NCBI GenBank assembly: GCA_903926385.1
Contig: CAIYIS010000025.1
Span: forward strand, 4,405 to 68,404
Source: an uncultured Bacteroidota bacterium
GTDB taxonomy: Bacteria > Bacteroidota > Bacteroidia > 2-12-FULL-35-15
DNA length: 64,000 nt
Reading direction: 5' to 3'
Within the stretch, counting starts at the first letter, position 1. Each line of letters begins with the position of its first letter. The position numbers and the translations under genes were made by a program. The notes below the pieces were generated by a model. It was given only the letters and a program-made list of their open reading frames with translations, was not told the DNA's origin and ran no database searches. This document shows, piece by piece, positions 1 through 64,000 of the stretch.

Positions 1-3000
1 CCGACTCCGTTGTTGCAACATGGTAAAACAACAAATGTTATTGTTTGAGGGCAAGGTCCATTTATAATATTAACTGTTACTGTGGCACCAACGGCTATTG
101 CGATATTATTCCATGTAATAATAAATCCGCCACTAATATTTGTAACAACTCCTGCTGGATTACCACTTCCATCATTTAATATTGGAATAATTTGATAGGT
201 ATATGCTCCGTCATATCCATTGATAGTAAAATTTCCATTACATGTAGTAGGGTTGGATAAAGCTTCGGGAATATATTGTTCTGGAGTTACAGTAATATCC
301 ATAGGTGTTGAAATTGCACATTGTCCAACAGTCGGTGTAAAGGTATAAACGGTTGTCCCTGCAACAGCCGTGTTTACAGCCGGAGCCCAAGTTCCGGTTA
401 TAGCGGGAAGATTGGTAGACGATAATGGTAATACCGGAGCAGTCCCAAATTGACAGACATTCGATATAGCTGCAAACGTAGGTGTTATCTGCGGATTAAC
501 GGTGATGCTTAATGTGGCGGTGGTGGCGCACTCACCGGCTGTCGGGGTGAATGTATACACGGTAGTGCCAGCCGTGGCGGTGCTCACTGCCGGTGCCCAG
601 GTGCCGGTGATAGTCGGTAAATTAGTGGATGTTAACGGTAACACAGGCGCTGCACTGTTTTGGCAAACATTGGCAATTGCATTAAATGTTGGTGTTATCT
701 GAGGATCAATAGTTACAACGAAGTCAGATGGAGTACCTAGACAAAAAGTCGGCCCGGGACCTGTAGGCGTAATCACATAGGTAACCGAGCCTGAGGTATT
801 TCCGGGATTAGTAAGCGTTTCTGAAATATTTCCCGTTCCGGCAGCACTGAATCCTGTTATAGTTCCCGTAGTCAGAGAGGCTGTCCATGCATATATAGTT
901 CCGGCAACGTTGGATGTTGGAACCAATGATGCTAAAGTTCCGGAACAAATGGTTTGGATTAATATCGGATTGGTAATAGTCGGCACCGGGTCAACAGTTA
1001 TAGTTACCTGACTAACCGATGGCGGACATGGGAGATGCGTTATTGTCCATTGAAATACATTCGCTCCAGTTCCCAACCCGGTAATGCCTGTTGTTTCAAG
1101 ATTCGGGTCTGTAATAGTACCTGTTCCACTGATTAATGTCCATAGGCCTGTCTCGACATTAGTTATTGGAGCGTTTCCGGCCATTGTTGCCGTTGTTCCA
1201 CATACCGATTGATTTGATCCTGCTTCAGCCACTGTTGAAGGATACAATGAGCCAGCTACGGGTGTAAAATCAAATTCCATTAACGTATTTTCTGCTAAAC
1301 ATTCTGCAGCATTACCTGGGCAAAAATACGATAGGGATACCGGCAGCTGCAGAGTATAATCTTCTGGAGGGAATAGACACGAAGATGCTGTCACGAAGTT
1401 ACTTACTAATCTAAAACAGCGGCAGGAGGGTCCTGCTAGTGAATTTATATCAAATGTTCCTGAACCAGCAGGTGTTTGTGGAATATGAGCAATACCGGGA
1501 ATCGGGGTTCCGGCATTAGGCCCGTCACAATATAACACTTCTAACTCAGGGTAGTTCAAAAGTGCATTTATGAATGGAGAAAACAACACAGCATTCGGAA
1601 ATACACTAGTACCATTAGGATATACATATGAATTGCAGATTTTAAATGCCGATGAGTGAAAGATACCCATAGAATTAACTGTTGTTAACCCTGGATAAGC
1701 AAAAGTTATTGTAGGACTATAATGAGTTACGGGATTACTTGGTAAAATTCCACCTCCAGAATTAACAACTGTTACAGGGCCGGTTGTTGAAATACCATAA
1801 TTAGCCGGATTCTGAAAATTTTCTGTATAACCTCCTGGGGCTGTTACTACAAAGTTAGTTGGTGAAGGAACCGTATTTCCGCAATCAACACTGAAAGTTA
1901 AAGTAATTAATTCTTGCGGATGAAGATGACTAACTGGGTCATATTTCCCGTCAATTAATGGCCATTTTGGTAATGACCCTAATAATCCTGACGAACTTAG
2001 TATAAACCCTCCAGGAATAAAAGTTGGAGTAATCGGGATTCCTAATGTTACTAAATGTGATTCCCCGTCAGCAAAATGATTATCACTTGCTCCGAGAGCA
2101 TAAGGAGGGCTGGGTAAAGTTGTTGTAAGTGTATGATAGTTATCCTGTGTATATTGATATTTTGCACTGCTAAGCGTATAACCCGTTGGTACCTGGACTT
2201 CTATATCACCGTTAATATTGGCATAAGGTCTGAATTCATAAGGAAAATCTGCTTGATTTAATTCATTTATGCCAAGCGCGTCCACTACTCTAAATTTTAT
2301 ATCCATCTGATATTCGCAAAAGGAAGCCAATCCGTTTTCAACTTCTAATGTTACTGTTGGTTGAAGTACCGTTAAATTTGCTCCCCAGTCATCACAGGAA
2401 TGGTTTTCTAAAAGTGAGCCCGATAAAACACCCATATAATCAGCCCGAAAATCAATTAAATGATGTGCTTTGGGTAGATGAGAGAAAAATTCATTCGTAC
2501 CGCTAATGCCCGGGCCTGTTCGTAAGGCAAAATGAATATCGGCTATAAAATAAAATCCTCCCGCTGTGGTAAGACCTTGCAAAATACTTACAGGTATATT
2601 AATATTTTGTCCTTCCTGCAAAGAAGATAAAATACCAGATGTTAAAGTCAGTTGTCCAGGCGCTGTAGTTAGAGTTGTAAGTAGTGTCCCATTAGTCAAA
2701 TCATAAACTTTAACTGTACTTCCAGATAACATCTCAAAAATATTTGCTGACTGACTTTCTAATGTTGTCGTAAGATCATTGTATCTGAATTGTAAATAAA
2801 TGCTTTGAAAATTGTTTAAAACCCCGTTAAACGAACCTTCTATTTTTGCTTCGGTTTCATCCCCTGGATACACCCTGTCAAGCAGAGGTAAAGAAATCAA
2901 CGGTGGTATACCAGCAGAAACGCCAACGAGAGAGGCTCCTCCTATTGTAGCACTATTATAACTATAGAGTGAAGTAGGGTCAGCCGGATCAGGGCAATAA

Positions 3001-5300
3001 TACCCGAAGGTGTTGCGCAAAAATGTATAAGGCTGTTCTTGAGGCAAGGATGCCGGTATATTACTTCCTCGAGTCATATTGTAAGTTTGAAAGTAAGTAC
3101 CTGTTGCACAAGTGCTGCATGAATGATGAACAATGTGTGTCGATTTCTTTGCTATTACATCTAAACAGCTTTCATTGCAACAAATGTATTGTAATTCACA
3201 TGTAAAATTATCTGTAAATGCAGCACTTGGGCTTGATCCAACAGGTGGTGTCACAACTACCGGACAATCGCAGGTATATACAAGTGGTATAAAAACACAA
3301 TTAAGTGAAGACCCTAGGGGTAAAAGCGAAAAATCAATATCTATATAACCTGAGGTATATGCATATGGGACGTTGATTCCATCGCCAATGCATACACCTG
3401 GAGTTTCTGTCACAACCGCTTTAGGTTTATGTCCTATTCCAATCCCCCCATCGTATAAGGTAGTTTGAATTCCTGCTATTGCCGTTAATTCCATTTCAGC
3501 GGTATGATTTCCACTGTTTGCAGAAAATAATTGTGAACTTGAATAATCAAGATGATACCCAGCAGGTAGATTTATATGTATTCTGTCTTTACCATTTAAA
3601 CAATCAAACACATAATTTGTTCCAATCCATTCTTGACTAAATGAAGGACAAAAGCTGAAAACAAATCCTTGACCAGCTACCGCATCCGAAGGTCCTGTAA
3701 GGGCACTCGGACCTTCGGTATCCTTATAACCATAAAAAGCGTCCGGATAGGGAACCGTTGGAGTATAAATATTCGCAATATCAGCAACATGATAATTGTA
3801 AACGGTTGTGCCCGATGCATGATAAATCAAATTTTCACATTGATTCTGATAATAAGTATACGTGCTGATTAATAAGCTTTTCCCAATACCTCCTGAATTA
3901 TCTCGATACGTTTGTGTAAATGGATATGGGCAACTGGTGTTATAATTAAAATCAAAAGAGATATAAAAACTTTCTCCTTCATACAAATCATCCATTTTCC
4001 CGTCTCCGTCTGCATCGCACAGGCTGTGAAGTGCAGATGAACCAGGCAAATAGTTATACGCTGTTACAACCCATCCACTAAAATCCAAAATATAATAGGT
4101 ATAAGCATTTGTACCGGTTCCAAAATTAAATGGCCCTGATATTACTCCAGTTCCTGATAATGACGTTGTTGTGCCTGCTAATGTATTATGAACTGTAAAA
4201 CTGCCCGCATTTATTTGCCCTAATTCATTAAATGCCGATATATAAATCTTTAGGTTGGTTGCTTTTGCCCATCCCGGGTTGTCTGCTCCTGAAAAAGGGC
4301 CCCCGCTGTTCGTATATTTGAAGGTAAGGTTAGTGGCTCCGCTACTGCTGCAGACTTGATAAGAACCATTGTTTAACGATTGTGACGCATCTACAGTTAA
4401 ATTTGGCTGTCCAGTAACATTAAAATTTATGTTGGATGGAAATGAAAGTCCTGTTTGGCATACTGAAACCGTTGAGCAATCTGTCCCCCATGAATATATT
4501 ACGTCCCCTCCATGTCCATTGACAGAAGATGAACTGCATTTACCCCTTATACTTACATGAATAAAAACTGTGCTTAATTGAGGTACTGTAATATTTAGGA
4601 TGCTTGTTCCGCTTAATGCATTGCACGTAACTCCGGCAAATCCTGAGGAAACACTATAATCTATTGGAAGCAGGGCTAATGTGTTATTTTGGTAATAACC
4701 AAGGAAATCAACGTATGCAGCTTGTCCTGATAAATCAAGCACAGCACTTGTAATGTCTTCATTACCTGTATTTTCCAGCTTAATTACCCAATCCATTATC
4801 GTCCCAGTACTAATAAAACACGCATTGGCATTTGCTAAACTTGCAACAAGAAATGGTGCATCCACTTTCAGCGATGTAGGAGAGTTAGTATTATTTGAGA
4901 GGTTATAATTCATTATAGTATAGCCTGTCACTCCTCCATAGCAAGGTGAACTTATAGGTATATCTATAATAATACCCGTTGCAGGCGCATTTATTGAACA
5001 TGTAAATAGGGACTGTGCAGTTCCTGCTCCTGAAGCATATGTTATTACTGTAGGGCTGTAATTGCCATTATAAACAATACCGCAAGGGAACTGCAGAGCT
5101 ATATTGTTAATCGTATTTGTTGAGATGGTTAAATTATATCTTAAAAAATAATTGGTACAGGGCAACAAATCACCTATATGTTGTGTACCAGCAATTCCAA
5201 AATTGTCAGTATAAACAGTTTCAGAATTGATAGTAATTTGTGCTTTCCCATTCTGCAAAGCTAAAATTGCTATTGCTAAAAAAATAATAGTTTTTTTCAT
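1..5300 (-). CDS. Giant secreted adhesin-like protein with tandem Ig-like/beta-sandwich repeats (N-terminal ~1766 aa; C-terminus lies beyond window start)
   Basis: ATG at 5298-5300 (minus) gives MKKTIIFLAIAILALQNGKAQ, a Sec signal peptide. The minus-strand reading frame stays open to position 1. Thr/Gly/Ser/Asn-rich composition typical of Bacteroidota surface/gliding or T9SS cargo proteins. ~75-aa units (..ITGTWAPAV..GTTVYTFTPT.G.CA..) are repeated near the window start. The ORF track shows only short plus-strand shadow ORFs here, consistent with one long minus-strand ORF running off the edge. Confidence 0.7.
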   Translation of the reverse strand, partial: MKKTIIFLAIAILALQNGKAQITINSETVYTDNFGIAGTQHIGDLLPCTNYFLRYNLTISTNTINNIALQFPCGIVYNGNYSPTVITYASGAGTAQSLFTCSINAPATGIIIDIPISSPCYGGVTGYTIMNYNLSNNTNSPTSLKVDAPFLVASLANANACFISTGTIMDWVIKLENTGNEDITSAVLDLSGQAAYVDFLGYYQNNTLALLPIDYSVSSGFAGVTCNALSGTSILNITVPQLSTVFIHVSIRGKCSSSSVNGHGGDVIYSWGTDCSTVSVCQTGLSFPSNINFNVTGQPNLTVDASQSLNNGSYQVCSSSGATNLTFKYTNSGGPFSGADNPGWAKATNLKIYISAFNELGQINAGSFTVHNTLAGTTTSLSGTGVISGPFNFGTGTNAYTYYILDFSGWVVTAYNYLPGSSALHSLCDADGDGKMDDLYEGESFYISFDFNYNTSCPYPFTQTYRDNSGGIGKSLLISTYTYYQNQCENLIYHASGTTVYNYHVADIANIYTPTVPYPDAFYGYKDTEGPSALTGPSDAVAGQGFVFSFCPSFSQEWIGTNYVFDCLNGKDRIHINLPAGYHLDYSSSQLFSANSGNHTAEMELTAIAGIQTTLYDGGIGIGHKPKAVVTETPGVCIGDGINVPYAYTSGYIDIDFSLLPLGSSLNCVFIPLVYTCDCPVVVTPPVGSSPSAAFTDNFTCELQYICCNESCLDVIAKKSTHIVHHSCSTCATGTYFQTYNMTRGSNIPASLPQEQPYTFLRNTFGYYCPDPADPTSLYSYNSATIGGASLVGVSAGIPPLISLPLLDRVYPGDETEAKIEGSFNGVLNNFQSIYLQFRYNDLTTTLESQSANIFEMLSGSTVKVYDLTNGTLLTTLTTAPGQLTLTSGILSSLQEGQNINIPVSILQGLTTAGGFYFIADIHFALRTGPGISGTNEFFSHLPKAHHLIDFRADYMGVLSGSLLENHSCDDWGANLTVLQPTVTLEVENGLASFCEYQMDIKFRVVDALGINELNQADFPYEFRPYANINGDIEVQVPTGYTLSSAKYQYTQDNYHTLTTTLPSPPYALGASDNHFADGESHLVTLGIPITPTFIPGGFILSSSGLLGSLPKWPLIDGKYDPVSHLHPQELITLTFSVDCGNTVPSPTNFVVTAPGGYTENFQNPANYGISTTGPVTVVNSGGGILPSNPVTHYSPTITFAYPGLTTVNSMGIFHSSAFKICNSYVYPNGTSVFPNAVLFSPFINALLNYPELEVLYCDGPNAGTPIPGIAHIPQTPAGSGTFDINSLAGPSCRCFRLVSNFVTASSCLFPPEDYTLQLPVSLSYFCPGNAAECLAENTLMEFDFTPVAGSLYPSTVAEAGSNQSVCGTTATMAGNAPITNVETGLWTLISGTGTITDPNLETTGITGLGTGANVFQWTITHLPCPPSVSQVTITVDPVPTITNPILIQTICSGTLASLVPTSNVAGTIYAWTASLTTGTITGFSAAGTGNISETLTNPGNTSGSVTYVITPTGPGPTFCLGTPSDFVVTIDPQITPTFNAIANVCQNSAAPVLPLTSTNLPTITGTWAPAVSTATAGTTVYTFTPTAGECATTATLSITVNPQITPTFAAISNVCQFGTAPVLPLSSTNLPAITGTWAPAVNTAVAGTTVYTFTPTVGQCAISTPMDITVTPEQYIPEALSNPTTCNGNFTINGYDGAYTYQIIPILNDGSGNPAGVVTNISGGFIITWNNIAIAVGATVTVNIINGPCPQTITFVVLPCCNNGV
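270..715 (-). repeat. In-frame tandem ~225-bp domain repeats inside the adhesin gene; one copy is recoded with GC-rich codons
   Basis: Translated copies: ITPTFAAISNVCQFGTAPVLPLSSTNLPAITGTWAPAVNTAVAGTTVYTFTPTVGQCA and ITPTFNAIANVCQNSAAPVLPLTSTNLPTITGTWAPAVSTATAGTTVYTFTPTAGECA. The copy at ~500-715 uses gcc/gtg/ggc/ccg codons and is locally far GC-richer than the surrounding sequence. Confidence 0.6.
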
Positions 5301-5645
5301 AAGTTTATTTTTATTTGGTGTTGACTTATTTTAAATACATTTGTTTTCAATGTAAATTTTCGGAATAAATTTTTATTAGAAATAATTATTGAATTAAAAG
5401 CACTTATTAAGAATTTGAAATTTTACTAAATAAAAATTTAAGAAAAAGAAATTTATTTTTTGGTTGGAATTATTTGTTTGAAGGGTATTCAGAGAGATGT
5501 AATTCACAATTGAAGTGCGAGTTTTTTTAAATTTTATGATTGTTTTAATTATAAAAATCATTAATTATTTTTGAATTACAGCGTAAAAATATTAATAATA
5601 TTGAGATTTACAATTTATTTTAACAATTAAATTGCTTCCAAAAAT

Positions 5646-5673
5646 AAAAACCCGACATAATATCGGGTTTTTT
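5646..5673. terminator. Bidirectional rho-independent terminator hairpin (aaaaaCCCGAcataatatCGGGttttt)
   Basis: 5-bp GC stem flanked by an A-run and a T-run, immediately downstream of the stop of the minus-strand gene 5694..6626. Confidence 0.5.
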
Positions 5674-5693
5674 GTTGATGTTTAAGCATGAAA

Positions 5694-6626
5694 TTAAAAA
5701 GGTAAATCATCACTTCCATGCGGTATTTCCTCCAATTTGGATTCTGATTGTGTTGGGGTTTCATTTGATTGGTAACTTATATTCAGAATATAATCAGTAG
5801 CTTTTTGCGCAAGTGTAGAAGCATACACAATGAAACGCCTGTCGTTCTTGATTTTCTCCAACCATCCTTTCATGTCAGCTTCATTAGTTGAAAAGTGTTC
5901 TTTACCGAAACCGGCAAATGATTTTAAATAACAAGCACCAATTTCAGCCATGAATTCCTCTGTTGAATAAGGTTCTGCTCCGAATGCTTTTTGTTGCATT
6001 ACTTCTTTTCTGTTTACCCTGCTTTGGTGTCCGGTGCTGTGGACAAGCTCTACAAAGAGTTTACTGAAATAGCTTTCTTTGCTATCAAAACTTTCTTCTT
6101 TAGGAATGTTTACAAAATCAAGTAAAGGATTGTAATACGACTTGTTTTCTTTGTGTTTGATTTTTGGTAGGTTCTGCATGTGCATAATGATATCCTCACA
6201 AGCCTTTAATGGATTGTTTTGTAAATCTATCATTGGAATTTGAGTTTCAGGTATTCCATCGCATTGTGCAATGTTATATACACTGTTGTAACGAAGAAAT
6301 GGAACATTTGCTATTTGATCAGTCCCCTCGTCTTTTACTTCTAACCATTTCCAGAAAACAGTCATGTTACCTTTTTCACCTTCTTTGATTGTCGCCCCTA
6401 TTTCCTTTATCTGGTGAGAAGTCAGGAAATAGTTTTGTTCGTAACCAAGAGGATTGAGAAGCCATACATTAATTCCCCTGTAAGGTCTTCCTGTGATTAA
6501 GTTTTTAGGAAGCCCGGCATCTCCCCAAGGTTGTTGCCAAGGGACTATTCCCTTCTCAATTTGTTTTGTGATTCGGTTGTTTACCATTGCGTACACATCC
6601 GTTGTTGATGATTTTTTTTCATTCAT
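5694..6626 (-). CDS. ArdC-like antirestriction/ssDNA-binding protein (DUF1738 N-domain + zincin-like HExxH domain), copy 1
   Basis: Motifs VPWQQPWGDAGLPKNLITGRPYRGINVWLL (ArdC N-terminal domain) and HELVHSTGHQSRVNRKE (HExxH metallopeptidase-like). Paralogous to 12555..13598. Confidence 0.7.
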   Translation of the reverse strand: MNEKKSSTTDVYAMVNNRITKQIEKGIVPWQQPWGDAGLPKNLITGRPYRGINVWLLNPLGYEQNYFLTSHQIKEIGATIKEGEKGNMTVFWKWLEVKDEGTDQIANVPFLRYNSVYNIAQCDGIPETQIPMIDLQNNPLKACEDIIMHMQNLPKIKHKENKSYYNPLLDFVNIPKEESFDSKESYFSKLFVELVHSTGHQSRVNRKEVMQQKAFGAEPYSTEEFMAEIGACYLKSFAGFGKEHFSTNEADMKGWLEKIKNDRRFIVYASTLAQKATDYILNISYQSNETPTQSESKLEEIPHGSDDLPF

Positions 6627-6806
6627 TGCTTTATAGTATTAAATTGTGTGGAACTGTTTCCGAGATGTAGTATAGCTGGGGAAGAAATATATGCAATAGA
6701 CGAAAATTGCTATTTGTAGCAAGTGGTGGGGAAAAGAAATATCAATGAAATTTGTTGAATTTATAGCACTTTTAGCGAAATAATATTCACTAATAAATCA
6801 AAACAA

Positions 6807-7754
6807 ATGAACACTATTCAAAACAAGATTAAAGAATTTCTAAATCATTGTAAGTATGAAAAAAATCTAAGTAGTAAAACGATAAAGGCATATACAATAG
6901 ATTTGATGCAGTTTACAAAGTTTTTAATTGAGAAAAAATACTCTCTTGAAATATTGAATATTTCTAAAGTCGAAATTCGTGGATTCTTAGAATCAATTTC
7001 AGTTATGAAACCAAAATCAATAAAGAGGAAAATTGCAACAATTAAGGCCATGTTTAACTTCTTGGAGTATGAGGATTCAATTCTAATTAATCCATTTCGA
7101 AAAATGAGAATTAAGATTCAGGAAGAAAAAAAGTTGCCAAGAGTAATGGAATTAAAGGAAGTAAACTCTATGATGAAATTTGTGTATCGAGAAAATGGTT
7201 TATGCAAAGACTTTGATTCCTATAGCTATTCCGAAACATTAAGGAATACGGTTGTTATAGAGTTATTGTTTGCAACTGGTGCACGAGTTTCAGAAATTGC
7301 AAATCTCAGACTGGAAAATATAAATGTTTCAATTGGTGCTATAACCATTAAGGGTAAAGGAAACAAGGAGAGGATCATTGAAGTATGCAACAAAGAAACG
7401 CTTCAATTATTAAAAAGGTATCAGGGTCATTTCATTGATAAAATAACCGATTCTGGAGGCTTCTTTCTGATTAATCGTTTTGGGAACAAGCTTTCAGACC
7501 AGTCTATCCGTGGGATTGTAAAGAATGTATCAAAAAGTGTAGGAATTACAAAGCTAATTACACCGCATGTATTCAGGCATTCTCTGGCTACTCTCCTTTT
7601 AGAAAATGATGTGGATATAAAATATATTCAATCAATTTTAGGTCATAGTTCTATTATGACCACTCAAATTTATACTCATGTAAACCGCAAGAAACAAAGG
7701 CAAATACTCACTTTGAAACATCCTAGAAAGAATCTTATTATGATAGCTGATTAG
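6807..7754 (+). CDS. Tyrosine site-specific recombinase / integrase (XerD-like)
   Basis: C-terminal catalytic region: ...ARVSEIANLRLENI..., HVFRHSLATLLLENDVDIKYIQSILGHSSIMTTQIYTHV (R..H..R..Y box II signature). N-terminal SAM-like core-binding domain. Confidence 0.85.
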   Translation: MNTIQNKIKEFLNHCKYEKNLSSKTIKAYTIDLMQFTKFLIEKKYSLEILNISKVEIRGFLESISVMKPKSIKRKIATIKAMFNFLEYEDSILINPFRKMRIKIQEEKKLPRVMELKEVNSMMKFVYRENGLCKDFDSYSYSETLRNTVVIELLFATGARVSEIANLRLENINVSIGAITIKGKGNKERIIEVCNKETLQLLKRYQGHFIDKITDSGGFFLINRFGNKLSDQSIRGIVKNVSKSVGITKLITPHVFRHSLATLLLENDVDIKYIQSILGHSSIMTTQIYTHVNRKKQRQILTLKHPRKNLIMIAD

Positions 7755-7785
7755 TTTTCCTGAATGAAGGATAACTAAATATTAT

Positions 7786-8571
7786 ATGTTGTTTGCAATA
7801 GCAAAATTGATCCGTATTGAGAAGAGTATATCCAATTCACTTTCAATTTTTTTTCCGTTAATATACATTACTCGAAACATTTCTTTTAGTTTAAATTATT
7901 CTATTCCCATATTTTTTATGTTTGCGGCTGCTTTTGTCATAAATGATATAAATGATTTAGAAAAAGATAAAATCAATCATAGTAATAGAGCATTGCCTAA
8001 GAATGATATTTCTATTAATATGGCAATCATTTTATATTATTTCTTTCTTGCTGGTGCTTTATTATCAATTAAACTGACCGTTCCTTTTAATTATGTATTT
8101 ATTTACTTGCTTTATATTGTTCTGATTACGAATTATGACTATTTGAATATGGGATACCCATACTTGAAAAACCTATATGTTGTGCTGGTTTTTTCGATTC
8201 ACTTTGCAATACTGTATTTAATAATCCCAATAAATATATTTATATTGATAGGGTTGGTGATAAATATATTATGTAAGGAGATTTACATGGATATCAGAGA
8301 TATTAAAGGAGACGGAAAAACTTTTGCTAAAGTTATGGGTATAAAAAACACTGGTAAAGTAATTCTTTGTTTGCAATTTTTATTGTTGGCTTCTACATTT
8401 ACTGTACTCTATCAAGAATTTTCAATTATTCATTGTTTAGCTTTTATTATTGTTGTCATTACCTTTATTTCTAATGCTATAATTTGGTATCGATATAATG
8501 TACTTAATCTAAAATCCAACATAAATATTATTGTCTTTCAAAATTTTATTATTTATGGACTAATCTTGTGA
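7786..8571 (+). CDS. UbiA-family polyprenyltransferase (membrane)
   Basis: First Asp-rich motif FVINDINDLEKDKINHSNRALPKNDIS (NDxxDxxxD...RxLP) and second motif YMDIRDIKGDGKTFAKVMG (DxxDxxGDxxxGxKT). Eight or more hydrophobic helices. Very AT-rich codon usage. Confidence 0.65.
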   Translation: MLFAIAKLIRIEKSISNSLSIFFPLIYITRNISFSLNYSIPIFFMFAAAFVINDINDLEKDKINHSNRALPKNDISINMAIILYYFFLAGALLSIKLTVPFNYVFIYLLYIVLITNYDYLNMGYPYLKNLYVVLVFSIHFAILYLIIPINIFILIGLVINILCKEIYMDIRDIKGDGKTFAKVMGIKNTGKVILCLQFLLLASTFTVLYQEFSIIHCLAFIIVVITFISNAIIWYRYNVLNLKSNINIIVFQNFIIYGLIL

Positions 8572-9609
8572 TTATTTTAATGCTAAATCAGCAAGCATAA
8601 TAATAATCGTTATTATAAGGGGTAAATCATTAATAGCTAATCGTAGTTGATACTTCAATTCATCCCTTGATATTTTATCTTTTTCACTTAGATATTTGAT
8701 TTTCTCAAACTCGCTTATATTTTCTTTAGAGCTTAATTCTTTATTTAAAATTTCAATTTTAATATCTATTGATTTAGTATATAATTTTCTTAAAAGAGTT
8801 TTAGGATAATAATTAAAAACTATTAATACTGGCATTGCAATTATGGCAAGGTAAAACATAAATATTTTTACAGCTTGACCAAGTTCGGAACTATATTTAA
8901 ATGGACCATGATAATAACTATTAACTTGAAACCATACTGCAAGAACAGTAAATGTTGTTACTACATTTATGTAGGTTGAAATTCCTTCCAATTTATTATC
9001 ACTAAACAAATCTTCATTAAATTCAATATCCTCAATCGATTGCAACATTTGAGCAACATAGAAAATTTTTCTCCCAATATATACTGCACAACCATACATT
9101 GCACACCCATATATTATCATAGTGCTTTCCAAAAACTTATTTTCATAGGGAAACCTGGCAAAATAAAATAAAAGAAAAGAAAGTATAATGTGTATTGTAA
9201 CGATTCTCATAGAACTTTTGATTGAGAAATACGTTGTCTTGTGACGATGAAATATTTTATTCTCAGCCAACTTGGTTTCTCCGAAAACCCTAGATAATAA
9301 ATTTGGGATGTATTCTTGAGTTTTATAAATTTGATAGGTAAGCCCAAATAACAATCCTCCTGTTATAAAGCAATTAAAGCCAATAAAAAAGTCGTGTAGA
9401 TACTGATAAAACGAGTTTCTTAAAAAAATGTATGAAATTAATGAAATAATAAAACCATAAAGGAAGCTTATAAAAAAGCCAAGATAAACGGAGTTCATAA
9501 TAAAAAAAATATTTCTAGATTTGCTATCTTGTTTAGGGTCATTTAGCAACACATTATATTTCATGTATGACGTTAATTCCTTAAAGAGAGTTTGAGCAAA
9601 GTTTTTCAT
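8572..9609 (-). CDS. Polytopic membrane protein of unknown function with charged C-terminal coiled-coil tail
   Basis: 345-aa ORF with ~8 predicted TM segments, no recognisable catalytic motif. Its stop codon abuts the stop of the convergent UbiA-like gene (8571/8572). Confidence 0.4.
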   Translation of the reverse strand: MKNFAQTLFKELTSYMKYNVLLNDPKQDSKSRNIFFIMNSVYLGFFISFLYGFIISLISYIFLRNSFYQYLHDFFIGFNCFITGGLLFGLTYQIYKTQEYIPNLLSRVFGETKLAENKIFHRHKTTYFSIKSSMRIVTIHIILSFLLFYFARFPYENKFLESTMIIYGCAMYGCAVYIGRKIFYVAQMLQSIEDIEFNEDLFSDNKLEGISTYINVVTTFTVLAVWFQVNSYYHGPFKYSSELGQAVKIFMFYLAIIAMPVLIVFNYYPKTLLRKLYTKSIDIKIEILNKELSSKENISEFEKIKYLSEKDKISRDELKYQLRLAINDLPLIITIIIMLADLALK

Positions 9610-9793
9610 ATTGATAATATTTAGTTATCCTTTATTAACAAAAATCTAAAAAAATACGATTACGGCATAAATGTAAGGAAAATATAAATATCCTAAAAAT
9701 TCAATAAACGAACATAATGTATTTTGATGATATTTTATTTGCCATAATAGATTTCTTGCATTATAAATCTACTACAAGTATAATATAAATTAT

Positions 9794-10399
9794 ATGGTGA
9801 TTGATAAAAATGAATTCTTTAATAATTTTAAAAGAGCTAAATCACGATATAAAGAACTTCAAGATGTATCCATTACTTTACGTTTCGGTAAAAGTCCTTT
9901 TTTTACAATGCAAGCATTACTAGAACCAATATCACTTTTTCAAAAGAAAAAAAAATACTTTGTATTAATAAATTTGAAAAGAACAGATTTTCTTTCTCAG
10001 TTATCAGAGGATAATATTCTTGGTTGGTTTGGGCACGAATTAGCCCATATAGTAGAATATGAAAAATTGACCAATTTAAATCTTTTTGTTTTTGCAGTAA
10101 AATACCTGTTTGATTCAAAATTCAGATACTTCGTTGAACGAAGTACTAATGCATTTGCCTTCAATAATGGTTTCGCGCTTGAATTATTTTTGGTTTGGAA
10201 GAAATTTATCTCAATGGATATTAAAGATATAAATTACAAAAAGTATATACTTGAAAATTATTGTCCACATTGGGCTGACATCAAAGAAACCGCACAAAAT
10301 TTCGGCATAAGTAAACAAATTTATGAGTCAATGAAACAGACCAAGGTAGTTAATTTTAAGACTACTGCAAAGATAAAGAACAAAATTAAGTCAAAATAA
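9794..10399 (+). CDS. HExxH-motif protein, possibly ImmA/IrrE-family metallopeptidase-like
   Basis: WFGHELAHIVEYEKL (HExxH plus downstream E). It sits in a mobile element that also encodes an XRE-type HTH protein. The family assignment is an inference from the motif only. Confidence 0.35.
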   Translation: MVIDKNEFFNNFKRAKSRYKELQDVSITLRFGKSPFFTMQALLEPISLFQKKKKYFVLINLKRTDFLSQLSEDNILGWFGHELAHIVEYEKLTNLNLFVFAVKYLFDSKFRYFVERSTNAFAFNNGFALELFLVWKKFISMDIKDINYKKYILENYCPHWADIKETAQNFGISKQIYESMKQTKVVNFKTTAKIKNKIKSK

Positions 10400-10400
10400 A

Positions 10401-10434
10401 CCCCTCTTCGTATTTTAAACGATAGAGGGGTTTT
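10401..10434 (+). terminator. Rho-independent terminator (CCCCTCTtcgtattttaaacgatAGAGGGGtttt)
   Basis: 7-bp GC-rich stem plus T-tract directly after the stop of 9794..10399. Confidence 0.6.
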
Positions 10435-10456
10435 GAAATAAGGTTGAAAAATATGC

Positions 10457-10581
10457 TTCTACGTCATCGTAACGTAATGAAATCACGATTATTCAATCCT
10501 TGCTTACTATTTGAATCCCATATTCTGAAAAATATAATTCTACGTCATCGTAACGTAATGAAATCACGATTATTCAATCCT
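10457..10581. repeat. Two perfect 44-bp direct repeats (TTCTACGTCATCGTAACGTAATGAAATCACGATTATTCAATCCT) separated by a 37-bp spacer
   Basis: Copies at 10457-10500 and 10538-10581 are identical by eye. Each contains the dyad TACGT-N7-ACGTA. Confidence 0.8.
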
Positions 10582-10848
10582 AGGTATTCAATTAAATTAT
10601 ACATACTTTGAATCATTTTGCAATGTATACGCTACATCTCAACAATTTAGACAACCAAAAACACATATTTAACAAATGAATCAATTAATAATGTTGGTGT
10701 TATACCCTTGCGAAAAATCAGTAATAGCATCAGGAAGTCTAAATTATTAACATTTTTTAATGAAATAATGTTAATAATATACCAAAATTGATTTATAAAA
10801 ATCGGGAAATAACATATCTTTGTCGAAGAAAACTATCCAAATAACTGA

Positions 10849-11304
10849 ATGGACGAAAATTTAATTAAATCTTTTAAATGGGTTGGGTTACTTTTTTCAT
10901 TTGCTTTTATTACTGAAAGCCTTTGTATTTATATTAAGTACGGACTAGTGAATACCTATCCATTACCAACTGGAATTAATAGTTGGTACGAAATGGCTGT
11001 GGATATGGAAAGGTTAATGATATACTCGATAATAATCATGAGTGCCATTTTAACTGATGTGATTTTAAATCCGAACCGATTTATGACATGGAAGATATGG
11101 AGTACTTGGACAGGGTTAATATTATTAGCCTCACTTATCACCTTTTATATTCTACACAAAGTATTTGAACAAAGCTGTTTACTTAAATTTAAGCAATCTG
11201 CTCCTCGAGCTGAGGAAATTTTACATTACATCGAATCGTCTTTGCCTCTTGGGGCTTTTTTAATTTCCGTTGTGTGGAAGTATTCTATTAACGTCACAGA
11301 ATAA
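10849..11304 (+). CDS. Small membrane protein, unknown function
   Basis: 151-aa ORF with 4 hydrophobic helices. No motif recognised. Confidence 0.4.
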   Translation: MDENLIKSFKWVGLLFSFAFITESLCIYIKYGLVNTYPLPTGINSWYEMAVDMERLMIYSIIIMSAILTDVILNPNRFMTWKIWSTWTGLILLASLITFYILHKVFEQSCLLKFKQSAPRAEEILHYIESSLPLGAFLISVVWKYSINVTE

Positions 11305-11474
11305 AAAGTGTTTCATTTAATTTTAAATAGCGCTTTGTTTTTGGTAATTACTTATTTCATTTATGAATTTTTTCATGATATCAAATCCATTAAAGAAATA
11401 AAACGAAAGAAATTTAAAAGAAGGTCAACAAAGACAACTAATACGAAACTTAAAGAAAAAATATACCAGAATAA

Positions 11475-12314
11475 ATGAATTTATTATTTTTTGTTATTTT
11501 CTTTTTAGGATTCTGCACATTCTTTTTTTTAGTTTTCATTACTGACATAAAAAAATTAAGTGGATTCCGTAAAGCAGCCGCTCAAGAAAACGAATTATTT
11601 AATTTGAAAGGTGGCAATTTTAGTTATTCACATCGAATTGACTATAACGAGAAGGATGAAGGGATATTACAAACCAACATTGATCAGTACTTTAAAATCA
11701 TGAAAAACGCTATAAAAAAAGCGGAAAGTGAAATTATTATTGTTGATTATACAAAACATGGAAAACATTTAGAGAAAATTGATTCAGATATTCATTTGTT
11801 TTATAATATCTCTCGGCATTATGAAGATTATTATTGTGAATTAGAGAAAATCATCACCAATAAAGAGGTTGAATACAACAGAATAATTTGTCTTCCTCCA
11901 TCGCAAAAGAACCTTAAAGATTTAAGTAAAATTTTATATAATGCTGTAAGATATGTATTTTATGGCACTTATAAACACCTTAAAAAACTTAAAAATAATC
12001 CCAATTTTAATTTATATATCTTACCCGGCCCAATTCGGACGAATAGTTTAATAATCATTGATAAGAAAATAGTACTATTTGAGTATGATTCCTACGGCCC
12101 TAATTTAGAATGTCGACCTGATTTACTTTTTATTCATTTTGACGATAATTTAGCAACTAATGAATATAATAAGGTTAAAGAGAGGATACATAATATTTCA
12201 AAAATTAATGTCGATGATTTATTAGCGGTGTATCTTGAAAAGATAATAAATCCAAAAACTTCGGTTGACGCATTCGGCAAAAAGAATATTGCAAAAACAG
12301 ATTTGACTAAGTAA
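11475..12314 (+). CDS. Hypothetical protein with N-terminal TM anchor
   Basis: 279-aa ORF. N-terminal hydrophobic helix (LLFFVIFFLGFCTFFFLVFI) followed by a soluble domain. No recognised family. Confidence 0.4.
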   Translation: MNLLFFVIFFLGFCTFFFLVFITDIKKLSGFRKAAAQENELFNLKGGNFSYSHRIDYNEKDEGILQTNIDQYFKIMKNAIKKAESEIIIVDYTKHGKHLEKIDSDIHLFYNISRHYEDYYCELEKIITNKEVEYNRIICLPPSQKNLKDLSKILYNAVRYVFYGTYKHLKKLKNNPNFNLYILPGPIRTNSLIIIDKKIVLFEYDSYGPNLECRPDLLFIHFDDNLATNEYNKVKERIHNISKINVDDLLAVYLEKIINPKTSVDAFGKKNIAKTDLTK

Positions 12315-12552
12315 CTTGTTTTAGCTTAAATTCCCTATAGCTTTCCAAATACAACTCATTCATCAAGGTTGCATAGAGAGCACTTAACTTTATCAGATTC
12401 TCTACACTCGGCATTGCCAGCCCCTTTTCCCATTTCGAAATTCTACTCGCAGATTTTAATCCGAGTAGTTTAGCAACTTCATTTTGTTTGTATCCCATTA
12501 ACAGCCTGTGCTTCCTTAAACTATTTTTATAACGTTTAGTTTTTTTCTTCAT
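12307..12552 (-). CDS. XRE-family (Cro/C1-type) helix-turn-helix transcriptional regulator
   Basis: LLMGYKQNEVAKLLGLKSASRISKWEKGLAMPSVENLIKLSALY is a canonical HTH_3 pattern. Immediately upstream of and co-oriented with ArdC-like copy 2. Confidence 0.7.
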   Translation of the reverse strand: MKKKTKRYKNSLRKHRLLMGYKQNEVAKLLGLKSASRISKWEKGLAMPSVENLIKLSALYATLMNELYLESYREFKLKQVT

Positions 12553-12554
12553 TG

Positions 12555-13598
12555 CTATCGTTCCATTGCTACAGTCTGTTCCTCTCCTCTCTCCCGTGTT
12601 TTCTGTAAATCGTTTTCTCGGCTATTTGTTTTGTCTTTTTTGTTTGTGTCCTTTGTTGATGGTTCTAATTCTTTTTCTTCTGGTTCAATTTCTTTTTCTT
12701 TCTCCTGAATATTCAAAATATAATCAGTCGCCTTTTGTGCCTGTGAACTGGCATAGACAATAAACTTCTTATCCTTTTTCAGTTTAGTAAGCCAGTTTTG
12801 AATATAGGCAGCGTTGTTCTCCAATTTTTCAATCGGAATGCCTGCAGATGATTTCAGATAAGAAGCACCCATTTCTGCGGTTAGTTCTTCAATAGCATAC
12901 TTTTCAGAACCAAACGCATTAGCATCGGTTATTTCTTTTCTGTTTAATCTGCTTTGGTGTCCACTACTGTGGACTAATTCATGGAAGAGTGAACCGTAAT
13001 AACTTTCACTATCCTTGAAAGTTTCCATTTTAGGCATATTCACAAAGTCTTTTTCTTTGTGATAAAAAGCTTGTTGTTCTTCATGCTTAATTTCAGGACG
13101 ATTCGGCATTTCCTTGATTATCTTTTCACATTCTTGAATCGGATCATTTTGTTTTTCTGCTATAGGTGGAAGTTTTGATTCTGGTATTCCTGTACATTGG
13201 GATATGTTGAATACTTTGTAGTATCTAAGGAGTGGTTTCTTTTCAATTTTCTTTGTTTCGGGATTTTCCTTCTCTATCCATTTCCAGAAAACAATGATAT
13301 TTCCCTTCTCATCTTTTTTAATACTTCCTCCTAGTTCTTTTACCTGTTTAAAGGTCAGAAATTCGTTCTGAGAGTATTTTAGTGAGGATAACAGCCAAAC
13401 ATTAACTCCTCTGTATTTATTGCGTGTAATCAAGTTTTTTGGCTGTCCTGCATCTGCCCAAGGTTGTTGCCAAGGTACAACGCCTTTTTCAAGATGTTCA
13501 ATGATTCGGTCAGTCACCATTTGATATACATCTGGTGCTGTCTTTGGTTTTTCATTTGTGTCTTTAGTTTGATTTTGGTTTGTATTAGTTGTGGTCAT
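12555..13598 (-). CDS. ArdC-like antirestriction/ssDNA-binding protein (DUF1738 + HExxH), copy 2, with extra N- and C-terminal charged extensions
   Basis: VPWQQPWADAGQPKNLITRNKYRGVNVWLL and HELVHSSGHQSRLNRKE. Collinear with copy 1 at roughly 50% identity by eye. Confidence 0.7.
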   Translation of the reverse strand: MTTTNTNQNQTKDTNEKPKTAPDVYQMVTDRIIEHLEKGVVPWQQPWADAGQPKNLITRNKYRGVNVWLLSSLKYSQNEFLTFKQVKELGGSIKKDEKGNIIVFWKWIEKENPETKKIEKKPLLRYYKVFNISQCTGIPESKLPPIAEKQNDPIQECEKIIKEMPNRPEIKHEEQQAFYHKEKDFVNMPKMETFKDSESYYGSLFHELVHSSGHQSRLNRKEITDANAFGSEKYAIEELTAEMGASYLKSSAGIPIEKLENNAAYIQNWLTKLKKDKKFIVYASSQAQKATDYILNIQEKEKEIEPEEKELEPSTKDTNKKDKTNSRENDLQKTRERGEEQTVAMER

Positions 13599-13645
13599 AG
13601 TTTTATATTTTAAATAGGTTTATTTATTAATAATTAAATTGTCTT

Positions 13646-14300
13646 TTATCGGTCAATATCTCTTTCTTGCTCTTCTGATTTGTCTGCCCGTAAGTCCTCT
13701 AATTCCTGTTGTCTTTCTTCGGCTTTGTTGTCGGTTGGTCCGATTTCATTGGATTTTTCTGTTTCATTTTCAATATCTTTTTCTGTTTCGATATGTTTTA
13801 ACTCATAGTAATAATGAGGCGAATGACTTTTTGTTACTGGCTCCAACTCTTTTGTTTCTTTTTAGTGGCATAGTATGGAGATGGTTTTCCTTTGGTTTGG
13901 TCTGAAAATACATTTAGACTAATTTTCTCCTTTTTCTTCTTGATTTTAACCGGCAGTTTTTTTAGTGTTTTTTCAATTCCTACAATAATTTTTGTTGCTA
14001 CATGGTGATATAGGTCAAATGGTGTCCTTATCTCCTTTCGGTTTTCTTCTTTCCCTTTCATGTTTATCTTGTTTTTGAAATGACTCTACTTTTTGTTTTT
14101 GACCTTATTTCATTTAGGGATTTTTCCCGTCTTTCTAATTCAGAAGGGCTGACCATACATTCACAGTATCCTGCATCTTCTGTTTGAATTTCGGAGTAAT
14201 AAATGCTTTCGATGTTTTCTGATTCTATTTCCTGATCGTTTTGGTAACTATTGTCTTTATTGAGTTCAGTGTCCTTGGTTTTATTTTCTTCGATTTCCAT
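13646..14300 (-). other. Three consecutive small highly charged ORFs (66, 75, 78 aa). Possibly small mobilization-associated proteins or a frameshifted remnant
   Basis: ORFs 13646..13846, 13834..14061 and 14064..14300 are head-to-tail on the minus strand between ArdC-like 2 and the relaxase. Low-complexity E/K-rich sequences with no motif. Confidence 0.25.
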
Positions 14301-14329
14301 TTTTAATTTATTTAGTTCTGATTTTTTAT

Positions 14330-15175
14330 TTATCTGCTTCTTTGGATATTTCTATTATTCATTTTTTCTCTTACTCTGTTTAATTCATTCGCTCTTGTTT
14401 TTGTCTTATTCAAATCTTGTATTCTTTCTTCTGTATATCCGAGACGATTGAAACGAAATTTGTGTTTACCGAATATGATACCTGTTGTTTTACCGCTTCT
14501 GTTGTATGTTTCAATTCCGCATTCTTTTAGTTTGTTGTAAAAATCTTCTATTGAGTTCGATGCTTTGTAACATGTTTTCAGCATTCCTATAACCTGTTCC
14601 TTTTCTGATTGCCTTCCTGTTCTTAATTTAAATTGATATTCTTTATCACTCGTTACTGCTTTTTCTTTCTTCCAATGTTCTACTACTGATTTTGATAATT
14701 CAGGATAATGTTTCTGCTGGTATTCTTGTATGTCTTTTTTGAGTTTTCTGAATTCACCTTTCGACATTCGCATGGCTTTGCCTGTGTGATATTCCAGTCC
14801 TGATGCACAAATATGAATGTGGTAATGGTTTTTATCAAAATGAGGAGCGATGACATATATTCCTTTTGGGTTTCTCCTTTGAATGTATTCCCTTGCCATT
14901 GCTTCCATCTTTTCAATGGATATATGTTTTGCATCTTCTTTGTGCCAGGAAAGTATTTCATGGGTAAGGATGACACTGTCTTTTCTTTTGTGTTTCCGGT
15001 ATGTTTCATTCTTTTTAAATTGTTTCTCCCAGCTTTCTATATTTCTTCCTTTCAGATTATGCGTTAGCATAAAGGTGTTTCCTTCTTTGTCAACTAAACG
15101 GTCTTTATCATTGGTTATGTATTCAAGTAGTTTTTTGTAGTTTGGTCTTTTATATGTTTTGACTTTGACTATCAT
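14330..15175 (-). CDS. Mobilization relaxase (MOB_P-type / Bacteroides MobB-like, PF03432)
   Basis: Histidine triad HFDKNHYHIHICAS (HxDxxxxHxH). N-terminal region MIVKVKTYKRPNYKKLLEYI is typical of the relaxase family start. Confidence 0.75.
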   Translation of the reverse strand: MIVKVKTYKRPNYKKLLEYITNDKDRLVDKEGNTFMLTHNLKGRNIESWEKQFKKNETYRKHKRKDSVILTHEILSWHKEDAKHISIEKMEAMAREYIQRRNPKGIYVIAPHFDKNHYHIHICASGLEYHTGKAMRMSKGEFRKLKKDIQEYQQKHYPELSKSVVEHWKKEKAVTSDKEYQFKLRTGRQSEKEQVIGMLKTCYKASNSIEDFYNKLKECGIETYNRSGKTTGIIFGKHKFRFNRLGYTEERIQDLNKTKTRANELNRVREKMNNRNIQRSR

Positions 15176-15647
15176 TTTTTTGTAAAGGAGGATTTCTAAA
15201 GAAATTATTGATTGCCTCTTCTAATGCGGTTATCTTCTTTTCAATTTCCTCTAGTTTTCGTTGACTCTCCCAATGATATTTTTCTTTTGGTTTTACTATG
15301 CTTTGTATCTGGTTTAAACAGTCAGAAAGGATTTGTTCTAAATACGCTATTTGCTCAGGATACGGGACAACAAAGGTCTGACTGATATAGGCAAGCACCG
15401 CCTGATGAATAAATCGGGTAATGGTCATTTTATGCCTTTCTGCCTCCCTCTGTACTTTGTCGTATTCCCCGTTATTTGAAAAATTAACGGTGAATTCGGG
15501 TTTACTTTTCCGTTGTTCCTGCTTGTATTTCAAAAGGTATTCTTTTCGATATGTCTTTTTTGCAAACTTGATTTCTTCGTCTGTTCCGTTTTCCAATACT
15601 CCTGTTGACTCCAGATATTCCCACATCTTTCCTGTTCGATTACTCAT
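15150..15647 (-). CDS. Relaxosome accessory protein (MobC/ribbon-helix-helix family)
   Basis: KMTITRFIHQAVLAYIS-type C-terminal motif. Overlaps the relaxase start by 26 bp and the T4CP end by 8 bp, suggesting a translationally coupled operon. Confidence 0.5.
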   Translation of the reverse strand: MSNRTGKMWEYLESTGVLENGTDEEIKFAKKTYRKEYLLKYKQEQRKSKPEFTVNFSNNGEYDKVQREAERHKMTITRFIHQAVLAYISQTFVVPYPEQIAYLEQILSDCLNQIQSIVKPKEKYHWESQRKLEEIEKKITALEEAINNFFRNPPLQKNDSQSQNI

Positions 15648-17085
15648 TGTCTTTCTTTTTAAGTGGTAAAATCGGTATGATCTCCATATTTGCAGATGTC
15701 TCTATTTCTTTGGGTGGAATCAAACTGTATTTTAAATAATGGCTTCGTTTGTAATATGGTTTCAGTCTTGCCATGATTGGTGGTTTGTTTCCGCAAATGA
15801 GTAATGCTCGTGTTTCTTTCATTGTTCGTATTTCATCGTTGGTCATTAAGGGTCGTACTACTTTTACTTTCTTGTCATTTTCGTATTCATATTTACCGAG
15901 TGTTTGTTCTAATTCTTTGGATGTTTCCAGTGATGTTCCTGTAAAATACATCTTAGCAAAACAGTTTGCTTTGATTGCATCTCCGTCATTTTTTCCATAG
16001 TGGTGAATGAGCTGACTGAAATCTTGTACCAAGAGCATTATTCCCGAACGGTGTTTTCTGACATTGGCAACTGCTAGTGGAAGGGTCGGAAGATTGAGTG
16101 AGGAGGCTTCATCTATTAAAAGAAAAATGTCTTTTTCATTTTGATTTGGAAAACGGGAAAGCAGAAAGGCAAAGAATTGTTCGAAGAAAAGGGACGTAAG
16201 AACGCTATAATATTTTTGATCGGCAACGGAGTTTTGAATATACAGGGCTGTTGGTTTGTCTCTGAATTCCTGTAAATTCAGATTATCCTTTGAGGTTACT
16301 TTGGCTACTGCTTCATCATTAAATATTTGAAGTGCTGCCTTACAGGTGGCAATTACTCCGCTTCTTACTTTTTCATCATAAGCAATGAAAGATTTGTATT
16401 CGGCAAATAATACCTCATCTGCATGTTTACTGAAAAGCGCATCTACTGATTCGGGATTGCCTCCTAATTGGTTTAACAGTTGTCTGACATTATATAGGTT
16501 TTGATATTGGACTTCTTGTTTCTTTAGAATGGTAATGAGCATGGCAAGTAAGGAGCTGGATTGTGTATTCCAGAAAGGGTCTTTGGTTTTACCTCCCAAA
16601 GCTGTTTCAACTAGCATGGATGCTACCTTTTGAATTTCAGAGGATGAGTTCGCACGTTGCAGTGGATTGTAACCGGAAGATTTTTCAGGTTTTGCAAAGT
16701 TTAATACTTTAATGTCATATCCTTTTTGTTGCAGGTATCCTGCACTTTTGGAAAAGAGTTCTCCCGATGGGTCGTGTATGACAAAACTTCCGTTCATAGA
16801 GTACAGGGATGGGAAAAGGACAACGCTAGATTTTCCTGTTCCTGTTCCTCCTACTATCAAGGCATTTTGGTAGGATAGCTTAATACTTAAATTCCGTGTG
16901 CCTGTTAAGCAGAAACCGAAATATCTTCGTGATAGTAATGTTCCCTGTCTTACAAATTCCGCATTGTACTCATTTTTCTTTTTAGGTATGGCTGTAATGG
17001 CAAAGGTGATGAGTTCTACTAATAGTTTGAAAAAACTTTCAAGTAGTTTGATTAATAGGGTAAAGAATTGTTCGATGATTATCAT
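15640..17085 (-). CDS. Type IV coupling protein (VirD4/TraG/MobC family ATPase)
   Basis: Walker A VGGTGTGKSS, Walker B LLIDEASSL, and a LLVQDFSQLIHHYGK motif. N-terminal TM anchor. Confidence 0.75.
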   Translation of the reverse strand: MIIIEQFFTLLIKLLESFFKLLVELITFAITAIPKKKNEYNAEFVRQGTLLSRRYFGFCLTGTRNLSIKLSYQNALIVGGTGTGKSSVVLFPSLYSMNGSFVIHDPSGELFSKSAGYLQQKGYDIKVLNFAKPEKSSGYNPLQRANSSSEIQKVASMLVETALGGKTKDPFWNTQSSSLLAMLITILKKQEVQYQNLYNVRQLLNQLGGNPESVDALFSKHADEVLFAEYKSFIAYDEKVRSGVIATCKAALQIFNDEAVAKVTSKDNLNLQEFRDKPTALYIQNSVADQKYYSVLTSLFFEQFFAFLLSRFPNQNEKDIFLLIDEASSLNLPTLPLAVANVRKHRSGIMLLVQDFSQLIHHYGKNDGDAIKANCFAKMYFTGTSLETSKELEQTLGKYEYENDKKVKVVRPLMTNDEIRTMKETRALLICGNKPPIMARLKPYYKRSHYLKYSLIPPKEIETSANMEIIPILPLKKKDNE

Positions 17086-17279
17086 TTGTATCGTGTATTA
17101 GTTGGTTTGGTAATAATGAACTGCAGGAATAGGTTGATTTGTTGTAAGGTAAGTTCTGCTAATCGCAGGACTCCCCATATACATATCACAATCAGTTTCA
17201 GGATAATTTTCAGGATGGTCCAAAGGATATTTTTCATTGTATTTTCTTTTTAAGGTTCTACTTCATTCTTTTTTGTTTT

Positions 17280-17993
17280 CTATATATTCAGGTTTGCAGA
17301 GATGGTTACGGTTGCTCCTTTATTTTGTAAAATCGTTTTGTAAAATTCAGAAGCGATTTTAAAGTCCGAATCGCTTTCAGGGTTTACGGGTTGAAAGACA
17401 AAATGTATTTCAATTCCTTTTAAATCCTGTATTTGTTGCATTTGCTCCAATTGTGTTTGTATTGACTCTGGTTTTGTTTTGAGAATCTTAATGGTCTGTT
17501 TATTATAAAAAGACAATTCCTTTGTGTTTTCCATTAAGTCGGAGTAAATAATCAATACTCTTTTTTGTGAATTACTTCGACTTAATTGGTTTAGCTTTCG
17601 TACCAATGGGAGATAGATAGAAGAGTTCCGTTTACCTATCGTGTCTTTATTACTGTTTTCAATAATTTTGGTTGCCCGATTCTTGAAATTTTTGATTTCC
17701 TTTTCTCTTTCCAGTTCATTTGATAACCATTGATTTTGTATATTAATCTTTGCTTCATTGATTGGGTTATAACTGACATCTGTAATATTCCCAAAAGAAA
17801 AGTTTGATCCATTCCATTGATTGTTTTGTAAATCAAAAAGGCTGAGAATTTCATCGGCATTTGGTTTGGCTATACTCTTTTCGGTGACATCTCTCAATAC
17901 AACGATTTCAGTTGTGGTTGGTTTTACGGATGTGCAGGACACAATGAACATTATTGCTATTAGTGTGATAATGATTATGGATGTAGTTTTCAT
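17280..17993 (-). CDS. Lipoprotein of unknown function (element cargo)
   Basis: Signal peptide plus lipobox MKTTSIIIITLIAIMFIVSCTS. No catalytic motif. Confidence 0.45.
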   Translation of the reverse strand: MKTTSIIIITLIAIMFIVSCTSVKPTTTEIVVLRDVTEKSIAKPNADEILSLFDLQNNQWNGSNFSFGNITDVSYNPINEAKINIQNQWLSNELEREKEIKNFKNRATKIIENSNKDTIGKRNSSIYLPLVRKLNQLSRSNSQKRVLIIYSDLMENTKELSFYNKQTIKILKTKPESIQTQLEQMQQIQDLKGIEIHFVFQPVNPESDSDFKIASEFYKTILQNKGATVTISANLNI

Positions 17994-18003
17994 TTTTGTT
18001 TTA

Positions 18004-19059
18004 TTAAAAGGTTATAGTGATAATGTCAGGTTCTGAGACTTGTTGTGAAAAGCATTCGGGTATAATTTTGTCTGTACGGTACATCAGGTTTGTTGATTTG
18101 AATATTTCTAAGGTTTCAAAATACATTTTACGTATTCTGTCATTCGCTGAATTGGCATAGTGAATTACTCGAAGTCTGTCCTTGGTTCTTTCTAAAACCG
18201 TTTTCTTGATTTCTTGTCTCTCCTGTTTTAGTTTACCTATCTCTTTCTTCCGTTTATTAATTCTTTTTAGTGTTAATAGATGCTGTGTGTTTTGTTTTAT
18301 TTCAGTCCATGTCGGAAGGATGAAGAAGGATAGAAAAGCTGAAACGATAAAGAAGAAGAGGTTTACTACAACAAAATAGGACGGGTTGATATGTACTTCA
18401 TGGTCGGCTAGGTATTCTGATCTGAATATGGCCAGTACAGAAAATACGATTGTTACAAAGGTTAGACAACCGAAAAGTATAAGTCTTCTTTGTAGGGTTG
18501 TTTTCGCTCCTTTATACAAAAAGGTGGAAAAATGGGCGAATGCTAACACGGCTACTGATACTGAAAAGGAAAGGATAAGGGCAAACAACATGCTTTCTCC
18601 TGTAACTTGAAATGCTTTTGTATTAAATATGATTTCTCCTAAGGTGACGATAAGGGACAGAATTCCTGCCCAAATCATTCTTTTTACGATACTGCCATGA
18701 TTAAAATTTCCCATTTCGTATTCATCGTTTCGGTTGTTGTCTTCTCTGACCTTTATCTCATTTTCAAGGTTTTTGTCCTTTTCCTTAAAAAAGTCCGCAT
18801 CCATTTTGGCTTCCGGGAAATGTGCCTCCGGTTGTAAATAATGCATTACCTCACTTGCGAGTTTTTCATACCCCGCTTTTATCTCTCCTGTGTAATGTGA
18901 AATGTTATCACTTTCAGGTGCTGGTAGATTTTGCCTCGCAAAATGTTTTGCATTTTTCCTTGTTTGTTCTTTTAGTTCAGAATCTCTTTTCTGAATCATT
19001 TCTTCCAATACTGTATCTTGGATACTGCCGGAAGCAATTGTGATTGCTTTAGTGTTCAT
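18004..19059 (-). CDS. Membrane protein with central TM bundle and C-terminal coiled coil, unknown function
   Basis: 351-aa ORF with ~4 TM helices (aa ~120-250) followed by a K/E-rich helix. Last gene before the element end. Confidence 0.4.
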   Translation of the reverse strand: MNTKAITIASGSIQDTVLEEMIQKRDSELKEQTRKNAKHFARQNLPAPESDNISHYTGEIKAGYEKLASEVMHYLQPEAHFPEAKMDADFFKEKDKNLENEIKVREDNNRNDEYEMGNFNHGSIVKRMIWAGILSLIVTLGEIIFNTKAFQVTGESMLFALILSFSVSVAVLAFAHFSTFLYKGAKTTLQRRLILFGCLTFVTIVFSVLAIFRSEYLADHEVHINPSYFVVVNLFFFIVSAFLSFFILPTWTEIKQNTQHLLTLKRINKRKKEIGKLKQERQEIKKTVLERTKDRLRVIHYANSANDRIRKMYFETLEIFKSTNLMYRTDKIIPECFSQQVSEPDIITITF

Positions 19060-19106
19060 TTTTTATTTAGATTAAGGATTAATAAATCGTATTTTTGCGA
19101 AAATTG

Positions 19107-19138
19107 GAGTGCGGACGAAGTGCGGAAACAGAGTGCGG
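19107..19138 (+). repeat. Three direct AGTGCGGA repeats spaced 11 and 13 bp, putative integrase/excisionase arm-type sites
   Basis: ggAGTGCGGAcgaAGTGCGGAaacagAGTGCGGAaatg, located ~70 bp inside the element end next to the tRNA fragment. Confidence 0.5.
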
Positions 19139-19206
19139 AAATGTTCAATTTCGCTCTTTTTTGCATACTTAGATGCCTTGATTTTAGGGCTATTTCAGGG
19201 GGTATA

Positions 19207-19253
19207 ACAGACTCATAATCTGTGGGTGCTTGGTTCGATTCCAAGTGGGCCCA
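19207..19253 (+). tRNA. tRNA-Met(CAT)-like 3' half (anticodon arm + variable loop + T arm + 3' acceptor strand); no matching 5' half, so an att-site remnant rather than a gene
   Basis: Anticodon stem ACAGA/TCTGT with loop CTCATAA (U33, CAT, A37). T arm CTTGG-TTCGATT-CCAAG. 3' acceptor TGGGCCC plus discriminator A. Upstream sequence cannot form a D arm or a complementary acceptor 5' strand. Confidence 0.6.
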
Positions 19254-19257
19254 CTAA

Positions 19258-19296
19258 AGGGAAGGAAAGCTTAGAATAGCTTCTTTCCCTTTTTTG
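19258..19296 (+). terminator. Imperfect hairpin + T-tract terminator following the tRNA fragment
   Basis: GGGAAGGAAAGC-ttagaata-GCTTCTTTCCC-tttttt. Confidence 0.45.
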
Positions 19297-19330
19297 TTTT
19301 AATTTTGCAACAATACTTAACCATTAAATC

Positions 19331-20377
19331 ATGCTAGAAAATACAGAACGTACCGAATTAAGTTCTCTTGGAGAATTTGGATTGATAAAACACCTTACTG
19401 AGTTTATTGAAATAAAAAATGAAAGCACCATAAAAGGTGTGGGTGATGACGGAGCTGTGATAGACTATAAAGGTAAACAGATGGTAGTGTCTACAGATAT
19501 GTTAGTGGAAGGAGTTCATTTCGACCTTTCGTATGTTCCGCTTAAACATTTAGGATTTAAAGCCGTTTCGGTAAACCTATCTGACATTTATGCAATGAAT
19601 GCAACACCGAAGCAGATTACTGTATCGCTTGCCATCTCCAACAGATTTTCTGTTGAAGCCATGGAAGAATTGTATGCAGGGATGATGCTGGCATGTGAAA
19701 AACATAAAGTAGATATTGTTGGAGGTGATACAACCACAAACAAATCGGGATTGGTAATAAGCATAACAGCATTGGGAGAAATCTCCCCCGAAGATGTTGT
19801 GTATCGCAATGGTGCAGGTGAAGGAGATTTGTTGTGTGTAACCGGTGATTTGGGAGGAGCTTATGTAGGATTACAACTGCTGGAAAGAGAAAAAAGAATT
19901 TTTTTGGAAACACCAAATGTTCAACCTGATTTAGGAGGTAATGATTACATCCTAGAACGTCAACTTAAACCTGAAGCACGAAAAGATATTCCTGTTTTAT
20001 TAAAAAAACTGGAAGTAAAACCCACTTCCATGATTGATATTTCGGACGGACTGGCATCCGAAATACTTCATCTGTCAACTCAATCGGATGTAGGGTGTAA
20101 TTTATATGAAGAAAAAATCCCAATTGATCCGCAAACGTATAACATGGCGCGTGAATTTAACCTCGACCCAACTGTTTGTGCTTTGAGCGGAGGAGAAGAT
20201 TATGAATTATTGTTTACCATCAAACAATCTGATTTTCCTAAAGTAAAAGCCAATCCTGACATTTCGGTAATAGGACATATGACTAATAAAAAAGATGGAG
20301 TAAATTTAATTACAAAAGGAGGCTCTTCGCATCCGCTTACTGCCCAAGGTTGGGATTCGTTGCTGAATAAAAATTAG
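19331..20377 (+). CDS. thiL: Thiamine-monophosphate kinase
   Basis: GDDGAVIDYKG...VVSTDMLVEGVHF...VSVNLSDIYAMNATP...DIVGGDTT is an AIR-synthase-related ThiL signature. Confidence 0.8.
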   Translation: MLENTERTELSSLGEFGLIKHLTEFIEIKNESTIKGVGDDGAVIDYKGKQMVVSTDMLVEGVHFDLSYVPLKHLGFKAVSVNLSDIYAMNATPKQITVSLAISNRFSVEAMEELYAGMMLACEKHKVDIVGGDTTTNKSGLVISITALGEISPEDVVYRNGAGEGDLLCVTGDLGGAYVGLQLLEREKRIFLETPNVQPDLGGNDYILERQLKPEARKDIPVLLKKLEVKPTSMIDISDGLASEILHLSTQSDVGCNLYEEKIPIDPQTYNMAREFNLDPTVCALSGGEDYELLFTIKQSDFPKVKANPDISVIGHMTNKKDGVNLITKGGSSHPLTAQGWDSLLNKN

Positions 20378-20472
20378 GTTGTATCGAAATTAAAATTAAT
20401 TTTGAGACCTGTTACTGCTATAGATTTGAAAATGCATGAGCAGTAACTTTACTCACTTTCTGTGCAAACACA

Positions 20473-23469
20473 ATGATGAAAAAACAAAGAATTATTCTAT
20501 TACTTTTTTGTGCTTTCACTCTCCTATTGTGTGTTCCTAAAACATTTGCCCAATCTTATTATTTCAGAAATTATTCTGTTGAAGATGGCTTGCCTTTCAT
20601 TGAGGCTTCCGTAATTTTTCAGGATATGAATGGTAACTTGTGGTCGGGAGGTTATGGGGGATTGAGTAAATTTGACGGAGTTCAGTTTACTAATTACTCT
20701 CCTAAAGACGGCTTATTAAACCACCTTGTAACAACCATAAACGAAGACAATTCAGGAAATTTATGGATAGGAACCATAAGCGGTATCAATAAATTTGATG
20801 GTAATAAATTTACCAGTTATACCACCAAAGATGGATTGCCTAGTAACACCATTTCTTGTATTCTCAAGGCCATAAACGGAGATTTGTGGATTGGTACAGA
20901 CAAAGGGTTAAGCCGTTTCAGTGAGGAGGTGTTTACAAATTATTCAGTAAAAAACGGATTGGAAAATGCTGATATCCGTTCGCTTTATCAAGATAAAAAA
21001 GGCACTATTTGGATTGGGACTTCTTGCGGAATCAGCTATTACAATGGAAATAAGTTTGAAAGTAATGATGCCGTTGTTTCCTTTTTTAAATCTTCCGAAA
21101 GTAATGAAGCCAATATAATTAATGGGTTTTCGGAAGACGAGCAGGCCATGTGGATAGCAACTGAAAAGGGATTGCTGAAATGTGTGACAGATGCAACGGG
21201 GATAAAAAAATATACTTCCATAGAACAATGTTGGAACAAAAGTTTAAGTTCGGCACTTGTGGATGCAAGAAATACGATTTGGCTGGGTACAGAAAAAGGA
21301 CTAATAAAATATGACCGCAATACTATTTCGAAATTATCTATACGCATAACACAAAACAGTAACATTGTTCATTGTTTGTTTCAGGATTATGAGAACAATT
21401 TATGGATTGGTACTTCTGCAGGATTATTTAAGTACAGAGGAAATCCATTTATCAGCTTTGGGCTTAATGATGGTTTAACCAATAATTTTATTCATGGTTT
21501 AAAACGAGATTCACATGGCAATTTATGGGTAGGTTCTCAAAGTGGTTTGTTTAAATACAGCAATCATCAGTTTACTAATTACGATGAAGTAGATGTAAAA
21601 AAAGGAACAAACATTAATGACATTCTGGAGGTGGATTCGAAAACGCTATGGCTAGCCACTAACAAAGGTTTAATGACTTATGACGATGGCTTTTTTATTC
21701 GTAAACTAAAACCAAAAGGAGAAGGAGTTTATAAAAATCCAATCAACACATTTTTTAAAGATTCGAAGTCGAATATATGGATAGCGGGCAATAATGAAGT
21801 GTATAAATATGACGGGAAAGAATTTATCCACTATACATTTAAAAGCAGGAGCGAAAACTATCAGGCTTGGTGCTTTGTGGAGGACAGACAGGGAAACATC
21901 TGGATTGGCACTTATCTGGGAGGTTTGATAAAATATGACGGGAAAACTTTTACCGAATGTTCTGAACAATTAGGTTTTGGAAACGATTCTTTCCTTACTT
22001 CAATTATTGACAAAGAAGGTAACATTTATTTCGGCTGTTTAAATGGGGTGTGGATGTATAACCCATCTGCTCCGGCTAACAAACCAATAAATTTCAGCAA
22101 GGCTGATGGTATGAGTTCTGACTTGGTGTACTCGCTTACGTTTGGAAAAAGAGAAGATGTAATATGGGCAGGAACCAATCAGGGGTTGAATCAGATTGAC
22201 ATTGCCGGGTATAAAAAGAACGGCCAGAAAAATATTATTCCTTTCGGCAAACAGGAAGGTTTTACAGGAGTGGAATGCAATTCGAACGGAACATGGGTGG
22301 ACGCTGATGGTTCCATTTGGTTTGGCACTGTTTACGGATTAATAAAATACGACCCGAATGAATACATCGAAAACAAAATGGAATCGAAAATCAGTATTAC
22401 CGGTTTCAGTTTGTTTTACAACGACACTGTTTTAAAAAACAATGTTCATTTGGGATACAGTGACAATAACATTACGTTTAATTTTTCAGGAATATGTCTG
22501 ACCAACCCCGGAAAGGTGAAGTACTCATATATTCTGGAAGGCTCACAAAAAATCTGGTCGCCACCATCGGGCGAACGCACCACCAATTATTCCAATCTCC
22601 CTCCCGGAACATATACTTTTAAAGTAATCAGTACAAACAACGAAAATGTATGGAACAAAACTCCGGCAACATTTACATTTACCATCGAACGTCCGTATTG
22701 GAAAACATGGTGGTTTAACACCATTCTGTTTGCCTCTCTGTTTATTTCCATTTTCATTTATTTCAGAGTACGCATTCACAATATTAAACTGAGAGAGAAA
22801 CAAAAAACAGAATTGAACAAGAAGATTGCCAACATTGAATCGCAGGCGCTGCGCTCTCAAATGAATCCTCATTTTATATTCAACACACTTGCCTCTATTC
22901 AAGATTATATTCAGGATAACGACAGCGAATCGGCATTGAGGTATCTTACCAAATTTGCGCAACTGATGCGGAAAATTATGGAGAACTCCAAACAGCAACT
23001 CATCACCATAGCCGAAGAAGTGAATGCTTTGAAACTTTATTTGGAGCTGGAAGTAATGCGATTTAAAAAGAAATTTGAATACCATATTAATATAGACGCA
23101 AACATAGATGCAAACTACGACCAAATTCCGTCAATGCTTATTCAGCCTTATGTTGAAAATGCTATTAAACACGGATTGCTGCCGAAAGAAGGAAACGGGA
23201 AACTGGAAATAACGCTGGAAAGGAATGATGATACCATACAATGTATTATAGAAGATAACGGAGTGGGGCGCAAAAAATCGATGGAGTCGAAACGCAACCA
23301 TATCCATCAGCACAAATCGATGGGGATGAACATTACTCAAGAACGATTAACCATTTTAAATTCGAGTTTGAAGAGTAATATTTATGTTGAGATAATCGAT
23401 TTGTATGAAAACGGTGAAGCGGCCGGAACAAAAGTGAAATTGATAATTCCGCTCGAAACAAATGAATAA
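20473..23469 (+). CDS. Sensor histidine kinase: signal peptide, periplasmic two-component-regulator beta-propeller/Y_Y_Y repeats, TM, LytS-type His_kinase + HATPase
   Basis: Repeated NxWIGT/GLxxFDG propeller blades. TM WWFNTILFASLFISIFIYF. The QMNPHFIFNTLASIQ motif is the PF06580 LytS/YehU signature. C-terminal ATPase G-boxes. Confidence 0.75.
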   Translation: MMKKQRIILLLFCAFTLLLCVPKTFAQSYYFRNYSVEDGLPFIEASVIFQDMNGNLWSGGYGGLSKFDGVQFTNYSPKDGLLNHLVTTINEDNSGNLWIGTISGINKFDGNKFTSYTTKDGLPSNTISCILKAINGDLWIGTDKGLSRFSEEVFTNYSVKNGLENADIRSLYQDKKGTIWIGTSCGISYYNGNKFESNDAVVSFFKSSESNEANIINGFSEDEQAMWIATEKGLLKCVTDATGIKKYTSIEQCWNKSLSSALVDARNTIWLGTEKGLIKYDRNTISKLSIRITQNSNIVHCLFQDYENNLWIGTSAGLFKYRGNPFISFGLNDGLTNNFIHGLKRDSHGNLWVGSQSGLFKYSNHQFTNYDEVDVKKGTNINDILEVDSKTLWLATNKGLMTYDDGFFIRKLKPKGEGVYKNPINTFFKDSKSNIWIAGNNEVYKYDGKEFIHYTFKSRSENYQAWCFVEDRQGNIWIGTYLGGLIKYDGKTFTECSEQLGFGNDSFLTSIIDKEGNIYFGCLNGVWMYNPSAPANKPINFSKADGMSSDLVYSLTFGKREDVIWAGTNQGLNQIDIAGYKKNGQKNIIPFGKQEGFTGVECNSNGTWVDADGSIWFGTVYGLIKYDPNEYIENKMESKISITGFSLFYNDTVLKNNVHLGYSDNNITFNFSGICLTNPGKVKYSYILEGSQKIWSPPSGERTTNYSNLPPGTYTFKVISTNNENVWNKTPATFTFTIERPYWKTWWFNTILFASLFISIFIYFRVRIHNIKLREKQKTELNKKIANIESQALRSQMNPHFIFNTLASIQDYIQDNDSESALRYLTKFAQLMRKIMENSKQQLITIAEEVNALKLYLELEVMRFKKKFEYHINIDANIDANYDQIPSMLIQPYVENAIKHGLLPKEGNGKLEITLERNDDTIQCIIEDNGVGRKKSMESKRNHIHQHKSMGMNITQERLTILNSSLKSNIYVEIIDLYENGEAAGTKVKLIIPLETNE

Positions 23470-23513
23470 TATTTTAGATTTGTAGTTTCATAACCGGTAA
23501 TGTTTTTTTAAAT

Positions 23514-24263
23514 ATGATAAAAGCTATAATAATAGATGACGAGAAAGGCGCCCGTGAGTCTTTATCTAAAATGATAGAAAAATACTGCCCTGAAATAAGA
23601 GTGGTAGAAAAAGCAGACTGTATGAAAGCCGCACTCGAGGCTATCGAACTTTACGAACCTCAACTTATTTTTCTGGATATTGAAATGCCCAACGGAAATG
23701 CCTTCGATTTGCTCGAAAAGGTGCGCGATATCAATTTTGAAATAATTTTCACTACCGCTTATGATCATTATGCCATAAAAGCCATAAAATTCAGCGCCAT
23801 TGATTACATTCTAAAACCCATAGACCCCGAAGAACTGGTACTGGCTGTAAACCGCTTGCAAAGTAAGGTGAATCAGAAGGAGGTTATGAAACAAAAGTAC
23901 GATACCCTGATAGGCAATATGAAACCCGGAAGCAAATCAAAAAAAATAGGCTTGCTCGATGGCGATTCGTACGTGTTTGTTGATATTTCCACCATCATTC
24001 GGTGCGAATCTTCGAATAACTTTACCATTTTTTTCTTCACCGATGGAAGAGAATTGGTGGTAACCCGCACTATGGGCGATTTTGAGCAGCTACTCACCGA
24101 TGATGATTTTATGCGGGTTCACCGTTCTCACCTTATCAATTTTAATCATATCAAAAAATTTATTCGTGGCGAAAATGCGTACGTTATTATGGACGATAAT
24201 GCCGAAGTTGAAGTGTCGCGAAGAGGAAGAATGGACATTTTAGACAGAATTTCCAGAGGGTGA
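23514..24263 (+). CDS. LytTR-family response regulator (REC + LytTR DNA-binding domain)
   Basis: MIKAIIIDDE...FLDIEMP is the receiver domain. C-terminal VHRSHLINFNHIKKF is the LytTR signature. Immediately downstream of the LytS-type kinase. Confidence 0.85.
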   Translation: MIKAIIIDDEKGARESLSKMIEKYCPEIRVVEKADCMKAALEAIELYEPQLIFLDIEMPNGNAFDLLEKVRDINFEIIFTTAYDHYAIKAIKFSAIDYILKPIDPEELVLAVNRLQSKVNQKEVMKQKYDTLIGNMKPGSKSKKIGLLDGDSYVFVDISTIIRCESSNNFTIFFFTDGRELVVTRTMGDFEQLLTDDDFMRVHRSHLINFNHIKKFIRGENAYVIMDDNAEVEVSRRGRMDILDRISRG

Positions 24264-24267
24264 CCTA

Positions 24268-24330
24268 CCATTCACCCTGCCAAAAGTACCATTCACACCC
24301 CCTAAAGTACCAAATTCTAAAAGTGCCCCC
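24268..24330 (+). repeat. Repeat element copy A (CCATTCACCCTGCCAAAAGTACCATTCACACCCCC + degenerate third unit), starting 5 bp after the LytTR gene stop
   Basis: 35/35 identity with 28527-28561. Internal 9-bp direct repeats AAAGTACCA-12 bp-AAAGTACCA, and a further AAAGTGCCC. Confidence 0.75.
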
Positions 24331-25098
24331 TTTTTTATTTTTTTCCTCGGTAAATTTGTGCCAGAAATAGCAATCAATTAAAATTTAATCCGATTCTGTT
24401 TTTTTATCAGATTTTATCCTGATAAGTTCTTTGAAAAGAAAAATAAGTAAGAAGGGTTGGCAATTCGTTCTTTTTTTGATTTACTGCATGGGGATGTTGT
24501 ATCAAAAATCAATTCGGCCCTTCCCTTATTTTTTTCGACTCGAAAAAAGTTTAACAATTAATAAATAGAAATCATGAACAGAAAAATCGCATCCATCCGC
24601 AGGCACTATTTCCGCAAAGAGGAGGTAGGAACTGGAACCATTTTGTTGGCTATTGCCACAGTAATTATTATCTTTTTAAGTATTTATAACGCATAGTTGT
24701 TTGTTTAGTTAGTAGTTTGTTTGGTTGTTCAGAGGCGGTATTCATAAGAATATCGCCTTTGTTTTTTTACCGCAATTCCGAAATTCGCCTCCTATTTTCC
24801 TATTTTTCACCATAAATTAAACGCTTTTTATAAATGATTTAACTGTTTTGGATAATTCTTTTATCCGTTTTGGATAAATGTTATAGACGTTTTGTTTATG
24901 ATTTTGTGAGTATGTTTCAATAAATTGATTTAACGGCCATTTGGCGAAAACCTTTTCTATGCCTTAAAAACGTTTCCGAACTCAAAAAGACTACCCAAAA
25001 AAAGGTGTCCTTTTTATAAAAAATGCTTTGTAACCACGTTTTTTAGTACTTTCGCCTTCCATTTATAATTCATCATTTATCATCAATAATTTATTGTC

Positions 25099-26847
25099 AT
25101 GTTACGTACACACACTTGCGGAGAATTAAGAATAACTAATGTTTCACAAACGGTTACCATAAGCGGATGGGTGCAGGGAGTGCGCGACAAAGGCTCCTTA
25201 CTTTGGATTGACTTGCGCGACCGTTACGGAATTACACAAATAACCATCGAAACCGAAAATGCCGATAAAGCAGTTGTTGATAAGGCTCGTTCGTTGGGTC
25301 GCGAATATGTAATCAGTGTTACCGGAAAGGTAAACGAACGGTATTCCAAATCGGATAAAATTCCTACCGGTGATGTGGAAATAACTCCCGAAAAGATTGT
25401 AATTCTCAATACCTCCATCACTCCACCTTTTACCATCGAAGATGATACTGACGGAGGTGACGATATTCGAATGAAATATCGTTACATCGATTTGCGAAGA
25501 AATGCAGTACGTAAAAACCTGGAACTTCGCCACCGAATGGCTATCGAAACCAGATTATATCTTGATAAATTAAGTTTTCTGGAAGTAGAAACACCCGTAC
25601 TTATTAAATCTACTCCCGAAGGAGCCCGCGATTTTGTGGTGCCATCGCGTATGAATCAGGGTGAGTTTTATGCCTTGCCTCAATCGCCTCAAACATTTAA
25701 ACAACTACTGATGGTAGGAGGTTTCGACCGTTATTATCAAATTGTAAAGTGTTTTAGAGATGAAGATTTACGTGCCGACCGTCAGCCCGAGTTTACCCAA
25801 ATAGATTGCGAAATGGCTTTTGTGGAGCAGGAAGATATTTTGAATACCTTCGAAGGATTGATTCGTCATTTATTCAAAAGCGTGAAAGGTATTGATATTC
25901 CTGCGCTATCGCGAATGACCTATGCTGATGCCATGAAATTTTATGGAAACGACAAACCGGACATCCGTTTTGAAATGAAATTTGTGGAATTAAACGACAT
26001 TGTAAAAGGCAAGAGTTTTAAAGTGTTTGACAATGCCGGCTTGGTGGTTGGTATATGTGCCAAAGGTGCTGCCGAATATACCCGCAAGCAACTGGACGAG
26101 TTGACCGAATTTGTGAAACGCCCTCAGATAGGCGCTACCGGCTTGGTGTATGCCCGCTACAACGTAGACGGAACCATAAAATCATCCGTAGATAAATTTT
26201 ATAACGAAGAAGAATTGAAAAAATGGGCAGCTGCATTCAATGCTCAGCCCGGAGACCTTATACTATTGCTTGCCGGAGAAGAACACAAAACCCGCAAAGC
26301 TCTTTCCGAATTGCGTTTGGAAATGGGCAACCGACTTGGCTTACGCGATAAAAACACCTTTGCCTGCCATTGGGTAATCGATTTTCCTTTGCTCGAATTT
26401 AACGATGAGCTCAATCGCTGGTATGCCATGCATCATCCGTTTACTTCACCAAAACCGGAAGATATTCCAATGTTAACCTCCAATCCTGGCACAGTAAGAG
26501 CGAATGCTTACGACATGGTGATAAACGGAGTGGAAGTAGGTGGTGGTTCCATTCGTATTTTCAACAAACAATTACAATCGCAAATGTTCGATTTACTAGG
26601 CTTTTCGAAAGAAGACGCTCAGGCTCAATTTGGATTTTTGATGAATGCCTTCGAATTTGGCGCTCCTCCTCACGGTGGTATTGCCTTCGGATTCGACCGT
26701 TTATGCTCGCTTTTTGGCGGAGCCGAAGTAATCCGCGATTTTATTGCTTTCCCTAAAAACAATTCGGGACGCGATGTAATGATCGATTCACCTTCGCCTA
26801 TTGCACAAGCACAATTGGATGAGTTAGGTATTGGTTTGAAAAAATAA
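25099..26847 (+). CDS. aspS: Aspartate--tRNA ligase
   Basis: N-terminus [11 protein letters not shown], class II motifs [17 protein letters not shown] and GGSIR..., and full length 582 aa. Confidence 0.95.
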
Positions 26848-26857
26848 GGAAGATTAC

Positions 26858-27460
26858 TTAATATTTAAGTTCAATCTTAACACTGTCATTAAGTGTTTTC
26901 GGGGTAGGAAGTTCGTTCGCACCTAAAGGTAATTCTGTAAACGATTCTATCAACTTTATCATGTCTTTCTCGTATTTCTCTTTATTATCGGCCCTTGTCC
27001 ATACAAGAATTTGGTAAAAAGTATAAGGAGTTTCCAAAACAGCAAGTTTATAAAACACTTCTGTTTGATCTACTTTACCCGAAATGTCGGCTACCAATGC
27101 CTTATTTCCATTAATGGTTTCCCTTCCTGGAATACTAATCTTTCCGTTTTTTATCGTTTCGATGAAGCCCTGAGAAGCAATGTTATTAAAGTATAAATCC
27201 ACATTGTAATTCATATCAAAATTAGCCATGGTCTTCTTTTTTTCTTCTATCACTATGGCGTAAATATCTTTTTCAGTATTCAGATATTGCAGAGAAGCAT
27301 CCTTATGCAGGTCGGCACAGGGGTGAAGATAATCGGGCATAAGAATAGTATAACGGTTATTAATTTTAACCTCTGTAAAAACAGCATCACGATGGCACGA
27401 TACCAAAAACACCAGCAGGCTCATTGAAAAAACAAATTTCTTTACCATAGTCAGTCTCAA
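26858..27460 (-). CDS. Lipoprotein of unknown function
   Basis: Signal peptide and Cys (MVKKFVFSMSLLVFLVSCHRD). 200 aa. Confidence 0.4.
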   Translation of the reverse strand: MRLTMVKKFVFSMSLLVFLVSCHRDAVFTEVKINNRYTILMPDYLHPCADLHKDASLQYLNTEKDIYAIVIEEKKKTMANFDMNYNVDLYFNNIASQGFIETIKNGKISIPGRETINGNKALVADISGKVDQTEVFYKLAVLETPYTFYQILVWTRADNKEKYEKDMIKLIESFTELPLGANELPTPKTLNDSVKIELKY

Positions 27461-27658
27461 AATAGTTGAACAAAGAACTTAATTTTTTTTGTCAAAAAAA
27501 AATAAAACACCTGACGTAAGGATAATTTTGTCAAAAAAGGAATGATTTTGTTGAACGAGAAACGAAAAAATCAGTGCAACAGAAATTATATTGAATATCG
27601 ATGACTTCTGCACCATACGATATTCAGTATAATAGATAAAGATTTTGTAAAAATTAAT

Positions 27659-28399
27659 TTACTCTTTCTTTCGTCTTGCAATTTCCTTTCTGCGCATTTC
27701 GGCTTTGTAATCTTTGGTAGTGATAATCACAAGCCCCCCAGTACAATCACCATATTCAGCCGGCACACCTCCGGTGAGAACTATCATTTCGCTTATCCCT
27801 ATGCCCGGAACTGTTGCAGTACCTATCACTCGGTTTCCATCCACATAATACGCATTCGTTCCTCGTCTGGAACCGCGCATATACAAATCTTTTCCATCTT
27901 CTGTAGGTTGCACATCTGGCGAAATAGCAGTTGCTATTTTCACAATATCTGTACTGCCCGAAGCCAAATGGTCTATCTGGTCTATCGAAATGATTTGCAT
28001 GGCAGAAAAATTATTGTCCACAATAGGTTTTACCCAGGCATCGGCAAACACTTCTGTGCCGCCTAACTCAGTTGTGCCGGTGGTCATTTTCCAGTAAACA
28101 TACGATGTAATATTGGGGCTTACTTCCACACTATTTACTAGCATCGTCTTGAATCCGATAAACGAGAATTTAAGATTATACATTCCGGGAGTGAGTAGCC
28201 GAAACGTAAAGTCACCATTATTATCGGTAGATATAGCCGAAATAAGAGTGGAGTCTTCCATCAGTGCAACTGTAACCATGGGCAGATTTCCTCCTTTATC
28301 ATCGGTAATGGTTCCTTTAATAGTTCCTGATACTTGTGCTGAGAGCAGAGTTGACATGCTTAATGCCATTAATACTGCCATTTGTTTTAGATTTTTCAT
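27659..28399 (-). CDS. Truncated TonB-dependent-receptor-like protein: carboxypeptidase-regulatory-like domain + plug only (no beta-barrel)
   Basis: Start moved to MKNLKQMAVLMALSMSTLLSAQ (signal peptide). The track ORF begins 52 codons upstream. SGTIKGTITDDKGGNLPMVTVAL matches the CarbopepD_reg fold. A plug-like C-terminus ends GGLVIITTKDYK. Confidence 0.5.
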   Translation of the reverse strand: MKNLKQMAVLMALSMSTLLSAQVSGTIKGTITDDKGGNLPMVTVALMEDSTLISAISTDNNGDFTFRLLTPGMYNLKFSFIGFKTMLVNSVEVSPNITSYVYWKMTTGTTELGGTEVFADAWVKPIVDNNFSAMQIISIDQIDHLASGSTDIVKIATAISPDVQPTEDGKDLYMRGSRRGTNAYYVDGNRVIGTATVPGIGISEMIVLTGGVPAEYGDCTGGLVIITTKDYKAEMRRKEIARRKKE

Positions 28400-28526
28400 A
28401 TTGATTTTTGTTTTAGTGAAACGATTCTTTATATCTAAGACAAACTGAAAAGCAAATTCCATAAAATAATTTGTTAAATCTTTCATTTTTTCTGCAAACA
28501 ACATCCAATTCTTAAAAACACAATTG

Positions 28527-28576
28527 CCATTCACCCTGCCAAAAGTACCATTCACACCCCCAAAAGTGCCGAATTC
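28527..28576 (+). repeat. Repeat element copy B in the divergent promoter region between the plug-like gene and the ECF sigma gene
   Basis: CCATTCACCCTGCCAAAAGTACCATTCACACCCCC is identical to copy A, followed by AAAAGTGCCGAATTC. Confidence 0.75.
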
Positions 28577-28687
28577 AAGATTTGGTCGGCTAGGAGAAAA
28601 TAAATGTAGTATAACTTTATGGAAAGAGACCTCTAAGATTGTCTTACTAATAGAGACCCGTTTCCGTAACTAATAAAATATTCGGCT

Positions 28688-29260
28688 ATGAGTTATTCAG
28701 AAATCAATTTCAGCAAGCTTAGCGATAGCGAGCTACTGGAGAATTACAAACAAACACACGATAAGAAGGTGATTGGCGAACTTTATAAACGTTACACTCA
28801 CTTAATTTTGGGTATGTGTATTAATTTTTATAGAGATAGAGACGATGCAGAGGATGCATTGCTCCAGATTTTCGAACAGTTAATGGAAGACCTGAAAAAG
28901 CATGAAGTAAATTGTTTTAAAGCCTGGCTAATTTGCAAAGTAAAAAATTATTGTCTGAACGACTTAAGGTGTAAAGATTTTCAGAATCTGGCAATGCAGC
29001 AATTCCAACAATTTGTCAGCACAGATGTTTCGGAACCCGACAATGAGTTGCTCGATAAAAAGGAAAATATGTTAGAACGCCTCCATAAGTCGATTCATGA
29101 ATTAAATGATTTTCAAAAAAAATGTATTGAATTGTATTACCTGCAAAATAAATCCTATGCCCAAATTGTTGCTATAACAGGCTATTCCCTCAAGGAAGTG
29201 AAAAGCTATTTGCAAAACGGAAAACGTAATTTGAAATTAATATTGTTAAATAATAAATAA
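28688..29260 (+). CDS. RNA polymerase sigma-70 factor, ECF subfamily
   Basis: Region 2 (ELYKRYTHLILGMCINFYRDRDDAEDALLQIF) and region 4 HTH (LYYLQNKSYAQIVAITGYSLKEVKSYL). Confidence 0.75.
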   Translation: MSYSEINFSKLSDSELLENYKQTHDKKVIGELYKRYTHLILGMCINFYRDRDDAEDALLQIFEQLMEDLKKHEVNCFKAWLICKVKNYCLNDLRCKDFQNLAMQQFQQFVSTDVSEPDNELLDKKENMLERLHKSIHELNDFQKKCIELYYLQNKSYAQIVAITGYSLKEVKSYLQNGKRNLKLILLNNK

Positions 29261-29270
29261 ATCATCCCCA

Positions 29271-30362
29271 ATGAAAAATTCATATCATCATTCAGAATGC
29301 CTGTCGTACGAGCAATTAAAACAGTATTGCGAAGGCTCATTAGAAACAGAAATTAAACAAGAAATTTACACCCATCTTTCGGGATGTGCATTATGCGCCT
29401 CGGCCGTAAACGGTTTTGTGGCTATTCCTTTTTCAAGAAAAGACATTCAGCGTTTAAATAATAAACTGGACACAAAAATCAATTCAGCTCCTAATCATTA
29501 TCACTTGCCTGTTGCAGAGGTTTTATTGGCAGGTATCTTAATGCTGTTTGGTTTCGGTTATTTTGTTTTTGTAAATCAAAAAGAAGAAATAAAACCACAA
29601 TTGGCTGCTTTAGAAACTCACGAAAAGAAAATGGTAAGACCTACTATGGTTCCAACGCATGAGTCAATTAATAGAGATACGATAAACTACAATCAAATTA
29701 CTCAAAATGTAAGTGCGCCATCTCAACACAACATAGAGGTGACTTCAGTGGACAGTATTACACCTGAAAAACTTCCAACTCCTGCAATTTTCAATTGTGA
29801 GGCTTTTAATGTTGCCGATGCTGTGCAGAACATCACTCGTTCGTCCATCACCGATGAGGTTACATTTATTGAAGATTTAAAAGTACTCGACTTCAGCCAA
29901 ATTTATTTTTGTAAGTCGAATGTTCTAACTGAATCTACAGACAATTTGCCTGCATCAAAAGAAAACAGAATGATGGCAACAGATGATTTTTCGAAGGAAG
30001 ATGGTCAACGAATGATTGCATGGCAAGTTCTCAAAACAAGTTTGCATTATTTCAAAAAACAAAATTATTTGGAAGCCAATACTGGTTTCCAGCTATTGCT
30101 TGATAAAAATGCAAACGATGTGAATGCCTTATTTTATAGTGGCATTTGTTGCGCAGAACAGGGTAATTTCCGTTTAGCGGTTATACGATTAAGTACTGTG
30201 TTAAGTTATCCTAACCCTCAGTTTAGGGAAGAAGCGAATTGGAAATTAGCATTAACGTATAAGAAATTTGGAGATAATGAAAATGCAAAACAACTATTCA
30301 GAGAAATAGCTGCATCCAAAGGGTTTTATGCAGAGCGAGCGAAACAGCAATTGGATAAATAA
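29271..30362 (+). CDS. Anti-sigma factor (zinc-finger HxxxCxxC N-domain, single TM, C-terminal TPR-like periplasmic domain)
   Basis: HLSGCALCASAV is the ZAS-type motif. TM LLAGILMLFGFGYFVFV. It starts 11 bp after the ECF sigma gene stop. Confidence 0.55.
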   Translation: MKNSYHHSECLSYEQLKQYCEGSLETEIKQEIYTHLSGCALCASAVNGFVAIPFSRKDIQRLNNKLDTKINSAPNHYHLPVAEVLLAGILMLFGFGYFVFVNQKEEIKPQLAALETHEKKMVRPTMVPTHESINRDTINYNQITQNVSAPSQHNIEVTSVDSITPEKLPTPAIFNCEAFNVADAVQNITRSSITDEVTFIEDLKVLDFSQIYFCKSNVLTESTDNLPASKENRMMATDDFSKEDGQRMIAWQVLKTSLHYFKKQNYLEANTGFQLLLDKNANDVNALFYSGICCAEQGNFRLAVIRLSTVLSYPNPQFREEANWKLALTYKKFGDNENAKQLFREIAASKGFYAERAKQQLDK

Positions 30363-30386
30363 AGAATCCAAGTTGCCGTTTTGTTG

Positions 30387-31991
30387 CTACTTCATTAATT
30401 TTATTGCTTCTTTCAGCACATTATCGTCCGACTGCAATACTAAATAGTACCATTCCGAATTCCAGATGGTACGTGCTATCAATGCTTTTATTTGGTTTTT
30501 AAGAACGGGTGCGGAAATTTTAATTTGCTTATCATTTCTCTTCACCTTATTCTTCTCTGCATACACAACAAAGTTTTCGAGTAATTCAGCCGATACGTCA
30601 AAGTCCTTATTGAATTTTTCAGGGGTTTTGTACGAGTTCAGTTTCTTTCTGTTCTTGTCTGCATATTCGAACGCAAAATCATTAAGCAGGCCGCTGTAAG
30701 CAACCTCGGTTAAATAATGCGAGTGTCCTGCAGTATCCATTGGCACAAAAACATCAGGAGTAATGCCCCCTCCTCCATACACCACTTTTCCCATTGGTGT
30801 TTTATACTTAATCGTGTCCTTCACTTTCATGCTGTCAGCATTCTCTAGCTCACCATTCGTGTAACGAGAATATTCCTCGTCATAGTATGCATCTACACCA
30901 TTAGCATACGATTTTTGAATACATCTTCCTGTGGGAGTATAGTATCTTGCTATAGTAAGACGTATGGCCGAACTGTCTGAAAAATCACTTTGTTCCTGAA
31001 CCAATCCCTTTCCAAAAGAACGTCTTCCAACCAGTGTAGCTCTGTCGTTATCCTGCAACGAACCCGAAAGAATTTCGCTTGCAGATGCCGAGCCATCGTC
31101 TATTAGTATAGTAAGTTTTCCATGCTCAAAACTACCGGTAGCTGTCGCTTTATAATCTTTTCGAGGGCGCGCTTTTCCGTAAGTATACACAATCTCTTTT
31201 CCATCACCCAGAAATTCGTCAGCAATGCTAACGGCTGTATTCAAGAATCCACCGCCATTTCCACGCAAGTCAATAATCAATTGTTGCATTCCTTTTTTCT
31301 GAAGTTTATTAAATGCGGTCATATATTCTTCATAAGTAGTAGCCGCAAATCGGGATATCTTAATATATCCTGTTTTAGCATTCACCATATAAGATGCATC
31401 GATACTGAAAATCGGAATGGTGCCACGGGTAATTACGAAATCCATCAAATCCTTTTTATCTCTTCTCATCACACTCACTTTAACTTTGGTGCCTCCTTTG
31501 CCTTTGAGTTTACTCATCACACCTTTGTTGTTTATTTTCACTCCGGCCACCTTCACTCCATCTACCAAAACTACTTTATCTCCGGCCTGCACACCCACAC
31601 GTTCGGCAGGGCCGCCAACAATAGCATTCACCACTCGTATGGTATCTTCAACAATATTAAATTCCACACCAATTCCTTCAAAATTACCTTGCAAAGGTTC
31701 GTTCATATCGGCCATTTCTTCTTTAGTGATATAAGCCGAATGTGGGTCGAGTTGACGAAGCATAGCGATAACGGTTTTATCCACCAGCTTTTCGGCCCGA
31801 ATGGTATCTACATATTCTTCGGTAACGTATTTAAGAATTTCATCTACTTTACTGAATTTGCCAGAAGTGCCTACAAGTTTTGCGCCTCGGGCATTGTCAA
31901 GATGGAAAGTGCTTCCAATAAAAATTCCGAGAATTAATATCAGTGCAAAAACTATAGGAAGGTAAACGTAAAATTTGGGTCGATTGATCAT
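30387..31991 (-). CDS. S41 family C-terminal processing peptidase (Ctp/Prc-like)
   Basis: PDZ segment GVEFNIVEDTIRVVNAIVGGPAERVGVQAGDKVVLVDG. Catalytic region LIIDLRGNGGGFL with a downstream conserved K. N-terminal signal anchor. Confidence 0.85.
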   Translation of the reverse strand: MINRPKFYVYLPIVFALILILGIFIGSTFHLDNARGAKLVGTSGKFSKVDEILKYVTEEYVDTIRAEKLVDKTVIAMLRQLDPHSAYITKEEMADMNEPLQGNFEGIGVEFNIVEDTIRVVNAIVGGPAERVGVQAGDKVVLVDGVKVAGVKINNKGVMSKLKGKGGTKVKVSVMRRDKKDLMDFVITRGTIPIFSIDASYMVNAKTGYIKISRFAATTYEEYMTAFNKLQKKGMQQLIIDLRGNGGGFLNTAVSIADEFLGDGKEIVYTYGKARPRKDYKATATGSFEHGKLTILIDDGSASASEILSGSLQDNDRATLVGRRSFGKGLVQEQSDFSDSSAIRLTIARYYTPTGRCIQKSYANGVDAYYDEEYSRYTNGELENADSMKVKDTIKYKTPMGKVVYGGGGITPDVFVPMDTAGHSHYLTEVAYSGLLNDFAFEYADKNRKKLNSYKTPEKFNKDFDVSAELLENFVVYAEKNKVKRNDKQIKISAPVLKNQIKALIARTIWNSEWYYLVLQSDDNVLKEAIKLMK

Positions 31992-32298
31992 TTTGTTTTT
32001 TTGAAAACGCGCAAAGATAAGTTAAATTTACTTTATGAAATGATACAATTAATTCATGAGTTAATTACTCCATAAAACGTAGTCGATAAATTCTCCCGTT
32101 AGTGGTGAAAAATTTGTCATATAAAAATCAAAGTAATGTTCAAATAAGCATATTAATAAATCTTAACAATATTCGTTCAACGATTTTTTTTTGTTTCTTT
32201 GCCTAACCAATTTTATCAGGAGTTTAAGGGACTGAACATTGTCATGAACCAAAAATGGCCTGGTAAAATAATTCTGAACCAACAGAACCATTAGAAAA

Positions 32299-34323
32299 TT
32301 GTATAGTAGAAATCGTATTTCCTCGCTGCCCCTTAGAACAGCGATTGTATGTTTTATGATGTTGTACGGCATTTTGAGTTATGCTCAGAAAGAAAATGCA
32401 GTATGTAAACAATTGCGTGAAAAAATATACACCGCCAAGAGCGATACTACACTCGCTCGTTTGTACGGCTTACTAGCATGGGAACTCAAGTTTAGTAATA
32501 CCACAAAGGCTATTGAACTTGCCGGTAATGAAATTGCAATTGCTTCCAAACATCAGGATTATTTATTACTTGCAGATGCACACAGAATAAAGGCACTAGC
32601 GTTTGTTATTCTCGAACATACCGAGGAAGGGATGGCGCAGTACGATTCGAGTATTATGTATGCCAAGCGTGCAGGCAGCTTATATTATCAGGCATCATGC
32701 TATAGTTTGATGGGCGGAATGTATGGCGACCATGGCGATTACCACAAAGCAATTGAATATTATTCAAAGGGACTGGAGATTGCACAGAAATCAGGAAATG
32801 CAATGCTGATTGCAACTCTGAGTAATAATCTTGCAGAGTCTTATCAAAGTGATTCAAGAGAAACGGATCTTTCACAAAAATATTTTACGATGGCTCTCGA
32901 AAATTCGATGAAGTCTGAAAACTGGGCCGTGGCTTGTATGAATTCATCCAATCTGGCTAATGAATATATTAGAAATGGGTTAAACGAGAAAGCAAAAACT
33001 GAATTGATTCGAGCTATAGATTTGTTGAACCGCGACAAGAAAAGTGATTATCAATTTGCCACCAACTCTCATGTATTGGCTTCTATATTCTATTCCATGG
33101 GAGATATGACCAAGGCGGAACAGTATGCACTGCCATCGCTTCGAATTCTGGATAGTCTTCAGCGGCCTGATAATGCCATGCGCCCGCTCACCGTTTTAAC
33201 CGATATTTATATTAAAACAAAAAATCTGCAGAAGGCTGAACTGTATGCAAACAGAATGTTGAAAGAGGCTTTGGTTAGAAACGCTAAACTGTATATAAGA
33301 GATGGGTACAAAGCTCTCTCGGATATTGCCCGATTAAAAAACAATTATCGGGAAGCACTTCGAAACTTTGAATTGTACAAATCATGGAATGATAGTGTCT
33401 TTAAAATATCGCGAGAACAAAGCATTTCAAATATAGAAACTCAAGCCCGAATGGCCCAAACCGAACTCAAAATTAAATTTGAAACCGAAAAGAAGGAAAA
33501 GGAAATACAAGTTCAAAACGCTAAGTTGAGCGAACTGCATGCCCAGCAAAAAAACTTAATCATAGGTGTTATACTAATATTGGTTATCGCATTTTTCAGT
33601 TTTCTTATTTATCGTTCTTCCAAATTAAAAAAAGATAAAATTAATTTGGAAACTACTGTTTCCAAAAGGACCAAACAAATTCAGGAATCGCTTGCCGAAC
33701 GCGAGTTACTGATAAAAGAAATTCATCACAGGGTAAAAAATAATTTGCAAATCATTTCGGGATTATTGGAGATGAAAGGTTCCCGAACAAAGGATGAAAA
33801 TATCAGAGAAGCCATTACCGAAAGTCAGAATCAGGTGCTGTCAATTGCATTTATTCATCAAAATTTATATCAGCACGATGATCTGGAAGAAGTGGAGTTT
33901 GCAAGCTTTTTGCAAGAACTCATTACTCACATGAAAAATGTTTTTGCCAAACCAGACAAACACATTGAAGTAAGTTTTGATGTTCCAAAATTATCATTGG
34001 ATATAGATACAGCCGTGCCTCTGGGTTTAATCATTAATGAATTGCTTACTAATTCTTATAAATACGCCTTTGTGAATGAAATCGAAGGGAAAATTACTAT
34101 TGAATTGAAGGAAATAAGTGACGGAGATTATTTATTTGTTTATACAGATACAGGAGTCGGACTGCCTACCGTATTCGATATTGGTAAAACCAATTCGCTG
34201 GGATTACGCTTGGTTTATCAACTCAGTCGACAACTGGCGGGAGAAATAAAATATACATTTGTAAACGGAAGCAGATTTGAATTGAATTTGAAGAATCTGA
34301 AAAATCGTAATATGATGGAATAG
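32299..34323 (+). CDS. TPR-repeat sensor histidine kinase (periplasmic TPR domain, TM, HisKA_2/HWE-type H-box + HATPase)
   Basis: Multiple TPR-like YYxxA repeats. TM IIGVILILVIAFFSFLIY. H-box IHHRVKNNLQIISGLL. ATP lid DTGVGLP. Confidence 0.7.
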   Translation: MYSRNRISSLPLRTAIVCFMMLYGILSYAQKENAVCKQLREKIYTAKSDTTLARLYGLLAWELKFSNTTKAIELAGNEIAIASKHQDYLLLADAHRIKALAFVILEHTEEGMAQYDSSIMYAKRAGSLYYQASCYSLMGGMYGDHGDYHKAIEYYSKGLEIAQKSGNAMLIATLSNNLAESYQSDSRETDLSQKYFTMALENSMKSENWAVACMNSSNLANEYIRNGLNEKAKTELIRAIDLLNRDKKSDYQFATNSHVLASIFYSMGDMTKAEQYALPSLRILDSLQRPDNAMRPLTVLTDIYIKTKNLQKAELYANRMLKEALVRNAKLYIRDGYKALSDIARLKNNYREALRNFELYKSWNDSVFKISREQSISNIETQARMAQTELKIKFETEKKEKEIQVQNAKLSELHAQQKNLIIGVILILVIAFFSFLIYRSSKLKKDKINLETTVSKRTKQIQESLAERELLIKEIHHRVKNNLQIISGLLEMKGSRTKDENIREAITESQNQVLSIAFIHQNLYQHDDLEEVEFASFLQELITHMKNVFAKPDKHIEVSFDVPKLSLDIDTAVPLGLIINELLTNSYKYAFVNEIEGKITIELKEISDGDYLFVYTDTGVGLPTVFDIGKTNSLGLRLVYQLSRQLAGEIKYTFVNGSRFELNLKNLKNRNMME

Positions 34324-34339
34324 TAAATAAATATACAGC

Positions 34340-35077
34340 ATGAAAAAATTAAAAATAGGAATCGTAGAAGATGAAATGATTATTGCTAATGTGCTCGAAG
34401 AAATGCTGACTGCAGTAGGATACGAGGTAACCGAATTTGCTTGTCGGTACAGCGAAGCCATAACAATGATTGAAAACGAAAAGCCTGATTTGCTTTTGCT
34501 CGATATCAATTTGCTCGGACAAAAGAACGGTATTGATGTGGCCGAAACAGTGCGCAGTAAGTACGACATCCCTTTTATTTTTCTTACCGCCAACTTGGAT
34601 AACAAAACCATTGAACAGGCAAAACAAGTGAAGCCCTCTGCATACCTTGTTAAACCAGTTACCAAAGAGCAATTGTATTCAGCCATAGAAATTGCATTCA
34701 GTAATTATAATGACGAAAACAGAATTTTGCCAACTGTGGCTTCTGCACACCCGCAAGCGGTTCACGACTTTATATTTATTAAAGATGGATACGTTTTCAG
34801 AAAAATATTCTTTAAAGACATTCTGTATCTCGAGAGTGATGCCAATTATGTAACCATTCATCTTGAAAACGGAAAAAAACTAATGGCTCGATTCACGATG
34901 AATGATTTTCTGGAACAAATAGACCAAAAAATATTTGTGCGCATTCATCGTAGTTTTGTGGTAAACTTTACCATGATTGAAAATGTTTTTCCAAGCGAAG
35001 TTTCGGTGAAAGGCACAATGGTGGCCATTGGCAAGAGTTATAAAGACGACCTAATGAAATTGCTCGGCTTAAATTAA
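34340..35077 (+). CDS. LytTR-family response regulator
   Basis: REC domain (KIGIVEDEMI...LLLDINL) and LytTR domain (VRIHRSFVVNFTMIENV). Immediately downstream of the TPR kinase. Confidence 0.85.
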   Translation: MKKLKIGIVEDEMIIANVLEEMLTAVGYEVTEFACRYSEAITMIENEKPDLLLLDINLLGQKNGIDVAETVRSKYDIPFIFLTANLDNKTIEQAKQVKPSAYLVKPVTKEQLYSAIEIAFSNYNDENRILPTVASAHPQAVHDFIFIKDGYVFRKIFFKDILYLESDANYVTIHLENGKKLMARFTMNDFLEQIDQKIFVRIHRSFVVNFTMIENVFPSEVSVKGTMVAIGKSYKDDLMKLLGLN

Positions 35078-35212
35078 ACCCCATTTCACTTTTGCTCATC
35101 CATTAAAGTCAAACACATTTCATCCCTAACCTGATGCATTATGTCCCTAACCTGCATCATTCATCCCTTTTCTTTTATCAATAAGAATTAACTAAGGTTC
35201 TTTGCAACCGTA

Positions 35213-35407
35213 ATGTTAATAGATGATATCTCAAAAATAGAACTGAAGAAAAACACTTTGGGCGCTTTATGCCCAAAGTGTGGGAACGATTTGGTGCCGA
35301 TAAAGACTACATCAACAAAAAAGATCATTCAGATTTTTACGCTGGGCTCTGCTAAAATGCATCATTACCGGTGCGAAAACTGTAATACCAATTTTAATTT
35401 ATTCTAA
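35213..35407 (+). CDS. Small zinc-ribbon protein (two CxxC pairs)
   Basis: CPKCGNDL ... CENCNT. 64 aa. Could be a spurious ORF. Confidence 0.3.
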   Translation: MLIDDISKIELKKNTLGALCPKCGNDLVPIKTTSTKKIIQIFTLGSAKMHHYRCENCNTNFNLF

Positions 35408-35724
35408 TATGTCTACCAATAAAAGTGTTTCTTCTTCTTCTTCATTTTGGGCAAACCAACTTCAAGTTGAAGTCTCCTCTAATCGTAAAATAGAGGAATG
35501 TAGAAGAAACCTGTTTATTGATATAGAAATATTAAACTAAAAATTAAATCAGGAAACAATAAAAACAAATAACCGATAAATGTAAAATCTATTTAACTTT
35601 AACAAAATAGTTTAAACAATGGGGTACTTTACATTATTTATTTTGTAAAAGTAATCAGCACTAATAAACAACAGGTGATTAAACTCATCAAACAATAAGC
35701 ACTACTTTTAAGTGATACAAAAAA

Positions 35725-35760
35725 ATCCCTTCTGATTAAGTTCAGAAGGGATTTTTATTT
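35725..35760. terminator. Bidirectional rho-independent terminator (ATCCCTTCTGAttaagtTCAGAAGGGATttttattt)
   Basis: 11-bp perfect stem flanked by an A-run upstream and a T-run downstream. Confidence 0.55.
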
Positions 35761-35936
35761 ACTGCCAAAATTGCTTGTATTGTCAGTAGTTTCGACTTGA
35801 GTGTTACATCATCATTCATCCTAATTCAAATCATTATTATTTTTTATCCGCATGAATCCGTTTTATCAGCGTACCATTTTTCATTGTCTTATCAATATGA
35901 ATAAATAATTTTGTCCTTAAGCTAAAGGCTCTACTT

Positions 35937-36869
35937 TCACTCTCCTTTTAAAACCCCAAATGTTTTTAATAAAAGCTGAGTAGAAGTTTCGGTGAGAATA
36001 TAATTACCGGGTGGTAGCTTTTTTATTAAACCCATTCGTTTCAGCTTGGGCAGATGCTTTGCAAAACCTCCTGTAGAGAGGCCTGCAATAGTGCGCAGTT
36101 CGTTGCCGGTAGCTTTTCCATTATTATGCAAACAAAGCAATTCCTTTGCAACATTTGTATATAAATCGTGCATAGCAGTACGGGGCAAATAACCGTGCAA
36201 TGCAGCTTCCAGCCTTTTCAGGGTAGCTTTATCTATTGTTATTTTCGATGGCAAAGTATGCGTATCCTCTATTCTAGGCGCTATAACCGATGCTCGATTT
36301 TTCTCCGCATTGCTATTTCTTTCTTCAATGGCTTTCAGAAAATCGAGGTAGAATGTATAAAGCGATTGTTGCCTATCCCCGGTTTTTAAATACTCTTCCA
36401 AAGCAGTTATTAGTTTATCTTCAAAAATGTGATAGGGTATATTTTCCGAATTATCCCAATTCTGCAAAGCCGCCAATGCCTTTAAAAATGATTGTATGCT
36501 ATTCCCAATTTCAGGAATATAGATTGAAGAAGAATTTATTCCAACCTTATTTTCAGGAATAGCTTCTGAACTCGTTTTTACACCAACCCTATTTTCGGGA
36601 ATGCCCGTTGAAGAAGTTTTTTCTCTATTCCCATTTTTCGGAATATCGGTTGAAGAAGATTTTATACCATCCCTGTTTTCAGGAATAGGCTCTGAACGAG
36701 AATTTATACCAACCTTATTTTTGGGAAAGCCTTCTGAATAAGAATTTATGTCTAACTTGTTTTTGAGATACGCATTTTCATTCTTTAGAATCATCAAGTG
36801 CTTTAAGAGAATCTGAATTATCTTTTCGGGAATGATATTCAGTTTTTCGGCTTCATTATTTGTATCCAT
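35937..36869 (-). CDS. Protein with 7 tandem 13-aa repeats (..GIPENxVGxxSSS..) and a C-terminal winged-helix-like DNA-binding domain
   Basis: EGFPKNKVGINSRSEPIPENRDGIKSSSTDIPKNGNREKTSSTGIPENRVGVKTSSEAIPENKVGINSSSIYIPEIGNS. C-terminal NELRTIAGLSTGGFAKHLPKLKRMGLIKK. Confidence 0.45.
   Translation of the reverse strand: MDTNNEAEKLNIIPEKIIQILLKHLMILKNENAYLKNKLDINSYSEGFPKNKVGINSRSEPIPENRDGIKSSSTDIPKNGNREKTSSTGIPENRVGVKTSSEAIPENKVGINSSSIYIPEIGNSIQSFLKALAALQNWDNSENIPYHIFEDKLITALEEYLKTGDRQQSLYTFYLDFLKAIEERNSNAEKNRASVIAPRIEDTHTLPSKITIDKATLKRLEAALHGYLPRTAMHDLYTNVAKELLCLHNNGKATGNELRTIAGLSTGGFAKHLPKLKRMGLIKKLPPGNYILTETSTQLLLKTFGVLKGE
36480..36790 (-). repeat. ~39-bp in-frame tandem repeat (about 7 copies) inside gene 35937..36869
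   Basis: Recurrent ttcaggaatagcttctgaactcgttttt-type units visible on the plus strand, with periodic 'ggaat' and 'ttga'/'ctga' landmarks every ~39 bp. Confidence 0.6.
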
Positions 36870-36969
36870 GATTATTGATAGTTAAAAATCTTCAGCAAGT
36901 ATCGTTCGCTTCTTATCTCCAATCCCCAATCATTTCACCGCTGTAATTCTTCAGCAGTGCATCATCCCG

Positions 36970-37944
36970 CTACTTCATCAGCGAACCAATCACTATATTC
37001 TCGTCAATGTCGTTCATACATTTGAAATGTTTTTTCGGACATTGCTCATACCCAATTTTGGAACAAGGCCGGCAGGCCAGATTATTTACTTCCACCATAC
37101 GCGAAGCCGCTCCGGGCAAGTAAGGCGTGAAACCAAAAGCCGGCACTGTGTTTCCCCACACCGAAATAATATCCTTCTTAAATGCCGAAGCAATATGCAT
37201 CAATCCGGTGTCGTGAGTTATGATAGAGGTAGCTTGTTTAACCAAACTTGCACTCTGGTTCAAATTGTATTTTCCACATGCATTGTAAACAGTGACTCCC
37301 ACTGCTTTTTCGATAGCATCACCTGCAGTGTGGTCTTCTTTTCCGCCAAGCAAAACAAGAGGTTGATTTAATTTTTTACAAATGGAAATTATTTTTTCGG
37401 CAGGCATTTGTTTAGTGGCATGGCGCGCACCTATAACAAAACCAATGTATCCGTGTTGATGAGTGGCAGGCAATGACGAAATAGCCACTACATCTTTTTC
37501 AGGAATAAAATAATCTATTCCTTTGTAATCATTTTTTATTCCGAGCTTTTCGGCAGCCTGCAAATAGCGGTCTACAATGTGCATAGCGGGCATTCTGTTA
37601 ATTTTGAAATTAACCAGAATCCATTTTTTAAAATTCAATTTTTTGAACGATGCCGATGGTTTTCCCAATGCAGTCTTGGTTTGCATGGAACGTATGTTAT
37701 TATGCAAATCGATTACAAAGTCGAAATTTTCTTTCTTAAGTAAATGAACAATCTCCTTCACATCTTTGTCTATCGTGTGAATTTTGGTAAGATAGGGGTT
37801 GTGTTCTAAAATAGATTTGAAACTATTTTTGGTCAAGTAATGCACCTCTGTCTCGGGCTGCTGCTGCTTAATGCAGCGAATAACAGGAGTAGTTAGCACG
37901 ATGTCGCCAATAGAACTAAAACGTATGATGAGTATTTTTTTCAA
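36970..37944 (-). CDS. Glycosyltransferase family 9 (LPS heptosyltransferase-like)
   Basis: MKKILIIRFSSIGDIVLTTPVIR is the GT9 N-terminal motif. C-terminal HDTGLMHIASAF and the CxxC-containing tail are typical of RfaF/WaaC-like enzymes. Confidence 0.7.
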   Translation of the reverse strand: MKKILIIRFSSIGDIVLTTPVIRCIKQQQPETEVHYLTKNSFKSILEHNPYLTKIHTIDKDVKEIVHLLKKENFDFVIDLHNNIRSMQTKTALGKPSASFKKLNFKKWILVNFKINRMPAMHIVDRYLQAAEKLGIKNDYKGIDYFIPEKDVVAISSLPATHQHGYIGFVIGARHATKQMPAEKIISICKKLNQPLVLLGGKEDHTAGDAIEKAVGVTVYNACGKYNLNQSASLVKQATSIITHDTGLMHIASAFKKDIISVWGNTVPAFGFTPYLPGAASRMVEVNNLACRPCSKIGYEQCPKKHFKCMNDIDENIVIGSLMK

Positions 37945-38051
37945 AGCCCTGCAAACTTTCTCAACGAGAAAGAAATATTAGTATGACATGATTAATCTAT
38001 TTTTATCAGCACTCGCTCTTCCCCTGCGGGGAGAATGAAAGCGGCTGTATC

Positions 38052-39083
38052 TTATTCCGAAAAAAGTAGCTCAAGTAAAAGTTGTCCCACCATCTTCAAT
38101 GTGCCTTTATCAATCACATCCATATTATCAGAGTGCGCATGATGAAAGTAGGGATAGTTATGTTTTGCCACTTCATAATGCACAATATCTATACATTTCA
38201 GATTGGCAAGCGTATTTAGGTATAAGTGGTCATCAGTAGTTTCTCCGGTGATGTCGTTAGTGAAATACTTTCCGTAACCCATGCGATTGGCCACATCCCA
38301 TACTTTATCCACTATTCCCGAGGCATACGCCACCGAAGTTCCCTCCTTAGGAAACACCGGATTTTTCCCTCCCACCATATCCAACAGAATTCCATAATTA
38401 GCAAAGTAGCCGGGTTTGTGCGGATTCTTAGCCCAATATTGCGAGCCAAGGCACCATGTGTCGGCTTGTTGAGGTTCTGTGTTTGACGATTGCTGTCCGT
38501 AGTCTTCTATATCGAAGAAAATAATATCAACACCTTTATCAATCTTCGAAAGACTTAATTGTCGCGCCAACTCTACCAACACACCCACTCCACTACCTCC
38601 GTCATCAGCTCCGTCAAACGGTTTGGTTTTGTTCAATGAGTCCAAATCGGCCCAGGGACGGGTATCCCAGTGAGCTGTGAGCAGCACCCGGTTTCCTAAA
38701 TCAGGTTTGTATTCTGCAATAATGTTTTTCAAAACAAATTGTTTGTCATCATACGTTTTCACAGTGCCATTCTGAACACTTACTTGTAATCCATACGATT
38801 TAAGTTTTGCTACCAAGTAGTCGGCACACTTGGCATGAGCCTTGGTGCCCGGTATTCGAGGCCCAAAATCTACCTGAGCTTTCACACAAGCATAAGCCGA
38901 GTCGGCATTAAAGTCGGGTGTAGGAATTTTTTGAACTACCTTTTCTTCCTTCGGTAATTCCTTGGTTTGTTTTGAATCGTTGTTGCACGATGCAATGGCA
39001 AAAAACAGTATCGTCACCATCACCGCATTCGACACACGCACTACCGCACGAATATTTGCTGGGTTCGTTTTTTTAATTTTCAT
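38052..39083 (-). CDS. M28-family zinc peptidase / glutaminyl-cyclase-like lipoprotein
   Basis: LLTAHWDTRPWAD and FDGADDGGSGVGVLVELARQL metal-ligand motifs, then FFDIEDYG. Signal peptide with Cys lipobox. Confidence 0.7.
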   Translation of the reverse strand: MKIKKTNPANIRAVVRVSNAVMVTILFFAIASCNNDSKQTKELPKEEKVVQKIPTPDFNADSAYACVKAQVDFGPRIPGTKAHAKCADYLVAKLKSYGLQVSVQNGTVKTYDDKQFVLKNIIAEYKPDLGNRVLLTAHWDTRPWADLDSLNKTKPFDGADDGGSGVGVLVELARQLSLSKIDKGVDIIFFDIEDYGQQSSNTEPQQADTWCLGSQYWAKNPHKPGYFANYGILLDMVGGKNPVFPKEGTSVAYASGIVDKVWDVANRMGYGKYFTNDITGETTDDHLYLNTLANLKCIDIVHYEVAKHNYPYFHHAHSDNMDVIDKGTLKMVGQLLLELLFSE

Positions 39084-39089
39084 ATTTTA

Positions 39090-40586
39090 TTATTCTTTAT
39101 AACTCCAACTAACTCCTTCTTTGGTGTCTTTTATAATTATGCCTTCAGCATCGGCTCTCTTTCTGATGAAATCTACCCTCGCATAATCTTTCGTTTCTTT
39201 CGAACCCTTATATAATTCAAGTAAGATGTCGTACAAATCATCAATCAAATTTGGTTTGTAAAACTTTTCCTCTTTCAATCCAAGAATATCTTCCACAAAC
39301 TGTATAAATGTAGTTTTCATTTTTTCGAATGTGGTTTCAGATAAAGATGCCAAAGGAATTATTTTGTGCGAAAACGAATTGATATATTTTAATAAATTAA
39401 AAAGATTAGCAATAACTATTGCAGAATTAAAATCATCATTCATCCCGGCATAGCACAGCTCGCAAAGTCTTTCTATTTCTGTATTCAGTTTTTCATCCTG
39501 CACTTCCGATTCCGGTTGATACACCAACGTTTTTAAAGTTACCAAACCGTTTATGATTCTTCTGTATCCCTTTTCGGAAGCACGTAAGGCTTCGTTCGAA
39601 AAGTCGAGTGTGCTGCGATAATGCGTTTGCATCATAAAAAATCTTACGGCCATCGGACTATACCCTTTGTCCAGCAACGGATGATTTCCTGTAAATAATT
39701 CTCCGGGCAAAAACCCATTCCCTGCCGACTTCGACATCCGAACGCCATTTACGGTAAGCATATTGGTATGTAGCCAGTAATTAACCGGTGAAGTATGATT
39801 ACACGCTTGCGATTGCGCTATCTCGTTGGTGTGATGTGTAGCCTGCAAGTCCATTCCTCCTCCATGAATGTCGAATGTATTGCCAAGGTATTTGCTGCTC
39901 ATAGCCGAACATTCGATATGCCAGCCCGGAAAACCCCATCCCCATGGCGAATTCCATTTCATCAATGTTTCTGGCTTGGCTGATATCCACAGGGCAAAAT
40001 CAAGTCGTCCTCTTTTTTCATCCTGTCCGCTCAGTTCTCGAGTGCCTTCCAAAAGGTCTTCCAGCTTGCGGTTGGTAAGTTGTCCATATGGAAATTCAGT
40101 ATTGTATTTTTCTACATTAAAATAAACGGTTCCATTAATTTCATAAGCATATCCATTCGAAATAATTTCTTTAATCATTTCTATTTGTTCGCTGATATGC
40201 CCGGTGGCTGTGGGCTCAATACTTGGAGAAAGTGTATTAAACTCGCGCATTACATCATGAAAACCCAATGTATATTTCTGAACAATCTCCATGGGTTCGA
40301 GTTGTTCGAGTTTTGCTTTTTTCACAAATTTATCGTCACCCTCATCTCGGTCACCTTCCAAATGCCCTGCATCCGTTATGTTTCGAACATAACGAACCTT
40401 AAACCCCAGATATAATAAGTAGCGATAAATTAAATCGAAAGAAATAAATGTGCGGCAATTGCCCAAATGAACATCACTGTATACTGTAGGCCCGCAAACA
40501 TATATCCCCACCCGCCCCGGATGAATGGGTGTAAATTTTTCTTTTGTTCTGGTTAACGTATTAAATAGATAAAGTTGGTTTCGCAT
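39090..40586 (-). CDS. cysS: Cysteine--tRNA ligase
   Basis: GPTVYSDVHLGNCRTF (HIGH region), KMSKSAGN, and Zn-binding C/H residues. 498 aa. Confidence 0.95.
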   Translation of the reverse strand: MRNQLYLFNTLTRTKEKFTPIHPGRVGIYVCGPTVYSDVHLGNCRTFISFDLIYRYLLYLGFKVRYVRNITDAGHLEGDRDEGDDKFVKKAKLEQLEPMEIVQKYTLGFHDVMREFNTLSPSIEPTATGHISEQIEMIKEIISNGYAYEINGTVYFNVEKYNTEFPYGQLTNRKLEDLLEGTRELSGQDEKRGRLDFALWISAKPETLMKWNSPWGWGFPGWHIECSAMSSKYLGNTFDIHGGGMDLQATHHTNEIAQSQACNHTSPVNYWLHTNMLTVNGVRMSKSAGNGFLPGELFTGNHPLLDKGYSPMAVRFFMMQTHYRSTLDFSNEALRASEKGYRRIINGLVTLKTLVYQPESEVQDEKLNTEIERLCELCYAGMNDDFNSAIVIANLFNLLKYINSFSHKIIPLASLSETTFEKMKTTFIQFVEDILGLKEEKFYKPNLIDDLYDILLELYKGSKETKDYARVDFIRKRADAEGIIIKDTKEGVSWSYKE

Positions 40587-40727
40587 TCAGATTATTTGGC
40601 TTTGTACTTTCTTTGTTTGTTTAGTATTTGCTGATTTCTTTTTCAACTCTTGTCAGGAGTGTTAAAAAAAGGACTTATGTTTTTTCATAAGTCCTGAGAT
40701 ATTAAGTTAACGACAATTCTGATTATA

Positions 40728-41612
40728 TTATTTATCCTCCTCTATTATGGCATCTCCTGCATATCTGCCACCTTTGTAAATGGCAATTCTCACCAGTATT
40801 CCATCCGAATTATAAATATAATTTTTACCGTCCATCAATTTGAAATCATGAAAAGTTCCGTCTTTGGAAACTTGTTTATTCATATTAAAAAGTTTCCATA
40901 CACCTTCTCCATTAAAAGGTTTACCCATGTTATCTTTCTCAGTTTTTTGAGGAATAACCGGGGGGGACACTTGTTTTTCTTCAGGAGTCTTCACTACTAT
41001 CGGCTGCTTTGGCTCATACGATTTAGATGTGGCAGCATCAAAAACACCATCGTTAAAATTTTTCTCTTCTCTTACATCTCCGTTTTCATAATATTCCTTC
41101 ACTATTCCCGATTCTTTACCGGCAGCCCAATTGCCCTCTATCATTAATTGTCCACTCTCGTAATAATATTTCTGAGGGCCTTCGCGTTTACCTCCGGGCG
41201 TAAACTTAAATTCCTGTTGCACTTGTCCATTGTCGTAATAAAGTTTATAATCTCCTACCCATCTTGCCATTTGCCATAAACCTTCTTCTTTTACTTTTCC
41301 ATTTTCGTGATACATCACCGCATATCCATTCGGTCTTCCGTTTTCATAAGTAATTCTGCTTTTCAGGTTAGTGTTGGGATAATATTCTTTCCAAATGCCG
41401 GTTTTCTTGCCATCTACATAAATACCTTCTTCCACTTTCTGGTCGTCAGTGTAGTTAAGTTTGTGAGCTGTTTTACCGTAAATGATCCATTTACCTTGCT
41501 TTTTATCGTTAGCATCTGTGTAGTTTATCGAATCCTTTCCGGGTGCTGCCAATGCAACGGAACTAACCATATTGCAAAGCAGAAAAAGCGAGAATAAAAG
41601 TATTTTTTTCAT
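40728..41612 (-). CDS. Secreted MORN-repeat (YwqK-like) protein
   Basis: Signal peptide MKKILLFSLFLLCNMVSSVALA. Repeated Y(Y/H)ENGxxxxEG(x)W/…GK..G motifs. Confidence 0.55.
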   Translation of the reverse strand: MKKILLFSLFLLCNMVSSVALAAPGKDSINYTDANDKKQGKWIIYGKTAHKLNYTDDQKVEEGIYVDGKKTGIWKEYYPNTNLKSRITYENGRPNGYAVMYHENGKVKEEGLWQMARWVGDYKLYYDNGQVQQEFKFTPGGKREGPQKYYYESGQLMIEGNWAAGKESGIVKEYYENGDVREEKNFNDGVFDAATSKSYEPKQPIVVKTPEEKQVSPPVIPQKTEKDNMGKPFNGEGVWKLFNMNKQVSKDGTFHDFKLMDGKNYIYNSDGILVRIAIYKGGRYAGDAIIEEDK

Positions 41613-41710
41613 TCGGATAAATAATTAGATTTTTTTCAGCGATAAAGTTATAATAAATTTTTCTTCTAAAACTGTTTTTACCTTATCACTTTAATTTTAA
41701 ACTGTGATGA

Positions 41711-42679
41711 TTATTTAGCAAGACTTACAGTCTCCGATTTAATTCTTTTCAAATTTAACATCATATCGTCTGTCATTCTTTTTAAATCATAATCCGGTTT
41801 CCAGCCCCAGTCCTTGGCTGCTTCAGACGCATCAATACTTTGAGGCCAGCTGTCGGCTATTTGCTGACGACTATCTGGTTTATACGATATAGTAAATTCA
41901 GGAATATGCTTTTTTATCTCCTCGGCAATTTGCTTTGGAGAAAAACTGAATCCGGCCAGGTTGTAACTTGAGCGTATTTTAACTTTTGCAGCATCAGCCT
42001 GCATAATTCCGATGGTGGCCTTAATTGCATCAGGCATGTACATCATAGGCAGTGTAGTATTTTCAGATAAGAAGCATTCGTAGGTTCCAGTTTTTAATGA
42101 TTCATGAAAAATATGAACAGCATAATCGGTTGTTCCTCCTCCCGGAGCCGATTGCCATCCTATCAATCCCGGATAGCGCATACTGCGTACATCCACATTG
42201 TATTTGTTAAAGTAATATTCGCACCAGCGTTCGCCAGCTTGTTTACTTATACCATATACTGTTGAAGGTTCCATAATGGTAAATTGAGGCGTGTTTTCCC
42301 GAGGTGTGTTAGGTCCAAAAACAGCGATAGAACTTGGCCAATAAATACGGTCAATCAGTTTTTCTTTTCCCAAATCGAGTACGTTGAACAGTCCCTGCAT
42401 ATTTAAAGCCCAACCAACTTTAGGCATCTTTTCGGCAGTAGCCGAAAGCAATGCTGCAAGCAGGTACACTTGTGTTACTTTATGTCGACTCACCACTTCG
42501 CCTAGTTGCTGAGCATTCATCACGTCTATAACTTCAAAAGGCCCCTCTTTAACTTGATCGGTTAATTTAATATCGGAAGCAATTACATTGTCTGTTCCGT
42601 ATTCCGCCCTCAAATTATGAACTAATTCAGTACCTATTTGTCCAGATGAACCTATTACTATTATTTTGTCTTTTGACAT
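41711..42679 (-). CDS. NAD-dependent epimerase/dehydratase family protein (SDR-type L-threonine 3-dehydrogenase-like)
   Basis: N-terminal Rossmann IIVIGSSGQIGTELV and catalytic YxxxK (YGISKQAGE). Length 322 aa. Confidence 0.6.
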   Translation of the reverse strand: MSKDKIIVIGSSGQIGTELVHNLRAEYGTDNVIASDIKLTDQVKEGPFEVIDVMNAQQLGEVVSRHKVTQVYLLAALLSATAEKMPKVGWALNMQGLFNVLDLGKEKLIDRIYWPSSIAVFGPNTPRENTPQFTIMEPSTVYGISKQAGERWCEYYFNKYNVDVRSMRYPGLIGWQSAPGGGTTDYAVHIFHESLKTGTYECFLSENTTLPMMYMPDAIKATIGIMQADAAKVKIRSSYNLAGFSFSPKQIAEEIKKHIPEFTISYKPDSRQQIADSWPQSIDASEAAKDWGWKPDYDLKRMTDDMMLNLKRIKSETVSLAK

Positions 42680-43020
42680 ATCGCAAAAATCTTAATTTTT
42701 TCTATTAAAAAATAATGGCTAAAAATAGTTTTTTATTGGCAGATAAAATTAAAAATACGTTTGTTTTTCGTCATAGTTTGAAAAACAGAAAATTGTTTAC
42801 AGAAAAAAATAATTACAAGTAGTTCCTTTATTATGCTGCTCATTTGCTTTTCCTTAGCGAAATTATTCGTATACAAGGAAAGATGTTGAAATTTTGTAAG
42901 ATATTTCTTTTCTGAAATCCATACTGAAAGGAGGGTAGAAAAAGTAATTTTTCATTACAATTTTAGTCATTTTGAAAAGTCAAATAATTTTATATTTTTG
43001 TCCTGTTCTAACCTGAAAAT

Positions 43021-44517
43021 ATGGAGCAGGAATATTTAAATAAAGGCAAAAACTATAGGCTACCGATACTTTTCTTTTGTCTGATTGCGGGAATTCGAGT
43101 TTTTATTTATTCCATTTCCTTTCCTTTTTTTAGTAATGTGGATGAACAATGGCACTTTGATTTGGTATTGAAGTATAGCGAAGGACATTTCCCAAAATCG
43201 TTGGAAACAATGTCGCCTCACACAGCAGAATATGTTGTAAAATACGAATCTCAAGAATACTTTAAGTCACCAGATTATTTTCCAGAACATCACTTTCCTG
43301 TTCCCATCTGGAAGTATCCTGAATCGAATTCACGAGATTATGTTAATCAAGGCATTGCCACTTGGAGTTCTGATTTCAATCACGATTCGTTGCAACCTCC
43401 CCTTTATTATTTGATAGCTGGCGCATGGGCAAAACTGGGGAATTGGCTTGGGTTTAGCGGAGGTTACTGGCTGTATTGGATACGTTGGTTAAACGTGCTT
43501 TTAATAGTTGCACTTGTTTGGATTTCGTATCGTACGGTTTCCTTAATCTACCCCGGAAATAAAATGATGATACTTGGAGTGCCTTTATTTACCGCAATTC
43601 TACCTCAGGACACTTTTTATTCTATACAAAGTGATGTGTTATCACCCGTTTGTTTCGGTCTAGCATTTCTGTATCTGATTCGTTTTGTTTTCGAAGATAA
43701 GCCTAGGACAAATTATGGAGTCATTGCCGGTTTGTCTTTAGTTGCTACTATATTGGTAAAAAACACGAACCTTCCATTGCTCCTTGTTTCCTTTGGTATT
43801 TTAGTGTTTGCGGTTTATCGCTGGAAGAAAACTCAATCATTTAAAGAAATCATTAAACCAGTGGCAATGTTTGTGGTATCCGGATATTTCCCTGTAATGC
43901 TGTGGTTTTTGTATAATCATATTATGCATGGGGATATAACCGCATCAGAAAGTAAAATTCAATTTTTAGCATGGACTCACAAACCCATTTCAGATTGGAT
44001 AAACCACCCCATATTTACTGCAAATGGATTATGGTTATATTGGAAAGATACCATTGTTAGTTATTGGAGAGGCGAATTTAACTGGTATTTAAAAATCCTA
44101 GCAATGCCCGCTATGGATGTATTTTATTGTGTATCTTCGTTTGTATTTATGATAATAGGAGCTTTTTTAATACGTAGCAGAAACACCATTTTCCAGAAGC
44201 AGATAAATCTTATTTCGTTATGTGTATTTATTTCGCTTTTGTTATTCATGATAGTGCTATCCATTAGTTTTGATTACGGAGATTGCACTTATCCCTCTCA
44301 AACATATCCATATTTTGCTTCAGGTCGTCTGATAAGTGCTTCACTTATTCCATTTCTGATTTTGTATGTTCAAGGTTTGGAAAAGGTGCTATGTTGGATC
44401 AAGAGCGAGATACTCCGTATTGGCATCTTAACTGTTCTGGCAATAACCATTACCATTTCAGAAGTCATTATTAACCTCCCTGCTTTTTTCAGCGAGTTTA
44501 ATATGTTTAATTTATAA
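43021..44517 (+). CDS. Polytopic membrane protein, probable GT-C-fold glycosyltransferase (PMT/ArnT-like)
   Basis: 12 or more TM helices. Conserved acidic DE motif in the first extracytoplasmic loop (FFSNVDEQWHFD). Confidence 0.4.
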   Translation: MEQEYLNKGKNYRLPILFFCLIAGIRVFIYSISFPFFSNVDEQWHFDLVLKYSEGHFPKSLETMSPHTAEYVVKYESQEYFKSPDYFPEHHFPVPIWKYPESNSRDYVNQGIATWSSDFNHDSLQPPLYYLIAGAWAKLGNWLGFSGGYWLYWIRWLNVLLIVALVWISYRTVSLIYPGNKMMILGVPLFTAILPQDTFYSIQSDVLSPVCFGLAFLYLIRFVFEDKPRTNYGVIAGLSLVATILVKNTNLPLLLVSFGILVFAVYRWKKTQSFKEIIKPVAMFVVSGYFPVMLWFLYNHIMHGDITASESKIQFLAWTHKPISDWINHPIFTANGLWLYWKDTIVSYWRGEFNWYLKILAMPAMDVFYCVSSFVFMIIGAFLIRSRNTIFQKQINLISLCVFISLLLFMIVLSISFDYGDCTYPSQTYPYFASGRLISASLIPFLILYVQGLEKVLCWIKSEILRIGILTVLAITITISEVIINLPAFFSEFNMFNL

Positions 44518-44553
44518 TATCTCTATTGGATTTTTAGAGGACGAAGAATAAAT

Positions 44554-45051
44554 CTACTCCGGAATACTCAGCTTGCGAATTGCTACAAGTGGCCCGGGAC
44601 AGTGTTCTGAATGGCAACTTACACATGCATTCACCACAGCATTGTAATTTTGTTTCAGTTGTTCTTTTGGAGAATGATACAGATTATTTAGATTAGTCAG
44701 ATAAGCGGATGCAAATCCATCAAAGGAAGGCTTTTTGGTATCTGCATCAGTAGGTTGTGCAGTATGTATTTTCAGAAATTCTTCTGGAAATTTTTCGGGT
44801 AATTTACCTTGCTTAATCAGTTCTTTCATACTGGCTGATGATTTTAGCATTGAGCGCATCAAAACGGAAAGTTCGCTACTTCCATTCGGATTAATTTTAT
44901 TTGCGGCACATGCCGATGTATCCTTATTTGCAACAGCGTCTTTTTTCTCAATGCCATGTGAACACTGAGAAAAAAGACCTGTCAAACAAACGAACAGTAC
45001 TAAAACAGAATATTTATTTTTTAATGATAACACCACTTGCTTCAAAGCCAA
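44554..45051 (-). CDS. Secreted protein with a single CxxCH haem-binding motif (c-type cytochrome-like)
   Basis: Signal peptide, and ACVSCHSEHC near the C-terminus. The start overlaps the upstream gene's 3' end by 38 bp, so the true start is uncertain. Confidence 0.35.
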   Translation of the reverse strand: MALKQVVLSLKNKYSVLVLFVCLTGLFSQCSHGIEKKDAVANKDTSACAANKINPNGSSELSVLMRSMLKSSASMKELIKQGKLPEKFPEEFLKIHTAQPTDADTKKPSFDGFASAYLTNLNNLYHSPKEQLKQNYNAVVNACVSCHSEHCPGPLVAIRKLSIPE

Positions 45052-45502
45052 TATTGATTTCGGGTTCTGTAATTTTTGCTATTTCTTCTTTGGACTTTCC
45101 GGCATCTTCAGCATAATGTTGAAGTTCTTTGACAGAAGTTGTATCGTTTTTGGCAACACCTTCAATAAATACCGTCTTTCCGGCAGCATCTTTAGGAACA
45201 AAGAAAGCATAGTCTTTAAAACGAACTTGCATTTCCTGATTATTGCCAATCGCGACTTTCATCCAGCATCCTTTTTTCTGACAAACGGCATTAATAACTC
45301 CTGTTAATTTCACTTTCATCGAATCCTTACCTTTCATCATGGTCGAAATCTGATCGGCCGCAACGGCTCCTGCTGTGGTGATGCTGTCACCGAAATACGA
45401 CAAAGTAGTGTCCTTAGCCGGTGCTTGATTTTTTGTTTCTCCGCTGTTGTTTCCGCAAGCCGAAAACAAAGCAATTCCTGCAATAAATAGTAATTTTTTC
45501 AT
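45014..45502 (-). CDS. Lipoprotein, DUF4920-like (CxxxGCW motif)
   Basis: MKKLLFIAGIALFSACGNNSG lipobox and VCQKKGCWMKV. Confidence 0.4.
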   Translation of the reverse strand: MKKLLFIAGIALFSACGNNSGETKNQAPAKDTTLSYFGDSITTAGAVAADQISTMMKGKDSMKVKLTGVINAVCQKKGCWMKVAIGNNQEMQVRFKDYAFFVPKDAAGKTVFIEGVAKNDTTSVKELQHYAEDAGKSKEEIAKITEPEINIGFEASGVIIKK

Positions 45503-45634
45503 AATTTATTTTTATTTGGTTTATATTGAATTCTAAATAACGAACACAAGCTACAGCATACTCAAAACAATGTCGAATTGCTATGAGAGGTAATTACATA
45601 AATGAGAAACAAACTTTAGAGAAGGTTCCGAATA

Positions 45635-46987
45635 TTAGTGAGCCTTGTCTTCCGTTAAATCAAATGTATCCAAAAATTTGGTTGTGTAATTTCCTGCTAT
45701 AAAGTCCGGATCTTTCATTAATCTCAGGTGAAAAGGAATAGTTGTTTTTACTCCTTCTATTACATATTCACTCAACGCACGGTGCATTTTGGCAATAGCT
45801 TCTTCTCTGGTTTGAGCCACAGTAATAAGTTTTGCCACCATACTATCGTAATTTGGAGGAATGGTGTAACCTGAATAGATATGTGAATCGATACGTATTC
45901 CGTGACCTCCGGGAGTATGAAGGTTGGTTATTCTTCCCGGTGATGGTCTGAAATTATTAAATGGGTCTTCTGCATTAATTCTGCATTCGATGGCATGTAA
46001 TTGAGGGAAGTAATTTTTCCCTGAAATAGGCACACCTGCAGCAACTAAAATCTGTTCGCGAATTAAGTCGTAATTAATCACCTCTTCTGTAATCGGGTGT
46101 TCTACCTGAATACGAGTGTTCATTTCCATAAAATAGAAATTACGGTGTTTGTCTACCAAAAATTCCACTGTACCTACTCCTTCGTATTTAACAGCCAAAG
46201 CAGCTTTTATGGCAGCAGCACCCATTGCATCGCGCAATTCATCCGTCATAAACGGAGATGGTGTTTCTTCGATTAATTTTTGGTGACGTCTTTGAATAGA
46301 ACAATCTCTTTCTGAAAGGTGACAAGCTTTTCCATACTGGTCGCCTACAATTTGAATTTCGATATGGCGAGGTTCCTCAATGTATTTTTCCATATACATT
46401 GCACCATTACCAAATGCAGCTTCGGCTTCTTTAAAAGCAGAGTCGTAAAGCGCATTCATATCTTCTTCTTTCCAAACGATGCGCATACCACGACCGCCAC
46501 CACCTGCAGTAGCTTTAATAATTACAGGATAGCCAACTTTTGGAGCCAATTCAATGGCCTGTGCGGCACTTTCCAATAACCCGTCAGAACCGGGAACACA
46601 GGGAACTCCGGCAGCAATCATTGTTGCTTTAGCCGATGCCTTATCTCCCATTTTGTTAATCATGGCAGGTGATGCACCAATAAATTTGATATCGTGTTCC
46701 TGACAAATTTCAGAGAACTTTGCATTCTCAGATAAAAATCCATACCCCGGATGAATGGCATCGGAGTTGGTTATTTCTGCTGCAGAAATAATGCTTGGAA
46801 TATTAAGATAGGATTCTTTGGATGGAGGAGGGCCTATACAAACAGCCTCATCTGCAAACTTAACATGCAGCGATTCTTTGTCGGCAGTGGAATAAACAGC
46901 CACAGTCTGAATTCCCATTTCTTTGCATGTACGAATAATTCGCAATGCTATTTCACCTCTGTTTGCAATTAATATTTTTTTAAACAT
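45635..46987 (-). CDS. accC: Acetyl-CoA carboxylase biotin carboxylase subunit
   Basis: [29 protein letters not shown]-grasp motifs and the [12 protein letters not shown] signature. 450 aa. Confidence 0.95.
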
Positions 46988-47100
46988 GTTTTGTCAATTT
47001 GAAAATTAAACAATTTGAAAATTTGAAAACGAATTAAAATGATACACCAACTGAAATGCGATCTGCATTTTCAAATCAGTACCTATTTCAAATTGTCAAA

Positions 47101-47589
47101 TTAACTTGGGTCAACTAAAAATAATGGCTGATCGTATTCCACCGGAGTGGCATCGTTAACCAATACTTTTACTATTTTACCTTTAATGTCCGATTCGATT
47201 TCGTTGAATAATTTCATTGCTTCAATTATACAAACTGTTTTTCCTGGTGTAATCTCATCACCTACATTAATGAATGGAGGTTTGTCGGCTCCAGGAGCGC
47301 GATAGAATGTTCCAATCATTGGAGATTTAATGGTCACATATTTTGCATCTTCCGAAGGAGCCGGAGGTTTCACTTCAGGAGCTTTGGCTTCTACAACCGG
47401 CTGCTGAACCACAGGTGCTGCCATTGTTTGCATCATTGGCTGAGCTATTTGCTGAACAATGGTTTGTTCTTTTCCTTTACCAGCAGGAGTTTTAATAATA
47501 ATTTTAATATCCTTTGTTTCTACTTCCACCTCGCTAACGCCAGATTTTGCAACAAACTTTATCAGGTCTTGAATTTCGTTTAGTTTCAT
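47101..47589 (-). CDS. accB: Acetyl-CoA carboxylase biotin carboxyl carrier protein
   Basis: Biotinyl-lysine motif IEAMKLFNEIE, and an Ala/Pro-rich linker. Confidence 0.9.
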   Translation of the reverse strand: MKLNEIQDLIKFVAKSGVSEVEVETKDIKIIIKTPAGKGKEQTIVQQIAQPMMQTMAAPVVQQPVVEAKAPEVKPPAPSEDAKYVTIKSPMIGTFYRAPGADKPPFINVGDEITPGKTVCIIEAMKLFNEIESDIKGKIVKVLVNDATPVEYDQPLFLVDPS

Positions 47590-47660
47590 TTTTTTAAATT
47601 ATTAAATTGTTACTTTACTAAATTGCTAATGTATTTTACTTAAAATATTATCTGTTTTAC

Positions 47661-48656
47661 TTATTTGCCGTTATAGGCCCATTTAATGTAAATGGCACCC
47701 CAGGTAAAACCTGCCCCAAAGGTAGAAATTATCAGATTGTCGCCTTTTTTAAGCTGACTTTCATAATCCCATAAACAAAGAGGAATGGTACCGGCTGTTG
47801 TGTTACCGTAGCGCTGAATATTCAGCATTACTTTTTCGGGAGGCACTCCCATACGCTCGGCTGTAACATCTATTATCCGTTTGTTGGCCTGATGTGGCAC
47901 CAACCAATTTACATCTTCAGATGTTAAATTGTTTTTTTGCATGATGGCGGCCGAAACATCTGCCATACCAACCACAGCTCTTTTAAATACCGGTTGTCCA
48001 TCCTGGTAAACAAAATGTTCTTTGGCATCTATGGTTTGGTGAGTAGGTGGTTTTACCGAACCTCCGGCTTTCTGATGCAAGTATTTTCTACCCGAACCAT
48101 CCACTCCAAGAATAGAATCGAGAACCCCGTAACCTTCGGTATTAGGCTCAAGAAGCACAGCTCCTGCTCCATCTCCGAAAATGATACAAGTAGAACGATC
48201 GGTATAATCGAGTATGGACGACATTTTATCGGCACCTACCACAATCACCTTTTTATATTTTCCGGTTTCGATAAATTGAGAACCGGTAACCAGTCCGAAA
48301 ACAAAACCCGAACATGCTGCCGAAAGGTCATACCCCCAGGCATTGGTGGCACCCACTTTATCGCAAATTACATTGGATGTAGAAGGAAAGACAAAATCAG
48401 GTGTAACCGTACCCACTATAATCATGTCGATTTCCAAAGGTGAAATGCCTCTTTTTTTGAGCAACATTTCAATGGCTTTAACACACATATCGGAAGTGCC
48501 CAGCCCTTCACCTTTTAAAATTCTTCTTTCTTTAATCCCTGTTCTGGTTTCAATCCATTCTGCTGTGGTAGGGACCATTTTTACCAAATCTTCATTAGTA
48601 AGAACATCTTCAGGAACAAATCCCGCAACAGCGGTAATAGCGGCTGTTATTTTCAT
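47661..48656 (-). CDS. fabH: 3-oxoacyl-ACP synthase III
   Basis: Active-site Cys [10 protein letters not shown], His/Asn region ([10 protein letters not shown]), and GNTTAGTIP. Confidence 0.9.
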
Positions 48657-48658
48657 AA

Positions 48659-49597
48659 TTATTGAAACACGTTTTTAATTTTTTCCGAAAGTTTTGCTTC
48701 CACCACATCTTTGGTAAGCAGAAGCATATTTTTTACTGCAAAATCATTGGATATGCCATGACCAATCATTACGGTTGAATTGATTCCTAAAACAGGAGTA
48801 CCTCCGTAAATTTCGTAATTGAAACGTTCGAAATATTCGTCTTTTATTCCTCTACGCTGAATGAGTTCGTAAAAAGCTTCTTCTTGTTTCAACACAATGT
48901 TTCCGGTAAATCCGTCACATACTATAACATCAGCCTTGTCGTTAAACACATCGCGGCCTTCTATATTACCGATAAAGTTAAAGTCTTTAGAATCTTTCAT
49001 TAAAGCATGAGCCGATTGGGCCACCAGATTACCTTTTTCGGATTCTTCACCGATATTTAGCAAACCAACTTTTGGATTTTTGATACCATAAACACTTTCG
49101 GCAAGTATAGAACCTACCACCCCAAACTGGTACAATACATCCGGTTTGCAGTCGGCATTAATACCCACATCGAGTATCAAACCTACTCCTCCGTTTTCTT
49201 TTGGCAAAATGGTGGTGATGCAGGGACGAATAATGCCCGCAATGGTTTTGATGGTAAACATACAGCCGATGAGCATAGCACCGGTGTTTCCGTTGCTGGC
49301 AAATGCATCAATCTTTCCTTCTTTTAAAAGATGAAACCCAACTACAATGCTGGAGTTGGGTTTTTGAGAGAATGCTTTGGTAGGATGTTCGCCCATACCT
49401 ATTACTTCGGGAGCATCCACAATATCGAAATTGGCAACATCGGCATTGAGTTTTGCAAGACCTGCTTCAATCTGAATTTTATCTCCGATTAATACAAGTC
49501 TGACATCCGAAGGTAATTCGTTATAAGCCTGCACAGCTCCTAAAATAGTAGCTCCGGGTGCAAAATCACCGCCCATAATATCTATACCTATTTTCAT
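48659..49597 (-). CDS. plsX: Phosphate acyltransferase
   Basis: [15 protein letters not shown]...; collinear with the rpmF-plsX-fabH arrangement. Confidence 0.9.
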
Positions 49598-49730
49598 CTT
49601 TGGTAAATTTGGTAATTACTTAATCAGGTTAAAGGTGGTTAAAACAAAAAATAAGAATTCCTGCAAAACAAGAAGAACTTGTTTTGCTGGAATTTTGTTT
49701 ATTTAATGTGTAACCGAATTAGCCAAATTA

Positions 49731-49916
49731 TTAGGCATTAACTTTTTTCTCAATAGCAAGTTTTCCTCTGTAGTAACCGCACTCACCGCATACACGGTGG
49801 TATAAAGTAGGTGCTCCGCAGTTCGAGCAGGTAGACATGGTAGATGCTACCGCTTTGTCTTGACCTCTACGGCTATCTCTTCTCGATCTCGATAATTTTC
49901 GCTTTGGATGTGGCAT
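49731..49916 (-). CDS. rpmF: 50S ribosomal protein L32
   Basis: MPHPKRKLSRSRRDSRRG...CSNCGAPTLYHRVCGECGYYRGK (zinc ribbon). Confidence 0.9.
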   Translation of the reverse strand: MPHPKRKLSRSRRDSRRGQDKAVASTMSTCSNCGAPTLYHRVCGECGYYRGKLAIEKKVNA

Positions 49917-50010
49917 TTTCTTATTATTTTATTGTTTATTTATTAATTGGAGATTAGATAATTTTAAGACCTTAAGAAATCTCCGAATCTTATGGTCTCT
50001 ATATTTTTAA

Positions 50011-50544
50011 TTAATTCAATTTAATGTTTTTCAATCCGTCCCATCTTGGGTCGGTTTTGTCTTTTTTCTCTTCTTTGGTCAAAAACTTTTTGAGTTTTTT
50101 GAGCACTTCCTTGTTACATGTCGATTTTCCTTTGCTGTCGAGCGGATGTTCGCGCTTAATAGGCAACGAAAGCGTAATGTATTCATAAATATACTGCGAC
50201 AAATCGAGTTGGTGTTCGTTAGACGACACTGAAATAATATCATCGTCCTCGCTTTCCTCTTCGGTTCCGCCAAATTTCACAATGAGTTTATATGTACCTG
50301 ATATAGGTAAATCGAACTCGGTAGCACATAAATCGCAAATAACTTTTACAGTTCCCGATATTTCGAACTGCAGAATCATCATTTGAGATTGACGAAGCAA
50401 ATTTAGGTTTACGGTAATGTCGGCTTGCTTAATTTCTGAATAATCAAGGTGCTCAAAGAACGCATCATTAACCTTAAACTCATATTTATGCTCCCCAAGA
50501 GCTAATGCTACAAACTGAATAATGTACTGTTTCCGGTTTTGCAT
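50011..50544 (-). CDS. yceD: DUF177 / YceD-family protein (23S rRNA accumulation protein)
   Basis: Conserved position upstream of rpmF, typical length, acidic C-terminus. Confidence 0.75.
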   Translation of the reverse strand: MQNRKQYIIQFVALALGEHKYEFKVNDAFFEHLDYSEIKQADITVNLNLLRQSQMMILQFEISGTVKVICDLCATEFDLPISGTYKLIVKFGGTEEESEDDDIISVSSNEHQLDLSQYIYEYITLSLPIKREHPLDSKGKSTCNKEVLKKLKKFLTKEEKKDKTDPRWDGLKNIKLN

Positions 50545-51017
50545 TTTATAAAAGTTTTAAAGAAAAGACCGCAAAGGTAAAAAAATAAGCTTTACGTCAA
50601 AATCTTATCGAAAATTTAATTTTTAGGCTCCATTTTGAGTTTATTTTGGAGTTTTCAATGTAAAAAAAGGTCGTATTAGGTTTCAAAGAGGCAATAAATG
50701 TTGATTGGTTTGACTAAAAAACATTTATGTTTATCACTTGGCAACATTCTCACATAGAAATAAGTCGGACCATATCTGAGTAAAAAAACGGAAATCCCGT
50801 AAAATCTCAGATTCTATTAAGCCAAGAAACGCTGGCCTTCATAAATAAAACTTGCCTTACCATCTTTTTGAGAAAAACAATGTTTTCTGCCCTTACTTAC
50901 TCTTCAAAACACCCTATACTTTATATTATAATACATTACGAAAATAAAATGCATTTTAAAACAGATTTTCGGCAAAAAAACACGAATTAATAAGTGGTCG
51001 GATCACTATATTTTTTT

Positions 51018-51295
51018 TATACTAGTCTTTTTGCCATTTATACTAGTCTAAAAAAAATTATACTAGTCTCTTTGGTATTTTTACTTGTCTTATTAAAAAC
51101 ATACTAGTCTTTTTGACATTTATACCAGTCTAAAAGAAATTTTACCGGTCTCCTTGATACGTATACTAGTCTAAAATGAATTATACAAGTCTTCTGGGCA
51201 TTTATATCAGTCTAAAAGTAATTATATTAGTCTTTTAAACTTTTAGACTTGTCTTTTTATAAATACACTAGTCTTTTTGATAAAGATACTACTCC
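51018..51295. repeat. Iteron-like array: about 14 copies of TAYACTAGTCT at ~20-22-bp phase, alternating T-rich (TTTTTGNCATT) and A-rich (AAAANNAAT) spacers
   Basis: tatACTAGTCTttttgccatttatACTAGTCTaaaaaaaattatACTAGTCTctttgg...ttACTTGTCT...atACTAGTCTttttgacatttataCCAGTCTaaaagaaattttaCCGGTCT...gtatACTAGTCTaaaatgaattataCAAGTCT...tatATCAGTCTaaaagtaattataTTAGTCTtt...agACTTGTCT...acACTAGTCT. The core contains the palindrome ACTAGT. Confidence 0.8.
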
Positions 51296-51549
51296 GAAAT
51301 AATTTTTACTGACATCTTGTTCAGTTTACTTGTTGCTTTGCTATTTAATCCATTATCAGAATCTTTTGGTAAGCCCCCATCTGCCTGTAGTTTTCAAATC
51401 TATTCAAATCTTGATAAAAAAGTGAAGGTATTTACCGTGAAAAACAAAATCCCCAACTAATGAGTTGGGGATTTTAATTACCAATTATTTTTCCAGCATC
51501 AATATCAAAAAAGACCTATATACATATATATGTATACAAAAGATGAATT

Positions 51550-53202
51550 TTATAAGAACAAACTAAAAATCCAATAAAACAAAGCTCCCAAAATAGCGCT
51601 GATTGGAATGGTAAGAATCCATGCCCATAATAAACTTACAGTAACTCCCCATTTAACAGCACTAAGTCCTTTGGTGGCACCAACCCCGATTATTGCACCT
51701 GTAATGGTATGGGTAGTAGAAACCGGGATACCCATTTGCTCAGTTAGAAACAAAGTTGTGGCCCCGGCAGTTTCTGCACAAACGCCTTCCAAAGGAGTAA
51801 CCTTTGTGATTTTGGTTCCCATGGTTTTCACAATTTTCCAGCCTCCACTCAGTGTTCCGAGTCCAATAGCAAGGTAACACGATAATGGAATCCAATCAGG
51901 CATAGATTTTATATCAACAATGCTTCCGTTTGCAACCAAAGCTGCTGCTATAATTCCCATTACTTTTTGTGCATCATTACCTCCATGTCCTATACTGAAA
52001 GCTGCAGAAGAAAGTAATTGAGCTCTTTTAAAGGAAGTAGACGTTCGTTTGGCACTCGGTTTTTTAATTTTTTCGTTGTAAATGAACATGAATGCAAAAA
52101 TCATTAGCATCACTACAAGACCCCAGCGTATAATTTTGTTATCTGCTTTATTTAGTTCTTTGGTAAGATCGGCTTTTATGTCAATCTTCATGGCTTTACT
52201 AAAGTCTTTTATCTTATCCGGAGCAATCGGGCATTTTGTGTTCATGGTAGCCACCATGCCGTCAAGTCCCAATTCAAAATACTGTTTAGTTATTGATTTT
52301 AACGAGTCAATAATCTTTTGCGTAGCTAAATATTCGTCCTTATACGATGGATCAACTTTGGCTTTGTTTTTTAGTTGCTCAATCTTGAAATAGGCATTTA
52401 GTTTATCACCAAGTTTGCTAATGGTAATTTCCTTCATATCTACATTATTCACTATTTCATTGGCTACATATTCCGAACCATGGTACTCGTATTTGGAGAG
52501 AAATGGGGTACACAACGAAGCATTCAAAAGTGCCTTTTCGAGTTTATGAGTCTTGGTACTATCGTGTTTTACATTTATTTCGTATGTGTATTTATCAACC
52601 TTAAAAAACTTGCTTACATTTTCAGATAATTTTGTTTCCTGAAAACCGATAAATAAAAAGTAAATCATACAGGCCGAAGCTCCAAGTATACCCACTTTTA
52701 GCCAAGTTCTGTTTTGTATAAAAATAAGTGTGTAAAAAATGGAAATTACCATACCTATAAGTGGGGCAAAAAGAATAAACATAACGGTTTTACCTATTTT
52801 TTCACTATCGATAATTTCATTTATTGGCATCAAACCTTTACTTAAAAAAGCATAAGCTATGGCAGCCCCGGCAAAGCCACCGATTAAAGTGTGTGAAGAA
52901 GAAGATGGGATACCATACCACCAGGTAAGTAAATTCCATAAGATGGCAGCTATTAATCCGCTACAGATAACAGGCAAAGAAATAAAATCGGAATAAACTG
53001 TTTTGCCAATAGTGTTGGCTACCGCATGGTCTTTAAATATTAAAAACGCAACAAAATTAAAGAACGCTGCCCACAAAACTGCCTGAAATGGCGTCAATAC
53101 TTTAGTGGAAACAATGGTGGCTATGGAATTAGCCGCATCGTGAAACCCATTGATGAAATCGAATATCAGAGCGAGTGCTATAACTATTACAAGTAAACTC
53201 AT
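51550..53202 (-). CDS. Inorganic phosphate transporter, PiT (PHO4) family, with a large central cytoplasmic insert
   Basis: N-terminal GFHDAANSIATIVSTKVLTP and repeated C-terminal GGNDAQKVMGII PHO4 motifs. Confidence 0.85.
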   Translation of the reverse strand: MSLLVIVIALALIFDFINGFHDAANSIATIVSTKVLTPFQAVLWAAFFNFVAFLIFKDHAVANTIGKTVYSDFISLPVICSGLIAAILWNLLTWWYGIPSSSSHTLIGGFAGAAIAYAFLSKGLMPINEIIDSEKIGKTVMFILFAPLIGMVISIFYTLIFIQNRTWLKVGILGASACMIYFLFIGFQETKLSENVSKFFKVDKYTYEINVKHDSTKTHKLEKALLNASLCTPFLSKYEYHGSEYVANEIVNNVDMKEITISKLGDKLNAYFKIEQLKNKAKVDPSYKDEYLATQKIIDSLKSITKQYFELGLDGMVATMNTKCPIAPDKIKDFSKAMKIDIKADLTKELNKADNKIIRWGLVVMLMIFAFMFIYNEKIKKPSAKRTSTSFKRAQLLSSAAFSIGHGGNDAQKVMGIIAAALVANGSIVDIKSMPDWIPLSCYLAIGLGTLSGGWKIVKTMGTKITKVTPLEGVCAETAGATTLFLTEQMGIPVSTTHTITGAIIGVGATKGLSAVKWGVTVSLLWAWILTIPISAILGALFYWIFSLFL

Positions 53203-53320
53203 TGTGAATTATAAATTATGAATTATGAATTTTACGATTTGAGGAGTTATAAATGATGAATGAAAGTACAAAAGAAATGCTCTGTTTATAATCTACTATT
53301 CACCTTCTATAATTTCAACC

Positions 53321-53965
53321 CTAAGCGTTTTTAATTAAAATGGTATTAATAATGTTGGCGGCCTCTTCGCATTTATCGGTTGCTGTTTCCAAAACAAACA
53401 AAACGTCTTTCATTTTAATAACCTCCACAGCATTTTTTTCTTCTTCAAATAATTTAGCAATAGCCATGTCGAATATATCGTCAGCATGATTTTCGATGCT
53501 GTTAATTCTTACAGTCGACTCTTTTATTTTTGAAATATTTTTAAGATTTCTCAATTCAGAAACAGCTATCTGCAACTCTTCTGTACTTTTCAAAATAAGT
53601 TCGGCCAGTTTAACAATTGCCGGAGTCATAGTTTCCACTTTATACAGTTCTATGCGTTTGGACGCACCATGTATATAATCCACTACATCATCTATGGCCG
53701 AAACCAGATTATGAATATCATCTCTATCGAAAGGGGTAATAAAATTTATGCTTAACTGATTATAGGTTTCGTGTGTAATATCATCACCAACGTGTTCCAA
53801 GCGTTCTATTTCGCGAAATAATTCTTTTCTTCTTTCGTGTGAGGAAGTGTTTACCAATTCCACCAATGCCTTTGAAGTTTCGGTAGCATTAGCAGTGGCT
53901 TTTTGAAAAAGCAGGAAAAATATTTTGTCTTTTGGCTGAAAAAAATGAAAGATATTTAAGTTCAT
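53321..53965 (-). CDS. DUF47 / PhoU-like phosphate transport regulator (TIGR00153)
   Basis: Helical DUF47 pattern. Canonical partner directly upstream of the PiT gene. Confidence 0.7.
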   Translation of the reverse strand: MNLNIFHFFQPKDKIFFLLFQKATANATETSKALVELVNTSSHERRKELFREIERLEHVGDDITHETYNQLSINFITPFDRDDIHNLVSAIDDVVDYIHGASKRIELYKVETMTPAIVKLAELILKSTEELQIAVSELRNLKNISKIKESTVRINSIENHADDIFDMAIAKLFEEEKNAVEVIKMKDVLFVLETATDKCEEAANIINTILIKNA

Positions 53966-54340
53966 CTGTATAATTTATTTGTTAAAATAAGGTTAAAAAA
54001 ATGTTAGGCAAAAGTAGGAATCTTACCCCGCCAGCCCAATTTTTTAATATTACCATTTAGTTAATCTAATGTTAAGGCTATGTTAAGGATTCGAAAAATT
54101 AACATCATTATTGAGTTGATTTTCTGCATTACATCTAAGTTCTTCTAAATAGTTTTTACTCTAATGGAAAGTTCATTTAAAAATAACAAGCCCATTTAGT
54201 TTATTTGAATTCCAATTAATCACATTGAAACACCTCAGCTGTCATTGTTGTGTCTACATAATTATCAATGTTTGTAAGACACATCAGTTTTTAACCCTCC
54301 TGTACTTTTGTAGCGTAATAAATCTTTAAAAATTATTCAA

Positions 54341-55069
54341 ATGAAAAAGATAAATTCTCCGCTAAATGTTCGAATGATATACAATCCGAAACAAGTTGGT
54401 AACAATGTCGCCAAGACACCAATTGCACAAAACAAAATTAAATTTACAGGTCCGGTTAAACCATACACTCCCATCAAGGTTAAAAACATCGTCAAGACGT
54501 TTTTAACCATTTTACTTTTTATTACTTGTTCTTATGTCGCAAATGGGCAAAGTAAAGATGCTACTCTTGTTACTTACGGAATAGGTGGAAGTACTTCCAT
54601 TTCGGGATGCGGACATGGTACCTTTTATTCGGGTTATGTATTCGTGGACTATAACAAAACGATGTTCAGTATTGGGCCTTGTATGCAGAAAGGCTCAAAC
54701 CTTTTGAAGAGTTTAAAATTTAATTGTTCTTACAAAATTGCAGACAGCGACCGATTGCTCCAGCTAAGTGTATTTTCATATTTACAATACATGGAAAACT
54801 TACCTGTAAGTTTTTCAACATTACAAACAGAAGAGCGTGCAGAAGTTAGGGAGACAAACAAGACCGATTGGAGCAAAGTTAGACTAAACACCTTAGAAAT
54901 GGGGACAGGTATTGAGTTAGGAATACGCTTTGGGAAAAACATAATGATGCGAAATTTCGTTGCCTTGTCAGGATTTTACCATACAAGTTACGCTGACAAT
55001 ATGTTTTCTAACCGAATGGCACCGGTACTTATGTTAGGAACTAGTATAAATTTGGCCATGCCAAAGTAA
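54341..55069 (+). CDS. Hypothetical exported or outer-membrane protein
   Basis: Internal signal-like segment FLTILLFITCSYVANGQS after a 47-aa N-extension, so the start is uncertain. beta-Strand-rich alternating pattern with a C-terminal aromatic residue. Confidence 0.3.
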   Translation: MKKINSPLNVRMIYNPKQVGNNVAKTPIAQNKIKFTGPVKPYTPIKVKNIVKTFLTILLFITCSYVANGQSKDATLVTYGIGGSTSISGCGHGTFYSGYVFVDYNKTMFSIGPCMQKGSNLLKSLKFNCSYKIADSDRLLQLSVFSYLQYMENLPVSFSTLQTEERAEVRETNKTDWSKVRLNTLEMGTGIELGIRFGKNIMMRNFVALSGFYHTSYADNMFSNRMAPVLMLGTSINLAMPK

Positions 55070-55151
55070 CATTTGAATCAATGAAAACTGCTAAACCACC
55101 TTGATAGAATAAGAATAAAAATAAAAACCAACTAATCTAACACCAACCATT

Positions 55152-57119
55152 ATGAACAATTTATTTGATTTGGATTTTGGCCGATGGAATATAGTTCTGC
55201 TATACTTAGTGCCAGCCGCAGTTAATCTCTGTTTGTTTATCTATTCGTCCTTTTACTTACCGAAGAGCAATACAAATTATACTTTGGGCGTATTTGTGTT
55301 TTTAATCATGATGTGGCAATTGTCAGATGGCTTCATGATGCTTAGCCCAAACCCACAAACAGCAGCATTATGGTGCAAAATGTTATGGATGTTTCTGCTT
55401 TTCGCAGTTCCTTTCGGAGTTGTATTTGTTTTAAATTTTTTACGCATTTCATACCGAATACCCATTAGTATGATTTTCGTTTCACAGTTTGTTCCACCTA
55501 TCTTCTTTTTGTTATTTATTATCACCGGAATGGCAAAATTCCATTTATTATCCTCAAACATTTGGTACTGGATAGCTAATCCCGAACCATCACGTCTGAA
55601 TAAAGTCATATACTTATGGGTTAGTGCAGAATCATTACTGGCACTTTCTCTCTTGTGGTTTTATTATGCGAAAATTAAAAAACAAAGTATGAAAAGAAAA
55701 CAAATTTTATTAATGGCTCTAGGATTTTCAGTCCCTGTTATTTCTGGTATTATAGGTGAAGCTATTCTACCGCTTATTTATCACCTCAATGATATTCCTG
55801 TCCTGGCGTCTGTTTTTACAATCTTTTCGGTTACCGCAGTCATTGCCATTAAACACTTTGATTTATTGATTTTTTCTCCCAAACATCAATGGAATCAAAT
55901 TGCCGAAACAATGAGCGAAGGAATTGTGATTGTAGATTTACAAGAAAATATAATGTACGCCAACATCATGTTTTGTAATATGATGGGGTATAAAATGGAA
56001 GAAATGAAAGACAAAGTATTGCATAAATTCTTGTCCAACAATTATGAAATGCAGCGCAAAATAGAAACAGCCGTAAAACTGAGACATTCAGCTCCATGTG
56101 AATTAGAGCTAATTTCGAAATCTGGAGAAAAAATCTGGGTACAGGTTAACAGTTCAGATTACTTAGATTCGAAAGGAAAAGTGATAGGGACTATAAGTGT
56201 GCATACAAGTATAACGGAACGAAAAAAAGCCGAAAGTGAAATAAAACTATTAAATGCCGAACTCGAGCAAAAAGTAATATGCCGTACGGCAGAACTAGCT
56301 AATGCCAACAAGTCTCTATTAGAAAAGGCAGATATGCTAAGCCTTGTAAGTGATATGATAGAACAGAAAAATAAAGACATGGCTGATAGTCTAAATTATG
56401 CAATGCTTATTCAGAAAAAAGTTATTCGTAAAAAGAAAACTCTCGACAAATTATTACCTCAATCATTTGTCATCAATCTCCCACTAAACGTGGTGAGTGG
56501 AGACTTTGTGAGTGTGAGTGAAAAAAACAATAAAATTTCAATTGCTTTAGCTGACTGCACTGGTCACGGTGTACCAGGGGCAATGGTCAGTATGATAGGA
56601 TACACAATGGTGAATGAAATTGTGAATAACAGAAATGAAACCAATCCTCCAAAAGTATTAAAAATGCTGAACAATGCATTTAACGGTTTGGCAAAAGAAG
56701 AAAACGGTATTAATGACGGTATGGATGTTGGTTTCTGCAGTATTGACAAACAAAGAATGGTATTGAATTTTGCAGGAGCTCACCGTCCTTTGTATTTTAT
56801 TCGGAACAGAGAATTGGTAGTAATAAAAGGTGACAATTTGTCGATAGGCGGTCATTCGGAAAAACCAAGTGTATTTAAAAATCACACTTTAAAACTCCAG
56901 AAGAACGATTCAATATACATGTTTTCGGATGGTTATACGGATCAATTTGGCGGAGAAAAAGGGAAAAAATTTTCTAGTAAACGTTTTAAAGAACTGTTAT
57001 TATCAATTCAACATTTAAATATGAATGAACAACGGGCCTATTTAAAAAGCACAATTCAAGAATGGAGAGGCAACTTGTATCAAGTGGATGACATTTGTGT
57101 TGTTGGTGTTACCATATAG
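55152..57119 (+). CDS. Membrane sensor serine phosphatase (multi-TM N-domain + PAS + PP2C/SpoIIE domain)
   Basis: 7-8 N-terminal TM helices. PAS region (MSEGIVIVDLQENIMYAN...). A coiled coil. PP2C motifs ALADCTGHGVPGAMVSMIG and FSDGYTDQFG. Confidence 0.7.
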   Translation: MNNLFDLDFGRWNIVLLYLVPAAVNLCLFIYSSFYLPKSNTNYTLGVFVFLIMMWQLSDGFMMLSPNPQTAALWCKMLWMFLLFAVPFGVVFVLNFLRISYRIPISMIFVSQFVPPIFFLLFIITGMAKFHLLSSNIWYWIANPEPSRLNKVIYLWVSAESLLALSLLWFYYAKIKKQSMKRKQILLMALGFSVPVISGIIGEAILPLIYHLNDIPVLASVFTIFSVTAVIAIKHFDLLIFSPKHQWNQIAETMSEGIVIVDLQENIMYANIMFCNMMGYKMEEMKDKVLHKFLSNNYEMQRKIETAVKLRHSAPCELELISKSGEKIWVQVNSSDYLDSKGKVIGTISVHTSITERKKAESEIKLLNAELEQKVICRTAELANANKSLLEKADMLSLVSDMIEQKNKDMADSLNYAMLIQKKVIRKKKTLDKLLPQSFVINLPLNVVSGDFVSVSEKNNKISIALADCTGHGVPGAMVSMIGYTMVNEIVNNRNETNPPKVLKMLNNAFNGLAKEENGINDGMDVGFCSIDKQRMVLNFAGAHRPLYFIRNRELVVIKGDNLSIGGHSEKPSVFKNHTLKLQKNDSIYMFSDGYTDQFGGEKGKKFSSKRFKELLLSIQHLNMNEQRAYLKSTIQEWRGNLYQVDDICVVGVTI

Positions 57120-57184
57120 AATGTCCTAGGCTATATAAAACGTTTTTATAAAATGTCTTAAAGTAATTTTTAACAATAAATTGT

Positions 57185-57661
57185 ATGAAACCCCAAAGAA
57201 ATTCACTTCAGGAAACATCTTTCAAACCAAAAGGCCTACAAAATCAGCATTTTTTTTTTAAGTTCTCCTGTTTATTCGTAGTTGCTTTTTCAAATATAAC
57301 TTACAGTCAAAATAAAAATACAGACACAAACAATTACATGACTTATCAAATCAAAGCTCCCCTCAACAGTAATAAGGATAATTCGAAAAATCACACCAGG
57401 AGAGGTTCTGCATTAGATACAATTGGATTTGGATTTGGTGAACCTGTAATTTGGGATTTTGGTGAAAATGCCGAACCCCAAAAAGCTACAGGAAGAGGAC
57501 CCTTTAAAATAAATTATACTAAGGGAGGAGTTAAGAAAGTTAAAATGATTACTTACAATCCAATCCTGAAAGATTCAATTGTAAAAATAAATTATATAAG
57601 TGTAAATTTGAACAAACAGAATACAAGCTACCGATTTAGAATTAAAGATTCTAGGCCATAA
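57185..57661 (+). CDS. Small secreted protein with a PKD-like domain
   Basis: Signal-anchor FFFKFSCLFVVAFSNITYSQ, and PVIWDFGENAEPQKATGRGPFKINYTKGGVKKVKMITYNP resembling a PKD fold. Confidence 0.3.
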   Translation: MKPQRNSLQETSFKPKGLQNQHFFFKFSCLFVVAFSNITYSQNKNTDTNNYMTYQIKAPLNSNKDNSKNHTRRGSALDTIGFGFGEPVIWDFGENAEPQKATGRGPFKINYTKGGVKKVKMITYNPILKDSIVKINYISVNLNKQNTSYRFRIKDSRP

Positions 57662-57678
57662 AAACACTTAACATGGCA

Positions 57679-58371
57679 TTATTTAATTATAGGTTCTCCA
57701 TTGACATGCCCCCTTTCACTGCTGTCCAACAAATTATTTTTGATGGCATACATAACGGCTCCAATGATGTTTTTCGAATTAGTTTTTTGAATAATATTCC
57801 GCTTGTGCGTTTCAACGGTTTTGATATCAATAAATAATTTTTCTGCAATTTGCAGATTTGTGTACTCCTTGCAAACAAGCACAAGCACTTCCTTCTCCTT
57901 TTCAGTTAATTTAACGTTATTGAAACTTGGCTTTATTTTATGATGAAACAATAACCCCTTAACCATTGCCTTTGAAACATTATCATTAAAATAAAATCCA
58001 TTTTCTAATACAGCATGAATAGCATCAATAATTGTTTCTATATGGTCATTCTTTAGCAAGAACCCATGTGCTCCACGCTCTATTAAGTTGTATATGTAAT
58101 CCTCCGAATTATGTAGTGTAAGAATTATGATTTTTATTTCTGGATATTTTTGATGAAGAAGCAAAGTAACTTCAAATCCATCCATAAAGGGCATTTCGAG
58201 ATCAAGCAAAACAACTTGAGGTTGAATCTTTTTTACTTTATCCACAAACTGTTTCCCATTTTCAGCTTCGATTACTATTTCTATTTCAGGATAATCTTTA
58301 AGTAAAGCAATTAACCCTTGGCGAAATAAATGTAAATCTTCTACAATTGCAAGTTTAATTTTTTTCTTCAT
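57679..58371 (-). CDS. NarL/FixJ-family response regulator (REC + LuxR HTH)
   Basis: KLAIVEDLHLFRQGL...VLLDLEMPFMDGF. HTH LTEKEKEVLVLVCKEYTNLQIAEKLFIDIKTVETHKRNI. Confidence 0.85.
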   Translation of the reverse strand: MKKKIKLAIVEDLHLFRQGLIALLKDYPEIEIVIEAENGKQFVDKVKKIQPQVVLLDLEMPFMDGFEVTLLLHQKYPEIKIIILTLHNSEDYIYNLIERGAHGFLLKNDHIETIIDAIHAVLENGFYFNDNVSKAMVKGLLFHHKIKPSFNNVKLTEKEKEVLVLVCKEYTNLQIAEKLFIDIKTVETHKRNIIQKTNSKNIIGAVMYAIKNNLLDSSERGHVNGEPIIK

Positions 58372-58693
58372 TCTTTTCTTTTTAATGTAAGCTCAACTCA
58401 TATTTCCTTTTAAACAATCGCTAAAAAAACAAACTAAATAATATAAAAACAATCTTTTCTTTTAGCAAACTCAATTTAACAAGTCTGTTTCAGAAATGCG
58501 TAAAACAAGTTATTCGAAAAAAAATCTGGCAAAAAATGAAATTCTAATCTGCCTCCCCATTTTAGTTCTCTTTACTTAAAAATTATTGAGGTAAAAGTAT
58601 AAATTATTTTTAAAGATTTACCCATAATTCGATGAGTTAAAATCAATGACTTTTTTTATTGATTTTGAAGCTACGTTAACAATCAAGTAAGTT

Positions 58694-58900
58694 AAACCCT
58701 TAGTCGAACTAAGGGTTTCCCTTAGAGCTGTCGATAAGGGAATCCCTTAGACAATTAGGGGTTTTAGATTTGGCTTGAGTCATTTAATGCTAGTACTTTT
58801 GTGACGGATTTTTAAAGTGGGTTATTTAGAAATCTATAGTGATTAAGTGTTTTGATTGGTAAGAAAGAAAAAGCAACTTCCCTTAAGGGGTTTTGGGAGG
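58694..58900. repeat. Cluster of four palindromic hairpins built on CCCTTAG/CTAAGGG plus a long AAGAAAGAAA/TTTCTTTCTT stem in a 740-bp divergent intergenic region
   Basis: AAACCCTTAGtcgaaCTAAGGGTTT is a perfect 10-bp inverted repeat. Also CCCTTAGagctgtcgaTAAGGG, CCCTTAGacaatTAGGGG, GTAAGAAAGAAAaagcaacttCCCTTAAGGGGttttgggaggttgacTTTCTTTCTTTTAC. Confidence 0.5.
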
Positions 58901-59113
58901 TTGACTTTCTTTCTTTTACAAGGTGATTTTTTTCACAGCTGGCACCTTAGCCTTATGAATTGAATTTTAACATTTTTGACAACAATCATACTAATACTAC
59001 ATTCAGTTGCTTAAAGCATCTGTAGGTTTCTTACAATTATTAAGGTGCTTTACAAACCAAAACAGATCTACTTTCAATAAAAGCATCAAAAAAATTAATT
59101 TAATTGATGATTT

Positions 59114-61249
59114 ATGAGGAAAACACACGCCATTTTTTTGTTTTTAAAACAGCATCATTTTCAAGTAAAAATGATTGGCGGTTGTGCTTTGATATTAGTT
59201 GTACTACAATTCATTATTTATAATTTTCATCTAAGTAATAACAATGTAATTACAGCCTCCAAAAACACACAAAGTTTGCGAGAGGTGCTCTATAAAATAG
59301 ATCAATTAAATTCGGAAATAAACAATCTCGAAAGAATAAATCGATTTACCTTTGATGACAATCTTTTTTTTGTCCCAGAATTAGCACAATCTACCACACT
59401 TTATTATCTACATCTAAATAAAATCGCTAATTTACTTAAAGGCGATGAAAAGGAAGTAAAAATCATCAAAACGCTCAATCATCTAATTACAGATCGAATT
59501 GAAATGTATTACATTCAAAATGTAAACAGCCAGAATAGCAAAATTTCAACCCCACCCAATGAAGATCTGTTATTGGCAAGTCGTCTAAATTTTGATAAGA
59601 TAGATGAGCTAATAATTCAATTAAAGAAAAAGCAAAATGAAAAATTATCTAAACAATTCTTAGAAAATGAAAAACAAGAAATCTTTGCGACTCAACTTGA
59701 ATACTGCTCTGCTGGATTAATTGTTTTAATTTTAGTACTGCTTTTTTTAGCAATTCAAAGCACTTTTCACAAGTTAAAAGATGTCGAAGGGAAATTAGTC
59801 AGAAAAAAATCTTTTCTAAATGCCGTCTTTGATCATATGCCTGACACCGTATTTGTTAAAGACGCGATTGATCTGAGCTATATAAGAATGAACTTAGCCG
59901 GAGAAAAAATCATAGGTAAAAACAAGAAAGACATTATAGGCAAAACAGATATTGAAATATTTAATCCAAAACAAGCCGTTTTTTTTTACGAAATGGATAG
60001 AGAGGCTTTATCTGCTGGCAAGTTAATAGAGGTTCCTGTTCAAAAGTTAGTAACGAGCCAAGGAGAATATTATGTGCGTACTAAAAAAATACCTATTTAT
60101 GACGAAAAAGGGAATCCAAAGTATTTACTAGGTATCTCGGAAAACATCACAGCACAGCAATTAAATGAACAAAAATTAAATAAAAGCATTAAAGAATTAG
60201 CTAACTATAAAATGGCGTTGGATGTATCATCAATAGTGGAGATTACTAACCTACTTGGCATAATAACCTATGTAAATGATAATTTCTGTAAAATTTCCGG
60301 ATATGAACGGGAGGAAATTATTGGCCAAACTCACAGATTGGTCAATTCAAATCATCATACAAAAGATTTTTTCAATTCTATGTGGAATACAATATCTGAA
60401 GGAAGTGTGTGGAGAGGAGAGGTAAAAAACAAAACGAAAAACGGTGTTTTTTTCTGGATGGATTCAACAATTGTACCCTTAATGGATGAAAGAGGCCATC
60501 CTCACCAGTATATTTCTATCCGGAACGATATAACCCAGCGTAAGGAAGCGGAACAACAAATAATAGAAGCCAATAAAGAATTGGAAGCATTCACTCATTC
60601 CGTTTCTCACGATTTACGGTCACCTCTGCGTTCAATAACAGGATTTACAAAAATCCTTCTCGAGTGTGAGACTGATAAACTCAATGAAGAAACATTAAAT
60701 TACTTAAGAATAATTCATGAAAGTGGCAATAAAATGGATCAACTGATTAATGAATTATTGGAGTTTGCTCATCTAAGTAAAAAGGAATTAAGGAAGACTA
60801 AACTTGATATGGAGGGAATCGTAAACATAGTTACTTTAGATCAAATTCACAAACAAAGAACTGCAGAAATAATTATTGAAACAAAGAAGTTGTTGCCGGT
60901 TTATGGCGATGAAGGAATGATAAAACAGGTAATCACGAATCTGGTTGAGAATGCGCTTAAATACACAAGTAAAAAGGACAAAGCTATAATTGAAATTGGG
61001 TCCTACAGAGAAAACGGATCTGTTGTTTATTATATTAAAGATAATGGAGTTGGATTCGACATGCAATATTACAAGAAACTTTTCCATGTATTTCAACGAT
61101 TGCATAGTTCAAAAGAATTTGAGGGAACAGGTGTTGGGTTATCTATCGTTCAAAGAATAATAAATAAACACGGTGGCTATATTTGGGCCGAAGGAAGAGT
61201 GAATGAGGGCGCCACATTTAACTTCTCTTTACCGCAATATAATAATTAA
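59114..61249 (+). CDS. Sensor histidine kinase (N-terminal TM/periplasmic region, two PAS domains, HisKA + HATPase)
   Basis: H-box FTHSVSHDLRSPLRSITGF. G-boxes GTGVGLSIVQRIINKHGG. PAS-like segments FLNAVFDHMPDTVFVKD and ITYVNDNFCKISGY. Confidence 0.8.
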   Translation: MRKTHAIFLFLKQHHFQVKMIGGCALILVVLQFIIYNFHLSNNNVITASKNTQSLREVLYKIDQLNSEINNLERINRFTFDDNLFFVPELAQSTTLYYLHLNKIANLLKGDEKEVKIIKTLNHLITDRIEMYYIQNVNSQNSKISTPPNEDLLLASRLNFDKIDELIIQLKKKQNEKLSKQFLENEKQEIFATQLEYCSAGLIVLILVLLFLAIQSTFHKLKDVEGKLVRKKSFLNAVFDHMPDTVFVKDAIDLSYIRMNLAGEKIIGKNKKDIIGKTDIEIFNPKQAVFFYEMDREALSAGKLIEVPVQKLVTSQGEYYVRTKKIPIYDEKGNPKYLLGISENITAQQLNEQKLNKSIKELANYKMALDVSSIVEITNLLGIITYVNDNFCKISGYEREEIIGQTHRLVNSNHHTKDFFNSMWNTISEGSVWRGEVKNKTKNGVFFWMDSTIVPLMDERGHPHQYISIRNDITQRKEAEQQIIEANKELEAFTHSVSHDLRSPLRSITGFTKILLECETDKLNEETLNYLRIIHESGNKMDQLINELLEFAHLSKKELRKTKLDMEGIVNIVTLDQIHKQRTAEIIIETKKLLPVYGDEGMIKQVITNLVENALKYTSKKDKAIIEIGSYRENGSVVYYIKDNGVGFDMQYYKKLFHVFQRLHSSKEFEGTGVGLSIVQRIINKHGGYIWAEGRVNEGATFNFSLPQYNN

Positions 61250-61300
61250 TAGTTTCCGATAAAATAAATATAAATTCATTTAAAACAAATATCAATTAAC

Positions 61301-62386
61301 ATGAAGACAATAAATATTTTATTCATTGAAGACACCTTTGGTGATGTAGAATTAATCAAAAACGAATTAAGAAAAGCTCATGTACTTTTCGATAGTAGGT
61401 GGGTAGATTCAAAAGAGGAATTTATGTTTGAACTAGATGATTTTTCGCCAGATGTTATCATATGCGACTACTCTCTGCCCTGCTTCACAGGTATGGAATT
61501 ACTACTGATGTTTAAAGAGACTAAAAAGAATATACCTTTCATAATTGTTACAGGTAACTTAAGTGAACAGTTAGCTCTTGATTTTATTGAAGCGGGAGTG
61601 GATGATTTTATAGTTAAGTCGAGCTTTGGAAGAGTGCCTAATGCAATAAAAAAGGCCATTGAAAAGAAAGAAATAGAAAAAGAAAAAGAATTTATTGCAG
61701 CTGAATTAATGCAATCACAAATTCAATTACGGGCATTACTAAAGAATAATCAGGTGGTAAGAGAAGAAGAGCGTTCGAGTATTGCCTTGGAAATTCATGA
61801 CGAACTTGGACAACAACTGACCGCTTTAAAAATGGATATTGATTGGATTATGTACCATCAAAAAGACCCTGAATCGAACATGGTGAACAAACTTAAGGAG
61901 ATGATTAAATTGAATAACGATATTATCAATTCGGTCAGAAGAATTTCATTCTCTTTACGCCCTGCCATTATCGATGACCTAGGCTTACTAGCTGCTCTAG
62001 AATGGAAGTGTGCAGATTTCGAAGAAAAAACAGGGATTGTTTGCCATTTCAATTCAACCGTCAAAGAAAGGAAGTTTGATAAAAACTTCTCTATTTCAGC
62101 TTTTCGTATATTGCAAGAATCTTTGCATAATGTAACAAAACATGCTGCTGCGAAATCGGTGAGTGTTTCGTTAGAAGAAACTGATAAAGAGTTGTTGATG
62201 GAAATCTCAGACGATGGAATTGGTATTACGAATGACAAAATAAATAACAACAAAACTCTTGGTATTTTCGGAATGAAAGAGAGGGCCATGATGCTCGGTG
62301 GGAAATTGGTGGCAAAAGGGATTCAAAATAAAGGCACCAAAATAGAATTAGCATTACCATTCGAAGCTGAATTGAATAACAAATAA
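61301..62386 (+). CDS. Hybrid protein: N-terminal receiver domain fused to a NarX/DegS-type (HisKA_3) histidine kinase + HATPase
   Basis: REC domain (ILFIEDTFGDVEL...VIICDYSLP..FIIVTG). Coiled coil. H-box EEERSSIALEIHDELGQQLTAL. ATPase HNVTKHAAA....DDGIG. Confidence 0.7.
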   Translation: MKTINILFIEDTFGDVELIKNELRKAHVLFDSRWVDSKEEFMFELDDFSPDVIICDYSLPCFTGMELLLMFKETKKNIPFIIVTGNLSEQLALDFIEAGVDDFIVKSSFGRVPNAIKKAIEKKEIEKEKEFIAAELMQSQIQLRALLKNNQVVREEERSSIALEIHDELGQQLTALKMDIDWIMYHQKDPESNMVNKLKEMIKLNNDIINSVRRISFSLRPAIIDDLGLLAALEWKCADFEEKTGIVCHFNSTVKERKFDKNFSISAFRILQESLHNVTKHAAAKSVSVSLEETDKELLMEISDDGIGITNDKINNNKTLGIFGMKERAMMLGGKLVAKGIQNKGTKIELALPFEAELNNK

Positions 62387-62461
62387 CTTATCCGTTTACT
62401 AATTGAAAGTAAACTCATATAAGAACCTTAAAACTAAAACAAACAGTAAAATTATTCAATT

Positions 62462-63088
62462 ATGAATATTTTGTTAGTGGATGACCACGAATTAATAAGA
62501 AATGGAATAGCACGAATTATTTCGGAAGAATTTCCGTTCTCTACTTTAGTGGAAGTTGGTAATGGAAATTCGGCAGAGAGACTTGCAAGAGCAGATAAAT
62601 TCGATATAATTATCATGGATATTTCAATGCCCGACAAAAATGGACTTGATGTTTTAAAGCAACTTAGGTCAGAATCTAATAAAACTCCTATTCTCATTCT
62701 TAGTATTCATCCCGAAAACCAATATGCTTTACGTTCATTACGTGCGGGAGGCAATGGTTATCTTACCAAAAACTGTGGCAGAACCGACTTAGTAAACGCA
62801 ATTAATACGGTGGTAAAAGGTCGAAAATTCATCAGCCCGGAAGTGGCTGAAAAACTTGTTTCTGTATTTGATAATACAGTAGAAAAGGAACAGCATGAAC
62901 TTGTTTCTGATCGAGAACTTCAGGTACTTAAACTAATCGCATCCGGAAAAACGGTTTCTGAAATAGCAAATGAACTCACATTAAGTGTCGCCACCATCAG
63001 TACTTATCGGGCAAGGCTAAAAGAAAAAATGAACATGAAGAATAATGCCGAACTGACTACATATGCAATAAACAACCACTTGGTGTGA
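62462..63088 (+). CDS. NarL/FixJ-family response regulator (REC + LuxR HTH)
   Basis: MNILLVDDHELIRNGI...IIMDISMPDKNGL. HTH SDRELQVLKLIASGKTVSEIANELTLSVATISTYRARLKEKM. Confidence 0.85.
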   Translation: MNILLVDDHELIRNGIARIISEEFPFSTLVEVGNGNSAERLARADKFDIIIMDISMPDKNGLDVLKQLRSESNKTPILILSIHPENQYALRSLRAGGNGYLTKNCGRTDLVNAINTVVKGRKFISPEVAEKLVSVFDNTVEKEQHELVSDRELQVLKLIASGKTVSEIANELTLSVATISTYRARLKEKMNMKNNAELTTYAINNHLV

Positions 63089-63175
63089 TTATCTCATAAG
63101 CCATCTAAATTCAAAAATAAGTAGTTCAGAAAATTAATCTCTGAAGTACTTTTTATTCTAATCTTCGGCATCCAA

Positions 63176-64000
63176 TTACAGTGTCCCTCTTTTCTCCTGC
63201 TCTCTTTCTATAGATTCGAATAATGCCTTGAAATTACCCGCTCCGAAACCTTTAGCTCCCATACGCTGGATTATTTCATAAAACAAAGTTGGACGGTCCT
63301 CAACAGGTTTTGTAAAAATCTGCAACAAATATCCTTCTTCATCAGCGTCTACAAGAATGGCAAGTTTTTCAATCTCGTTCATATCTTCATTCATCATCTC
63401 CATGTGCTTGCCCAAACGGTTAGGGATATCTTCGTAATAAGCATGAGGAGGTGCCGACAAGAATTCAACACCACGTGCGCGAAGTTCTTTTACAGTTTTA
63501 ATAATATCATCAGTAGCCACAGCTATGTGTTGTACTCCCGGGCCTTCATAAAAGTCAATATACTCTTCTATCTGCGATTTCTTTTTACCTACAGCAGGTT
63601 CGTTAATCGGGAATTTAATTCTTCCGTTTCCGTTACTCATTACTTTACTCATCAATGCAGAATATTCTGTAGTGATTTGTTTGTCGTCAAACGAAAGGAA
63701 GTTTACAAAACCCATCACTTCCTCATACCATTTCACCCATTGGTTCATTTCTCCCCAGCCTACATTACCTACCATGTGGTCAATAAATTTTAAACCAACA
63801 GGAGTTGGATTGTATTCCGATTTCCATGTTGTATAACCTGGCAAGAACACTCCTTTGTAGTTTTTGCGCTCCACAAAAATATGGACAGTTTCCCCGTAGG
63901 TATAAATTCCGGAACGAACAACTTCACCATGTTCATCTTTTTCTACAGTAGGTTCCATAAAAGGTTTAGCTCCTCTTTTCACCGTTTCTTCAAACGATTT
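63176..64000 (-). CDS. hppD: 4-hydroxyphenylpyruvate dioxygenase (C-terminal ~275 aa; N-terminus beyond window end)
   Basis: VOC-fold repeats, and C-terminus GFGAGNFKALFESIEREQEKRG. The frame remains open to position 64000, and the track ORF begins at a GTG. Confidence 0.8.
   Translation of the reverse strand, partial: KSFEETVKRGAKPFMEPTVEKDEHGEVVRSGIYTYGETVHIFVERKNYKGVFLPGYTTWKSEYNPTPVGLKFIDHMVGNVGWGEMNQWVKWYEEVMGFVNFLSFDDKQITTEYSALMSKVMSNGNGRIKFPINEPAVGKKKSQIEEYIDFYEGPGVQHIAVATDDIIKTVKELRARGVEFLSAPPHAYYEDIPNRLGKHMEMMNEDMNEIEKLAILVDADEEGYLLQIFTKPVEDRPTLFYEIIQRMGAKGFGAGNFKALFESIEREQEKRGTL

Follow-up and report, generated by a model that had tools for sequence, protein, structure and literature searches.

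A two-helical-turn intergenic array between pit and yceD in an uncultured Bacteroidota bacterium, and its putative place in a lineage-specific class of satellites

The intergenic DNA between pit and yceD in the 64-kb stretch of uncultured Bacteroidota DNA analysed here (referred to as the window) carries 13 direct copies of an 11-bp core, repeated at about two helical turns. Judged by the sequences that we compared, this array appears to belong to a lineage-specific class of intergenic satellites, with periods of approximately 21, 42 or 63 bp, in a clade of uncultured freshwater Bacteroidota. The reading that we tentatively prefer is that the array acts at the DNA level as a helically phased minisatellite, where cooperative binding along one face of a bent DNA stretch may exert architectural or titrating effects locally. 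Almost as likely as such a DNA-level binding platform is a satellite without function.

The wider interest of the array is that a whole lineage carries mutually unrelated arrays that obey a period of two helical turns, with conserved cores, predicted bending and the exchange of cassettes between near-identical strains. If such arrays are bound by protein, they would constitute natural multi-site titration or architectural elements, as well as a tractable model for the birth of satellites from operator pairs; should the expansion of operator pairs (see below) prove true, it would represent a new route leading from bacterial regulatory sites to satellites. If nothing binds them, the arrays would caution against reading phased repeats as iterons or origins, and would still account for the breaks of metagenome contigs at array loci.

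Anatomy and genomic setting of the array

The array, its flanking genes and the neighbouring signals are as follows (window coordinates, strand in brackets).

51550-53202 (-): PHO4/pit gene, one flank of the array, beside PhoU_div
51519..51536 (no strand): perfect A/T-only 18-bp palindrome TATACATATATATGTATA directly after the pit stop codon, adjoining the pit-side cassette boundary
50671..51515 (no strand): replaceable intergenic cassette of 845 bp that contains the array, defined by strain comparison
51445..51476 (-): strong intrinsic-terminator hairpin (14-bp stem and T run) that ends pit transcription, inside the cassette
51395..51402 (-): isolated -7-like box TAGATTTG, preceding the array in minus-strand direction, without a properly spaced -33 element
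51285..51295 (+): degenerate 14th copy (GATACTACTCC) at the array edge
51018..51281 (+): 13 direct copies of the 11-bp core TAnAYnnGTCT (consensus TATACTAGTCT), forming 6.5 units of 41 bp
50788..50800 (-): another hairpin of terminator type (ACGGGATTTCCGT + T7), in the part of the cassette that separates the array from the yceD promoter
50572..50601 (-): candidate Bacteroidetes-type yceD promoter (TTTG-N18-TACCTTTG), a motif match 27 bp before the start codon
50011-50544 (-): YceD gene, the other flank, followed by L32, PlsX and FabH, all on the minus strand

The cores share an invariant GTCT, anchored at positions 51025, 51046, 51066, 51087, 51107, 51128, 51148, 51169, 51189, 51210, 51230, 51251 and 51271, and their core-to-core spacing follows a strict 21, 20, 21, 20 alternation with a mean of 20.5 bp. 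TRF detects the array in the window at periods of 21, 41 and 82 over 51016-51280, and its self-identity at a 41-bp shift amounts to 0.65-0.74. The consensus of the 41-bp unit is TATACTAGTCT-TTTTGaCATT / TATACTAGTCT-AAAAaaAAT, with T-rich spacers (TTTTGnCAT) following the odd copies and A-rich spacers (AAAAnnAAT) following the even ones. An earlier note, made from the letters of this DNA alone, had described about 14 sites phased on one DNA face, with a repeat of ~20-22 bp and alternating T-rich and A-rich spacers, lying ~0.5 kb from yceD between pit and the yceD-rpmF-plsX-fabH genes. This description holds in its essentials, as there are 13 clear copies and a degenerate 14th, the 21/20-bp spacing averages about two helical turns, both spacer types are present, and 474 bp lie between the array end and the yceD start codon; its higher-order unit of ~43 bp is replaced by the measured 41 bp. 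The palindrome ACTAGT, which the same note placed in the core, is exact in six of the 13 copies, but the cores are asymmetric and all have the same orientation, thus making the array one of direct repeats of an asymmetric core.

When the 64-kb window was searched with the 11-mer allowing at most two mismatches, 27 matches were obtained compared with 15 +/- 4 in shuffled sequences (none of 100 shuffles reached 27); all 13 array copies were clustered among them, and 12 matches outside the array were scattered single sites. No ORF of at least 40 aa was found across the array, which is non-coding, and two ORFs of 40 and 47 aa elsewhere in the cassette appear spurious. The 41-bp period together with the strict 20/21 alternation also excludes a reading frame, and coding or pseudogene heptad repeats were ruled out on the same grounds.

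In the 41-bp register, core positions carry 13 mismatches in 132 and spacer positions 30 in 114 (Fisher p=7.6e-4), a comparison in which the core was defined post hoc, after inspection, and in which the units share ancestry and are not independent. The core consensus of one half-unit equals that of the other at all 11 positions, but the spacers do not match, being T-rich in one half and A-rich in the other. In the older sister arrays described below, the per-column variance is 1.7-3.2 times the binomial expectation, and it is not raised in the young ones. A wedge model predicts that the window array is strongly curved: its ratio of end-to-end distance to contour length is 0.685, compared with 0.894 +/- 0.064 for random window fragments (1.7th percentile). 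Under the same model, five of nine clade arrays fall at or below the 1.7th percentile and three of the nine are not curved. Short palindromes occur in several cores (ACTAGT, GGTGCACC and CTCCCGGGAG), and a palindromic core was dropped as a feature of the class, since whole-unit dyad symmetry is only marginal (combined p=0.04).

The setting of the array is A+T-rich. Read along the minus strand, the pit stop codon is followed by the A/T-only palindrome, the strong terminator, the array between unique stretches of ~150 bp (pit side) and ~220 bp (yceD side), the second terminator-like hairpin and the yceD promoter candidate. Two minus-strand terminators thus bracket the array, where 0.4 would be expected, and one of them separates it from the yceD promoter. 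This promoter candidate, TTTG-N18-TACCTTTG, matches what we take to be the Bacteroidetes promoter motif; it lies in the flank that is common to both alleles (see below) and is therefore not part of the array. No Bacteroidetes-type promoter motif was found inside or just downstream of the array, and the -7-like motif at 51395..51402 gives a weak hint that a minus-strand transcript may run through it. The cassette ends (TAGGTCTTTTTTG... and ...CCTAATACGACC) have no inverted repeats and no match to ends of the GAGACC type; nor were convincing terminal inverted repeats or target duplications detected, the only likeness being a loose similarity between GGTCTTTTTTGATATTG and GACCTTTTTTTACATTG. A second copy of the unique parts of the cassette (leader and tail) or of the core was found neither in the 64-kb window nor in the fetched loci.

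Alleles in near-identical strains and arrays in related species

Contigs encoding exactly the same YceD were compared, and two forms of the locus were seen; lake sample ERZ27313325 yielded the array allele and ERZ27300129 the alternative one. Over 50000-52000, array included, four contigs obtained from different samples (L024-L027) show 100% identity to the window. Contig L023 (identical to L073) has 98.9-99.0% identity to the window over ~7 kb on each side, with no other large difference, and in it the 845 bp at 50671-51515, comprising both terminators, the array and the flanks, are swapped for an unrelated segment of 397 bp. This segment contains a different phased array of its own (~4.7 units of 42 bp, GAAGCCTATGCTAGAAACTTAGGATACACCTAAACTCTAGTA), so that the alternative allele is a different cassette and not an empty site. 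The window-type allele is also present in a third strain, L074, at 98.7% identity. The array is thus stable within its allele, as the four identical contigs indicate, yet dispensable, as the replacement in L023 demonstrates. The earlier note had proposed that absence or high variability among near-identical strains, if without effect on expression, would speak for a neutral minisatellite; of these, absence is shown in the strain of 98.9-99.0% identity.

Arrays found elsewhere are listed below (coordinates of the respective loci).

L001 1533-1712, L002 2705-2906 and L005 1307-1481: 21-bp arrays upstream of yceD
L075 6990-7290: array with core GGTGCACC and an A5 tract
L077 8162-8472: array of 42-bp units that are 98% identical
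L079 7476-7723: array with core CATCTGCAATWG
L089 12914-13318: young array of 17 units of 21 bp, with central units 99% identical and degenerate edges, away from pit and yceD
L006 4539-4752: array of ~12 units of 17 bp (AAAGGAAGTAGACAAAA, 93% matches) in the yceD-rpmF gap of a more distant relative

A scan with YceD covered 22 uncultured freshwater Bacteroidota genomes (best identity 81%), and in none of the 22 does pit adjoin yceD or does the motif of the window array occur. Conservation of the array at the syntenic position, a check raised by the earlier note, is accordingly found in no related species. The closest relatives have arrays with a strict 21-bp period upstream of yceD, the sequences of which are unrelated to that of the window array. 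Similarly, in three species with a Pit protein 89-91% identical (L075, L077 and L079), a different array is located 0.35-1.5 kb downstream of pit, in rearranged contexts. Together with the window array, the L023 allele and the array of L089, nine non-coding arrays are thus known in the clade, all with a base period of 20.5, 21 or 42 bp and all with unrelated sequences; in the related species the periods are 21, 42 or 63 bp. Most of the clade arrays lie at synteny breakpoints, mainly near pit or yceD, and gene calls over the sister arrays appear spurious. The central units of young arrays are 98-99% identical and their edges degenerate, a pattern characteristic of amplification.

Away from pit and yceD, another genome of the clade has no array in 21 kb. 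In distant relatives (Pit 83-87%, YceD 60-66%), which keep a compact pit-164aa-luxE-tyrS synteny, no 21/42-bp arrays were found in 162 kb of outgroup sequence, and the sole array seen there, that of L006, has a period of 17 bp; no other long array departed from 21/42. Note also that the density in the clade, ~45 arrays per Mb, was obtained from a 178-kb sample biased to two loci (pit and yceD) and is for this reason only indicative. Non-coding satellites in bacteria occur mostly at 0-3 per Mb, with no common period reported (Subirana and Messeguer, 2019, PMC6749651). Those satellites resemble the arrays described here in being non-coding tandem arrays of at least four units of 10-200 nt (PMC6749651); they differ from the clade arrays, all of which share the two-turn period, at ~45 per Mb in the biased 178-kb sample.

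Possible roles and origins of the array

Acting at the DNA level, the array would have arisen by local amplification, in which a ~21-bp seed gave the 41-bp double unit and this in turn a period of 82 bp. With a period of two helical turns, the 13 conserved cores all face the same side of the helix, and the alternating T4-5 and A4-8 tracts may sum to an intrinsically bent stretch. If active, the array would serve as a platform of many sites, which a sequence-specific tandem-binding protein would coat cooperatively, with a local architectural, insulating or titrating effect and with no replicon function. The conserved core, the diverged spacers and the predicted curvature are consistent with a cooperative binding platform, and among the neighbours of the array no cognate binding protein or adjacent regulator gene was found. 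A satellite without function would account just as well for the dispensability of the array in a near-identical strain. This explanation, which we hold to be possible and nearly as likely as the binding platform, assumes a neutral or selfish minisatellite of the same amplification origin to which nothing binds specifically, its 21-bp period and conserved cores resulting from mutational or recombinational bias and recent homogenisation. It is favoured by the absence or replacement of the array in a 99%-identical strain, by the lack of any sequence conserved across species at the same site, by array ages that range from young to decayed, by the lack of a consistent gene association, and by the clustering of arrays at synteny breakpoints, in long young intergenic DNA. 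However, the clade arrays share the two-turn period, in one case as a strict 20/21 alternation not divisible by three, the cores are significantly better conserved than the spacers, and the array is identical in four samples and hence not hypervariable.

A plausible seed for the amplification would be an ordinary two-turn-spaced operator pair of the LytTR type, expanded by slippage or unequal exchange. Operators of LytTR regulators such as AgrA, ComE and VirR consist of 9-12-bp direct repeats ~12 bp apart, and in the known ones two or three such sites directly precede a promoter. In the window, a LytTR response-regulator gene is located at 23514-24263 and a second LytTR gene at 34340-35077. 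Directly after the former, a pair of 21-bp direct repeats (TACCATTCACnCnnCCAAAAG) is found at 24266-24312, and the pair is found again at 28527-28567, ahead of an ECF sigma-factor gene (28688-29260); these pairs are probably operators of the LytTR regulator encoded at 23514-24263. A LytTR pair is already a two-copy 21-bp tandem repeat and could therefore be expanded by slippage or unequal exchange. We infer that such a seed would explain why the repeats recur every two turns in direct orientation, why the core is conserved and the spacer free, and why each array has a different core. The window array resembles a LytTR-type operator in its same-orientation cores, its 20-22-bp period, its conserved core and its free spacer, but instead of two or three sites by a promoter it has 13 sites, no adjacent promoter motif and no linked regulator. 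To our knowledge, 13 sites are far beyond any described LytTR operator. The most far-reaching proposal, that the two-turn-phased satellites form an undescribed class that arises repeatedly from expanding LytTR-type operator pairs, acts as coating or titrating 'sponge' DNA at rearrangement hot spots and is swapped as cassettes, we consider rather unlikely.

The earlier note had seen in the array a structure typical of iterons or of cooperative binding arrays for plasmid Rep, partition or DnaA-like proteins, or of nucleoprotein filaments. That it represents the iterons or centromere of a replicon, or a chromosomal origin, and binds a Rep, ParR/ParB or DnaA-like protein for the control of replication or segregation, is a reading that is already largely refuted and to which we give hardly any weight. 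Its attraction is that phased ~20-bp direct repeats in an A+T-rich setting resemble plasmid iterons and the parC and sopC arrays. Indeed, the 13 sites at 21/20-bp spacing correspond to the 17-22-bp direct repeats in helical phase that characterize iterons, and the array has in common with plasmid iterons and centromeres (R6K, F and pPS10 iterons; R1 and pSK41 parC; F sopC with its 43-bp units) both ~11-22-bp direct repeats in helical phase and a higher-order unit of ~41-43 bp, an architecture suited to cooperative coating. However, those elements adjoin rep or par genes and are essential to their replicon, whereas the window array is located among chromosomal housekeeping genes and is dispensable. 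Its neighbours are PHO4, PhoU_div, YceD, L32, PlsX and FabH, with no adjacent Rep gene and no adjacent parMR or parAB operon as expected for a partition centromere; more generally, no rep, par (parMR, parAB), dnaA or dnaN gene was found in the neighbourhood or among the window ORFs examined. DnaA boxes (at most one mismatch) are at chance level in the window (24 observed, 22 expected), with none in 44-55 kb. The examination of GC skew and dnaA proximity suggested in the earlier note gives the same answer for an origin, as the local skew trend follows gene orientation without a switch at the array and there is no dnaA nearby. A chromosomal oriC would also be expected to have a DnaA-box cluster, usually next to dnaA or dnaN, and to be essential and conserved between strains and species, and the array is replaced in a 99%-identical strain and absent in 22 relatives. 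A replication origin was thus ruled out by the number and position of DnaA boxes, the GC skew and the neighbouring genes. Searched by BLAST, the cassette matched none of 72,556 plasmids and none of 50,697 phages, and scans of viral contigs with the core of the window array and two sister cores returned chance two-copy matches only; both results leave decoy copies of phage or plasmid iterons without support.

The closest described relatives of the array are the 23- and 41-nt minisatellites of MITEs in Porphyromonas gingivalis (PMC4596501). There, BrickBuilt is built of 23-nt repeats and MITEPgRS of 41-nt repeats, and BrickBuilt and MITEPgRS/464 have a leader and a tail, IS5-type terminal inverted repeats and ~19 copies per genome (PMC4596501). 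These elements resemble the window array in their occurrence in Bacteroidetes, their strictly intergenic location, their 22-23- and 41-nt units and their strain variability; here, in contrast, inverted ends are lacking, there is no second copy in 64 kb, and each array has its own sequence. [quoted passage not shown] This is improbable given that terminal inverted repeats or IS5-type ends are missing at the cassette boundaries, that neither the window nor the fetched loci contain a further leader, tail or core, and that the alternative allele is a different cassette instead of an empty site.

An even less probable possibility is that the array is transcribed on the minus strand and acts as RNA, either as a repeat-motif sponge or in a manner similar to a type III antitoxin, the transcript ending at the 50800-50788 terminator. 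Type III toxin-antitoxin loci consist of tandem 34-45-nt repeats, a terminator and then a gene for a ToxN/AbiQ-type toxin. The 41-nt unit is within the ToxI-type repeat range, two minus-strand terminators bracket the array where 0.4 are expected, and a -7-like box is present at 51402(-). Nevertheless, the folding z-scores are only -1.9 and -2.7, the units neither form hairpins nor covary with one another, helical phasing has no bearing on RNA, and Rfam covariance models gave no match at the gathering score (best E-value 0.26). An RNA hairpin array was rejected since there are no unit hairpins, no covariation (by eye) between T-type and A-type spacers, and only modest z-scores. A type III toxin-antitoxin system was set aside because, despite the 41-nt units and the terminator, the next gene is the conserved yceD, which does not encode a ToxN-type toxin and is present in all the array-less relatives.

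Several other candidates were discarded. A Pho box, suggested by the proximity of pit, can be rejected by inference, since the core is different in every species. REP/BIME or neisserial NIME arrays, in which a single repeat family is spread over many intergenic sites, do not apply, as the core is confined to the array and each relative has an array of different sequence. An array of restriction-site-like palindromes is contradicted by the frequency of ACTAGT elsewhere (3 observed, 3.3 expected), so that this palindrome is not avoided. Finally, a shared array-associated protein family was dismissed as the proteins encoded beside the arrays are not related to one another and gave no PHROG or NCBIfam matches.

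Other repeats and gene contexts

The statement of the earlier note that nothing comparable is seen elsewhere in the window is correct for non-coding DNA, but the window also contains a coding 42-bp repeat of ~7 units at 36477-36786. It belongs to ORF 35937-36869 on the minus strand, the 310-aa product of which contains 14-aa repeats (IPENRVGxxSSSE-like) specified by it and shows a weak winged-helix match towards the C-terminus; the frame is open despite a unit divergence of ~30%. At the equivalent place in L089, downstream of cysS and a peptidase M28 gene, the non-coding-looking 21-bp x 17 array is found. Approximately three 22-bp repeats containing CnGTTTTGGATAA are present at 24793-24899, upstream of aspS (25099-26847), and two of them include TTATCCAAA, one mismatch away from a DnaA box.

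The phoU_div-pit pair has different neighbours on both sides in four close species (window 51550-53965, compared with L075, L077 and L079), whereas among distant relatives (L081-L085, L090 and L091) the order pst-phoU-phoU_div-pit-164aa-luxE-tyrS is fixed. The clade is therefore highly rearranged around the phoU_div-pit module, and arrays are located at the junctions of this rearrangement. In L077, the array lies within a small accessory island of hypothetical genes (7092-10752), which also comprises a gene with a PD-(D/E)xK-like motif, recognized by eye only (8788-9573), and a 99-aa HTH_3 protein. In L001 (1533-2124), the array ends 41 bp before a 123-aa gene, the product of which resembles an HTH and coiled-coil protein and has only a weak PHROG transcription-regulator match; here an array may adjoin its own binder. 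An 8-bp microsatellite (TGCAACAA, ~10 copies) preceded by a GC-rich hairpin is located at 15898-16070 of L089, just upstream of a gene start.

A pattern scan of metagenomes returned 39 heterogeneous loci, mostly unrelated tandem repeats, and a similar style was seen in L033 only. Positions 1-400 of this 1.1-kb contig (Ga0194131_10160795) hold a 21-bp repeat of ~18 units, in which the core, CACTAGTCTA, is conserved and the spacers vary, and both the style and part of the core are those of the window array. In addition, the metagenome contigs L076 (at its contig end) and L017 (1-55) stop inside 21-bp arrays, and from contigs that end in this way it appears that the satellites fragment short-read assemblies of the lineage.
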